Source: Iphione sp. A-MEVVRFRX5 (taxonomy: Eukaryota). From it: DNA of 64,000 bases. Within the stretch, counting starts at the first letter, position 1, and each line of letters begins with the position of its first letter. Shown in pieces: positions 1-64,000 of this stretch. The position numbers and the translations under genes are program-made. The notes beneath the pieces are model-generated. The model made no database searches, was not told the origin of the DNA, and worked only from the letters and a program-made list of their open reading frames with translations. The stretch lies in the NCBI GenBank assembly GCA_976226885.1, contig OZ320313.1:70432001-70496000 (forward strand), written 5' to 3'.

Positions 1-260
1 CTCCCACACCTGTCTTGACTGTCCTGACTCCCGTCTACGCTCCTACGGAAGCACCGACCCGGAAATACGAAAGCGCCATTAAGAAGCAGCGGTGGCATGA
101 CGAAGCATTGATTTACAAAACGCTTGTCTGGTACCGGCTAACACTTGCCCAAAACCACAGCTCTTATTCACGCATATGATAAATGTCGCCTACATCTTAG
201 ACATTCAGAACAAACTTTAGCGTAGGTGGAAGTGGTCAGCCAAGAGTTCAGAGTTGTGTT

Positions 261-298
261 TGTTGTATTTATTAATACCATATTAGATATAAAGTGAC
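261..298 (+). repeat. Truncated 5' LTR of element A (first 38 bp only)
   Basis: 261-298 is identical to 5534-5571; the two sequences diverge after that. Confidence 0.85.
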
Positions 299-1114
299 AG
301 AAGAGAAATTTCAAGACAAGAGTGTTGGTAGACACTGAGGAGAGGTCCTTCTACATCCCTGAAGTGTTATAAGTGAAGGAATTGTGATTTAGAGACCAGA
401 ATTGCGATCGTAGCGTGAAGAACAGTGTAGGAAACATCTCTCCAGCATTAGATCATTGTGACGGTATAAAAGGCAGACAGGAGAAAGTTTTCTGTACATT
501 TGGAGTGCTTCCAGTGGGGAAATAATCAGAAACTTTTATTTGGATACATGCAACGTTGTTGGCACTCCAGAACCACGCTCAGCCAGCCAGGAGGGCTACA
601 AATCCCTTGGGACCCCCCTCATAGCGTCCCCCGGCCGATTTGGCACCAAAACATAGCGTGGGTACACTCCAGGCCCAGCCAGGAGGATATGCAAATCGCG
701 CAAAAGCTGTCAAAGTCGGTGAGGACTGTCTAGGAAGCGTGGGAACTACAGTAGGGAGGCCAGGACGAGCAGGACTGCATCTCAAAAGCTGTCAAAGTCG
801 GCTGAAGTAATCTAGGTGTATGGAAACTGATTGAAAGTGTTGGACGGCCCAGAAGACACCAGAACAGATAGAAACGAAGTTTGAATACTGATCAGAGTGA
901 GAAAAGGAGAACTTTGAAAGTTTAATCTGTAGTTGTGTTTGCCTGCCACTGTATTTTGTGTGTAGACCCTGACCTAAGGTAGGAAGAACTTTCATCATTT
1001 ATTTTCCCTGTTATTACTGTGTTGTGAACAGGAGGAGAAGATCAAGGAACCAGGTCAGTGATATTTATTTGACATCTATACTGTCATATTTTGTTGCGAA
1101 GAATTTGTTGTAAC

Positions 1115-4100
1115 ATGGCCGGCATCGACTTGAGCGATATGCGGGGTATGAAGCCGTTCGACCCGACCGGAGATGCCAGCATCGTAAGCGTCCGCTGGAA
1201 GGCGTGGATCGAAGAATTCGAGGCCTATGCGGACAGCAAGGGACTCTTCGTGACAGAAGGATCAGACGATAACAAGGCGCATTGGCGACGAGGATGGGAT
1301 GACATTGGCGACGAGGATGGGATGACATTGGCGACGAGGATAAAGACAGGAGACACCTCAGGACACTCAGGAACAAGTTTCAGTGAGTCTGTTCAAAGGA
1401 AAAGTGAAGTAGGCTTTTTATGCTTAAATGCAGGGAGCTACTCAAACAAGGGAAGAGTGAGGAAGCACACCCTCACTGAGCTTAGATGTGCACTTCTACT
1501 CTACACGGCTGGTGCAGCAGTGAGGGAGACCTTTAAGACGCTACCTGACCGAGGTGAGATGAAGGACTACTCTGCAGCACTGGCAGCCCTGAGGCAACAC
1601 TACGTGACAACGACGAATGCGACATACCAGCGACACGTGTTTAGGAAGGCGCAGCAAGTTGAGGAGACCGTCGCCCAGTACGTCACTCGACTGAAGCAGC
1701 TGTCAGAAGGCTGTGACTATGGAGATGAGCTGAACAACCAGATCCGGGACCAGGTAGTACAGCACTGTAGGTCTGACAAGCTGCGTCGCAAGCTGCTGGA
1801 GCGGGGTGACATGCTGACGCTTCCTGAAACACTGAACATCGCGTCAACATTTCAGGCTGTAGAGTCCCAGTTCACAGCAATGAAGCTAGAGAAGCAAGAA
1901 GTCTACAAGGTCGTATCCAAGAATACAAGGCCAAGGCGCAAGGATGGTGGTGACGAATGCTACCGATGTGGACGCAGGGGACATTTTGGTAAGGACCCAT
2001 CCTGCCCAGCCAAGGGACAGGAATGCAACAAGTGCGGAGGGCGAGACCACTTCGCGAAGATGTGCCGCTCCAAGGGGAAGACCCAGAAGAGAGAAGAAAA
2101 GGGCAACAAAAAGCCAAGAAAGCAGAAGACGAAGGTGCGTCACCTGGAGGACGACGACAGCTCAGATGAAGACACCCACACGTTCAACATTAAGAGCAAG
2201 TTCAAAGCTGACATGTTGACGATCAACATTGGTGGTGTCGACACAGGAGTGATCGTTGACTCCGGAAGTGACAGCAACATCATCGACCAGAAGCTGTGGG
2301 AAGAGCTCAAGGCAAAGCGGGTTAAGTGCAAATCGAGGAAATGCACTAAGCGTCTCTACCCGTATGCAGCTGACAAGCCACTCGAGACGCTTGGCACCTT
2401 TGAGGCAACCGTCAAGGCAGGCAGTCACGAGACGAGAGCTGAGTTTGTGGTTATTAAGGGCACAGGACCACCACTCCTCAGCAAGAAGACCGCAACAGAA
2501 CTCCAGATGCTGAAGATCGGCATAGACGTGCAGGCTGTCACGTCCAAGGAGGACCTGGAGAAGGAGTTCACCGAAGTATTCAACGGAATCGGTAAGCTGA
2601 AGGGACGGCAGGTGAAGCTGAGCATCAACCCAGAGGTGAAGCCGATAGCCCAGCCGGTGAGAAGAATGCCATTCGGACTTCGAGCAAAGGTCAAGGCGAA
2701 AGTCCAGGAGCTCATTGACAAGGACATCATTGAGCCCGTGGAGGAACCAACAGCATGGGTGAGCCCGGTTATGGTGGTTCCGAAGGCGAATGGGGAGATC
2801 CGTCTCTGCATGGACATGCGCCGCGTCAATGAAGCAGTTATGTGAGAGAGGCACCCGATCCCGACCATCGATGAGGTACTGCAGGAGATGAGCCAGAGTC
2901 ACATTTTCTCCAAACTGGATCTGCGCTATGGGTACCACCAGCTGGAACTTCATCCCGACTCATGGAACATCACGACGTTTTTGACACATTGTGGCCTATA
3001 CAGATACAAGAGATTGCTGTTTGGCATCAATGCAGCATCGGAGATCTACCAGCACGAGATCCACAAGGTAGTGCCACACCCGGTGCCACACCCGGTGTTG
3101 CGAACATCTCCGATGACATCATTGTCCACGGACGTGACCAAGTAGAGCACAACAAGCGACTGAGACAGGTGCTCGACAGATTGAGGAACGCCGGACTGAC
3201 ACTGAACAAGGAAAAGTGCCAGATCAGCAAGTCGCAGCTGACCTTCATGGGACACAAGCTGTCCGATAAAGGAATCAACCCAACGAAGGACAAGGTAGAA
3301 GCCGTGGTCCAGGCGAGAGAGCTGGAGAACATGAATGAAGTGAGGAGCTTCTTGGGACTCTTGAACTACTGTTCTCGATTCATCCCAAACTTTGCGACGC
3401 TAGCAGAACCATTGCGTGAGCTCACCAGGAAGAACAAGAAGTTCGAGTTCGGGAAAGACCAGAAAGAAGCATTCCGGAGGCTGAAAGAAGCACTGGCGAG
3501 TGCGAAGACCCTCGGATACTTCGATCTGAACGCCAAGACGAAGGTCATCGCGGATGCAAGTCCAGTCGGTCTGGGAGCAGTTCTGATCCAAGAACAAGAC
3601 GGATGCTCCAAGGTGATCAGCTATGCCAGCCGGAGCCTGACCGACATTGAGAGGCGTTACTCCCAGACGGAAAAAGAAGCGCTCGGACTAGTGTGGGCAT
3701 GTGAGAAGTTCCACTCATATCTCTATGGAATCAAGTTTGACCTTCTCACTGACCACAAGCAACTGGAGGCGATATATTCACCGCGATCCAAGCCATGTGC
3801 GAGAGTCGAGCGATGGGTACTGCGGATGCAACCCTACCAGTTCAAGGTAGTCCATATTCCTGGGACGAAGAACATCGCCGACCCACTCTCAAGACTACTC
3901 ACTTCGACCAGGAGTAAGTCTAGCTTCGGAACACAGGCCGAAGAATATGTGAAGTTTGTCGCCATCGCCGCGACCCCAAGAGCCCTGACAACCCGCGAGG
4001 TTGAAGATGCATCAGGTAAAGACGCAGATCTCAAGGAGATCCGAAAGTGCATCAGGACTGGCAAGTGGGACACCTGTAGTCAGAAGCTGATGCGAGCAAT

Positions 4101-5289
4101 CAGCAATGAGCTCTGCGTCATTGGAAAGCTAGTGCTCAGGGGCACACGCATCGTAGTGCCACGCAGCCTGCGACAGAGAATTACGAGCCTAGCACACGAG
4201 GGACATCTCGGAATCGTCGGCACCAAACAGAACCTGCGAACAAAGGTTTGGTGGCCAGGAATGGAAAAGGACGTCGAAAAATTCTGCCGATCGTGTCATG
4301 GTTGCCAGGTGGTGAGTCGACCGAATCCACCTGAACCAAAGAGAAGCACTAGTCTACCAGCAGGACCATGGGAAGACCTAGCAGTGGATTTCATGGGACC
4401 GCTGCCAAGTGGAGAATCTGTACTCATAGTCATTGATTACTACAGCCGATACTACGAGGTAGAGGTCATGAAATCGACAACGGCAGAGAAGACGGTGAAG
4501 AGTTTGTCAAGAATATTTGCTCGACACGGCCTACCACTGTCACTGTCATCTGACAATGGCCCCCAGTTCAGATCTGATATCTTCAGGAAATATATGGCTG
4601 ACATGGGCATCGAGCACCACCGAGTGACACCGAAGTGGCCACAAGCCAACGGGGAGGTCGAGCGACAAAACCAGTCACTCCTTAAACGCATGAAGATTGC
4701 GCAAGCTGAAGGGAAAGACTGGAAGTATGCCATCACTACGTATGTGGCAGCCTACCGTGCCACACCCCACTCGACAACGGGAAGGAGCCCTGCAGAACTA
4801 CTCTTTGGCAGGAAGATCCGGATGAAGCTTCCCCATCTGACATCAGATCTTCTCGACCAGGAAACGAGGGATCGAGACGCGGAGAAAAAGGGGAAAGCCA
4901 GACTCTACACCGACAAGAAGAGAAGAGCGCAGGAGTCTGACATCTCGGCAGGAGATGCAGTCCTGCTGAAACAAGAGAAAACAACCAAACTGGACACACC
5001 ATTCCAACCCGAGCCATACAAAGTTGTGTCCAAGAACGGTAATCAAGTTACCATCGAATCTGCAGATGGCACTCAGTACGATCGAAACAGTACGCATGTA
5101 CGCAAGTACCATCAACCACAGACAGAAGAACAAGGCGTACTAGCACCAGAAGTCACTAGTGCAGAGGCACCAGATAGTGCTCTTGAAGAGCAAAGCAGTG
5201 CTCCCGAACTGCCACCAACCCCAGCGAGCGCCAGACCGAAGAGGTCTAGAACTGTGCCATCCAAGTTTAAAGACTTTGTGATGAAGTAA
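1115..5289 (+). pseudogene. gag-pol polyprotein of element A, disrupted
   Basis: Knuckles CYRCGRRGHFGKDPSC and CNKCGGRDHFAKMC; protease IVDSGS; RT WVSP, KLDLRYGYHQ, ISDDII; RNase H DASPVGLGAV and ERRYSQTEKEAL; integrase HEGHLG/CRSCHGC, SDNGPQF, ANGEVER. Nonsense TGA at 2843-2845; frameshift at ~3065-3095 next to a 12-bp tandem duplication; 68-codon insertion at 1280-1483. Confidence 0.92.
1283..1341 (+). other. Tandem array of three tRNA-Ser(GCU)-type primer-binding sites inside gag
   Basis: TGGCGACGAGGATGGGAT at 1283-1300 and 1306-1323, TGGCGACGAGGAT at 1329-1341, separated by GACAT (period 23). Reverse complement of the recalled metazoan tRNA-Ser(GCU) 3' end ATCCCATCCTCGTCGCCA. Confidence 0.8.
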
Positions 5290-5533
5290 CAAGGACATCA
5301 CATATTCCAGAACAGCAGTTAGCATAGGGCAGAATAATCCCGTAGTGCAACTGACTGAGCAAGCTGGCAGTTTACCAGACTTGCTATTTCATTAAAGAAG
5401 TCTACATTTTCTGTAAAGGTTTATAATATCAGAATGGAGGAATTTATATACATTATTAAGAGACATTTGAAAGACATTTAATAATCTAATCAAGAGACAT
5501 TCTGTGATATGCATTATTCCCAAAAGGGAGGGA

Positions 5534-5727
5534 TGTTGTATTTATTAATACCATATTAGATATAAAGTGACTACCTCTATATTGGTTATCCAGTGTACAC
5601 TCCCACCCCTGGTGGCAACCTTCAGAATAAATCAGTTAGCTCCACCACCTCCACCAAGCATGTAGTGCTGTTGTCTGTCTCTCTACATAAACCTAAATAT
5701 CCAGTTTAAATACTGAAGGATACAACA
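5534..5727 (+). repeat. 3' LTR of element A (194 bp)
   Basis: Follows the PPT; TG...CA ends with an 8-bp inverted terminus; contains AATAAA; followed by the TSD. Confidence 0.88.
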
Positions 5728-6146
5728 GTGTTCTACGTGGGGCCACTGAGCTAGAGCAGAGTTACGTAAGAGTACGTGACACTCAGGTACCGGTAGGCCT
5801 ACATATTTTCTGAACCAAGGGTTCAAGAAGTAACCCCCTCCCCAGGAGCTATCTTTGCTTCTTACAAGCGCCTTTGGTGTCTGCACTGATGTCTTTGTAG
5901 CATGTTGAGGGTGGCTGGGGAGATGTCAGACTGGGGATGGGGGAAGGGGTCAAAGTACAGACTCATCTGGCCTTTTACAGCTACAGTTCTGCTTTGAACA
6001 GTGAACAGAGGGGAGTAGGAATACACCTCTTTGCAGAAAATAGGGCCACATATGTCAGCTCCCATGGCCAGACTACTTTCAGGCAAAGTTTTATATATGT
6101 AGTGTAAAAATATATGTAGTGTAACAAGCGCCTTTGGCACTTGCCC

Positions 6147-6309
6147 NNNNNNNNNNNNNNNNNNNNNNNNNNNNNNNNNNNNNNNNNNNNNNNNNNNNNN
6201 NNNNNNNNNNNNNNNNNNNNNNNNNNNNNNNNNNNNNNNNNNNNNNNNNNNNNNNNNNNNNNNNNNNNNNNNNNNNNNNNNNNNNNNNNNNNNNNNNNNN
6301 NNNNNNNNN
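6147..6309. other. Assembly gap (N run)
   Basis: Run of N bases. Confidence 1.
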
Positions 6310-6954
6310 TACATGTAGCCCCGACCGTAGCGGTGTAGCGCCAACCGTAGCGACCTGTTGACCTGATTAGGCTAAACCAGGCTGATCTCTCATTGGCTGT
6401 TCCCCTAAGTATGTCAATGTCAAACCAAATGATGACAATATCTCTACACCAACTGAAAAAGGAGTGCAGTTCCTCCCACTGATAACTAATAATAATCTCT
6501 TTTCATGATCAAAATATAGATAAATATTCTTCTTTCTTAATTAAGTATGCTTAGGTATACTTCAGTAAAATAAATAGGGCACTTTCTTGAAGTAACATCC
6601 CTATGAGATGAGACTTCATGGGGATGAACTACTTTTGGGAGACATTTTTAATAGGTAGTGTAACAAGTTGCTTCGCAAAAAAAAATAAATAAACACTTGT
6701 AGTGATTGATAATTTACACACACCGTACCACCTCCAGTTACTCATTTACAATACCAGTACCCAAAGTACATGTACAGTAAAAAAAAATCATTACACACGG
6801 CTTCACCTTGTAGACTACCATACAACCACCACCCCTTAAATGCTCACCATACCCAGAGTCTGATACCCAACTGTGCACCTATCTTACTACACTACCCGGG
6901 ACACTACCCCCCCTTACCCACTCACCATACCGGTACATAAAAGTCTGACAATAG

Positions 6955-7077
6955 GTTTAGGTACCGGTATGCATTCTTAAAAGTTGTGCAGTATTTTAAC
7001 CACATCGCCCAAGACTGCAGGTGGAGGGCAAAGGTGGTTAAATTACTGCACAACTTTTTAAGAATGGGTACCTAAAC
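6955..7077. repeat. Foldback (palindromic) MITE-like element
   Basis: Left arm TTTAGGTACC..CATTCTTAAAAGTTGTGCAGTA..AACCAC pairs with right arm GTGGTT..TACTGCACAACTTTTTAAGAATGGGTACCTAAA. Confidence 0.7.
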
Positions 7078-7649
7078 GTAGTTCTGCCAACGATAAAATA
7101 AACAAGTGGATGGAATACATTGAAATGTAATCATTATTTAAAGCGGCATCTTGTATGACTTAGACAAAAACGCACTTGACAACCACCATTTTAGTTATGT
7201 ACTTATCATACAAAGAATTTGATTGGATGAAATATGAAATCTCACCAAAGCACATTGGCGTGAGAAGTTGTTTTGTTACACGACCTATTAAAAACATTGC
7301 CTGAAAGTAGTCTGTCCCCATGAAATCTCACCTCATACTGATGTGACTTCAGAAAGAAACAGTATTTTTAGATTCAATGGTATATTTGTGAATATTATTC
7401 AAATAGATGAAGGAACGGCATATTTTGCTCCTTGAAATAGACAATCTTTGAATGCATATAGATGTTTATGCACTATTTTCTTGAGCTGCATGTAGTAATA
7501 CACCCAGTGACCTTGACCTTCAAATGGTAACAAAGAAAGAGAGCTCCATGATATGCAACCAATCCAGGTGCCAAAGGCACTTGTTGACATTAAAATTAAA
7601 GATGCTACATTGGATTTCAGAAGCAATATGTGTAGAGAGAGGAGCAGGC

Positions 7650-8012
7650 AAAGAGCATCGTACTAACAAGAGAGTCAACTCCTGCAAAATCGTGTAACAG
7701 GCATGGATGGTGCTGCCTTCTAGTGTTATGACTGTACACTTTCATCCTTAGCCAATCAGAGCTTATGAAACTGTTCTATGTAGGAAAAAGAAAAAAAGGT
7801 TTTTTAAATATTGCTGACAGTTAGTTTCACCTATCCTATAGGCCTTGTGAATAATTATAGCATAGAAAAGCAAGTAAACTAATTGTGTAGAAATTGAAAT
7901 CTGAAATGATTTTTGGCAAAATGTACAGTTATACCACTAGGTGGCCAGGTCCCCAGTGCTGTTGCGCTTAGACCAATGGGAGTTGACACTCTTGTTAGTA
8001 CGACACTCTTTT
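7650..8012. mobile_element. MITE-like element with ~25-30-bp TIRs
   Basis: TCGTACTAACAAGAGAGTCAACTCC (7658-7682) pairs with GGAGTTGACACTCTTGTTAGTACGA (7979-8003), one mismatch. Confidence 0.6.
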
Positions 8013-8324
8013 GAGCAGGTCTGAGCTAGTGGTAAGCAGGAAGTGCTTTATTGAGTCTCTAAGTAGCGAGAGTTACAAAATTCAATATGGTGGTGGTAAA
8101 CATTTCAATTGTCTCCCTTTTTTTAAAAGAAAAAAAGCTTAAGTGTTTAAGAAAGTTTTTAGTTTTCATAAGATCTGGAAAGAGTCTTTTAAGATTGAGT
8201 CTTTTCAAATTGAAGAAATGTCTGTGATGGACTTTGTTTATGTGAAGGAAATCATTGCCATCAACTGTGGCTCATTGCTGTGATGTTAGTGGCATTATTC
8301 TGGGCATTGTGTAACATCTTGTTG

Positions 8325-9108
8325 CTACTTTTTAACATTGTCTTTCGCCAAGTATGCTGGTGGTCTGGATGTGTGACCAGATCTTGTAACTGCTCTCAGC
8401 TTGCCTGAAGGGGTCTTGGTTGGACTAACAGACTCAGGCTGTGGACATACTGGAACAGGTGCCTGGTTTGTGACTGGCACAATCACTGGCTGTGGTGGTG
8501 CAGGGCTTGATTGGTGAGGTGCGTCAAGCCTTTCCTGAGTCCCCCTAAGTGGTGATGGTTTCGTCATAACAGCTGGTGATTGGCATTGACTATGTAGGAG
8601 CAAGGACCAACCTTTTCTTGTACTGTACCTAGAGTCCAGGCAAACGATGTTTGTGGTTTCACTTGGACTCCCACTGGTTGTCCAATTGTCAACTGTAGCA
8701 ATGGCTTGATGCTGCGGTCATAACTGCGCTTGTTCTTCTGTTTCCTCTTAGCCAGCATTTCAGGTACAGCATTGACAATGTGAGGCACATACTTTGTCTC
8801 AGCTGCAGATAGTAGTGACTTGGTATGTCTGGACATGAGTCACTCTGCAGGACTGGAGTGCAGGTCTTGGGATGGTGTGTTATGTTGTTCAAGCAGCATG
8901 ATATAGATGTCTGTCTTGTTCTTCTTCGCCCTTTTCATCAGATTTTTGGCAACTTTTACTGCTGCTTTGGCTCTGCCATTACCTTGTGGACAACGTGGTG
9001 AACTGGTGACATGTTTGAACTTGTATTTCCTTGCAAACTCTGCAAACTCACTCAACGCATAGTTAGTTCCATTGTCAGTGATAAGAACTGATGGAATTCC
9101 ATGTACAG
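8325..9108 (-). pseudogene. C-terminal integrase fragment of a Mag-like Gypsy element
   Basis: VHGIPSVLITDNG...FKHVTSSPRCPQGNGRA; GPY/F-like WTLGTV..KVGPCSYIV; tail RSGHTSRPPAYL. Frameshifted. PPT-like AAAAAAGGGAGA on the minus strand near 8111-8124. Confidence 0.85.
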
Positions 9109-9209
9109 ACGTGACTCCAAGTCTGAACACTCAAAAAGTGAATTTCCCTAAATCTGAAAAATTTTTCTGGGAACCAAACATTTTTCTCTATTTAGACACT
9201 CATATATAT

Positions 9210-9475
9210 TGTTGGTGGAGGGGTTTGTTCGATGTCGGCAGAGGGGATTTTCAGGTCAGGGCAGAGGGACGGAGGCTTAGTGCGGGTTTGGCGGACGGAG
9301 CGCGGAGGCGGAGGAGGTGCAGAGGGGCTTTTTGTCTATATAAGTGGAAGCGGCGGAGGCGGAGTTCAGTTGTTGTTTGTACCATCATTATGCATGTACT
9401 CTTCTCGGAATAAATTTCACAGTTCAATTCACTGAGGAGTGGAACTTCTTTATTACGAAATGGCCAAAGCTAACA
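9210..9475 (+). repeat. 5' LTR of element B
   Basis: TGTTGG...CTAACA; TATATAA and AATAAA motifs; ~95% identical to 17436-17701. Confidence 0.95.
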
Positions 9476-9476
9476 T

Positions 9477-9494
9477 TGGTGGCAGCGGTGGGAT
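9477..9494 (+). other. Primer-binding site complementary to tRNA-Leu (AAG/UAG type)
   Basis: TGGTGGCAGCGGTGGGAT one base after the LTR end; complement of the recalled tRNA-Leu 3' end ATCCCACCGCTGCCACCA. Confidence 0.85.
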
Positions 9495-9607
9495 ACGGTG
9501 CCGGGGAAGGGACCAGGATACTCAGGACCCTTCATCTGCTAAGCACCCGGCATCGACCAGGCGGCCCACGGAGGTAGAAGGACCTGAGAGAAGAGTAACC
9601 CGTAGCG

Positions 9608-10696
9608 GTGGGGGAGGACGCCGGCTCGACGACGTGGGAGAACAACACAACAGAAGGCCCAAGCGGCCAGCTCGGACCCCTTCCCGCCTGTGGGGCAGCT
9701 GAGGGGATGGAGGCGGATGGACCTGAGGGTCCGCCCGCGGAGGCGGAAGCGGTGGAGGTAGTTCCCCACAGGAGCCCCAGGATGCGGTGGCACCCACGGG
9801 AAGGTCCACATCTGTGGACGGAACTGTTTCTGAGTCCAACTCAGACCCCGAGTTGGATGTTATCAGCGGCGAGGAGTCGGCGGAGGAGGAGAAAGAGATC
9901 GCCGTGGTGGAGGTAGGTGGGGCACAACGAGGTCAGGTCAAGCCCAAATCCTTTGATGGGACCCAGGACTGGGAGGACTACCTCCACCACTTTAATCTCG
10001 TGGCGATGGTAAATAAATAAACTGGGAGTCTGCCTCCGTGGGCCAGCACGAGCAGCTATGAGGGCAGCTAGAGTAGACGTTAACACACGGGCAGCATTCC
10101 ATACCCTGGTCAAGACTTTGGCCGCGAGGTTCCAGTCTCCTGAGCAAGTAGACATATTCAAGCAGAGGCTTAAGTCATACAGGCAAAAAATGGGGGAGGA
10201 CCTGCTTCAGTTAGTGTACGCGATAGAGCGCCTGGTCCAGAGGGCTTACCCGGGCATCAAGGGACATTTGGCAGAAGAGCTGTGCAGAGAGAGTTTCGTA
10301 CAGGCAGTGAAGGATGAGCGCATTAGACAGTGGATTGTCCAGAAGAGGGTGGAGGGATTCCGGGCCACAGTGTCTGAGGCCGCCTTCGCCAAAGCTTATT
10401 ATAAGAATCGGGAGGAGAGGGAGAGCAGGAAAAACATGGGCGGAGGTACCTGAACCAGGTGCAACGTGGTGTTGGTGGAGGGAGTCAACAAGGTGGTGCC
10501 GGGGCCTGCCCCCACGGCGACGGAGGAACTCCTGCTGAAGTTGGCAGAGCGAATTGAAAGTTTGGAAGGGAAGTGGAAGACTTCAGGCAGTCAGAAGAAG
10601 ACAGGGTGTTTGCACTGTGGAAAGGAGGGGCACTTTAGGCGTGAATGTCCGGAGAAGCCCAAACTGGTGGAAAACGACAAGCCGTCCTCCCAGTAA
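9608..10696 (+). pseudogene. gag of element B, with stops and frameshifts
   Basis: QVKPKSFDGTQDWEDYLHHF; LAARF...IFKQRL; zinc knuckle CLHCGKEGHFRREC. Confidence 0.85.
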
Positions 10697-13600
10697 GGGG
10701 AGAGGGAGAGACAGCGGAGGTGCTCATCCCCAGGGTCGTGGTGGTAGAGAAGAGGAGCAGGGAGGAGGGAGGTCACGAAGAAGACGAAATAGGCGGAGAA
10801 GTGGATCGGACATCAGGAGCTCTCACTCTGACTGGAGTGGTGCAAGGACGGCCGCTGACATGGCTGGTGGATACCGGGGCCTCCGCGACCATCATTGCCC
10901 GTAGGGTCATGGAGCAGCTCGGACTGCGGGTTCGGCCAAAGCTGGAACAGAGGATCGTGGGTGCGGATGGCCGGCCTCTTCAGTGTCATGGGGAGACCGA
11001 ACTAGAAGTGCAATTTCAGATGACAAAGTGGCTGATCAAGGCGTTGGTCGTGGAAGTGGAGTACGCCGCCATCCTGGGATGGATGCCCTCCGCCAACGAG
11101 GTGCGGTGGTTGATATGGCAAGGGGTTCCTCCGTCTTCCCCCCAAGGATTCCCCCTCGGCCATCGTACAAGTAGCCAGAGACGTGCAGGTAGCTGGAGGA
11201 GGAGGAAGCGTCATCCCAGTGACGGTGGCAGGAGCGGAGGCAACTCACTGAATGATGGAACCAGAAAGGAGGTTCGAAGTGGCCAACGGAGTGTGGATAC
11301 CTAGGTCCGTGTTGCCTGGGGGGGCCAGTGAAACAGCTATCTTATGCGTGAATACTACAGCGGAGGGATGATGGCTGAGGAGGGAAGCCACGGTGGGCCA
11401 GGCGGAGCCTGCGGAGCCAGCAGAGGCCACGGAGGACACGAAGTTGGAAGGTCCCGAGGCGGGGGAGGAGGTCGTCTGTGAACTGATGGAGACAGTCCCC
11501 AAGGAATTTTCAGATGATGAGAGGGAGGCCCACCGCCGCGTGCTACGGGGGCATCGGAGGGTGTTTCAAGTTAAAGATGGAGCTATGGGAAGGACTGATT
11601 TGATCTGGCATGAGATTCACACTGGTGATGCAGAACCCATTCGGCAACAATTTGGGCAGCTCCCGGCCCATAAACGAAGAATCGTGGAGGAGGAGGTGCA
11701 GAAGATGGTGGCATAGGGAGTGTTGGAGCCCTCACGGAGCCTGTGGGCCTCACCTATCATCCTGGTCAAGAAGAAGTCGGGGGAGTGGCGATTCTGTATT
11801 GATTTCTGGAGGCTAAATGAGAAGACCCGGAAGGACGCATACCTGATCCCGCGGGTCGACGACACCCTAGATGGGCTGGCGGGGGGAAGTTCTTCTCTAT
11901 CATAGATCTGGCCTTGGGATACTGGCAGGTGGAGGTAAAAGAAGAGGACAGGGAGAAGACTGCAATGTGCACCCCGGGGGGCCTCTACCAATTCAAAGCC
12001 ATGCCCTTCGGGTTGTGCAACGCACCCTCCACCTTCGAGAGGCTCATGGAGGTGGTGCTCTGCAGCTTGATAGGTGAAGGATGTCTCGTGTACCTAGACA
12101 ATGTTATCATCATGGGCACCACTGTGCAGCAGATGTGCAATCAGTTAGGGGAGGTGCTCGGTCGACTAGAAGAAGCTGGGATGCGAGTGAAGCCTAAGAA
12201 CTGCCAGCTACTACGGAGGGAAGTGACCTACCTCGGACATGTGGTTTCAGCGGCGGGGGTTCAACCCGACCCGGAGAAGGTTTGAGTGGTCGCGGAGTGG
12301 CCAGAGCCCGCTTCTGTGAAAGAGGTGCGGAGTTTCTTGGGGCTGGCATCTTACTACAGGTCCTTCATCCGCGATTTCGCGTGGTGGGCGGAGGCGCTCC
12401 ACTGACTGCTGGAGAAGGGGAAGAAGTTCGAGTGGGGAATGGATCAGCGAGCCTCGTTCACCGACCTTAGACAGTGTCTCATCATGGCCCCAATTCTAGG
12501 ATTCCGGACACCAGAGGGCCAGTTGATCCTTGACACTGATGCCTCTGCGGAAGGCCTGGGTGCAGTGTTGTCCCAGCGGCAGCAAGAGGGAGAGCGAGTG
12601 CTGGCCTATGCACGTCGAACTCTCACCCGAATGGAGAAACGTTTATGTGTTACCCAAAAGGAGCTTTTCACTGTAATTTTTGCACTGAGGAAATTCAAGA
12701 CGTATATGTCAGGAAGGAAGGTGGTCATTCGAACCGATCATGGGAGCCTCCGCTGGTTGATGCATTTCCGTGAGCCCGAGGGGCAAATGGCCCGCTGGCT
12801 GGAGGAGATCTACTGCCGGGACGTAGACATCATCCATCGGGACAGGTTCACAACAATGCAGATGCCCTGTCCCGGCAGCCGTGCAGGCAGTGTGGTCGTC
12901 CGGACGGAGAGTCGGAGGAGGCGGCGGGCGCGGAGGGCATCCTGGCACTTCAAGTTCGACTGGTGGTACAGCCCACCAAAATAGTGGCGGTCAGCAAGGA
13001 CGAACATCTGAGGGAGGTACTCCATCGCCTGGAAGAGGGGAGCGGACCACCGGATTGGGGGCCAGAAACCACCTGGGAGGAGAGGAGGCTTTTTATAGAG
13101 TGGAGCAGGCTGTCGACCGATCGTGGGCAGCAGAGGACGGGCGGACGTGGCCTCAGACGTTGGTCCTCGAAGGTCTAAGGAAAACGTGTTGGGAGGAGGT
13201 GCATTCGGGAGCCTTCGGGGGACACCCCGGCCCGGACAAGACAGCGGGTCTGCTGCATACGAAGTTCTTTTGGCTGGGACTGAGTCGGGATGTCCAGCTC
13301 TGGGGAGGAAGTTGCTCAGTCTGCCTGGAAAGGAGAAGCCCTCCGCGATGGCGGTGCACCCGGCTACAGCGCCGACAGCCCGGGGGGCAGTGGGAGATGG
13401 TGGCAGTGGACGTTCTGGGCCCCTTCCCCAAGACAGAGCGAGGAGCCAAATATGTGTTGGTGGCATGTGACCATTTCACCTAGTGGGCAGAGGCATTTCC
13501 TCTACATATGCTGGCCATGGAGGACACCGCCCTGGTATTAGTGCGGGAACTGATCTGTCGTTTTGGCCCTCCGTGGGTCATACACAGCGACCAGGGGAGG

Positions 13601-14085
13601 AATTTTGAGGCGCGACTGGTAGCGGAGGTCCTACGACTGTGTGGAGTGGAAAAGACGTGGACTACATCCTACCACCCGCAGGCAGATGGTCAGGTGGAGA
13701 GGTTCAATCGGACCCTGCAACACATGCTGGCCACTACGGTGGAGGAACATCAAGCTTCGAGACCGTGTTCATTCGGCACATCGGCTAGCCTTCCAATGGA
13801 TGAAGGAAGGTATCGCTCGACAGAAGGACTGGTATGATCAGAAGGTGTGTCCGACCTCGTACCAGGTGGGGGAGGAGGTGCACGTATTCCACCCAGTCAG
13901 AAAGCACGACTCTCGCTGAAGTTTGGCGATTCTGGGACAGCCCTGGATTGTGCAAGAAGCCCTCTCGGAAGCAGTGTACAGGGTGAAGAAAGGGCGGAGG
14001 GAGCGAGTGGTCCACGCAGACCTGTTGAAGCCAGGAAGAAGGGCCTCCGCGAGGGGAGCAGCAGGGATTCCCCAGCCGCGGTGAC
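10645..14085 (+). pseudogene. pro-pol of element B, multiply disrupted
   Basis: Protease LVDTGAS; RT WASPIILVKKK, MPFGLCNAPSTF, YLDNV; RNase H DTDASAEGLGAVL and RTDHGSLRW; integrase VDVLGPFP, HSDQGRNF, QADGQVER; C-terminal VYRV..VVHADLLK. Confidence 0.9.
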
Positions 14086-14229
14086 CGTTACAGTGGCGAG
14101 CGTATGGTGGGAAGCCACAGCCAATCACTGTGAGGCGGAGGAAAGCCTGAGGCGCCTCCGTGGAGCAAGTCATATAAAACTGCACGGGAAAGCAGCAGCC
14201 GAGTCATTGCAAGTTCTACTGCTCGAGAA

Positions 14230-17200
14230 GATGCCACAAAGGAAACCTAGCGGACCTTGGCTCTAATACCCCAAGTGCCCTTACACCTGTGATCGGAAGG
14301 ACAATTTGAGGCGCCACATGAAGCTGCATGATCAATACGGGTATGCGTGGAGCTGTCCGTCCCCCCGCTGCCCGGAGAAGGTGTTCCAGCGGAAGGACGA
14401 CCTGCGCTGCCATCTGGAGACGAAACAACATGACACTGAAAGGGGGAGGGAAGTTGATGAAGAAATCAAAGGAGTGCTACTATCAATTCTTCAAGGTGGA
14501 GGGGTCCACCGTGCTCAGGGGAAGGCCCGCTGACCCCTCCGCAGTGGAGGGAGGCCCGCAGCCAGGGTCCAAGCAAGGGCAAGCGCAGAAGGGAGGCGAA
14601 GAGGCTCCCTCCACTGAAAGTGAGGCGGAGGAGGGAGAGGAACCTGCGGAGGTGGTTGTCTCATCGGAAGACTTAGACGAGGACGAGGAGTGGGAACCCC
14701 AGCCGTCCACCTCAGCGGAGAGCCCTCCACGGCCCCCTCTGAGGAAGAAGGGGAGCAAGACCAGGGGAGACGCCCATAAGCGGACTCAGGAGTTGGCGGG
14801 CTTTCGCGGCCCTACCCTGGTGAAGGAGGCGGAGAAGTCCCCACGCACCCTGTGTAGTGAGCTGCGAGATGCCATCACCGGCCTGGAGGCTCGACACCCG
14901 GCCTCACCAGCAAGCTCTCCGGCCACGGTGGCTCAGATGGTAGAGAACGGCAGACCGACTCGAGAAGGCAATGTTGGGATCCCCCGCCTCTGGGGTCGTA
15001 CTTTGAAGTAGCCCCCTTGCCAAGTGGCGGTTGGAGGAGGACCCGAAGAAGAAGGACGGGGCCAAGTGGGGCCGCGGCCGTGGCCCTGCATTGTCCCCCC
15101 TGGTGAGCCGTTTAGGTGGGCAACTCCCCAAGGTACCCTCGCTGCTGCTAATGGAGGAGCGGACCCCACCAGCTCTACCCCCAGAGGTGGCTTCGCCGAA
15201 GTTAATCACACTGGACATCACCAGAGGGAAGACCGGACGAATCTTGGCATTGTCGACCCCCAGTATGCCGCCAACACTTGAGAACTTGAGTGAGCTGGTT
15301 AAACGGTTGCAGGAGGAGGGGGGCCCCCGGGCTTCTCCATGGAGGGTGGAAGAGGTGGCGGCGGCGTTTCGCTCGATGTTTGGCGATTTGATTGTCATGA
15401 TGGCCCCTCCCAGTGACCAGGCGGAGGACACGCGGAGGATGCAGAGTTCCTCTGAGGAAGAACTCGCGGACCAGCTCCTGGCCTCAGAAGAAGACGAGGA
15501 GGGCAGCTCTCAAGAAAAGGCGCTGACCGTGGCCCCCAAGATACAGTATGTAGAGGTAGGCGGGGTGCTGGAAATTCATGAAGCTGTCACACCCAACATC
15601 CCAGCAGAAGGGCATCAGTGCGCCTCCAGCCGAACGCGACCCCCGACGACTGGCCGCGGAGGTGCTCCAATGGGGGGCGAAGCAGGCAGTGGCTGCAGTT
15701 CGAGTGGTAGAAGCTCAACAAGGAGGAGGAGTGATGGCCGCCGAACCGGGTGAGGCGGAGAGCGGAGGGCCAGTCGCCAGACCGAGTGCGGGGGAGACAC
15801 CCTCCATGGTACCGCGGAGGGTCACCACCCCCCCCCCCGGGCTCCCTTCAGCCCCTGGAGGATCCTTGTTGCCAGGTGGAGGGGAGCCCCTGATGGCAGT
15901 CTTGACACGGCGAGAGGGGTCTCCCTTGCACGGCTTCCCGCAGGCGGAGGGAAAAGCAACGGCAGTGGAGATGGTACCTGGGGAGACCGCGGACAAATCG
16001 ACGCCCCAGGGCAAGCAGCGCGGAGAAGCTCCAGGGGGTGACCCCTCCCGGGCGGAGCTCCCTCCATGATGGAGGGAGGATGAACACGGGGAGGGGGCCA
16101 GGCCAGCTCCTCCCCACGTTGAACGGCAAGGGAGAACCCCGGAGGGTGGTCACACACCCCGAGATGAGCACCGCGGAGGCCAGCCAAGGGACGGCTGAGC
16201 TGGGGCAGAGCCCCCTCCATGACGGAGGGAGGACGAACATGGGGAAGGAGCCAGGCCAGTTTCCCCCCACATCGTGCAGCGCAAGGATGTTACGAAGTGC
16301 GACCCCCGTAGAATAGAGCCCCCTCCACGACGGAGGGAGGACGAACATGGGGAAGAAGCCAGGCCGGCCTCTCCCCACATCGAGCGGCGCGAGGAAGTTG
16401 CGGAGGGTGACACCTTGTTGTAGAGCCTCCTCTTCAATGGGGGGAGGACAAGCAGGGGAAGGGGACCAGGTCGGCCCCTCCCCACGTTGAGGGAACGATA
16501 ACGGCAGCAGTGGGTACGGCGAGTGACCCCCGTGGAGTAGAGCCCCTTCCACGATGGAGGGAGGACAAACATGGGGAGGGAGCCAGGCCAGTCCCTCCCC
16601 ACATCGAGCAGTGCGAGGAGGTTGCAAAGGGTGACCCCCGTGGAATAGAGCCCCCTCCACGACAGAGGGAGGATGAACACGGGGAGGGAACCAGGCCGGT
16701 CCCTCCCCACATCGAGTGGCGCGGAGACGTTACAGAGGGCAACACCCTTGGAGTAGAGCCCCCTCCACGACGGAGGGAGGATGAACATGGGGAGGGAACC
16801 AGGCCGGTCCCTCCCCACATCGAGCGGCGCGGAGACGTTACAGAGGGCGACACCCTTGGGGTAGAGCCCCCTCCACGATGGAGGGAGGACGAACACGGGG
16901 AGGGGACCAGGCCGGCTCCTCCCCATGTCGGGTGGCGGCCGAGATCGGAGGGTACCGACCCTCCGCCATCCGCGGGGGATGCAGTGTCAGAGGGGACTGC
17001 GACACCTCCCTCCGGCTCGCGTGGACCGGGGAGAAGGCAATGCCGCTGAACTCTTTCGCGTGAGGCGGCGCGATGTCCAAGTGACGATTGCCAGAATGCT
17101 GAGATCTGGGCACGATGGGCCGCCGCGCGGCAGATTACATGTGATGCTGACCCTTCGTGCCTGGACAATCAAAACAAGCAAAGGCCGTAGCCGCTTAGCT

Positions 17201-17424
17201 AGAAGTGCCGACGGACTAGTAATAGGAGTGAGGCATGAACTTTCTCTTGCACGGGAGGCGGAAGAAGCTGATGCACAGATGCTATCCCGTTGGTTTAGCA
17301 AGGCCACAGTGATTCCAGAAGAGTTAAGTTTAGAGATTTTGTCTTTGAACTTAACATTGATAAGGATTATGCTGTTGTCGAGGTTGACGAAGTATTTGGT
17401 GTTACTCAGGACGAGTTTGTTTAA
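14230..17424 (+). pseudogene. Accessory ORF of element B: C2H2 zinc fingers, acidic/Pro-rich region, 36-aa repeats, C-terminal domain
   Basis: (Y)PKCPYTCDRKDNLRRHMKLH and CPSPRCPEKVFQRKDDLRCHLETKQH at ~14268-14452; long open stretches at 14328-15011, 15031-15753, 16510-17049 and 16925-17424; lies between the end of integrase and the PPT. Confidence 0.65.
16053..16930 (+). repeat. ~8 copies of a 108-bp (36-aa) coding tandem repeat
   Basis: TAGAGCCCC anchor at 16206, 16314, 16421, 16538, 16646, 16754 and 16862; unit GVEPPPRRREDEHGEGTRPVPPHIERRGDVTEGDTL. Confidence 0.9.
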
Positions 17425-17435
17425 GAGGGAGGTAG

Positions 17436-17701
17436 TGTTGGCGGAGGGGTTCGTTCGATGTTGGCAGAGGGGATTTTCAGGTCAGGGCGGAGGGACGGAG
17501 GCTTAGTGCGGGTTTGGCGGAGGGAGCCCGGAGGCGGAGGAGGTGCGGAGGGGCTTTTCGTCTATGTAAGTGGGAGCGGCGGAGGCAGAGTTCAGTTGTT
17601 GTTTGTACCATCGTTATGCATGTGCTCTTCTCGGAATAAATTTCACAGTTCAATTCACTGAGGAGTGGAACTTCTTTATTACGAAATGGCCAAAGCTAAC
17701 A
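17436..17701 (+). repeat. 3' LTR of element B
   Basis: Follows the PPT; matches 9210-9475. Confidence 0.95.
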
Positions 17702-18289
17702 TTATGAAATATTCGATTTCTGTATCTGAATGCTATTATTTGATTAAAATACATTAAAATTATATTCAAAAACCGAATTCTCTGTCTTCTGCGTTCGTAA
17801 TAAATCAACCCAAAATGGACTGTATCAGAGGTTAAAAGTATAATACATTTAAATTATATTCTAAATCCGAATGCTAAGCCTTGGCGAGCTGACAGTAAGC
17901 CCGGGTAGCTCTCTAAGTTCGTTATTAATCAAAGGGAACCGCTACTCTTTGACCTGCTCTCACTTTGGCAAGCTGTCGGCGAGCCCAGTCACTCTCCCCC
18001 ATGTTCTGTATAAATCAAAGGGAAATGCTACTCTTTGACCCACTTTTACCTCAGCGAGCTGTCGGCAAACCCGGTCGCTCTCCCCCAAGTTTGTTATAAA
18101 TCGAAGGGAACACTACTGTTTGACCAGCTTGTAGGTGATTGAAAATCCAGGTAGGGCCTAGGGCCCGAATTAACTGATTGAATGTGACAGTGGCCTTAGG
18201 CCACTATTCGAAATCCGAATTTTCCCAGAACTGAACAATTTTGGCAGAAACGGTGATCGTTCAGATTTTGAACAAAGTTTTGCTTAAGG

Positions 18290-18449
18290 AACTTTCAAGA
18301 TGCACTGAATTTGACGTCATGTTGGGTAGCTCATCAACATAGATGAAATTGCTGTAGTGGTCAACAGGCATGACGTAGTGTCTCCCTTCAGTCTTGAAAC
18401 AATCTGAGCTCAGAATCTGGTAGGGATAATTTGGAATGGGATGTCTCAT
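18290..18449 (-). pseudogene. Integrase core N-terminal fragment (Mag-like)
   Basis: HPIPNYPYQILSSDCF..GRHYVMPVDHYSNFIYVDELPNMTS. This is the segment that normally precedes the HGIP..DNG motif found at ~9108. Confidence 0.75.
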
Positions 18450-18740
18450 CCCACCTTACTACCACCTCTCCCACTACACACTCACCATGCCCTCCATCTG
18501 ACACACTACCACCCACCTTACTACCACCTCCCCTACATAGGTGAAGTGATATAATACCCAACTGAAAAAGTAGTCCCAAAGTTCAGTGCTGGTTTGTTTT
18601 ACATTCTGATTTCTACCTTAAAACATAATTATGGTAGTATCTAATATCCTAAAAAGGATAAACATAGCATGTGAGAGAAAACAAATCATGTAATAAGTAC
18701 CTTCAGCACTTGCACTGGTTGTTTTAAGATGAGAGGGCTA

Positions 18741-18912
18741 TCTCTCTCCCCCTCTCTCTATGTCTACTTCTCTCCCTCCCTCTGTTTCCCTCCCTCCCTC
18801 TCCCTATCCTCCCTCAGTCTCTCATTCTTCTCCCTGTCTTTCTCTCCTCCCCTCTCTCTTCTCCCTCTCTCCTTCCTTCCTTCTTTCCTTCTCTCTGTCA
18901 TTCTCTCCCACC
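18741..18912. repeat. CT-rich low-complexity tract (left flank of element C)
   Basis: Almost pure pyrimidine run. Confidence 0.9.
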
Positions 18913-19043
18913 TGTAATATCCTGACGTGTGTAGTGCTACACCCTAGTGGCCATAAGGAGAACTATGTGAATAAAGGCTTCTGGGATATACAATATGGCA
19001 GCCAACATGTGTTGTTATTTCTCTCTCTCAAAGTAAGGACCTA
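18913..19043 (+). repeat. 5' LTR of element C, lacking its last 10 bp
   Basis: Matches 24980-25110 and then switches to unrelated sequence; no PBS follows. Confidence 0.88.
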
Positions 19044-19959
19044 CAAGCGCCTTCGGCGCTTGCACTGGTAGTTGATGTGTGATAGATACAGCACGAGTGC
19101 ATGGCTGTATGCGTGTATGGTGGTGGCGGCTGCGGCAGCGAGGCGGGGTGTGCGAGTGTCTGACCTAGAAAGTGGGGGTGGAAGTGGGGGCGAGAGGGTT
19201 TGGTAGTGCATTCATATGTAAGTAGGACTATCCCTACGCGAAGTGAAAAAGTAGTGCAGTTCTCATCAAATGTTTTTCTTATCCCTGCATTTTAATACTA
19301 TTTAATAATCTTATACAGCTTGTCTCTCAGAAAGATACTTCTCTAAAGGGCAGATATAAAAAAATTACTTATTTTTTCATGAGGTAGGAAGGAACCACTT
19401 GACCGATCTACTTTCAGCCGACTTCCGGCAGCCGTTTTAAAAGAGGGAGGGTAAAAACACTACATTCTTACGGTCGCCTCGGCGACTTCCGGTCATATTT
19501 TTTACATGCTGGAGGTGCAAACAACTTGTCAAAACCTTAGTAACAGAGAAACATGTAATTGTCTTCCCTTAAAAAGCATGCTGTTGTGTGTATTGTCTAG
19601 ATATATGTTATTTTCCATAATTAATTTTTATCATAGAATAGTTTATTTATGCTTTGTTCGAGATTTTACAAAGTGAGTGATAATAGGGTAATTTGCTATC
19701 CTTAAGCTTGTTTAGAAAACTCATCACTACAATATAAAATACTTTCTTTACATACTAATAAATATGGAAATTTATAGTTAACATATTCTTCTATAATCCT
19801 GTGCATTAATATATTTTTAGGCAATATATTTAATGAATTCTAGCCTTTCAAACTAAACTGCTATGTATTGTTGCTAGGGGTTGTTTGCACCTCCAAGATG
19901 GTTGCCAGGTGTGCACACTAGCTCCACCTGTAACCTTTACAGAGGAGAGGAGACATGAT

Positions 19960-20585
19960 TCCTGAAGAACCACAGCCTCCTCCATTTTTGCCGCGATTTC
20001 GGCGATGTGGAGACGTCCTACAAGGTGCTGGAGTACCTGTAAGTTTGCCGGACGATCTGGCACTATTTTGCCGCGATTTCGGGCATTCCAAGAGGTCTAC
20101 AAGCCTAGGAATGCACCAGTAAGTTTGCCGGCTGGTCCCATGAGGTCCCACGAGGTAGAAGTGTGTTTGCCAACCGCTTCGATGCCATTTCGCCACAATT
20201 TCGGCGATGTAGAGACATCCCACGAGGCTCTGGAGGGTTGCAGTGAGTACAACAACTATTCCAGATGTTTCTACATGATTTTCTGCAATGTATCGGCACC
20301 CCACAAGGCTCAGGAATGCAGCAGGGAGTTCACCAGCCAGTTCGACACCCTTTGGCTGTAATTTCGGCGATGTGCAGACGTTCTACAAAGTCCTGGAGTG
20401 CCAGTAAGTTCGCCGGCCGATTTGGGCACTATTTTGCTGATTTGGGCCGATGTATGGGAATCCCACGAAGTTTGGGAAGGTTGCTGTGGGTTTGCTGAGT
20501 GATACCAACCTGTCCCTGACGTCCTACAAGCAAGGTACAATGTGTAGGAGTGATACCAACCTGTCCCTGACGTCCTACAAGTAAG
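19960..20585 (+). repeat. Degenerate tandem repeats in the leader of element C
   Basis: Recurrent GCCGCGATTTCGGCGATGT.GAGACGTCCTACAAG..GGAGT..CAGTAAGTTTGCCGG units, plus a duplicated GAGTGATACCAACCTGTCCCTGACGTCCTACAAG block. Confidence 0.7.
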
Positions 20586-20705
20586 GTACAGTGTGCCAGT
20601 GACATGCAGAGGATCCAGTGACAGTGAGTGACATTTTCAACGTTTGACAAGTGTGTGTGTGTGTAACATTGACTGCGTAATTCCATGTAAGCAAGAACTG
20701 TCACA

Positions 20706-23700
20706 ATGGCTACAAGAGGCCCAAAGCTCAAAGTCCAACCATTTGACATTGATGGGGACAGGCTGATGCTTGGCAGGTCCTGGCAGAGGTGGATTGAACG
20801 GTTTGAGCATGATTTGCTTTACAATGGGGTAGATCCGGCAGATAGGGAGAGTAGTAGAGTATGCCAAATGGCACTTCTCATCTATGCTGGGCCTGCGGTT
20901 GAGGACTTACACGACTCCTTGGCCGAGGTAGAAAAGCCCCAGGATGTAGCAGCCGAGGACTGGACCGAGTATGCCAAGTCGAAGGCAAAACTAAATGCAC
21001 GATTTTTACCTAAAAAGTCAAATGACTTCGCGCTCTGTGAATTAATGACCCAGCGAGTGCGATCTGATGAAAGTATGGTCAACTTTGCAGCCAGACTGTG
21101 ACGCTTCGCTGAGAAGTGTGACTTCACAGACTGGTCAGCAGATAAGATGATTAAGTGCATGGTCATCAGCGGTATGCGTGATGAGGAGCTTAGGCTCTCA
21201 TGTCTGAAGACCAATTTGCAGCTTGATCAGGCGCTGGACAAGGTCAAGATGAAGGAGGACACGGCAGCGATGGGAAGAGCAATGGGTGCATCTGCAAGCA
21301 CAACAGGCATCCAGACAACCAACAACAGAGGCAGGGAGAAAGTCCAATGTCTCCACTCCAAACAGAAGTGGAAGAAAGGCCAAGGCCAGGAGTCCAAGAC
21401 AAAGGGGACTTCACCGAGCAAAGGCTCGAAACAGTGTGGGCGGTGTGGAAAGTCTCTACACCCAGAAGGTCAGAAGTGTCCCGTATAAGGAAAAAAATGC
21501 AACAAATGTGACACTCTTGGACACTATGGACGGATGTGCAGATCAAAAACGGTTAAATTAGTAGATGGTGATAATGGTGCATACGCACAACCTGACACTG
21601 ATGATGATGACCATGTTTTTATTTTGCAGGAAGAATCCAGTCTGTCTGTGAATTCTGTCAAGGGTAGGAACAAGACCCAGGGACGAATGACAGTTCAGGT
21701 ACATGGTGTCGATGTACAGGTAATTATTGACACAGGCTCAAGTGTGAACATTGTAGACCGTGCGACTTACAAGAAAGTCGGAGAGCCACAACTCAGTGAG
21801 TGTGACAGTGTCTTGTTTCCATTTGGTGTTGATAAAAGGCTACCTGTGAAGGGTAAGTTCACAGCGAGAGTGAAGGCCAAGGGCAACTCGGTAGTAGCGC
21901 AGATACTTGTCATGGAAGGACCTAGGGTCTGTAATGTATTGTCTGAAAAATCAGCCTTAGACTTGGGTCTAATAAAGTACGTAAGAGGTGTAACTGGTAA
22001 GGTGGAAGAGTCTTTTCCACACTTGTATGATGGGTTCGGCAAACTGACTGCCCATCAGGTAAAGATTCATGTGGATGAGAGTGTCCGGCCTGTTGTGCAA
22101 GCATCGCGTAAGGTACCGTTCACACTGCGTGATAAGGTTGAGAGCAAGTTAGAAGAGCTTGTCAAACTTGATATTGTTGAACAGGTTGCCGACACACCGA
22201 CATCATGGGTATCGCCCATGGTAGTGGTTCCGAAGAAGGAAGGGGACGTTCGCATCTGCATTGACATGCGAAGGGTGAATGAGGCAGTCATTCGAGAACA
22301 GTTTCCCATTCCAACAATCGAAGAGGTGATGCTCGAGATGAATGGTAGCACCATCTTTAGCAAGCTAGACCTAAAGATGGGGTATCATCAAATCGAACTC
22401 GAAGAGAAGTCACGTGAGCTGACTACATTCAGTACGCACAAAGGTCTGTACAGGTACAAACGTATCTCTGCCGCTCCAGAGATTTATCAAAACGTTATAC
22501 AGCAGGTGTTGAGCAGATGTGACGGTGTTGTTAATGTGTCCGATGATATTTTGGTACATGGTAAAGATGTGGCTGAGCATGATGAACGACTAAGAAAGGT
22601 TTTGAATGTTCTGGCCGAACGTAATTTGACGCTCAATAAGGGCAAGTGCCAGTTTCGTATGAGCAGATTAATCTTTACAGGGCATGTGCTGAGTCGACAC
22701 GGGATAGGACCAGAGGAAGCAAAGGTGGACGCAATCAACCACGCGAAGAGACCCACAGATGCGAGTGAGGTCCGACGCTTCCTGGGATTGGCCACGTACT
22801 GCTCGAGGTACATCCCTGACTTCGAGACAGTCGCTGAACTGATGAGAAGGCTAACAAGGAAAGGTGCTTCCTTCGAGTGGGGTAAGGAACAGGAGCAGGC
22901 ATTTTGCACTCTGAAGAAGAGACTGAGTTCTTCAGAGGTGCTGGCATACTTTGACAAGAATGCCAACACTCAGGTGATTGCAGACGCATCTCCGGTAGGG
23001 CTGGGAGCGGTCTTGGTGCAAAGGCAGAAAGACGGCCTATACAGACCAGTCTACTATGCTGCAAGATCACTGAGTGACGTCGAGTGGAGATATTCTCAGA
23101 CAGAGAAGGAGGCTCTGAGCTTGGTCTGGGCTTGTGAGAGGTTCAAACTGTATCTTATTGGGATGACATTTGAACTTCTAACAGATCACAAGCCACTGGA
23201 GACCATATATGGGCCAAAGTCTTAACCCTCCGCCAGGATCGAGCGTTGGATACTACGACTCCAACCATTCAAATTCACTGTCAGGCACATCCCTGGCAAG
23301 TTGAATATTGCTGACGTGCTGTCAAGGCTGGCTCAATTCAAAGAGCCAGTCAAGAGGAACATCGCAGAAGACTACTTCTGCGCTGTGGCAGTAGCGAGTG
23401 TTCCCAAAACGATGACAGCAAGACAAATTGAGCAAGCATGACACCGAGCTTGAGAAGGTAAGAGAGTGTATCCATTCACAGGACTTCAGCAAAGCTGATG
23501 TCGGATACAAGGCTTGCAAGGACGAGCTAGCAATAGTTGGGTACATAGTGTTGCGACAGACACGGATTGTTATCCCAACTAGTCTCCGTAAAGAGACACT
23601 GCGTCTAGCTCATGATGGCCATCAAGGGATCGTGAAAACTAAGTCTCGACTTCGAGAGAAAGTGTGGTGGCCAGGTATGGACCGAGACTGTGAACAATTT

Positions 23701-24747
23701 TGCAAGCAGTGCCATGGATGTCAGGTAGTATCCAGACCGGATGCACCTGAACCTGTCATACCGACACCACTCCCCGATGGGCCATGGCAAGATCTCGCTC
23801 TCGACTTTGTTGGTCCTTTTCCAACAGGAGAGCACATTCTAGTAATCATCGATTACTACTCCCGATACTTTGTTGTTAAGATCATGAAAAAGATCACAAC
23901 AGACAAAGCCATCGAAGTGATTGAAGAGACGATCGACATGTTCGGCATCCCATATTCAGTAACGACGGACAACGGACCACAGTTCGTGTCCACTGAATTT
24001 GAGGAATATCTTGAGACACTCGATGTGCACCACCGCCGAACAACACCAAGTTGGGCTCAAGCGAATGGAGAGGTGGAATGTCAGAACCGCACCCTCCTGA
24101 AGACGATGTGTATTGCTCACGCAGAGAAGAAGGACTGGCGCAAAGAACTGCGAACTTTCCTTCGAGCGTATCGAACAATGCCACACTGTGTCACCGGTGT
24201 GAGCCCAGCAGAAATGCTATTTAAAAGGAAACTGCGGACAAGTCTACCATCACTGAGGTCCGTAGAGTATGACGAACAGATAAGAGATCATGAAAAAGAG
24301 AAGAAGCTGCGAATCACTGAAGCAGCCAATAAAGGAGTTGCCACACCCAAAGAGATCCAGAAGGGAGATATAGTCCTCATGCGCCAGCAGAGGGACAATA
24401 AGTTCATGTCTAACTTTGCTTCCACACCGGTAACAGTCATCCACAGGAAGGGAAACCAGGTCGTAGTGGAAAATAACAAGGGTGCAACATACAAGCGGAA
24501 CACCAGCCATGTAAAGAAGTATGTGCAACCAGTGGAAGAGACAAGAGTTGCAGACCAGGAAATTAGTGTAAGACCAGAAACAGAACCAAACAGGTCTGCA
24601 GAAACAAGTGAAATACAAGTACAGCCACCACTGGAGAAATCACATACGGTGGAAACACGGGCTCCAGAGGCGAACCACCCAAAGACTCCGAGGCCCAAAA
24701 GAACATCTGCTCGTCCGGCATATCTGGATGATTATGTCTCAAAGTGA
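20706..24747 (+). pseudogene. gag-pol of element C, disrupted
   Basis: Knuckles CGRCGKSLHPEGQKC and CNKCDTLGHYGRMC; IIDTGSS; KLDLKMGYHQ; VSDDIL; DASPVGLGAV; TDNGPQF. Stops at 21099, 21486 and 23223; probable 12-nt deletion in RT (LMFG-type motif missing); frameshift at ~23440. Confidence 0.92.
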
Positions 24748-24979
24748 GATCAGAAACAAAGTTTGTCACAGTAGAAAAGTCATTCATCACGCTCATACAC
24801 AGACTATATGATCTAGTCAAGTCAGGTGCTATCAAAGAAATCAAAAGCAAATATTTGTATGTCAATTGGTTTTACGTCTTTTATTAACTGGTGCTAAACA
24901 TTTTATGTTCACTATAAAACTGGTGCTAATTTTGGTTGTATCCTTTAGCAATAATTATCAATCCCAAGAAAAGGAGGGA

Positions 24980-25120
24980 TGTAATATCCTGACGTGTATA
25001 GTGCTACACCCTAATGGCCATAAGGAGAACTATGTGAATAAAGGCTTCTGGGATATACAATATGGCAGCCAACATGTGTTGTTATTTCTCTCTCTCAAAG
25101 TAAGGACCTAAAACACTACA
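24980..25120 (+). repeat. 3' LTR of element C (141 bp)
   Basis: TGTA...TACA, bounded by the PPT and the TSD. Confidence 0.92.
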
Positions 25121-25800
25121 CCACCCTCTGTCCCCCCTCTCTCTTTACTGTGCCCTTCCCCCACTCTCTCTCTCTTCCCCCTTCCCTCTTGTCCTCCCTG
25201 TCTCTCTGTGCTCCCTCTTTCTCCCCTTTACCTCTCTTCCTCTGCCACCCCCTCTTTTTCTCTCCCTCCCTCTCTCTCCCTCCCAATCTGCCTCCCCCTC
25301 TCTCTGCCTCTTTCTCTCCCTCTGTACCTCCCCTTCTCTCTGTCTCCCTCTCTCCTTCACCCACTCTCTCCCTCTGTCCCCCTACTCCTCCCTGTATCTC
25401 TCTCCTTCTCTATTTTCCCTCTTCTCTCTCTCTCTCTCTCTTTACCTCTCCCTCCCCTGTCTCTATCTCCCTTCCCCATCCTTTCATCTCTTTTACTCTG
25501 TCTCTCTCCTCTCCCTCCCTCCCTCCCTCCCTCCCTCACCCTATCTCTGACTCTCCCCTTCCTTCTCTGTATCCCCCTCTTTCTCTCTCCCTTCCTCTCT
25601 TCCTCCCCACTCTCTCCTACCCTCTCTCCCTCTGAAGAGAGATAAAAGGAGAGGGGCAGAGAGGGACAGAGACAGGGAGGGAGAAAAAAGAGACTGGGGG
25701 AGGGAGAGGTAAAGAGAGAAAGAAGAGGGCAAACAGAGAGGGAGAGAGGAGGATGGAGGACAGAGGGAGAGATTGGAAAGAGGGAGATAGAGAAGGAGAC
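25121..25800. repeat. CT-rich tract followed by GA-rich tract
   Basis: Pyrimidine run to ~25633, then purine run to ~25800. Confidence 0.9.
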
Positions 25801-26157
25801 TTTCTTCTCATGTTCAGTGTCCAATATAACCAAACTACAATGTTCTAGAAACATTAATGAAATAAAGTGCCAGGAACATTTCATTCTATAATGCATGAAT
25901 GTTACAAACTAACATTTACACATTACCTGTTATGTTACTGGTAGCAGTAGCTAAACATGATTGAATTTTTATTTAATGGCATCTGATCGGTTTTTGTAAC
26001 CCAACCAAAGCATGTGGGGCCAAACCAAAAAAAAATCTATGTTCTAAAATTTATACCTTTTCACTAGCAAGAGGTTCCCTTAGGCACTATCCCCATATAT
26101 GCGTGCTCATGCCCATGCCCACAGGAGTGTGGTGAATGGGGAGACCACATCAGTGTA

Positions 26158-26930
26158 CAGTGAAGTCTTGATTTCCGACCTATGAAATTACCGACCAAAC
26201 TGGCCATTCTGACCATTTGAGCTTGGAACCATAATTTTGTCTACACATAATCAATACAGGAGGTTACTGATTTCCAACGAAACCAATTTCCGACCATTCT
26301 CAGTCTCTGACCAATGAACAAAAGATCAATTTAGGTTTATTTAACTATCGATTTCCAACCGAATTTGGCTGAGTTTTGGCGATTTTTGGACGAATTTGGC
26401 TGAATTTCACCAATTTTTGGACAAATTTGGCTTTGCTGATTCACTGATTTGTACTTTTCCAATCGGGGCAACAACGGCAGCCTCTCTGATGTCTCTTACA
26501 CCCTGGAGCAGTTGGTCAGGGGAGACCGGGGGTGTCAACAGCAACCTCTCTGATGTACCTCACACCCTGGAATAGCAATTGCATCTGGTCAGAAGAGGCA
26601 GGGGGCGTCAACAGCAACCTTTTTGATGTACATGTACCTCACACCTGGGGAGGGGCGGGGGGTCAGGGAAGACCGGGGCGTCAATGCTGACTTTTTAGAC
26701 TTTTAGTCATCAAATTCAGCACTTTTTCGACATTAAGCCATCAAATTCAACAATTTTTGGACTTTAAGTCAGCAAATTCAGCACTTTGGGAGCTTTTAGT
26801 GATCAAATTTAGCACCTTTTGGACTTTTCATATGTTAGTAGAGAGAGGAGAAATCAATTTCCGACCAAACTTGCTATTACAACCATTTGAGCTCGGACCC
26901 GACCATTTGTCAGAAATCAAGATTTCACTG
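26158..26930. mobile_element. TA-flanked MITE (Tc1/mariner/pogo type), family X copy 1
   Basis: TA|CAGTGAAGTCTTGATTTCCGAC ... GTCAGAAATCAAGATTTCACTG|TA. Confidence 0.8.
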
Positions 26931-27129
26931 TATTTGTATGTAACTACCCCCATGCACGCATGCTACAGGCTCGAGCATGTCAGCACGTATTGCAGATGGG
27001 GTATAGAGCGGGCTGCATGCACTGTTCTGTGTGAGCACGCAGGAAAACTGTAGAAGAGAAGGAAGAACAGTGTCTAACATATGTTAGATGTTTTGAAATA
27101 TTTTACAATTTGCATACTATTTGCATAAG

Positions 27130-27290
27130 ATCTACATAGTATCCATCGATACACCTCAACCTCCATGAAAAACTGCACACCCTTCACTGATACACCACAA
27201 CCTTCATGAAGAAACTGCACAATTTCCACCAATATGCCACAGCCTCCATGAAAACACTGCATAATTTCCACAGATGCAACTCAATCTCCA
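27130..27290. repeat. Degenerate ~39-bp minisatellite
   Basis: Recurrent CTCCATGAA(A/G)AA.CTGCACA..TTCCAC units. Confidence 0.55.
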
Positions 27291-27310
27291 TACAGACATA
27301 CATACATATA

Positions 27311-27991
27311 CAGTAGAATCTTACTTTGCGACCACCACTTGGGTCGACCCAAAATGGGCGTAATATTGAATATGGTCGCAAAGCAATAATTTGTATCCCT
27401 TTCTCCTTCTCTCTCTACTTACATGTGCATACTCTCTGAAACGTCCGAAAAGTGCTGAATTTGATGACTTCAAGTCCAAAAAGTGCTGAATTTGATGACT
27501 AAATGTCCAAAAAGTGCAGAATTTGATGACTTAGAGTCCAAAAAGTGCTGAATTTGATGACTAAAAGTCCAAAAAGCCCACTCTCCAGGGCGAGAGAACA
27601 TCAGAGAAGTCGCAGTTGATGCCCGCGACCACTCCCGGGAGACCCTCTCCAAGGTGAGAGAAGATCAGAGAGGTCGCTGTTGATGCCTGCGACCGTCCCA
27701 GCCGACCTCTCCAAGGTGTGAGGAACATCAGAGAGGTCGCCAGAGAAGACTCCGACCTCTCCTGGCAGACCTCTCCAGGGAGACCCTTGGTCGCAAAGCA
27801 ATATTAAAATAAACAGAAAACGACCCTAGGAGGTGTGGTCGTAGGCCGAATATGGTCGCAAAGCAATATGGTCGCAAAGTAAGACACTACCATATAGGAA
27901 ATCTATTGAAAATAATTCTGTTCCGACCCAAAATGGTCGCAATGGGCATCCTGGTCGCAAAGTGATGAGGTCGCAAAGTAAGGTTCTCCTG
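27311..27991. mobile_element. TA-flanked MITE, family Y
   Basis: TA|CAGTAGAATCTTACTTTGCGACC ... GGTCGCAAAGTAAGGTTCTCCTG|TA, with subterminal GGTCGCAAAG repeats. Confidence 0.8.
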
Positions 27992-28639
27992 TACATACCT
28001 CTCTGTCTCTCTCTCTCTTTGTCACTCTCTCTGTCTCCCTCTCTCCCATGCCAAACAGTGTGTGTCCACACGTACATGGGGATAGACCATGCTCCCTGGT
28101 ACATATTGGAACATGCTTATGCCTCACATGGATTTTCAACATGCGTACATGGGGATAGCACCTTAGTCTCAGCCTAATACTTTTACATGAAGGCACCCAT
28201 GGATGTGTAACATGGATTGTTACCATAATAACCATCTGCAACTGCCTAAAAATAATGGGTCATTTTCGTGTCCACAAAGTAGCCCTGGGGGGGGGCGGTA
28301 GGAAGACATGCTATACCTAGTTAGAAAGGTAAGAAACAGCATTTTTGATGAAATGAATAACTCAAATCTGATTTTTTTTTCTGACTTTCTACTCATTTCA
28401 CCAGAACGGGTCACATATGACCTTCAAAAATTTATGTATTACCTTGGACAAGAGTAGTAATATTATAGCTTCCATGCCATCTATATCTAGACTGGAGAAC
28501 ATCATTGTCTGCACTTCAATCTGCCTGATATCTTTAAAACCACAGCTCTTTACGTTAAATAAAGTAACACAACAGAAAAAAATCAACCAAAGTATCCCCT
28601 ATGGTATTTTTGGTCACAAAGTAGCCCCATATTCTTCCA

Positions 28640-29262
28640 AAAACGGACGTGTCCACCTTCTGTGCCGTGAGGGTGGGCGGAATGTGTGGGTTGAGTGCAT
28701 TGGTAGATGGGCAGAAGAGCGTGCTGTGCAGTTCTGAGTGTGCAATTGAATGTGGGCAAGAGAGCTCCCTTTCTCTGTTATATAAGGGGTGTGTGGGAGA
28801 AGGGTGGTACCATGGGTCCCAGCCGAGCAGTGGAGCCAGCAGGCCTGGAGAGGATAGAGAAGTTATAACTTGTGACCCCTAAGGAGGCTGGAACCGAGAT
28901 CAAGAAAGGAAAAAGCCATGGCAAGAAAGGTAAGTGCCATTTTTGTGATGAGATAGGGCACCTCGAGAGGGAGTATGAAAAATACAAAGCCTATCAGGCG
29001 GGGAATGCCAACCCACCCACCCAGGAGCAATACGGCAGGTGGAGAATCTACCCAAGGAAGATTGGATGGAACAGCTCACTGCCATCCAACTAGCTACCTG
29101 AAGCAGTGGAGTTTTGCAAGCCTCCCAGAGTGCAGCTGTCAAAGTCTGGATCCTGACTGGATGCCTACAGGACCTGACGATGTGATGGTTGGTTGACACA
29201 GGAGCATCCGTCACGGTCCTCTCCTTGAGAATCTTCCGAGAATTGCAGGGAGTGGAGTCAGA
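28640..29262 (+). pseudogene. Gypsy gag-protease fragment related to element B
   Basis: WAEERAVQF; knuckle CHFCDEIGHLERE(Y); protease WLVDTGASVTVLS at ~29188-29226. Confidence 0.7.
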
Positions 29263-29443
29263 CAGTTACTATTTCAAGATGTTTTTATGTAATCACAGTG
29301 TTGTGTGACTTATCTTAAGAGTATATAAGGTTAAATCTTTCTTGTAATAAAAAAACATTCTCTCAATTATACTGCAAGGGGACCACTTCAGCAGGCTGAT
29401 TCTCTACATTTGAAGTGAACCATATTTTATGATTGACCAAGCT

Positions 29444-29545
29444 CACATTACAGTATTTTGGTGCTGTAGAATGGAACAGACTGTCTGGGGATGTTGTTAC
29501 TGAAGACAAGAAGTTTTCTAGATTAGTGAAACGTCAATTACTTAG
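29444..29545 (+). pseudogene. Probable non-LTR retrotransposon RT C-terminal remnant
   Basis: TLQYFGAVEWNRLSGDVVTEDKKFSRLVKRQL resembles the (F/Y)xGxxxWNxL...FK..LK tail of LINE ORF2 proteins. Confidence 0.45.
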
Positions 29546-29841
29546 CCAAGATGTACTGTAGGGATGCTCAGGCATTTAATAAAATTGAGTGTTGAGATAG
29601 CTCTGAGCTCTCCTTCTGAAAAACCATTCCTGGCTCTGAGCTCTCCTTCTGAAAAACCATTCCTGTATGTGAATGATGGGAGAACTCGATAAATATTTTC
29701 AATCAATCTTTCAACACTGCACCCCAGTCTATACCCACGAGATGAGGTGACACAGGAAGCGAATGATGGGGACATTGACAGGGTGGTAAAGAGTGAGAGG
29801 GATGAGAGTTAGAGGCTAAAGTGTATTGCTCTGGGTATATA

Positions 29842-30586
29842 CAGTGAAGTCTTAATTTCTGACCTATGCAATTATCGACCAAGCCGACCATTTGAGTTTG
29901 GAACCGAAATTCTCTCCATACATAACCTATATGATTGACTATCAATTACTCACCAAATCAATTTCTGACCATTTCCAGCCTCCGACCACTCATCTTAGGG
30001 TTGTTTTCTGTATATTTTACTATTGATTTCCAACCTTTTGCCGATTTTTGGACTAATTTGGCAATTTTTGGATGAATTTGCCTGAGATTTGCCAATTTTT
30101 GGGCGAATTTGCCTGAGATTTGCTGATTTTTGGACGAATTTGGCTGTTTTGCTGATTTTCAGATGAATTTGCCTCAGTTTTGCCGATTTTCAGATGAATT
30201 TGCCTCAGTTTTGCTGATTTTTGGAGGAACTTTCCTGAATTTGCTTAGTAAAGAGCCACTAGTCCCCAACAAAGCATTTGGCGGGTTGTTCATTGTCTCA
30301 GGTGTTGCTAAAGGTGTGAAGGTGACCACTGATCCTAACAAAGCATTGGGAGGGTTATTCAATGTCTAAGGTGTTGGTACAGGTGTTAGGGCGACTACTT
30401 CTCCCTAACAGAGTGTTTGGAGGGTTATTCATTGTCTAAGGTGTTGGTACAGATGTTATTCATATATTGATACAGTATAGATACAAGGCATAGTCAGGCT
30501 TATATCCAATCAATTTCCGACCAAACTTGCTATTCCGACCATTTTGGGTCAGACCCTACCAATGGTCGGAAATAGAGACTCCACTG
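29842..30586. mobile_element. TA-flanked MITE, family X copy 2
   Basis: TA|CAGTGAAGTCTTAATTTCTGACC ... GGTCGGAAATAGAGACTCCACTG|TA; shares ATCAATTTCCGACCAAACTTGCTATT with copy 1. Confidence 0.75.
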
Positions 30587-32224
30587 TAGTTAAGATACGT
30601 GTAATAACTTTTCGGTTTCTTGAATGCAAATCTGCCATTGGTAATGTACTGAACTTTGAAAAGATCAAATACATGAGCATGTATGCATGCTGCTATACTT
30701 TCCGCTGTAATATCTACAGGCAGTTTATTTGTGCTTATTACACTAGCTCAGCATTCTAAGTGTTAGCTCTGGAGTATGAGTCTTTAAGCCAGATTCCAGA
30801 GATGAGACTTCAATTATATCGAGAGTGCATCCCAACATTACGTTTCTTCTTAAATCGTATTTGTTAGTAATGAACACTTTATAAATTTGATGGACTAAGT
30901 TCAATTACGTGCGCTAATTTTAAATGAAGGTAATGATCTCAATTTACATATCCAAGTAAGAGCTTCTAGATCCATGATAAGGTGCGTCTACCCCTTACTG
31001 ACGCATCGGTTTAATGCAGATCGAGGAAAATGTGTCTTCTTTGTTTTACTTCCCCAAATTAATCCCCACGAAAGATCGAGATCGAGAGGCGTACAAGTAT
31101 AAGGACACGTGAATCTACAGAGAGATGATACTGCCCCCCCCAACGCTATCACATCTATTACATCACATCAAAGACATTGCAGCCACGACTAAGGTCAGTG
31201 CCTGAGTAGAGGTCTTTTGCTCATTCTGTGGCTAATTCGAACTTTGTGTGCAAAACATCCATGACAACTATCAGTAGAGTAGAACTGACTGGCAAGTCAA
31301 AAACACAGTTAATTCCAATCTTTATAAATTATTTTATTATAAAAGCGACTTCTTGAACTAAACTTTGAGGAATTATCGGACGCCAATTGGCGTCAGTGAA
31401 CGAGGGAAGAAAAGCCACATTTATTCCATAATTTAACTCTCAATGTTTAAATGAATATTGTTCATCCTAGCAGGGAGCACACCTCTGTAAATTAACCTCC
31501 TTTCGTATATAGAAGTCGATTTTCACTTTCACGCTAAAAGTGCACGTAGACATGGAAATATATACATGTATGCGCCTGTACTTGATTATTTCAATATCAC
31601 GCTTCAGTAATTATGGATTTTAGTATCTGAATTACACACACAAAAGCTTTTACGCTTTAGCATATGTTTATGTGTATAGTCTCGTAAAAAAAACTATCAT
31701 AAAGGCTTAAAATATAAAAAGACAAGGTAATTCAGAGAGAAGCCATTCAAACTAAAGTCGTGAGGGTTACTAATCACAAAAGATTTATTTTTCCCACATT
31801 TGACTTGTATCTGTCGCTATGTTTCATTAAGGCGCCACATTGGTACCTCATTATACTGCCAAAAGATCTAACTGTAAAATGCACATTGCTTGTGTGTCTG
31901 GCAGCATTTTATCACACATGAATTTAATGTTTAGGAGAAAATGCGCGGACTAACACATATACACATGTACACGCATACACACATGTAGCATATATATACA
32001 TGCTAACCTATGTATACATTATTTATGTGTGTATATACATGGCGATCTTCGCGTTTTACAGGTATTCCCGCCCATGTTTACAGACAAACTGTGATACGTC
32101 ACTTGGACACAGGAACACGCACATATCTTCTGCACCTGACGAAATGCACATGTGTACTGAACACAAGTTCTGCATGCAAACTGTCACTTTTTCTGTCATA
32201 TCTCTAATATTTGCTTAGCGGCTA

Positions 32225-35200
32225 TCACGACATCTTGGCTCGCTTTCGTGCGATGGCATCCTCCACCGCTTTGAGTTGTTTGAGCAGTTCCTCTCGTCGG
32301 GAAGACGCACTCTTCTTGGCTTTGGGCGCCGGTACTGGAGCCGGCGGGGCGGCTGCTGTGGCGGGGGCCGGCTTGGGCGTACCGGGCTCTGATCTCTTGC
32401 CGGCCGTAGACGGCGACTTGTCATCCAGCTTGGGCTTTGGCGGGGGAAGGCGCGCTTTGTCCGAACGAGTGACGGCAGGGGAACCTTTGGGCACACTTTT
32501 AACATCTGCAAGACCATGGACGATGTGGTGTCAAACAAAATCGTGCAAAAGTACTTACATTGTGGACCTCGTTTCTTTTTTTCGTTCTTTTCTTAAATGA
32601 TCAAATTGTACGTCCACTATATGGCCATCTGTCTACGCCGAAAAAAGTGATATCGGTAAAGATGACCAACTCCGTTATTTTCCATTACTTGCTGAATTAA
32701 AACCCAACTTAAGTGGATGAGAAGGGTGTTCTCCTTTCACGTTTACTTTGTGTTTTGATATGATAGTTTCTGATACATGTAAGGGTATGGGGAACAGGGC
32801 GAATACTGAATGCGTCTACACCTGGCTACAACAGCAAACAGACTGCTGGCTGTCTACAGTGGCGCCACCTGCGTACATATCTCAGGTAGACACCTAGTGT
32901 GTAACAGATAGACTCAAGTTTCTATTTAATTCCGCGATCTATGCGGACTTTTTTTTGTAACACAAAAAAACTGGTTCTCTAGAGTGACGCATCTCAGACT
33001 GACACCTTGTGTACAGAAGCTGTTCTAAAGTTCACAACAATCGACTGCTTTACTCACCCTTAACGGGTCCTCCTTTGGTGGGTGCTGGTCGTTTTGACGG
33101 AGGGGCCCCGCCGGGACTTGTTAGGTCAGGTGCTTGCCGCTTCTTCGCGGGTCCACTTTTGTCAGCCGACTAAAACCAATTCAAATTTAAACGGTGAACA
33201 TTTCTGAAAGTTATTTTCATGTTCACTAAAACGCTGTTGAAATTTTCGAATGGCAGGTGTACTTTCATGTGCTACAGTCATAAAGAAATGATTCCGAAGA
33301 TAAGCTATGCAGTCAATGCAAAATGGGATAAATGTCCCCATCTCTCATGATACTTATCAGAAAATGTACCTTATTGATGAGTGTTAACTTAATGTTTGAC
33401 TTTTGTCCAGACAGCTTCAGCGGATCCTGCTTAATTGACTTCATGACCGTCTGTGGTTGACTAGAGCGAGGCCTATCGTCCACTCGTCCGTCGTTGTTCC
33501 GTCGTTGCACAGGCGGCATACTCGGTGCGACTTCCCCGGAGCGGCCGCTCCGAGCGAGCTCCTCCGGGCGCTTGGAGCGACTCCCCTCCGACCGCCGCTC
33601 ACGCCCGGGTGGGTCCATCCCTGCTCTGCCGTCGGGAGGTCCGCCACGGTCTCGCCCGGTCCGGTCACGTCCGTCGAAGCGGCCGTCGGGCCGGTTTTCC
33701 AGGCGGACGTCGTTACTGCGGCTGTCCATGGCAACCCGTCCCTCCGACCCTCGGCCGTCCATATTTCGGGCTTCTGGCCCCCTACTCTCAGGTCTTGGTG
33801 CGGGGAAGGAAGGTCGTTTTTCCGCAGATGGACTGTCTTTGTGGCCTTTGTCCCGTGCGCTTACCCGCCGACGATCTGAAACAGACAGAACTGTTCATTT
33901 CCATCCGTCCTTCTATAAAACTCTTGGTTAACTAAACGACCACAATATCCATAAAAAAAAACTTCCGAGAGGCTCTGTTAATTATGGTCCCTTTTTTTCT
34001 CCGTTTTGGTTTTAAATAGTGTGCACATATGAAAGGTATTTATCTTTTGAGGTCTCATTTGTTGCTCCTTTATACATGTACGTTAGTAAACGGTCCACAC
34101 GAGGGGTAGTCTCTTTTTGTGGTCACATTCCCTATTTCTTAATAAGTTAGTCGAGAAGATATTCCCCTTAACTAGGTTAGTCTCCCTTTTACTTCTTTAT
34201 TAAGAGAATGTATAGATGTATAACTGTACGCAGAAACATGACTGTATTATTTGTAAAGCATTTTCACGGTGCGATCCTATTCCTCCGGTTGGAAATATGA
34301 CAGCAGTTAACCTTTGTGGTCTGTTGTCCCAAAGCTGGTGATTGTTTATTTAGTTATTTTATTCTGACATACAGGTCCTAAGGTTCCCCTTTCTATATAG
34401 CAGGTGACAAAAGGACGAACATGTAAAATGTCCAACATACGCTGTAATCCCGCCTCCTTTGTAGGTACATTGGCAGGAAAATCTAGTGATAAGGGGCATA
34501 CTGATGAAAAAGGAAAATTGTACCTTGAGGTGGCGCTGGGACAGGCTTGGGCTGTGGTGCTTGTGGAAGCTTGAGATCTTTCTTTGATTTCTTTTTGACT
34601 GTCGACGACTTCCTGAGACCTTGTTATCAAAATGATATGGAGCAAACATTGAATAAAGCCAGATTACAAAGCATCTTCAATATTCGAGTTAAAGAAATAA
34701 TGACTAGATAGCTTGCATCAGATGTATCGCCAATTACAAAAAGATACCTCAACGTTGAACTAACATGGACTTGCTATTATTTGTCTTTCAGATGTGTTAT
34801 AATTGATGTACGAAGATATGAAAAGTGTAGATTAATTACACACCTTGGAAAATTGACAATATGGTTCATCATTTTTCATTTTCCCAAACTATTATCCACA
34901 TTCCTCTGCACATTCATCAACTTCATCTGCATGATTCTTGTTTGATATGGTTCCCCCCACGCGTTAGTGACTGTGTGTGTGTGTGGGGGGGCGGGGGGGT
35001 TGACTGCAGTGGCGCCACTTGTACTGTATCTTAGGTAGACACCTAGAGTCCACCTCTGGTACTAAAGTTAGATTTTTTCTTATAAATCATCTCATCTACC
35101 TTTACTGGGTGAGTGCTGCCCTGCACCCTGGCCAGCAGCGTTGTAACTGGCGGAGGGGCTGCGGGCCACGTTATCACCATGAGCAATGTCCCGGTAGAGG

Positions 35201-38200
35201 TGCTCTGAGTCAGCACTGCCGCTGGAGCTACTTGAGCTAGACGACGTGACGGAGGACCTACTGGACGCACTGGCACTTCGTGACAGCGAGCTGCTGGATG
35301 ACATGCTCCGCGACCGACTCGAACCTGACGAGCTACCGGAAAGAGATGCTCTCCTAGGGCTGCAAAACCATAAATTCTTCAAATCAAGGGACATCACAAA
35401 ATGGGTGCAGTGCACGCTGCATGTGGAGCTCGCTCTCTCTATCTCTCTTGCTGTCTCTGTCTCTCTCCTCTGATGGCCCAGGCAGGGCATGGCTAGACAG
35501 GATGAGTTCGCATCAGAGCCCCCTCCCACCCTGCTCCCCACCTGGCAGCAGGCGGAGAACAGTGAAACAAACTGACCCACCCTCATCCCTCCTGCTCTTC
35601 CCGCCCAGTTGCGCCAGTACTCAGGAAACTTTTGCAAGGGGTCCTCATGCCGACTCAGACTTCAAAGAGAGCAACCACACTAGTGGTGGAGGTCATGTTA
35701 CTGCTCGCACTGACAGCACTACAAGTGGACATGACCTCCACTGAAAATGGATAGCAAGAAGATCAACACCTGTTATGTTTGTTATACGAGCTGATAAAAG
35801 CAACAGAATGAGATTCAGTTCATTTCTTAACGGTGTGCTTAATCCATGACGTTTTAAAAGAAATTAAAACATATACATTTAGTATTCTTCTGGCGATTCG
35901 GTTACTATTTAATGCAACAAATCATCCGATTTTGAAAACTGCAGGCAAGAGATTAGATTAGAAATTTATTCAAATGTCCCCTACCACTCTAGAAAGCTCC
36001 TCTTTCGTGCACCATTTGCTATAGACACATCACTATTAGTTGCGTGAATTATTTTCTCGTCGGATAACTAAATGCACATAAATATTTGAAAACACAAATG
36101 AAAAAGAACTAAAAGAACTAAAACAAGGGACAGCACTAAAGCAGATTACTTACATTCCCCTTGCTGGTGGTTCCCTCTCACGGGGCCGCCCTCTCTCTGC
36201 AGGTGGTAACTTGGGCCTACCAGGCCCACTCGCACCCGGTGGCTTCTTCTCAAGGTTATGTGGCCCTGGCCCCCGAGAGTGTTGTGGTGGCAGTGCCGGC
36301 CCTGGCCCGGGGCGGTCTAGGGGTGGCTGAGGCCCGACCCGATCGGCTAGTGGTCCCCGTTCACCACGGCCAGAGGCTGTCGGGGCAGAGGAGCGGTTAG
36401 GTGATGGTTGGTGCAAGGGGCCTGGGGGGAGCCCGCGAGAGGGACCCCGCACCCCGACCCCTGCAGTGGGTGGCGGAGGACGATTGTCTGGGCCTCTCTC
36501 AGCCGGTCCTCCACGGTGGCCACTCCGCGGCCCTGGCTTGACTGTTACTGTGCTCTTGGGTACCTCGCTGAAAGTATGGCATTTTAAAATTGAAGTTGGT
36601 CCGTGAGCTTCACTTAGCAACTGACATCAAAGAATGGGTTCCGATTTGGGACTTCCCCCATAAAAAATAACGATAAGCATACTTTGATATAAAAAATATG
36701 ATATTCTCGGTTCTACCTTAACAGTTTTCAGTGTCCAGTGAATGTTTACAACAGAAAATGTTACTGTAACGCTATAAAGGTCACGATTAGACATTAACAC
36801 AAATTATCAAGGTAGTTATTGTGAAAAAGAACCGGGTGGCTAACTTCCCGTTTTAATCAGGACAAGGTGACAGTGTCTACGTGGACGTAGATAGCCAGGG
36901 CGAAGAGTACCTCAAAGGACTATTAATTCACTCATTTCTACTTGTTGGCAATCTCAAAATTTTTGTGTAACGTCAACAGTTTAGGTCCTGTACAAAAACC
37001 GGGTGCACAACTCGTCGTAATACTAACTTGTCTCTTACAACGTATACATTTATTTGTAAACAGATCCCTATTACCCGACCAGTGGTTTTGCAAGGGGATT
37101 TCTTCCTATAAGCCAGCATTCTTGGGGACTGAAGTGGACTAAAGGAGTCATGCATCGAGTTACCCACCCAGGTTTCAATGGCGGGCCTGGTCGGAACTCT
37201 CGACTGTTCACAGGTCCTGGCAGTAGGGGTCGTCTGTTTGGCCGCGACCTGGACCTTGAGCGAGATGACGATCTGCAAGTTGGTGGTTAAATGAAAACTC
37301 AGATTCTATAGGCCAATGGCGTGATGACACTTCAGTTATGAATTTTTGTTCGCCCCATTTGTATAACGTCTAAAGCCATGGTAGGATTAGAGAAAAGACT
37401 GGTATATTTGATTCTATACTTGCGTAATTTCTCTCTAAATCCAACTTCATGATTTAAACAATTAACTTCCACATGAAGAATATGGTTATGTTAGCTGAAT
37501 AACATTAATATCGTTTAGGGACAAGACTGTACAACTACATGTATAAAGCCCAGAGGGACTACTCAAGTAAATGTCTGTTTGATGTCTGTTTGAACTGGGT
37601 AGCATGTACCCACGCAAAAGAATAATGCTCAAGTAAGAAGTTCTGGGAAACTCGTTAAATAAGCTTTCTTTCGTTTCTAAGCAGGTTTCTGTTGCCGAGA
37701 ATACCTTAATGAAGATGATGACGAACGGCTTGATCTACTAGATGCGGACGAATATGATGACGACCGAGACCCAGACCGAGAGCGAGACGAATATGAACTG
37801 TAAGGCAACAAAGAACAGTGAACGTTTCTGAACAACTGCAATCAAAATGTTGCTTTGCACTATAGGTAGGTCTTTGCCCAATATATAGGTATCTTGTATC
37901 AAGCCAGTGTACAATCACTGCAATTCCTATCAATGACAACGATTTACACCCCTTTTTTCGCGAAACCATATACAGGCCACTCCCCCCTGGCGGACACGTC
38001 TCGGAGGCGGACGCGTCTCCAATGCAGACGATTTGACACAGAACCGACTGAGTTCCTATAGTAAACCATTATAAGCTAACGTCTTGAATGCGGACGGCAA
38101 AATTTTAGACATGCCCCCCTGCGGACAGTGGATTTTACACCTCTGTATGTTTAAGTGCGAATTTGGGGCTCCAGGGAGGCTTCAGAAGTCAATTTCAAAG

Positions 38201-41200
38201 GTTGTTGTGCAAATTTGGGGTCTCCCAGACCCCCTGACACCCTCAAAGAGTAGGATTTTACACCTCTGTATATGTTTTAGCATGAATTTGGGGTCTCCCA
38301 GACCCCCTGACACCCTCAAAGAGTAGGATTTTACACCTCTGTATGTTTTAGCGCGAATTTGGCGCTCCAGGGAGGCTTCAGAGAGAGGGAGAAAGCAATT
38401 TCATTTTCAAGTTTGACCCCCCCCCCTGTACATGTATACCGATCTCCAATGCGGACGTGTCTCCAACGTGGACGATTTGTAAAAGAACCAAGGGTGTCTG
38501 TATTGGGAAGAGTCTACTGTACAAGGTTTGATGGAAAGATTACAAATAGTTCTCCTTACCTAGATGTATAGGATGAAGAAGAGCTTCCACGAGAACCTCT
38601 GGAGAAGGAGCGGTGCCTCTGTCGGCCACGTGACCTGCTTCGTGACGTTGAACGCCGCCGTTGAGGCGACTTTTTGGCTCTGTCAATGAGAATTACATTC
38701 ACCAAAGTTAAATGCAAACTTATTCCTCATTTGGGAAGGTACATCCACTCATTTATATTCGTGATAGAAATGCCAGTACCAACGGATGCTGCCTGTTGGT
38801 TTCCACTTGAAGTAGCCACAAGATTTATTGGATAAAAGGAAACTGAGCTGTCCAGGTCAACAATCCGACATGTGAAGGTGGGGAAGGGAAGTCATAACCA
38901 AAATGGTTGCAGGTACCTGCTCCAGGGATCGTGCCACTCATCTCCTCGTTTTCTAGAGCTGGGCTCCTCCAGCCGGTCACCCACGCCCTGTCCTCCAGCC
39001 ACTACACCGCTCGCCCCAGCGCCTCGCCCGCCCCCGTGTGAGTATTCAGGGCCGCGGTGATGCTCGCCAGACCCGCCTGCCCCACTTCCCGCAGCCCCTC
39101 GATACTCGAAGCGGTCCAGTCCCTCCGGTCCGCCGGCACCGCCGCCACCCCTGTGGTCCATCCGCTCAAGTAGGCGTTTGCTGCTGGTGCGGTGGCGCCC
39201 GCCCTCCTCTCCTCGATGTTGGCTATCAAAGCCGCGCGGATGCGAGTCAGTCCCGCCGCCGCGATTGCCGTCGACGTCGCGGTTGTGTTCGGCGCCGCGG
39301 TGATCGACCAGGCGGTCGGCAGCGGCCGAGCGCTCGGCGCGGTAGTCGGGGCGGTCCTCGCGGCTGTAGGGCAGAGGCCGGTCGTAGGCGGCAGGGCGGT
39401 CGTACTTGTCGTACTTGTCATACTTGTCATATCGGTCACTGCGCTCTACACGTCGCTTCTCGTACCTAGTGTTGCACAATGATGAATGATGACATAGCAC
39501 TTGAGCAATGAGACTGGTTACAAGCAATAAAGTCTAGCTTTACAAATTTGGACTGAGATAGTATTACCATGCAGGTTATAACTGTGTTGGGGAAATGTAA
39601 GTTTTATTTCTCCAAAAGAAGAAAAAACTATCCGATGAAAATGTTCAACTTAGGTCTTACAGTTTGGTTTATTCAAAACGGGAAAGCATTTTAAAACCAT
39701 TCCAGTGAGTGGGGTAGCATACATTTAGAAACAAAAGGAAGGGAAAAACACTACATTGTATGTACTTTGCATTCCGGGAAATAATTTCTAGAAAGCAACA
39801 TTACCATGAATACAACTATAACAATTGTACTAACAAGTTTCAGGTTGCACATAATGAAAAAAGCAAGACTTCAAATTCTCGCATCTTTTTCTTGTACACA
39901 AGCAGTGATATATCAAGATCACGAAATTACTTATACTGTAGCCCACATATCAATTATCGATTGAAATAAAAAAAGAAAGCACGAAAAAATAGGGCACATA
40001 AAAACCTCAAGGTACACTGCAATCGTGTCATCAATTTTCTATGAAGGCAGAAAAGGGATTTTCTGGTTGCTGTGGAAAGTTCGATAGTAACTTAGCAAAA
40101 ATGCCTATTCGTAGGTGAGAAAAAGCGGTTGTGAACAGTTAATAAAAAAAAAAAGTATCTTTTCAAAGAGGTTTGTCACACCGATGCAGGTCGTAAGACT
40201 GAGCTTACCGCAGCCTCTCTGTCTCTGGGCTCATTCGCCTCTCGACTGGCAGAAAAACCGCCGACGGCTGGTGCACAGTAGTGCTGCGAGCACAGCATAA
40301 TAAGGTGAGTGGGATGAACTTTAACTGCTTTATCAACTGACTATGCGTCGCTTGAATGTAACAGATATGGGGGGAGGGGGTAGGGATGAATTTTTTTACT
40401 CCCCAAACATAGGCCTTTATCACGATTACAAAAAGTACTTGCTACAAGCATGTTGTTCCTTCTTAGCAAGGTTTTAAAGAGAGACGCTAGTTAGGACGTT
40501 TATTCGATCAACCTCCTGATTTTCATTCAGCAGTCTGAATACACGGGAACCACCATCACAAAAAACAAGTGAAAATAATACAGAAGGAAAACCATAAGAT
40601 TCGAAAAAAAGTTGAAGGGGGGACCTTTTTCGCTTGATAAAACTTATTCACCTACCGAATTCTTTCAGACTCTGGGCTCATTCGTCGTTCACGTTGCAAA
40701 CGTTCACGTAACCGTTCTCGCTCCTGTAACACCCAAGAAATAAAATAAGTTTTCATCCATCATAAGAGAAGTGGATCTAGACTTGTTCTCATTACGAGAT
40801 TATCTTCTTTGCTGGTTTGAATAAATACAAGTATGTATTAAAAAGTGAACCTTCCCTTGATCAATCTTTGACTTTCGGAAAGACCTTCGCATCTGCAGTC
40901 TAACATCGCCAACTAACAATGTAACAGTTATCTCACTATGATTTTCATATACCCGCAACTGGATACTACCACATTAAGCATTGTGCTTGTCAAGCATCCC
41001 CGTGAAAACAGGAGAAAAATTGCAAATTGGAATGGAGATGGGTCACCAAATTGTGTGGAGGACATGACTGGTTAGCTTATGTCAACGCTTGTCACTCACG
41101 TAAGGTGGTGTGCGGAGGTGTGGCGGTCGGTAGTCGGGCTCGCGAGTCCAGCGCACTTCAAAGTTCTCGTAGTGTCCACCATGCCAATGATTACTGGATC

Positions 41201-44200
41201 CTGTCGTTACAGTAGTATTCTCCCACGCGCCCTTGTTGTAGTACTCATCATCTTCCTCGTATCTGTATACAAATGGAATTCCCCCAAAACGTTCAGGTGA
41301 AAGAGGTCATGACAAAACAGATTTAAACCAAGCACATGACACAGAAAAAATACATGCATGTATGTTCACGTAAACTGCCGAAAGGATAGAAAGTAGTTTA
41401 CAAATGAGTAATGTTTTATGTACATAATGTAATTACAATACAGTAGAGCCTCACAATTGGGGACACCATTGTTTCTGAGAGAAAGTATCATCATGTAGGG
41501 GATGTCCAAAGTCTCGTAAGGTACCACATACATTGCACAACACAAATATGATACTGTTCCAGACAAAGCTGTCCCAGTTTAAGAGTGTCACCAATCTTGG
41601 TTCTACCCAGTTATGAGGTTCTACTGTACGTTCAGTAGGCTGTTAGACCAAGTTCCCTACTCAATCTAAGGCAATGCAACCTTCATATTCTAGTGCATGA
41701 CATCATTACAACTCTTGTTTGAGGAAAACTGAAAAATAACGCACAAAAAAAAACAAACTTAAACGCAAATAATCAACTACATTTTCCTTATATTTGTAAA
41801 TAAAATCAACCGAAAAACTGTAGGCTCCATTATAGTCTAGAAAAACACAAGAGTTTAAAGGTCTATTTCTATACCGCACACAGAGAAAGGGAATCCTTCA
41901 AAGTTTCCGATCAAGATGATTTCTTATGACTAGAGTCGGTAGTCCTACGGGAATGTGCACCAAACACGGGGATATGCAGTTCCATAAAAACGTTACTTAC
42001 ACGTTATCGTAGTAGGGGTCTTTAACGACTCGTCCCCTGTCATTCTCTTTATTGAAGTCCTTCTCATCTTCCAGATTTAGATTCATTCGTTTCTCCTCAA
42101 AGTTTGTCTCAGTTTCTTTCCTCTTGTTTGCCCGTTTCATTATCTGTACGATACATTTGAACAATGTTGCAGTTACATTTTGAAGATTTGTTCCTCTCTA
42201 CACAAACGCAATGAATTTCGTTTGGTAAATACAATATTTAGTGTTTCCCACATGCAGAAATTTTCCATCAAGCAAAGCATTAGAAATGAAACTTTTCTTC
42301 CAACGTCTTGAGCAATGCCATTATACTGTATACTTGTGACTGTTTACCAACAACACTACTACTTGCAATAAAAACAGGTCTCTTCCTACAGCCAATACAT
42401 ACCTCTTTTGCTTGGCGTAGACCCCGTTCCCAGGCTGTCTCAGTTGGGGGTGAAGCAGGAGGGGGTGGCAGCTCCTCACCAACTGTTCGCTTGAAAAGAT
42501 TACCAATACATGACACTGTACTAACACATCACCATTCTTCATTTCCAAAGATGTATGGCAGTAAATGCTGAAAGGCACCTTAGGCCCCCCAAAAATAGGT
42601 GTGTTTCTGGTAACCCCCCCCCCCCACCTAGTAAAACCTCACCCTACCTAAAATTTTTTTTGCCCCAAAGAGTTTCCAAGGCTGAATTTTCTTAGATATG
42701 TGTTTTCACAGCACATTTTTTTTGTAAATTCAGTAGAAAAACAATAAAATCCATGGAAATTCAACAAAAACTGTAAATTAGTCAAAATTCTTCATACTAT
42801 CTTTAATTTTATAAAAAAAAACAGAGGAAGAAAGTGTAAAATTAAAAAAAAAAGATACCCCCCCCTCCCTAACTAGGTTTTTGGGTGGCCATTACCAGAA
42901 ACACACCTATTTTTTCTTTTGGCCTTAAAAGGTTACATGGAGACAGTACTACCCTGTGCCAGACAAAAGCTTTAGTGATAAAAGACGAGTTGTAACTTTG
43001 CTTTCTATGATTCATGCAATTGCAAAGCACAGCTAAACACTCATACTGATATATGTTTCCTTACGTCTGTATTCAGCCACTGTCCCCCATTCCTTGGTGG
43101 TCCGAGCCGGCTGAAGACCCCTGGGAGACCTGGTCTTTCTGGTCGCTCGATGAGGGAATAGTTGCCTACAGACAGAAAGAATGCATCCAGAGCTATGATA
43201 CAAACTTTACCTGCAGAGCAAAACTACTCAAGTCTACCATTTCACACAGGTCATACATCTTGGTGACAAGTCCTTACTATCACTATCGCGGTATATCTGA
43301 ACCAATGCTTTCCTAGACATTCATCTTTCTGTAACAAGAGTGTGGACCTGTGAAGACTATTGTCTGTCCCCCACCATGAACGCCCCATTTTATGGTTGAT
43401 TGCTTGCATGGCTGGAGTTTGGGGGGGGGGAGGAAGTACATTTCCCTCATTCAGGTTTACAAATCTCTGTTCTGCCTGACTGGCACACAGAGGTTTCAGA
43501 TTGGGGGAAGGGGGGGGGGAATGGTCAGAGTACATTTTGCTCATTCAGGTCTACAATCCTCAGTTTTGTCTGACTGGGCATTTAGAGGTCCCAGATTGTT
43601 ACATGGTGGAACTAACAGAAGGNNNNNNNNNNNNNNNNNNNNNNNNNNNNNNNNNNNNNNNNNNNNNNNNNNNNNNNNNNNNNNNNNNNNNNNNNNNNNN
43701 NNNNNNNNNNNNNNNNNNNNNNNNNNNNNNNNNNNNNNNNNNNNNNNNNNNNNNNNNNNNNNNNNNNNNNNNNNNNNNNNNNNNNNNNNNNNNNNNNNNN
43801 NNNNNNNNNTGCAGGCACATGTCAGTGACCTAGAAACTAGAAATCCCCAAATGAGGTATGTATGCTTGTGGGTGTGTTGGCAAAGGAATACATTGGCATC
43901 ATTTCACCTTTAAAATAATTGAAATACTATCCAAATTACCCAGTACCATGGGTCCATGTACACAAATATCATAGATCAAAATAAGTTCTTTTGAGTGAAG
44001 GGTTTGAGAGTTTAAGACCCCCAAGAGTGTCATAGGTTGGACAGTCAGCCAGCAACATTCCTGAGGCCCCCCTTTCTATGAGGTGGGGGACAATAAAAAT
44101 ATGTTATGCCCACCTACCATTATAAAAATAACAAATAAACATGCAGCTTGAACACAATGTTTTAATTACAAGTTCTCAATATAGTGTTTTTAACTTAAAT

Positions 44201-46289
44201 GTACTAGTCGTATAAATCTGTAAGAAAACAATGTGTCCAAGATGTACTACTGAAGGTTACCTACAAACCTAAGTTCCCAGTTTCATTTTAAGTTTTATAA
44301 CAGAGAATTAAACTGCGAAATCCTCCTACCCTTATCATTGACTCCAGGATGTAAAAAGCGGCAAGAAGTGCCCCAGGTACAGTTGCCCCGGTTGTAGAAT
44401 CGACAGATGGGTCTTGTGAAGGGCTTCTTGGTACCAGGCTCTTTAATCTCGCCTTCCTCACAGTCGTCATCCTTCAATTAAAAACGAAAGAAAAAATGAT
44501 TTTATTACAATGTGTACGTTCAGTACTTTAGGTGAAGCAACACGCGTTCAGTAAATGTGCATATCAATACTTCATTAAGTTTTCATAAACCCGCGCTTCC
44601 CATCCACTTCACAGATATACCTCCACGTTCTACTAGATTTTAGGAGGAAATGTACAGAGCGGACACCCCGCCAGAAAAAAATCCGACCATTTATACTTAC
44701 ATCTTCTACTTCTCCTTCATCTCCCTCTTCATTCTTATGTTCGCCTGCCTCGCCTTCCTCAGACTGAAAGAAAGGACCTTACAATGTGTTACAGGAACGA
44801 GTGATGCACATTAACTTTCTGGAAATCATCTACATGAGCATCTACTTATGAAGAACACTCGTCGGATTCTTCCAGTTTGCAGAACACTGCTTTGAAATAA
44901 GGTATCATACACTTGTATTTTAATCATGTTTGTATCATACACTTATTTTCATATGCCCTCCTGCCGGTAAAGGGAGCTTGTGCTTTTTATCATTAATATT
45001 TCTCTATGCACGGGACTTGGTCCAATGAAGCAATGCGGTAAACAACATTTGGCACTGTTCTACAATCGCTAAATTTCTTGAGTACATGTAATTCAAAAAC
45101 GGATACTTTTCAATGAAAAGCATACTTTCTTCCATGTTTCACATCCTGGTTCTGAAGTAGGTCCTAGTATGTCTTTTGAGAGCTTTTTTTGTTTACGTCA
45201 ATGAAGAAGGGCCAGTCAGTGAGTCACATACCATAAAGAGTTTTTTTTTTTCAATGTCACTCTACAAAATCAAGTCAGGGAATAATATAACGAGGCAAAG
45301 TCCTCTCGGGCTATTGACGCCACCGTGACCACTGATAAACCATTGTTGACATTATACGCTGTACACATCTAAAGGAAGTCGAAGTCCGCATGTGTATTTA
45401 GGGAGTGAGTGCCGCCCAATTTCAGTGTCCTTGTGTTATTTTTTTCCCAGACAGATTCACTCTGGTGAATTCGCAACAAATTACACCGTCAACAGAAAAT
45501 GACAACCTATACAGAGTGCGATGCGGGCATTACCTTTTGGGTCTTTTCACTACTGTCTTGTGCTTTTGAGCCTGTCTCAGTCTCCTCCTCATCCAAACCC
45601 TTCGGCACGTCTGTCTCTGCCGTCTCTTCGTGGATTTCCTCATCGTAGTCTAGCTCACCATGATCATCATGGAGGCTTGATTTGGATGTGTTCAATACGT
45701 CGTCGTCGGCGGCAGACTTGTTTTGGTTGGAAACCTCTCCTTTCGCTAGTCGAGACTTTACGTGAAGAGTGCTTGCCGCATCAGTCTTTTGATGCTGTTC
45801 TGTTGGATGCTCAGTTCTTTCTTCCCCGGCACCAGCACTTTTCCCTGTTGATTTGGTTTCCTTTCTGGCACGTAATGTTTGTCTACCCTTTCGCTCCTCC
45901 TCGGTCTCCTCCAGGTTCAGCGCGTCGTCCTCGTCGCTACTTGCCAACCGGGCAGGCGAGTCGTGCACTGACTGTTCTTCAGGCTCCGGCGAGGCGGGCC
46001 CAGACTCGTCCTGGGTGTCGCCCTGCACACTGGACCCTGACGCCTCGGCTAGGGGTGAACCTGGTCCTGAGTTGGGCGGCTGCGAGGCTGAGTCCCCCTC
46101 GGCATCGGAGGACCTGGTGTTGTCCTCCTCCTCAGTCTCTGCCTGGGCGCCGTCAGCCAGGGGAGAGGCAGGGCCCCGGTCGCTGTCCGCTGTGCCCCCA
46201 TCACGAGATTGTGAAGGGCTCCATACTTGCTCCACAGACTCGTCCGCGTCGGGGCTTGCTGGCGCCGATTCAAGGTCGTCTACTTCCAT
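32225..46289 (-). CDS. ZC3H18: Zinc finger CCCH domain-containing protein 18 orthologue, 18 predicted coding exons
   Basis: Exons in gene order: 46289-45534, 44763-44701, 44471-44330, 43165-43065, 42489-42403, 42143-42001, 41262-41100, 40723-40656, 39465-38917, 38679-38560, 37797-37705, 37272-37164, 36620-36154, 35359-35100, 34619-34524, 33875-33370, 33169-33058, 32505-32225. All have GT-AG boundaries and compatible phases. Motifs recognised from vertebrate ZC3H18: CRFYNRGNCTWGTSCRFLHPGVNDKGNYSLI, PPTETAWERGLRQAKE, DEWHDPW, IKLTLINK, C-terminal SRREELLKQLKAVEDAIARKRAK. Confidence 0.92.
37973..38519. mobile_element. Degenerate TA-flanked MITE in a ZC3H18 intron
   Basis: Loose TIRs CAGGCCACTCCCC..GCGGACAC and GTGTCTGTATTGGGAAGAGTCTACTG; internal GCGGAC repeats. 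Confidence 0.5.
41441..41626. mobile_element. Short TA-flanked MITE in a ZC3H18 intron
   Basis: TA|CAGTAGAGCCTCACAATTGGG ... CCCAGTTATGAGGTTCTACTG|TA. Confidence 0.75.
42580..42928. mobile_element. Non-autonomous TIR element with GGCC termini (Kolobok/piggyBac-like; superfamily uncertain)
   Basis: TTAGGCC..AAAATAGGTGTGTTTCTGGTAA pairs with TTACCAGAAACACACCTATTTT..GGCCTTAA. Confidence 0.55.
43623..43809. other. Assembly gap (N run)
   Basis: Run of N bases inside a ZC3H18 intron. Confidence 1.
44330..44471 (-). CDS. ZC3H18: ZC3H18 exon encoding the CCCH zinc finger
   Basis: EEGEIKEPG...RPICRFYNRGNCTWGTSCRFLHPGVNDK (C-x7-C-x5-C-x3-H). Confidence 0.93.
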
Positions 46290-46910
46290 TAGTCTGCAAG
46301 AGAAAAAATATAAATGAATATCAATAATAATTATAACACCAAATATATTTGGGTGTGTCATAACAATTTCCTTGATGCCTATTCGTCACGTTGACGTTTA
46401 CCAGGAATGCAAATGACTAATTCTTCCAATAGATGTACCAGCGGTATTCTCCGGGACAATTAAAAACTATAGGAAGACATCATTTTACAGTATTAAAAAA
46501 ATTGTTACAGCTTCCTCATACCCCCTAGACCAAGTCATGTAAAAAGAGAAGTAAAATATTAATTGAAATTTGATTTACAGCACAAAAAACACCATCCCGG
46601 AGAAATCATTGGGTACATCTATTGGTAGAATCAGTCAAATATATTCTGCAAATGAAACCAACTAGTCTATTCGTTAAATGATAACGGGGGCAAACTCAGA
46701 AAAAAACCCTATGATTTTAACTAAATGTATTATGAAAAACTGGGGGAAAGACCAACAAATAGGCAGAAAACAGAGAGGTGTACGTGCAGTCAAACTTTCA
46801 CTACATGGGGTTGTGACTGGCGAAGTAAAAAACATGTATCCATGTGTAAGACTGATCTGTCAGTTCTCACTCGTTGTTCTTTATATATATATGTATACAT
46901 GTATATATAT

Positions 46911-47030
46911 ATTTGTAGGATATACGAACTTACCTTAAGTGATGTATGGGCATAATTTTCAATCTGTATATGCCCACAAGGGGGCATCTATGAGAACCCC
47001 TAGCGTCGAGTACAACCGGCGCACCTCAGT
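46911..47030 (-). repeat. DIRS1 right ITR and right extension
   Basis: 46990-47030 is the reverse complement of 51691-51731; 46914-46992 is the reverse complement of 47094-47172. Confidence 0.9.
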
Positions 47031-47093
47031 TGTTGAAAGGAAGATTTCCTGAAAGACCAAGAGAACATGGATTAGGGTGGGCATATGGGAGGG

Positions 47094-47213
47094 CATAGAT
47101 GCCCCCTTGTGGGCATATACAGATTGAAAATTATGCCCATACATCACTTAAGGTAAGTTCGTATATCCTACAAATTTTAATTCTGTATATGCCCACTAGA
47201 GGGCTTCCATGAG
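47094..47213 (-). repeat. DIRS1 internal complementary region (copy of the circle junction)
   Basis: Contains the right-end sequence joined through AAT to the left-end sequence (CCTACAAATTTTAATTC). Confidence 0.9.
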
Positions 47214-47277
47214 ACTTTAAAGCCAAGTGAACATGGGATTGAAGGAAATCAACAAACAAAAAGAACAAACCTTAACA

Positions 47278-48402
47278 TTAAAGCACTTCTTTCAAATAGA
47301 AAGTTTTGAACGTGTTGGCATTAGTCCACATTCCTTTTTTCATTATGTCATTGATAGGAACACCCATCTTAGACAACTTAGACACTGATGCAGAACGTGT
47401 GGAGTGAGCAGTAAACTTTGATACATCAATGCCAGCTAAAGACAAAACCTCCTTAACCCATCTGGCCATGGTTGCTGTTGAGACAGGTTTGTGAGGTTTT
47501 TTATGGCTAATAAACAATTGTTTAGCAGAGCCCCTCAGAAGAGACGTAGCTGAAATGTAAGCCTTGAGGCATCTAAGGACACATATGGAAGGGTGTTTAG
47601 TGAAAGGTCGTAAAATCACTTTGGAAGCAGGCCTGCCCTTTCTGGAATGTTTCAACGTGGTTGAAAAATTAATTTGAACAGTATTGTCACCTAAGTAATG
47701 AACATTAGGAAGAGACATTTCATGAATAGTCTGCAACCTGCCACAAGAAGATAACAATAACAACATTAAACACTTCAAAGATAAACGCTTAAGGGAGATG
47801 GCCGCATTCGGTCTCCAAGTCCTAAGAAAGTCCAACACTTTCTGAACGTCCCAAACATAATCTAAACGAGCAATAGGCGGTCTCAAATTGAAAAAGCCAG
47901 TAAGGACCCTCACCGTGTCAGGATGTTTACCAAAAGCTACCCCATCATAATGAGGCAGAACAGCCGAAAGCGCACTCCTTGCAGTGTTCAAGGCGCTGTA
48001 CCGGAGACCCTTATTGAAAAGGTCTACCAAAAACTGAAGTGGCTGTCTCAAAAAAGGGAATAGAGGATCCCAACCCTTAATAAAACACATAGTATTCCAC
48101 CTTTTAAGATACGAATCATACAACAAACGGGTCCTTGAACGCCAAGACTGGAAAATAACATCCTTAACTGACTTAGACAAACGCTTCATCTGAACAGCAG
48201 CCTTTAAAAGAGAAGGGCCATAACTTCTAAAGGCGCCATGGCCGGCAACCCCCTGTGATCTAACAGATTGTAAGGATGTTTTTTGAAGTGAAGAACTCCC
48301 CGTGCTGCGTTTAGGGCCCTGCTGAACCACGGCCGAACTGGCCAAGACGGAATAATCAAAACCGCCCGACTTGGGGAGTCCACCAGAAGCTTGAGAAGAC
48401 AT
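47278..48402 (-). CDS. DIRS1 tyrosine recombinase (374 aa from the ATG at 48402)
   Basis: SYLKRW, LNTARSALS, catalytic R (SCGRLQ), H-x-x-R (AHSTRSA), W (GMWT) and Y (KTFY); uninterrupted ORF. Confidence 0.92.
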   Translation of the reverse strand: MSSQASGGLPKSGGFDYSVLASSAVVQQGPKRSTGSSSLQKTSLQSVRSQGVAGHGAFRSYGPSLLKAAVQMKRLSKSVKDVIFQSWRSRTRLLYDSYLKRWNTMCFIKGWDPLFPFLRQPLQFLVDLFNKGLRYSALNTARSALSAVLPHYDGVAFGKHPDTVRVLTGFFNLRPPIARLDYVWDVQKVLDFLRTWRPNAAISLKRLSLKCLMLLLLSSCGRLQTIHEMSLPNVHYLGDNTVQINFSTTLKHSRKGRPASKVILRPFTKHPSICVLRCLKAYISATSLLRGSAKQLFISHKKPHKPVSTATMARWVKEVLSLAGIDVSKFTAHSTRSASVSKLSKMGVPINDIMKKGMWTNANTFKTFYLKEVL

Positions 48403-50055
48403 CTGGAAATAATAGAAAAAGGAGGACATAAGTAAGGAACACAAAATCAGACCAGCACAAAGAAAAAGCATCAACCCAACAAGCGTTAGGGTCAGGGTAC
48501 CAACTGGCATAAACGGGCAGCTGATGATTTAAGCGAGAAGCAAATAGGTCGACATCCGGTGTACCCCATTCTGCAACCACCTGTTGAAAAATAGATGGAT
48601 TGAGTTTCCATTCAATGTTGTCCTTAAACTTCCTCGAAGCATAATCGGCAAGAGTGTTGTATACACCTGGAATGTAAAAAGCACGAAGGAAGGAATTCCT
48701 GTCCTCGAGGAATAGCCAAATCTTCTTGGCAATAGCACGACACGGGGGTGACTTAGTCCCTCCCATGTGGTTAATGTAAGAAATCGCTGTAGTATTGTCT
48801 GAGAAGACAAAAATAGTAACATCCTGCTTAGACCTAAAGAAACTCTTAACAGCTAAATAAATGGCCTTTAGTTCCAAGACATTGATATGGAGGGCAGACT
48901 CATGCGGCAGCCATCTACCACCTATAGAAATGTCATTAGAAACTGCTCCCCAACCAAACTCTGAAGCATCCGTCGTGCATACGAAATCTGGAACTAAGGG
49001 CAAAATTGACTTTGAAACAGAAGGCAAATTCTGAAGCCACCAAGACAACTCAACAAGAGAAGCTGGCGAAAGGCGCATGCAACCATCATAAGAGCCTCCA
49101 GAAGCAGACAATGCCAAATTCTTATCCACCTCCAAAGGCCTTATATGGTTACGACCATACTTCGACGCCCTGGAGACATCAACTAACAAACCAATTACAT
49201 GAGCAACTTTGCGTATAAGCAAAGTATCAAACTGAAACAAACCAGAAATAGCGTCAGAAATCTTAGTAATACGCTTAGAAGTAGGCGTAACAGACATAGA
49301 CACTGAGTCTACTAAATAACCCAAGAAAACAATGTTATTTGCCGGGCGGAGAACAGACTTTTCATAGTTAATGAAAAACCCCAAGTTTCGCAACACATCA
49401 ATGGTCATGGTAACATGGCTACAACATTGGTCATAAGAATCGGCAATAATTAAAATATCGTCTATATACGATACAATAATAATCCCTTTCTGTCTGAGAA
49501 GAGAGAGGGGGGGAGCCATCACTTTGGTGAAGAGCCTAGGAGCGGAGGAAAGACCAAAAGGCAACGCATTGTAGACATAGGTAAGATTATTCCATGAAAA
49601 AGAAAGAAATTTTCTGTGAGGAGGGAAAATCGGAATTGAATGATATGCATTTTTTAAGTCAATAGAAGCTAGAAAACAACCCGGGGTCAACAACGGCAAG
49701 ACCGACTCCAAGGTCTCCATCTTGAAATGTCTGTAAAAGATAAAAAGATTTAACTTTGATAAATCAAGGATCATCCTAAAAGACCCATTAGGTTTAGGGC
49801 GCAAGAAGATGTTAGAAAAGAAAGAACCTGAAGGGGGGTTTTCCACCAAAGAGATGGCTCCGGACGCCAAAAGGTTAGACAGTTCATCTGCAATAAACCC
49901 ATTCTCTTCCTGACTGAAAACAATTGGTTTGGGTTTATAAGGTTGAAAAGGTTTGAGAGCAAAATCCAAATGATAACCAGATATAGCCTGCAAAACCTCC
50001 GGATCAGGAGACAATCGGCGCCAGGAGGAACGGTGCGAGGATAAGCAGCCTGCAA
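48204..50055 (-). CDS. DIRS1 pol: RT, RNase H and adenine-methyltransferase-like domain (one frameshift at ~48427)
   Basis: FRMILDL, IDLKNAY, LPFGLSSAP, YIDDIL, TDASEFGWG, HINVLELKA, SDNTTA, DVDLFASRLN, DAFS. The MT tail PPFSIISRCLLKL..VLIIPSWPVRPWF continues in a shifted frame to the stop at 48204-48206. Confidence 0.88.
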
Positions 50056-50061
50056 CAAAAC

Positions 50062-51474
50062 TTATTTCCTCACCTGAGGGCCTTGTATCTGCTTTTGGGG
50101 GGCTGCTACAGGCTGATTCATCAAGGGCGGGACACTGCTCTGAGGAGTCTGTTGAGCCTGCTGTTGTGACTGGTACATCGGCTGATTGTAGGCATTCTGG
50201 TAAGAAAACCTCCGACGGAAAGGACTCCTGTTGTACCTGCCTCCCCGGCCCCGGTAACGAGGAGAGCCACGATATTGGAAGTTTTGGCCCCTCTGAAACC
50301 CCTGTCTCCTAGACCTGTCCACACGATTCACTAACCTAGACATACTCTCAGAAGTCTTGAGGGAAGACTCTAGGGAGTCACCAAAAAGAAGGGTGGCAGA
50401 AGCAGGGCAATCTGAAGATGCTAACCTCCTATGTTCTGGCAAGAGGTGTGGACGGATGTCTTCACGACGAACCTTGGTCAACTGCGTATCAATCAGACCC
50501 AGGAAAAAAGACAAATCAGTTAACATCTTAGCTAACATAGAAACCCAAGGCTGGGGTGGAGACGCATGCTGGTGGACAATTTCAATAGCTCTTGAAAGAA
50601 CAGACATGGCAGAAACTGTAAAATTCTGAACTTTTTGGGTAGACCGGTCTTTAATTTTAGCCTCTTTAGGCAAAGACAGCCAAACAGCCTCATTGACACG
50701 AATAGACTTCAACCAGTCACTGTTTGAAGGGACAGGATACTCTTTCTTCAAGAGCGCAGCTGCTTCAAACCCCAAAGGGGTATGGACACACTTATCAACA
50801 AAACCCATGACTTTACCTGTAGCTGGGGGTCCCACAGACGGGTCAGCAACCAATTCAGAAGAGGCAGTGTCCAAAAAATCCGTAGATGGCCCCTCCAGGT
50901 CAGAGTCAGGGGCGTCCTGATCAGAATCCTGGTCTTGTTCATTCTCAGAGTTTTGGGCAGAATTGGCCGGGGATATATCATGGGTCTTTGCACGTGCAGC
51001 TTTTGGTTTTCTGGTAACAGCTGGGACACGAGGACTAAGAGCAGCAACAGTATCCACAATAGCATTAATGCCCTGGGTTAAATTTTTGCCCAAATTATCA
51101 TCCAAAGTTTTCATAGAAGAAATGAAAGAATCTTGCAAACCAACAATGGCTTGAAGAAGAACGTCAGAAGTCCCCCCAGACGAAAAAGAACCCGGAACCA
51201 CCGGTGACACGTGGTCCGCTGAGTTGACCAGAACCTGGGGTGTAAGGGTAGGAGGGGGAGAAGAGGGAGGGGAGGCCTGCTGCTCAACCGTGTCGGACAC
51301 ATGTCCGTCAGGTTTTGAAACTTTTGCCGGTGGTCCAGTATCAGACTGAGACCGTCTCTTCTGCGGGGTCTTACCCTGGGGCGTCTTTTTGGTACCTTTT
51401 TTAAGCCTTTTCTTGGCGGAGGACTGAACCTCTTCATCCAAAAAATTGTCAAGGGAAAACTGGGGAGACGCCAT
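50062..51474 (-). CDS. DIRS1 ORF1 (gag-like, 470 aa)
   Basis: Intact ORF upstream of pol; YPVPSN..VNEAVW..D...QKVQ, RREDIRPHL and LLFGDSL are typical of DIRS1 ORF1; Arg/Gly/Gln-rich tail. Confidence 0.85.
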   Translation of the reverse strand: MASPQFSLDNFLDEEVQSSAKKRLKKGTKKTPQGKTPQKRRSQSDTGPPAKVSKPDGHVSDTVEQQASPPSSPPPTLTPQVLVNSADHVSPVVPGSFSSGGTSDVLLQAIVGLQDSFISSMKTLDDNLGKNLTQGINAIVDTVAALSPRVPAVTRKPKAARAKTHDISPANSAQNSENEQDQDSDQDAPDSDLEGPSTDFLDTASSELVADPSVGPPATGKVMGFVDKCVHTPLGFEAAALLKKEYPVPSNSDWLKSIRVNEAVWLSLPKEAKIKDRSTQKVQNFTVSAMSVLSRAIEIVHQHASPPQPWVSMLAKMLTDLSFFLGLIDTQLTKVRREDIRPHLLPEHRRLASSDCPASATLLFGDSLESSLKTSESMSRLVNRVDRSRRQGFQRGQNFQYRGSPRYRGRGGRYNRSPFRRRFSYQNAYNQPMYQSQQQAQQTPQSSVPPLMNQPVAAPQKQIQGPQVRK

Positions 51475-51690
51475 GCCTAACCACCGGTAACACCGTATGG
51501 AACACCAAGGGAAGCCTTGTGGCAGGTGTAAGGCACAAATAAATCACAAACAACTGCCTAAACAGTTATAAATGGAGGGCACTGAAAGCTGGAATTGAAA
51601 TAAAAAAGTATACTTATCTTCACACCGAAAAGACTGCAAAACAGTAGTGCCCTACGAGGTGCATCCGAGTCGTACGACTGCTAGTAGACG

Positions 51691-51767
51691 ACTGAGGTGC
51701 GCCGGTTGTACTCGACGCTAGGGGTTCTCATGGAAGCCCTCTAGTGGGCATATACAGAATTAAAATT
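51691..51767 (-). repeat. DIRS1 left ITR
   Basis: Pairs with 46990-47030 and with ICR 47173-47213. Confidence 0.9.
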
Positions 51768-54700
51768 AAATATGTGTGTGTGCGTATGGCTCGCTAGGTC
51801 TTCCGTGCAGCAAAAGAAAAAAATCGCTGTTTTTTTAAAAAAATTATTTTACTTTCGAAAAACAACGCAATTGTATGTCGATTTACATTTCTATACCAGC
51901 ATGCCATCAAGTAACATTACAATGTTTTCGGATATTCAGGATTACTTGATCTGAAAGATATAAAAGATTGGTATGTGTTAATCTGCACAGCTAAGCTATA
52001 GCTATGATCTATGTTTTAAGCTAAAATCATTCATTGCTACAAGTCCTTGGCACAGAATATTTTCTCATAGAATGTAGCCAGCGCTTCCCAAAATCAATGC
52101 AACTGTGGAACTAGAGCTTTCAAACGTGTGAGAGCAGTGTGAAAGGTTCCAATGTCGCATGACTATATTGTTGTCATAGGCGGATAACAATACAGTCCTA
52201 TTTAAATGTCATTGGTCTCATATGAGTGAAACTTGAATGATATCTAAGGTAATTAATCAGATTAATTGTCAGTAGTGCACCTTTCCAACTTAGTGTCTCA
52301 TCAGGCATCTTTGGATGTACTGGTTAATCACGGTTCTGATTCGTCGTGAAAGCAGATTGCACTGGGTACAGGGCGGGCAAAGGTGAACCTGGTTCCTGTT
52401 GGGTGTTGTGTTGTGGCACGAAGACCCCCAGTGTTGCTCCAAACTGTTTGGATGTAAGTGGGGGTCACCCAGCAAGTGAATTCAGTTGAGCCTGTGACTT
52501 CCTTCAGCCTCTACTGATCAATCAGTTCTGAGCTGGAACGATCTACTCGCTGGTCATATTAGCATTATAGTTCGTTTCCCGTGGGCATTCGTCTCTAAAG
52601 GGCATAAAACATCCTGTATCACTTTATGATGCTTTGCTTTTATATAATTATATACTTTAATTCGGAGATTCTTTGACGATTTTTGTGGTATTTATTGCAA
52701 TTTCAAAAGAATTGACTTGATGTTCAAGGTAACATGCAAATGGTATATATAGAGAAAGCAGTAACGAAAAGCTAAGGATTTATTATGTACATTTGGTACT
52801 CCTCATTGAAATGTATATTCCATGAGCACGTTCACATACTGATGTCTGGGAATGCGTTAGCAAAGTGACATCATTTTAAGAAATGCCCTCTATGAAATTA
52901 ACAATTTATACTAGACAGAGGACACCCTCTCCTTTATTTTGGTTTTTGAATTTTTAAAATTAGGTTAAGTGGTTGCTGAATTAAAAAAAAAAAGTTTCGT
53001 ACTACAAAATCTGAATAAGAGAAGAATCTAGTGCAATCTTGTCCCATAGAAACAATGCAGATAGCTGACTAAAGGAGGCACTGTGATAGATTTTCCCAAC
53101 ACTTTCTTCATTATGAAACTTTATACACGTTTTCAGATATGAAAAATTAAAGCTTAGTAAAAAAAAATGAGCCTTTCTTATGGTGTATGCCCTTTCCTAT
53201 TATATGATATTCTCATTATATCTAGCATAATATGTCTTTGTAGCATTTCTAAAAACGGAAATATATGACGGAAACTTAGTTCAAGTATGTGGGGAAAGAG
53301 CAAGGTTTCACCTACTTGACTGCCAATTTCCAAAAAGATCATTGCATGGAATATAGGCTTTTGGTCAAAGATACTGTATACCATTCATTGTGGGGCCATT
53401 ATTGGGACAGGAAACAGGTTTGTTGTCAGTGGTGGGAATTAACCTTCACAACACTGCTCTATGCACGTTGCTAGATGCATTCATAGGTATGTGATTTGAT
53501 GAGAAAAAATGATAAGTAAATGGTTTTCCAGGATGAGAACGTTTCAGCACTGATCATCTGGGTCAACCACCCTGTAATTATTTCAAGGTACACCATTTTC
53601 GGGTAATCACAAAACCTATTTTGGACATAAGAATATGCTGACCACCTTGTTTAAAACTACTACGATGGAGCCCAACATTTTATACTGGTCCAAAATAATT
53701 GATTAATAGTAAGTCAGTGAGCATCAAGTTTTCACCGAAAGATGAATGTATGCCATTAACATGTCAATGCATCATCTCTAACTGGAAATATAATGTGAGA
53801 TTTTTGTTTCATTTTACTTGACACACATCAACATGAACTGTATACTGAGTAGGAGATCCACGAAAAATACTGTGCACACCTCTGGACATGTTTTCATGTG
53901 TCACAAACCTGTGACTGTAACCAAAGAATAATGAGCAATGCCGACTAACTTCCTTTGTAAGAGCCGTGTCAATCCTTGCATGCTCAGCATTATTCCATAT
54001 TATCTCCACACCAGCCAGCTTTCATGTATTACAAGACTAATTTTATATATATACCACTTATCATCCACTACCCTGTCTGTCTCAGGACACTCACACACAT
54101 ACACACCACCTGCATATAATGATGCTTCTAAAGTAAAGTTTCATTTACTCTCTAATTATTTAGTTGTGACTTTATGAACAATAACTGTTGATAATAAAAG
54201 TGTCAGAAAATCAGATTAGCTGTTTAAGATATATCATTTTATGAGATTGCCACAACAAAATTCAACAAACAGACATCTAATATGGGTTACAGCCCACGGG
54301 AGTTAGAGACATGTATAGGTCAAAGGAAATAACGCAAATTTCAGAAATTGTTACAGTGGAGACATTAGCAAATATATTCTGAGCACCTTCTTGGAATCTG
54401 ACGTCTTCCGTCTAGACATCAAAACATATGCCGGGACACTTGTTTCATTGCAGCCTCTTTTGACTGCATAAAGACATGCACACTGAACAACTGAACGTTT
54501 TATGCAGAACATCGGGCCACTACTGAGAAACCACCTCCCCTTGCTCCCCTAGGCCATACCGCGACACCACCTCCCCCTGTTCCTCTAGGCCATACCGGAG
54601 GTGTCATCAAGTTCTCACGGTCAAAATTAGGCACCTAATGACTGGCACCAAAAGTTCCCGGCACTTACTGACGGATTCCCCACTTTACAAGTAACCACAC

Positions 54701-54957
54701 TCAACATATGTATCCGATCAATCAGTAATTTGGCGATGGTATATGTTTAAAAATTATCTGATACGCTATTAAATGGAGTTATTTGTTGATTGAAGCTGGT
54801 AATGTATTATGCATCCTGGCACACTCCTGTCCAAATGTCTCAGGCTTTCGAAGGCTTGAGTCGGTTTCGCCGTGTGGTCTCTTACCCCTGTAGTTACCTG
54901 AAGATGCTGGTTGTTAATAACCATACACAGCAATTCGCCTCAAAGTATAGTACTTAC

Positions 54958-55090
54958 CTTCGTCAATGTATTCTGTTCTCGATGTTTTAAGCTATTTGCC
55001 CACCTCCTTCACTTCTAACGGCGTTCACAATGACGATTCAATCATACACTACCCTCCTCGGCCGAGCCGAGAAGGGCGATGGCGTTTTCA
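54958..55090 (-). other. ZC3H18: Probable non-coding first exon of ZC3H18 (5' boundary approximate)
   Basis: Perfect donor AAG|GTAAGTA on the minus strand at 54958/54957, next to a CpG-richer promoter zone. The ATG exon begins with an acceptor at 46293, so it needs an upstream exon. Confidence 0.5.
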
Positions 55091-55650
55091 CCGACGCACT
55101 CGTGGCGTCAAAATAACGAGAAATAGTCAAATCACAAGAGAATAAGACGAGATATAGCTTATAGGTAATCTATAGTAGTTTATAAACGTCTTTATATTAT
55201 TTTTCATGTCAGGGAGTGAGTGGATTGTTTGATTTTTGGAAAACTTTGACGAATAAACTACTATGGATTTGGCACTTAGGGTGCCGCCATATCTCTTGCG
55301 TCATTGGCTCAAAGTTATCATGTGACCAATGGTGGACGGAAGCCGGCAGTATTTTACACGTGTGTCATCAAATTTTTCGTTAATTTTCCCTTTATAGTCA
55401 ATTTTGTGAAGGATCAGTTATCCACTGTTCACCGCAGTTCTATAAACGAATAATTAAATCCATGCAAAGTAATGAAAGTATAGCATTTCGAAAACAAACG
55501 TAGAAGTGTGTAAAGAAAGTAATTAAAAAAAAGAACATGAATTCATCATTCACCTATGCTATGAGAACACGTTAAAAATTCCATTTACCACTTAAATTAA
55601 ATGTAAAGCCATATTTTCCGTAGCCGTAATTATTCCTGAGACACACCGTA
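55090..55650. promoter_or_regulatory. Probable bidirectional promoter between ZC3H18 and CTNNBL1
   Basis: Divergent genes, ~700 bp from the ZC3H18 donor to the CTNNBL1 ATG; YY1-like GCCGCCAT (55283), ATTGG and CCAAT (55303, 55326), ETS-like CGGAAG (55337). Confidence 0.55.
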
Positions 55651-55659
55651 GCGGCAAAC

Positions 55660-58600
55660 ATGGATGTCACAGAGGTGTTGAAGTTCCAGGTATGGTTTGT
55701 TTTTATTCAAGTGGGACAAAGGTAATCTTATTCCCGGTGCACACGTGAGAGAAATCAAAGAAAGATATTGTCGCGCCGTAATGGAGGCCTCCAGATTCAG
55801 CATTGGTTATGGTGTCAGGCAGCCAGAGTGGGGTTACCAAATTTTGACGAGAGGAGTTATCCCCCCCCCCCCCACACACACACGCACATTACCAACATCA
55901 ACACGATGAGAGTGTTTCAGGCAACGAAAGTGCTTTCCTTCCTGTTTGGTCCGCAGTTGCGGGCATGTACATGTGGTTTGGGCGGGGAGGGTCGCCTTTG
56001 TTGGTACGTGGCGACTTGGTTTCGCATCAAGGTACATGGACCACAATCACATCTGTGATTTTAGAACAGCGGGTATTGGTTGGATACTCAATAATATATC
56101 TTACTGGTAATTCTGGACCTCCACTGACAGTACTGCTACCACCACCATATCAAGACATTGCATGATGTGCAAGAAATTAAACTTGATTTTATTCCATGCC
56201 CATGCAGGGATACCATGAGCTTACTGTACACTGAGGGGGGGGGGGGTACGGTAAACGTGTGGACAAACGCCGTTGGTATGTGAAAGAATATAGTTCCAAA
56301 GCAATATCATTATAAAATGAAAGTCTTACCATGACTCCTCAAACATATATTTGAACCTAGGATATGTTCTGAAAGGCAAGCAGCAAAAATGGCAGCAAGC
56401 AGATGTTTTTTAACACATGTAGGGGCATGATCTAGGAAGGCTTTTATACTTATTCAGACATGGAATAAAGACAAAATCAGTATAGTGAGATGGGGAAGCA
56501 GTCAAAGACTCGGTCAGGTATCAGTTTCATCCCAAACGAGCCCGGAAGGGTGAGTTTGGGATTCCTGATACCTGACCTCGTCTTTGGCTGCTTCCCATCA
56601 CACTGTACCCGTTTTGTCTAAGTACCATTTTGAAATTCTGATATTTGATCTAGTGCTTAACAGTAACTACAAAACATCTTAGCTGTGAAATCACACATTG
56701 CACCCTGTGGCAACATGATATTGTAAGCCGGAACATAGTGACATGATGGCAGTATCAAACTTTAGCGATGTTTATTCGAAGAAGTCAATCAGGTAAATGA
56801 CAACAGAACTCTGCTCGGCTCAAATTTATACAAAAAATTCTGTCTGGAGCCCCCAATACAATTTGGTAACTCTGCTTTAAACTCACTTATACTCCGTCCT
56901 AGGCGGACTCTGCCCACACTACCCCCTTCTAAATTTTGGCTCAGACCATGAGCCCCAAATAAGAAACACCACCAAATATACGATGATATTCTAACTTCAA
57001 AATAAAGAACCATAAGGCCTAAAAAAAAAGTTGTGTTTCCGGTAACAAGCCCAAAATGAACAGGGTCGGTCGGTAGGTAGCATTTTTTTTATTTTTCTTT
57101 TTTTTTCAATGTTAATTCATGCTGCCATTAGGAAATGTGTATGGATATATCACTTATATTAGTTAGATTTTAATAAAACTTATATCAAATGAAAGCTAGT
57201 AACATAAGGAGTAATTAGGTATATAGAACATGTCTCTATCATTATTCATTATAAAGTTATTCAAAAAACAAGAAAAAAATAAAAAGTTACAATTGGTTAT
57301 AAGAGAGGGTCGGTCGGGTTACCGGAAACACAGACATTTTTTGTTTAGGCCTAAACTTGAATTTTGAGCGTCTTGTGTTTGACTTAAAATGTGATGTACT
57401 TAATGCTTCTGGGGCATGTACTTGCCCGGCCCTTTGAAGTCTGGATGATCTTAACTTGATACTCCTCATCCATGGTAAGCACAGCATGATCAGGGTCAGG
57501 TTGTTCCATTCCGTCATGGGAGCATGTGCAGTGGGCACAGATACCCTCCACCTCCCAGCCCCAAGTCTGTACCCACGCTTCGAGAGTGGAAGCATCCTGC
57601 ACCGGGCTATGCAACAGTAGCCGAACTGTCGGGTGCAAGTCTACTCAGTAGGCATCAGCCTCAGCTTGCACATTGGCCAATCCTTGGGTGGTTACCACCC
57701 TCCATTCCGGTTGGGCTGGGACTAAGGGGGTGACCAGTCATCCATTTCCCAGAGCCGTACCATGGTGGGAATATCCAAATTGTGCAGGAGCAAATGTCAT
57801 CGGGCAGTACTCCCAGCTTCACTCCAGTGCTCCCCCATCACCTGGGGAGTGGTGATGTTAGGCCCCACCGCAGTACCTACAGGTGGTGGGGCTGAGTGCC
57901 ATCCTGGTTCCACCAGGGTAGAGGTGGTGAGGGAAAGCAAGACTGCCTCCCCCTCCAGACCACTGATGTCCTGATGGAAAGTTGGTGGTGGGTGGGCCTT
58001 GATGAAGACCGGCCCTGCCTGATGGCTTCAACTTTGCCTGCTCTGCCCAGACCGGTCTCAGTGGTCTCTGCCTGGGCTGTTTGGCTGGACGCTACCCTGG
58101 ACTCAGGTGCAGACTCATTTGGGGGGGAGCCTTTCATCTCTGTCTGGTGTCTGGCTGAGCTCTGCCATCAAGTTCGAGAACAAGTTGCTGGCAGGGGGCT
58201 GGCTGAGCAAGGACAGCCTCGGCAGTCTCCTGCTCCACCTCTTGGGCCAGAGTGAGGAGAGTCTGGGTGGCCTCCTCAATGTCCTCAGGGCGTGGCTCTG
58301 GTAGGGGAACTGTGGCTGCTCTCCTGGAAGAGTCTAAAACTGCGTACCACACATGGCCCGCAATTGCCTTTGCTGGCTTGAGAGCTGGTAATCGGCGATG
58401 GTTGGTGGAATCTTAGGAGTGCCTTTTTTCTCTCTGTAGGTGAGGATAACCACCTCCCCCTCTTTGTCTTCAGACTGTCCCTAGTCAGCCCCCAGCTGAG
58501 GGTCCAGTTTGCAGGCCTCCTGACTGAGGGAAGATTAGGATAAGCCCAGTGTCATGGAAAGGGAGAAGGGGGGCACTCAGGCTGTGGTCATGGGTCTGGC

Positions 58601-61600
58601 CATGACCTTGCTGTTCTTATCTCTGACAGGCGGAAGTCACATCTCGAGTCTGAGTCTTGATATGGGACTACCACCTTAGAGAGGTCCAGATACCTGTCAT
58701 CCCCTTCCACTGGGCTGTGTGGGGCCTGGCTTTCACAGCCACCTGGGGTGTTGTGCTCTGTCTAGTTGGAAGCTGTCTCTGATTCAGGGGACCGGCACTC
58801 ATGATGATGGGCCTCACTTGTGGTGGCAGTTCACAGCAGCTGGGATGTGAGTCCAGCGCTTCTTGGGTGTGGCGATGTATGCAGGCCGAACAGCTGGGCA
58901 TCGATGGAGCTGCCACAAATGGAACCAAACCCAAAAGGTCTGGCCGGCAGCAATCGCGGATTCCCTTGCACTGTGCAAGAGTTAGCTTCTCTTTTTCCCC
59001 CATGAGGCCATAACTGGGGGCCTGACTGCTCGGGTGTCACCACCACCTCCCTGCTTTCCTCATCCTGGTTGTCGTCCTCCTCCAAATCTTTCACAAAGGT
59101 CGAAGTGGAAGCAGCTGATCATCCCCGGTGACTGCTCCTGTAGTGCTTGGGCGGCTGGCGTTCCTGTCAGGGCTGGAGTGGCAGGGGCTTGTGATGCATC
59201 ATGGCCTGCTCCTTGGCCCGCTCAATACTTTTTCACCTCCAACTTCTGCAAGTGTTCCTCCCACTGCTCTGGGGCAGCACTGCAGGGCCGGGCAATGCCT
59301 GGTGAAGCCCAGTGAGCTATGCTTGTCCATGTGCTTCTCCAGGTTCCCTGGCCTCATGGTGCTGTACCCACACAGACTGCAACTGTGGCTAGGTCCTCCA
59401 TCTCCACCATAGCTGACTGCTCCTCTCTATCCTTGATCGGATTGGTAGCCAGACACTCTTTTCTTGCCCTGCCCAGAGCACTGCTGACTCTCCACTGGGG
59501 ACTCATGCAGAAGCGGGCTGTGTCCTGGACTTGTCGGTGCAGCCTGCTGCTTCACCCGGGAAGGTAGCATCTCTGCCTTGGGAGATGTACTCTCCACCCT
59601 CATGAAGCTCAGCTTGCGTGGGAAGTGTCTCTGCATAGGTGGAGTCTGCCAGTGTATTGACTGAATGGCAAACTCCGCAGCCTCCAGCTTGTATGCCCTG
59701 TACCATATCTCTGCCAGGCGTTGATTGGCTAGCGCTTTGCATGCTGGGCCCTGATGGGCTACTGCAGGGTAGAGTCTGTTGAACACTCCGCCTGGAGCTC
59801 GTTGTGGGGTGGGCTCCGCCTTCATCTCTGCCGCTGCTCTACTGGTTGGCAGCGAACTCTGACAAGTAATTAGTGGACAGGTCTCACACTGCTTCCTCTA
59901 AAGCCAGGACACCAGGTGGTCAGTGGCATCCCTTCTGTAGCGCTGATGTGAAGGGAATTCCACGCAACTTCCATAGTGCTAGTCCAAACTGGCTTTTACC
60001 AGCACATATACACAGGTCCTCTCTCAGGGGCCGCGGCATCACCCGATGCTTCGGACCTAGCACCCCCTGTGTCTGACAATTCAGTTCTCTTAATTCCCTC
60101 TTCAACATCTCCATCAATCCCCACAGCACCACATTCCGTGCGGGGCGTGGAGCCCAGTCACTCCTTGGCGGTGGTCCAACTCCCCTTCTCAATGGCTCTC
60201 CCTCTGCAGATCTGGTGGGGCGGTGGTACCAATGGAATGGCTGGGGTGCCAGGGTTTTGTCAGTCTGCTGGAGTGGATATGCAGCTTTCTTTGTGACTCG
60301 ATTTAGAGCTTGGTAGTTGATAAAAAAATCTCCATGAGTTGTCCTTCTTACACACCAGGACCACCGGCAATGCCCACAGACTGATAGACAGTTCCAGGAC
60401 ACCCTGACGCACCATGCAATCCACTTCCTGCTGCACAACTTCCCACTTCCTGAGGGGGAAGTCGCCTCACTCTCTGCTGTATGGGGTGGTGTCCCTCCAC
60501 CTTGATCCGATGCTGGACTCTGGCTTGTCCAAGTGAACCCCCTTCTTTGTGGAAGCAACCCTGGTTCCTGCTTAGCATATTCATGATACTTTGCCACTCC
60601 TCCTCGCCCAGTTCATCCTGACGTCCCTGCATGAGCATCTCCACTGCCACACTGGTCCTGACCTCCTTCGCTCTGGGCTGGATGCTCAGAGCTGCCCCCA
60701 ACTCCTCCAGCTGCTCAACCAGTTGGGCCCTTCCTCCGGCAGTCCCCTTCCTCCGGCAGTGCTCGTCTGGTCCAGTGTTGACTATCTCGACCTGTCCAGA
60801 GTGACTTCCCACCCACCATAACAATCCCACCAGTCTCAGCCTGGACCTTGCCTCCCATTCGTGGGAGGGCTCCACCAACATGGCCTCCTCAACATTGTCC
60901 AGCCCATCCCATGCCACGGGGGCCTCCAGTGCACTATAACCATCCAGTTGGCAGTCTTCCTTCAGCACCACCTTGCACTTCCAGTGTCCATCTTCCTCCT
61001 GAAGGTGCACCCTCAGTGCAGCCCCGTCGGTGTACACTTGTGCCTTCCATCTGCGGAGGGTGTGAAGGCTCAGAATAGCAGGGCAATCAATCCGTGCTAC
61101 CCAGGCCTTGACCCTCAACTCTGCCTCTCTGAAATGCACCCTGATGCAGGTTCAGCCATGCCCAAGCAGTGGGTTCCATCGGTGCAGAGGATGTGGCTAG
61201 CTGCTGGATCCAGCTCCAAGTCCATTTTGAAGTGCCCCGGATCCTCGCATTTAAAGCATTCCTTGGGCGCACTCTTCTTACAACGCTTGGCCTCACCTCC
61301 ACGTTCTCCCACCAGCTGTACTAGCAACTGCTTCAGGATTGCTGCAGGCTTGGTTGGAGGGGCCACCACCACCTCAATCCGATGGATCTTCTTCAGGGTG
61401 GAACAATCTTGTATATTCAGGTAGTAGGACTCGGCGCCTTGTGAACACCCGCACCTGGGTAACCCACTTGTGGGTTTTCTCGTTGGCTAGGGCCCAGATG
61501 TAGTACTCCTTGCACATCCTATCCTTCCATGCTCCGCGTGCCTGCGGGTGGGCCAGCTGTACAAGCCTCTCCACCTCATCTGTGAGGTTGGCCAGAGCTT

Positions 61601-63860
61601 TGTCTTTCTCCTGGTGCCTCCCCTTCAATGGACCGATCACTGAACGTTGAAGTAGCGGGTAGCGCGGACGTAATTTTTACATAATTGCGACATTGTCTCA
61701 ATTTTGAGCAATCTGATTGGTCGATCCACGTCATGACGTAAAAGTTATGTCTGTGCTACCCGTTTCTTTCGCAGCTGGCGATCGGCTCATTGTTGGATGT
61801 ACATGTCAGTCTTATGTTTTGATTGAAAGCACTTGGTAAGGGCCTCCACCAGCTCAGCATAGGCTCCTGGTCTTGTCACATTGATGCCGGACCTCCTCAG
61901 GACAGCTGACTTCCTGAGTGTGATGCCCAACTGGAGGGCCTTCTCCTGCTCGGCCCACTGGTTGGCCGTAGCCACCAGCTCAAAGTGCTAGAGAAAGTCT
62001 CAAAGAGGGGTACTTCCGTCAGACATGTCCGGCTTGACCTGGGACTTTCTCAGTGGTGTTTCGGCCTTGAGGGTGGCCTGCAGTACCTGCACAAAAATTG
62101 CTTGCATAAATTGTCGAGGGGGGGGGCTGAAGGGAATAGACTTTAGGATAAGATAAAGGGTAGGGAGTGATTTGTTAGGAAGGGAAAGAGAATTTGACGG
62201 AGGGACTGACGAGGAGGCATGGAGGGAGGGAAAGAGATCGAAGGAGAGGATAGAGTGATTGAAGGTAGGGAAGGAGGGATTTAAGATAGGAGAGAAAACC
62301 TAATGAGATGGAATTAGAGGATGAGAAGAGAAGGGGGGGTGTTGGCAGAAGGGATGGAGAGATTGACAAGAGTGATTAAATTTAGAAGGACGAAGAGATT
62401 TTAGCAGTACATATACATGTATATGTACATGGCAGTGCTACCACCATGGTGGTCAGCAGCAGAATGCTCTTAGTGATGACGGTCAGTTAAGGCCCTTGAC
62501 GAAAAGGAGCCATTGAAGCAGTGCACCTGCCACCTGGTGAGAGACAGCGAAATCGGCCACACTTGCTTCTCGTGTTTACATGTAATTCCGATTGTCCATT
62601 TTGGCTGATATTTATTATTTCTGTCTGCATGGAATGTGTTTAAAATTATTTGTATTCATATAGCTGCGTACCTATACCTTTCCCCTATCCATTCCCGACA
62701 CCCTTCTACCCTTCTTTTGTAACCCTGTCTGTACAGCTCTGTTGCTATTCCTGTTTTATTACTCTGCTTAAGAGCAAGATTACTGCAAATTAACAAACCT
62801 CACTTATATCACCCTCTTGAACATAGCTCACACTGTTGACGAGTATTCTTCAAATTTTTCAATTATGTGTCAATACATTATATATATTTCTTTTATTTAT
62901 ATTTCATTTTCTTCATCTTCTTCCCGATGCCTCTCTTTAAAAAAATGTGGATAAATAGACGTAGAAACACCAAAGAAGGATACCCACCAAATACAGCAGA
63001 TAAGGTTGAGCCTCTGCACCACGGCGCGATACGTGCACAAAGAAAATGGGAATCAAATTTCACAATTATGAAGCACCATCATGGACATTTACTACCTTTG
63101 TGATCAATTGCACCATCGTTTGGTTTGAGTATACCTCCGTTATTGTAGCTTGACCTTATACAGTGGGTGCTAGTGTCTACATCACTCATGATAGAGGAGG
63201 TTTTGATATCTACTTTTTGTACTTTCTTTACACTTTCCAGCCTGAAAAACCTTCTTTGCCTGCAAAACGATCCCTAGAGGACGAGAATGGCGGTCCACCA
63301 ATTGCGAAGCGCCAGACAGTAGAAGATAATGACATCAGTCTAGATCAGCTTGACGACGATCAGGAGGTACATATATGTAATAATCTAGTTGATTTACTTC
63401 CATTGGTTGGTCTCCTGAGATGTGTATCAATGCTCAGCCTTAGGTATACTAATGTTTATTTTTGTATATATACATATATCAACATTTTGGAATTATCGTC
63501 AATGAATTTCATACATGTGTACTGAACTACATGACTTTTGGAAAAGAAATTCTGATGGAGGTGACCGGACTTAATCGTGAATGAATATGAATGGGATTAC
63601 AATTTCAATCGTCCTTTGATATTACCATTTTGCTACAGGGAATGTTCTCTTTAGAAAATTTAAAATGTCTGATTTGGCATGGAGGAGGATGGCTTGGGTA
63701 TGAGCGGAATGTTATGTCGGTTTTTTTTGCACGTATCATGTCCTTTTTTTCAGGGCGAGGCTTTTGATGATACTGCTCTAAAAAAGATGATTCTACAATT
63801 TGAAAAAAGAGTCTATAGAAATCAAGAAATGAGGATCAAATTTCCAGATCTACCAGAAAA
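55660..63860 (+). CDS. CTNNBL1: Beta-catenin-like protein 1, first three coding exons (gene continues beyond the window)
   Basis: Exon 55660-55689 MDVTEVLKFQ|GT (vertebrate MDVGELLSYQ); exon 63241-63366 PEKPSLPAKRSLEDE...; exon 63754-63860 GEAFDDTALKKMILQFEKRVYRNQEMRIKFPDLPEK (vertebrate KKMILTFEKRSYKNQELRIKFPDNPEK). GT-AG boundaries and phases are compatible. Confidence 0.9.
56481..56607. repeat. Foldback MITE-like hairpin in CTNNBL1 intron 1
   Basis: TATAGTGAGATGGGGAAGCAGTCAAAGAC..GGTCAGGTATCAG..ATCCCAAAC, a loop, then GTTTGGGAT..CTGATACCTGACC..GTCTTTGGCTGCTTCCCATCACACTGTA. Confidence 0.75.
57013..57354. mobile_element. Non-autonomous TIR element with GGCC termini, related to 42580-42928
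   Basis: AGGCCTAAAAAAAAAAGTTGTGTTTCCGGTAAC pairs with GTTACCGGAAACACAGACATTTTTTGTTTAGGCCT. Confidence 0.55.
57900..62100 (-). mobile_element. Heavily deleted Gypsy element related to B, antisense in CTNNBL1 intron 1; LTRs not identified
   Basis: gag QVKP...HFELVATANQWAEQEKALQL; knuckle CFKCEDPGHFKM; RT start QHRIKVEGHHPIQQRVRRLP and LNRVTKKAAYPL. Most of RT, RNase H and integrase is missing. Downstream GC-rich ORF remnants at 59900-57900. Boundaries approximate. Confidence 0.75.
61631..61790. mobile_element. Small palindromic insertion in the gag of the intronic Gypsy remnant
   Basis: CGGGTAGCGCGGACGTAATTTTTAC (61656-61680) pairs with GTAAAAGTTATGTCTGTGCTACCCG (61738-61762), 4 mismatches; interrupts gag homology. 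Confidence 0.65.
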
Positions 63861-64000
63861 GTAAGTAATTGGATCTTTTTTGGTCGATTGTACAGACTTT
63901 AATGAATTTTTCCCGCGGACCCTCTTTTGATTGATTGTGTTTCACATAAACTATTTCAGTACATTAACAGTAAGAGCAGGTGTTACATATTACTGCATGG

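Follow-up and report, generated by a model that had tools for sequence, protein, structure and literature searches.

LTR retrotransposons are usually regarded as relying on transcription factors of the host, and C2H2 zinc fingers are known mainly as a host weapon against them. In chromoviruses, a chromodomain forms a C-terminal targeting module of the integrase. The foamy-virus regulator Tas (Bel1), as described in PMC3798896, is encoded 3' of the enzymes and has its own internal promoter, with sites both there and in the U3 of the LTR. VANC, encoded by the Arabidopsis VANDAL elements, acts on non-coding regions by way of multi-copy words that vary from one related family to the next, and demethylation has been shown for it (PMC6719617, PMC5735166). 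Among animals, bdelloid rotifers have Gypsy-like LTR retrotransposons in which a coding region other than env, ORF3, lies 3' of pol and encodes GDSL esterase and DEDDy exonuclease enzymes; that text contains neither 'zinc' nor 'finger' (PMC5408684). Searches of titles and the beginnings of abstracts returned no description of a finger-bearing Gypsy element. Here we analyse a Gypsy clade encoding a two-finger C2H2 protein that, judged from the sequences, probably recognises a six-base word present in the LTR and linker of the element itself and probably activates the element's transcription, a reading that we hold with modest confidence.

The window (the whole stretch of 64,000 nucleotides that was analysed) contains at 9210-17701 a complete but decayed member of this large clade, with 266-nt LTRs, a primer-binding site (PBS), a polypurine tract (PPT) and gag-PR-RT-RH-IN. 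Ty3/Gypsy membership of the clade is seen in the TG...CA LTRs, PBS, PPT and short target-site duplication, as well as in the order PR-RT-RH-IN and the GPY/F-type integrase end (Integrase_p58_C, E 1.6e-6). The features of the window element are as follows.

9206..9209: left target-site duplication, ATAT; the right counterpart is TTAT at 17702-17705
9210..9475, + strand: 5' LTR, TG...CA, with TATA at 9337 and AATAAA at 9409
9477..9494, + strand: primer-binding site, an 18-mer identical in nearly all relatives
9520..10696, + strand: gag, broken, with a CCHC knuckle near its end; start approximate
10660..14030, + strand: pol (PR-RT-RH-IN), broken, with the integrase end motif at 14013
14013..14266, + strand: integrase-to-finger linker, also predicted internal promoter; open and in frame in intact relatives
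14120..14126, + strand: CCAAT box of the predicted internal promoter, at the same place in 36/40 family-1 sequences
14135..14140, + strand: GCGGAG, predicted finger site, between CCAAT and TATA
14173..14179, + strand: TATAAAA of the predicted internal promoter, in 37/40 family-1 sequences
14231..14233, + strand: conserved in-frame ATG ahead of the fingers, in 38/40 family-1 sequences
14267..14329, + strand: finger 1, helix RKDNLRR in the window copy, predicted to read GAG
14354..14431, + strand: finger 2, helix RKDDLRC in the window copy (RKDDLRR in intact relatives), predicted to read GCG
14432..16200, + strand: post-finger hairpin, then an acidic Ser/Thr-Pro-rich region, broken in the window copy
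16207..16925, + strand: 108-nt (36-aa) tandem repeats, 6.6 copies
17074..17424, + strand: conserved 117-aa alpha/beta domain plus stop, of no known family
17423..17435, + strand: polypurine tract
17436..17701, + strand: 3' LTR, 94.8% identical to the 5' LTR, with 6 GCGGAG words

Among 29 young relatives, 16 have ATAT on both sides of the insertion. The primer-binding site at 9477..9494 is presumably of the tRNA-Leu type. Eight of the 13 differences between the two LTRs of the window element are CpG transitions, and its 5' LTR holds four intact GCGGAG words and four CpG-decayed look-alikes. Pfam matched gag weakly to PNMA/Retrotrans_gag and its knuckle to zf-CCHC (E 7e-5). Compared with relatives, the integrase lacks about 178 nt at 13753. 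The linker, which also contains an inverted GCGGAG site at 14045 and a decayed inverted copy at 14156, has undergone a one-base frame change near 14070.

An earlier note, made from the window alone, had described the region behind the integrase as a separate accessory ORF. The elements it listed are present: two tandem C2H2-type fingers (14267-14329 and 14354-14431; Pfam zf-C2H2, E 9e-5, under the curated cut-off), an acidic Pro/Ser-rich stretch with basic patches, 36-aa repeats at 16207-16925 and a TAA at 17422-17424 against the PPT, the region measuring 3,194 nt from the ATG at 14231 to this TAA. The Tyr that it reported at the first zinc ligand of finger 1 is indeed seen in the window, but reflects decay of this copy, as the in-frame relatives have Cys. 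The reading frame is not open in the window: a stop lies just ahead of finger 1, and mapping on an intact natural copy revealed further stops at 14941, 15004 and 17047 and at least four frame changes past the ATG.

A DNA search of the same genome yielded 121 candidates, the best 40 of which were scored and were all matches; the 39 besides the window were fetched. Intact natural copies possess a single frame of 2,100-2,700 aa comprising PR-RT-RH-IN, the linker, two C2H2 fingers, a disordered region and the 117-aa domain. In young copies, the LTR pairs of which are 99.6-100% identical, single frames of 2,408 and 2,437 aa run from the protease to the stop at the PPT. The junction between integrase and fingers (267 nt) is in frame in 29 of the 37 anchorable sequences among the 40, and stop-free in 23 of these; the stops in the non-open copies sit at differing places. 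In a wider set, 100 of 107 loci with both anchors were in frame and 97 stop-free, with linkers of 243-1,893 nt. The finger region is an extension of Pol and not the stand-alone ORF at the env position that had been supposed, the relatives continuing the pol frame without a stop into the fingers. An independent nested insertion, named in the note as a possible refutation, was rejected, the integrase lying directly upstream in 38 of the 39 fetched copies; the one exception carries an internal deletion.

Additional searches, for which other fingers and the integrase family served as queries (150 candidates scored in each), added 78 loci, mostly picked for long open frames and hence biased towards the fusion, and 13 lineages were defined on a quick tree. 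L169 and L173 were dropped as they showed no finger pair under the pattern used, and L152 and L171 for want of a usable 3' LTR; L140, L170 and L174 lie outside the tree, and the U3 window of L142 was over-long. In all 13 lineages the finger pair is in frame with the integrase, preceded by an ATG and followed by the same C-terminal domain. The earlier statement that env features are missing held true: no hydrophobic run of at least 14 residues occurred in the 13 of 13 relatives scanned, all 13 lineages have 0-3 sequons each, and no env Pfam match was obtained. An env-bearing, errantivirus-like element was rejected, given the absence of an env Pfam match and of any hydrophobic run resembling a signal peptide or transmembrane anchor. 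As in chromoviruses, an extra module follows the GPY/F region of the integrase; two complete Pol frames from natural copies, scanned with Pfam, contained no chromodomain at E ≤ 1, and the fingers occupy that place. Unlike in chromoviruses, more than 1,100 aa lie behind the integrase, and the predicted target is the element itself rather than the insertion site.

Selection was assessed in four pairs of natural copies. The block from ATG to fingers had a dN/dS of 0.03-0.11, the middle block one of 0.04-0.11 and the final 117 aa one of 0.00-0.07, compared with 0.04-0.07 for RT in the same pairs; for the linker, at 0.37-0.55, the intervals were wide, and for the repeats, at about 0.5-0.7, the mapping was uncertain. 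For L054 versus L044, RT was at 0.05, the fingers at 0.10 [0.04-0.18], the middle block and the C-domain each at 0.05 and the linker at 0.55. A strongly constrained block within the post-finger region corresponds to about 14838-15361 in the window, and unit and number of the 36-aa repeats vary between families. The fingers and the C-terminal domain are under purifying selection similar to that on RT. With natural copies both open and constrained, the refutation proposed earlier, namely that other copies lack the region or show it to be neutral, failed, and a neutral passenger was rejected by the constraint. A passively captured host fragment is disfavoured by the constraint and by retention across 13 lineages. 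Of the nuclear DNA-binding factor postulated in the note, what stands is an element-encoded and constrained protein that is not env and probably binds DNA in the nucleus; what does not is its status as a free ORF3 or, probably, as the product of a spliced LTR transcript, since it is an in-frame extension of Pol with a likely internal promoter. Because the linker is open in all 13 lineages, the fusion itself is probably under selection, and openness of linkers up to 1,893 nt would not be expected by chance at this base composition. That the fusion has been kept hints at an additional form of the regulator, carried in the particle.

The 117-aa domain shows 16-49% identity and six invariant residues across the 13 lineages, and its structural model reached a pLDDT of 84.5. 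A fold search with this model returned nothing at E ≤ 0.001; the best match, VIA (Z 7.1, rmsd 3.2 over 96 residues), has a phage tail-terminator-like alpha/beta fold and scores within the common range. A profile search with the domain gave two weak matches, both discarded as unrelated tandem-repeat proteins, and a second search found no match among the 7,997 scored. Two protein searches with the finger region, which produced 22 and 32 candidates, had no match at E ≤ 0.001. One Atlas search gave no usable match and another generic C2H2 clusters, and Pfam and PDB sequence searches gave nothing significant. The libraries behind these protein searches are poor in translated animal retrotransposons.

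The fingers were modelled as beta-beta-alpha folds with a pLDDT of about 80. Their zinc ligands, C-x2-4-C...L-x2-H-x3-5-H, are invariant in 16 of 16 aligned sequences, the window copy lacking one of them. In finger 2, R at -1 and D at +3 are invariant in these 16 and R at +6 is nearly so, and conservation is limited to such base-contact positions. Finger 2 aligns with finger 1 of Zif268/EGR1 (E about 0.02) and has the same R/acidic/R contact pattern; unlike in Zif268, an eight-residue G-aromatic linker replaces TGEKP, an extended hairpin follows finger 2, and only two fingers are present. C2H2 fingers bind DNA antiparallel. The intact helices read, from -1 to +6, R-K-D-N-L-K-R in finger 1 and R-K-D-D-L-R-R in finger 2, and entries in finger code tables assign GAG to RSDNLVR and GCG to RSDDLVR (PMC5260015). 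From these triplets and the antiparallel mode, the predicted target is GCGGAG, where finger 2 would occupy the 5' triplet GCG and finger 1 the 3' triplet GAG. This first match of fingers and word was not blind: GGCGGAGG repeats had been noticed in the LTR before the code prediction, and the LTRs of six families had already been inspected when the code table was fixed.

Young LTRs of families 1 and 2 each contain 9-10 copies of GCGGAG, counts that none of 2,000 shuffles reached. It was the top or joint-top hexamer in seven of the eight family-1 and family-2 LTRs tested, and the second in the window copy. As the bases flanking the word differ between these two families, the shared core comprises six bases. 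In these two families the word is enriched in coding DNA as well. Compared with codon shuffles of pol, it ranked first of all hexamers in both, with 32 versus 8.2 and 29 versus 7.8 occurrences, on both strands and with 13 of the 32 sites at the same codon in both families; two of the seven finger-bearing families tested showed such enrichment within pol. Seven control Gypsy families had neither a finger pair nor an excess of the word, one control LTR being examined. Outside the element, the window holds 17 GCGGAG in 55,157 nt.

Finger 2 keeps its GCG-reading residues across the 13 lineages and the LTR words start with GCG, while the second triplet varies with finger 1. The helix R/K-x-D/A-N-L-x-R goes with GAG (in one lineage with GGG and GAG), N-x-Y-R-L-K-R with GGG, I-Q-Y-R-L-E-R with G-middle words and N-K-Y-R-L-L-K with AGN; Q-P-S-N-L-x-R goes with GCA, H-Q-S-N-L-N-R with GCT, L-Q-S-N-L-N-R weakly with GCA, and Q-R/K-Q-N-L-R-R with GAG plus GCA. 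By residue, R at +3 corresponds to a G in the middle (3/3), Q at -1 to a final A (2/3) and H at -1 to a final T, and with K at +6 the initial G is lost. The code failed for the middle base in four lineages (QPSNLxR twice, HQSNLNR and LQSNLNR), where A is predicted and the LTR has C; for the Q[RK]QNLRR lineage GAA is predicted, yet GAG is the preferred triplet. Overall, the code match was 1.57 of 3 versus 1.30 upon permutation (17/20,000), in 13 lineages that share ancestry, the tree showing about five changes rather than 13 independent cases. Of 40 LTRs, 24 had a single GCG-word that reached significance, with the misses concentrated in three lineages having degenerate words. The linker provided a cross-test: 13 of 17 copies had their LTR word enriched in the linker of the same copy, and the LTR-linker profile match within lineages was 0.41 versus 0.12 permuted (0/20,000), while an equal stretch of integrase as control gave a null result (3,048/20,000). 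At sequence level, the word in LTR and linker is shown to covary with finger 1 between lineages.

LTRs often contain GC-rich boxes. The words might simply serve host factors of the Sp/KLF, EGR or E2F-like type, the fingers binding something else, e.g. RNA or protein, and the four to five lineages that depart from the code would fit this. We consider it highly improbable, as the word follows the changes in finger 1 and recurs in each family's linker, finger 2 is conserved at its base contacts only, and the controls lack fingers and word alike. That the fingers bind their own family's word, whatever the role, is in our judgement very probable.

The linker shows low synonymous divergence. In family 1, TATA lies 52 nt on from CCAAT, and ATG 58 nt after TATA; family 2, only 49% identical to family 1 in the last domain, keeps the 52-nt CCAAT-TATA spacing in eight of nine copies. 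In representatives of both families, the first ATG more than 25 nt after TATA is the conserved one. The letters of CCAAT and TATA are fixed although adjacent residues vary, and the rarer Asn and Lys codons are used. Such a pair occurs in the linkers of four of the 13 lineages, with a weaker one in a fifth, and the canonical pair is absent from those of 8-9 of the 13; none was found in 57,555 nt of pol. The conserved CCAAT-TATA-ATG is likely an internal promoter. An initiator-like TCATT is present in part of family 1 only. An NF-kB-like 10-mer in the family-1 linker was discarded, being absent from family 2.

The arrangement resembles that of Tas in having a regulator 3' of the enzymes, a predicted internal promoter and a DNA-binding plus an acidic region. 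Linker and U3 also share sites, here as sequence words only (the 13 of 17 copies and permutation given above). It differs in belonging to a Gypsy element without env, in the classical C2H2 fingers, in the promoter being located within an open pol linker and in the additional fusion to Pol; the protein is also larger, with 700-1,160 aa as compared to the 209-308 aa reported for Tas. No homology to Tas was found by Pfam, PDB or protein-database matching, so that the likeness is one of analogy. An own promoter with sites shared between it and U3 is the foamy-virus layout, and for this reason self-activation is favoured; the regulator would be family-specific and likely an activator.

One word, in the family's own spelling, sits 16-18 nt after the start of the LTR TATA in six of 13 lineages, and in half of the lineages words flank the TATA box at about -20 and +17. 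This placement points to action at the core promoter, either activating or repressing. The initiation complex sits over these very positions, and a word just downstream of TATA could block initiation rather than help it. The protein may thus be an autorepressor or two-state switch that dampens the LTR when copies are many, a trans-acting brake common to hundreds of copies. What typifies activators such as Tas, however, is an array of 5-10 sites upstream, an acidic disordered region and feed-forward sites in the own promoter; the families are moreover numerous and young, with LTR pairs 99-100% identical. We therefore regard such a brake as quite unlikely.

Between paired LTRs, transitions reach 5.6% at CpG positions, versus 0.4% elsewhere, which indicates that the elements become methylated after insertion. 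This raises the possibility of an anti-silencer, an animal counterpart of VANC, the fingers binding the same words so that the entire element stays free of methylation or heterochromatin. There is a CpG in the word, which in two families is spread over the coding region on both strands, and VANC, too, is element-encoded and acts via multi-copy words that differ between families (PMC6719617, PMC5735166). VANDAL, however, is a plant DNA transposon in which VANC acts on non-coding regions, whereas the words here are also in coding DNA. Lasting protection of the CpG in the word was not observed, decay there being 11.4% (36/315) as compared to 8.9% and 12.9% for other LTR CpGs; this differs from the demethylation shown for VANC. 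As the coding-region spread is confined to two of seven families and the fixed placement around the TATA box suits core-promoter action, an anti-silencer appears unlikely.

Most LTRs have a word in their first 12 nt. Together with the linker being open in all 13 lineages, this would suit an accessory of the integrase, the fused form gripping the LTR ends of newly made DNA or tethering integration to chromatin via the C-terminal domain, with transcription secondary. The insertion flanks are word-poor, with a single GCGGAG in 16,240 nt (29 young insertions, flanks of 180 and 380 nt), and the targets are ATAT-type; this also disfavours the targeting factor considered in the earlier note. An integrase accessory would moreover leave the linker promoter, the ATG and the TATA-flanking sites unexplained, and we deem it very unlikely.

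In the favoured self-activating circuit, host factors would fire the CCAAT-TATA promoter in the linker, and translation from the ATG at 14231 would give the finger protein by itself. The fingers would then bind GCG-GAG in the linker, closing a positive loop, and the array of words around the LTR TATA box, yielding more full-length RNA; the acidic disordered region and the C-terminal domain may recruit host machinery. Fused to Pol, the same protein would also enter the particle, and a newly made DNA copy would encounter its regulator immediately. As finger 1 drifts with its word, families would gain partly private circuits.

New here are the helix-word covariation in 13 lineages, the linker cross-test and the negative outcomes for targeting and CpG protection. 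The code is partly readable, and the 13 natural helix-word pairs make the co-evolution of a regulator and its site directly testable, while the four code-breaking lineages are informative for finger engineering. More tentatively, we propose that an animal Gypsy element without env may make its own transcription factor twice, once free via the internal promoter and once fused to the integrase and delivered with the new DNA, and that its families may have diversified by jointly rewriting one finger helix and the word in LTR, linker and even synonymous codons. If true, fingers aimed at the element's own DNA would invert their role as a host weapon and bring a trait of complex retroviruses into Gypsy.

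The flanks of loci L031-L099, which hold related copies elsewhere in the same genome, show that the finger-bearing Gypsy copies strongly prefer to insert into (TA)n or AT-rich sequence, of which they duplicate 4 bp (ATAT/GTAT). The element in the window has the following duplication.

9206-9209 and 17702-17705: target duplication of the window element

In 8 of 29 young copies (loci L031-L099), as in the window element, the sole mismatch between the two duplication copies is the LTR-adjacent base. The mismatched duplications among these 29 were of the types ATAG/ATAT (n=5) and ATAT/TTAT (n=3), with an additional single ATAG/ATAC. The odd base is identical to the element's own base adjoining the opposite LTR, and it looks as if one unprocessed end base had been joined.

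L171 combines coding sequence of the IQYRLER family, as named by its finger-1 helix, with a 3' LTR of the NQYRLKR family type, behind which a PBS lies; this 3' end is a nested or recombinant junction. Two related copies on C11 (L039 and L040) lie about 7 kb apart in inverted relative orientation. Within the window, an unrelated Gypsy integrase fragment is found just left of the element (8325-9130, minus strand; rve E 8e-6), and a perfect inverted repeat of 82 nt, with related arms at a distance of 4.6 kb (46911-47214 and 51688-51768), may represent a small DNA transposon.

The gag and pol frames differ and share ~34 nt (1724-1757 in oriented L054, about 10660-10696 in the window), an arrangement that points to a -1 frameshift. 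The protease region shows low synonymous divergence. Young copies of two families have a second-frame ORF, 310-425 codons long, that overlaps the repeat region and probably arises as a by-product of the repeats.

Oriented about 7500-9000: second-frame ORF (L054, L056, L063, L080-L085)

The LTRs of L101, L125 and L118 contain inverted pairs of family words, the six-base predicted finger targets, such as those at -95/-79 and -22/+17 relative to the TATA, a hint of dimeric binding.
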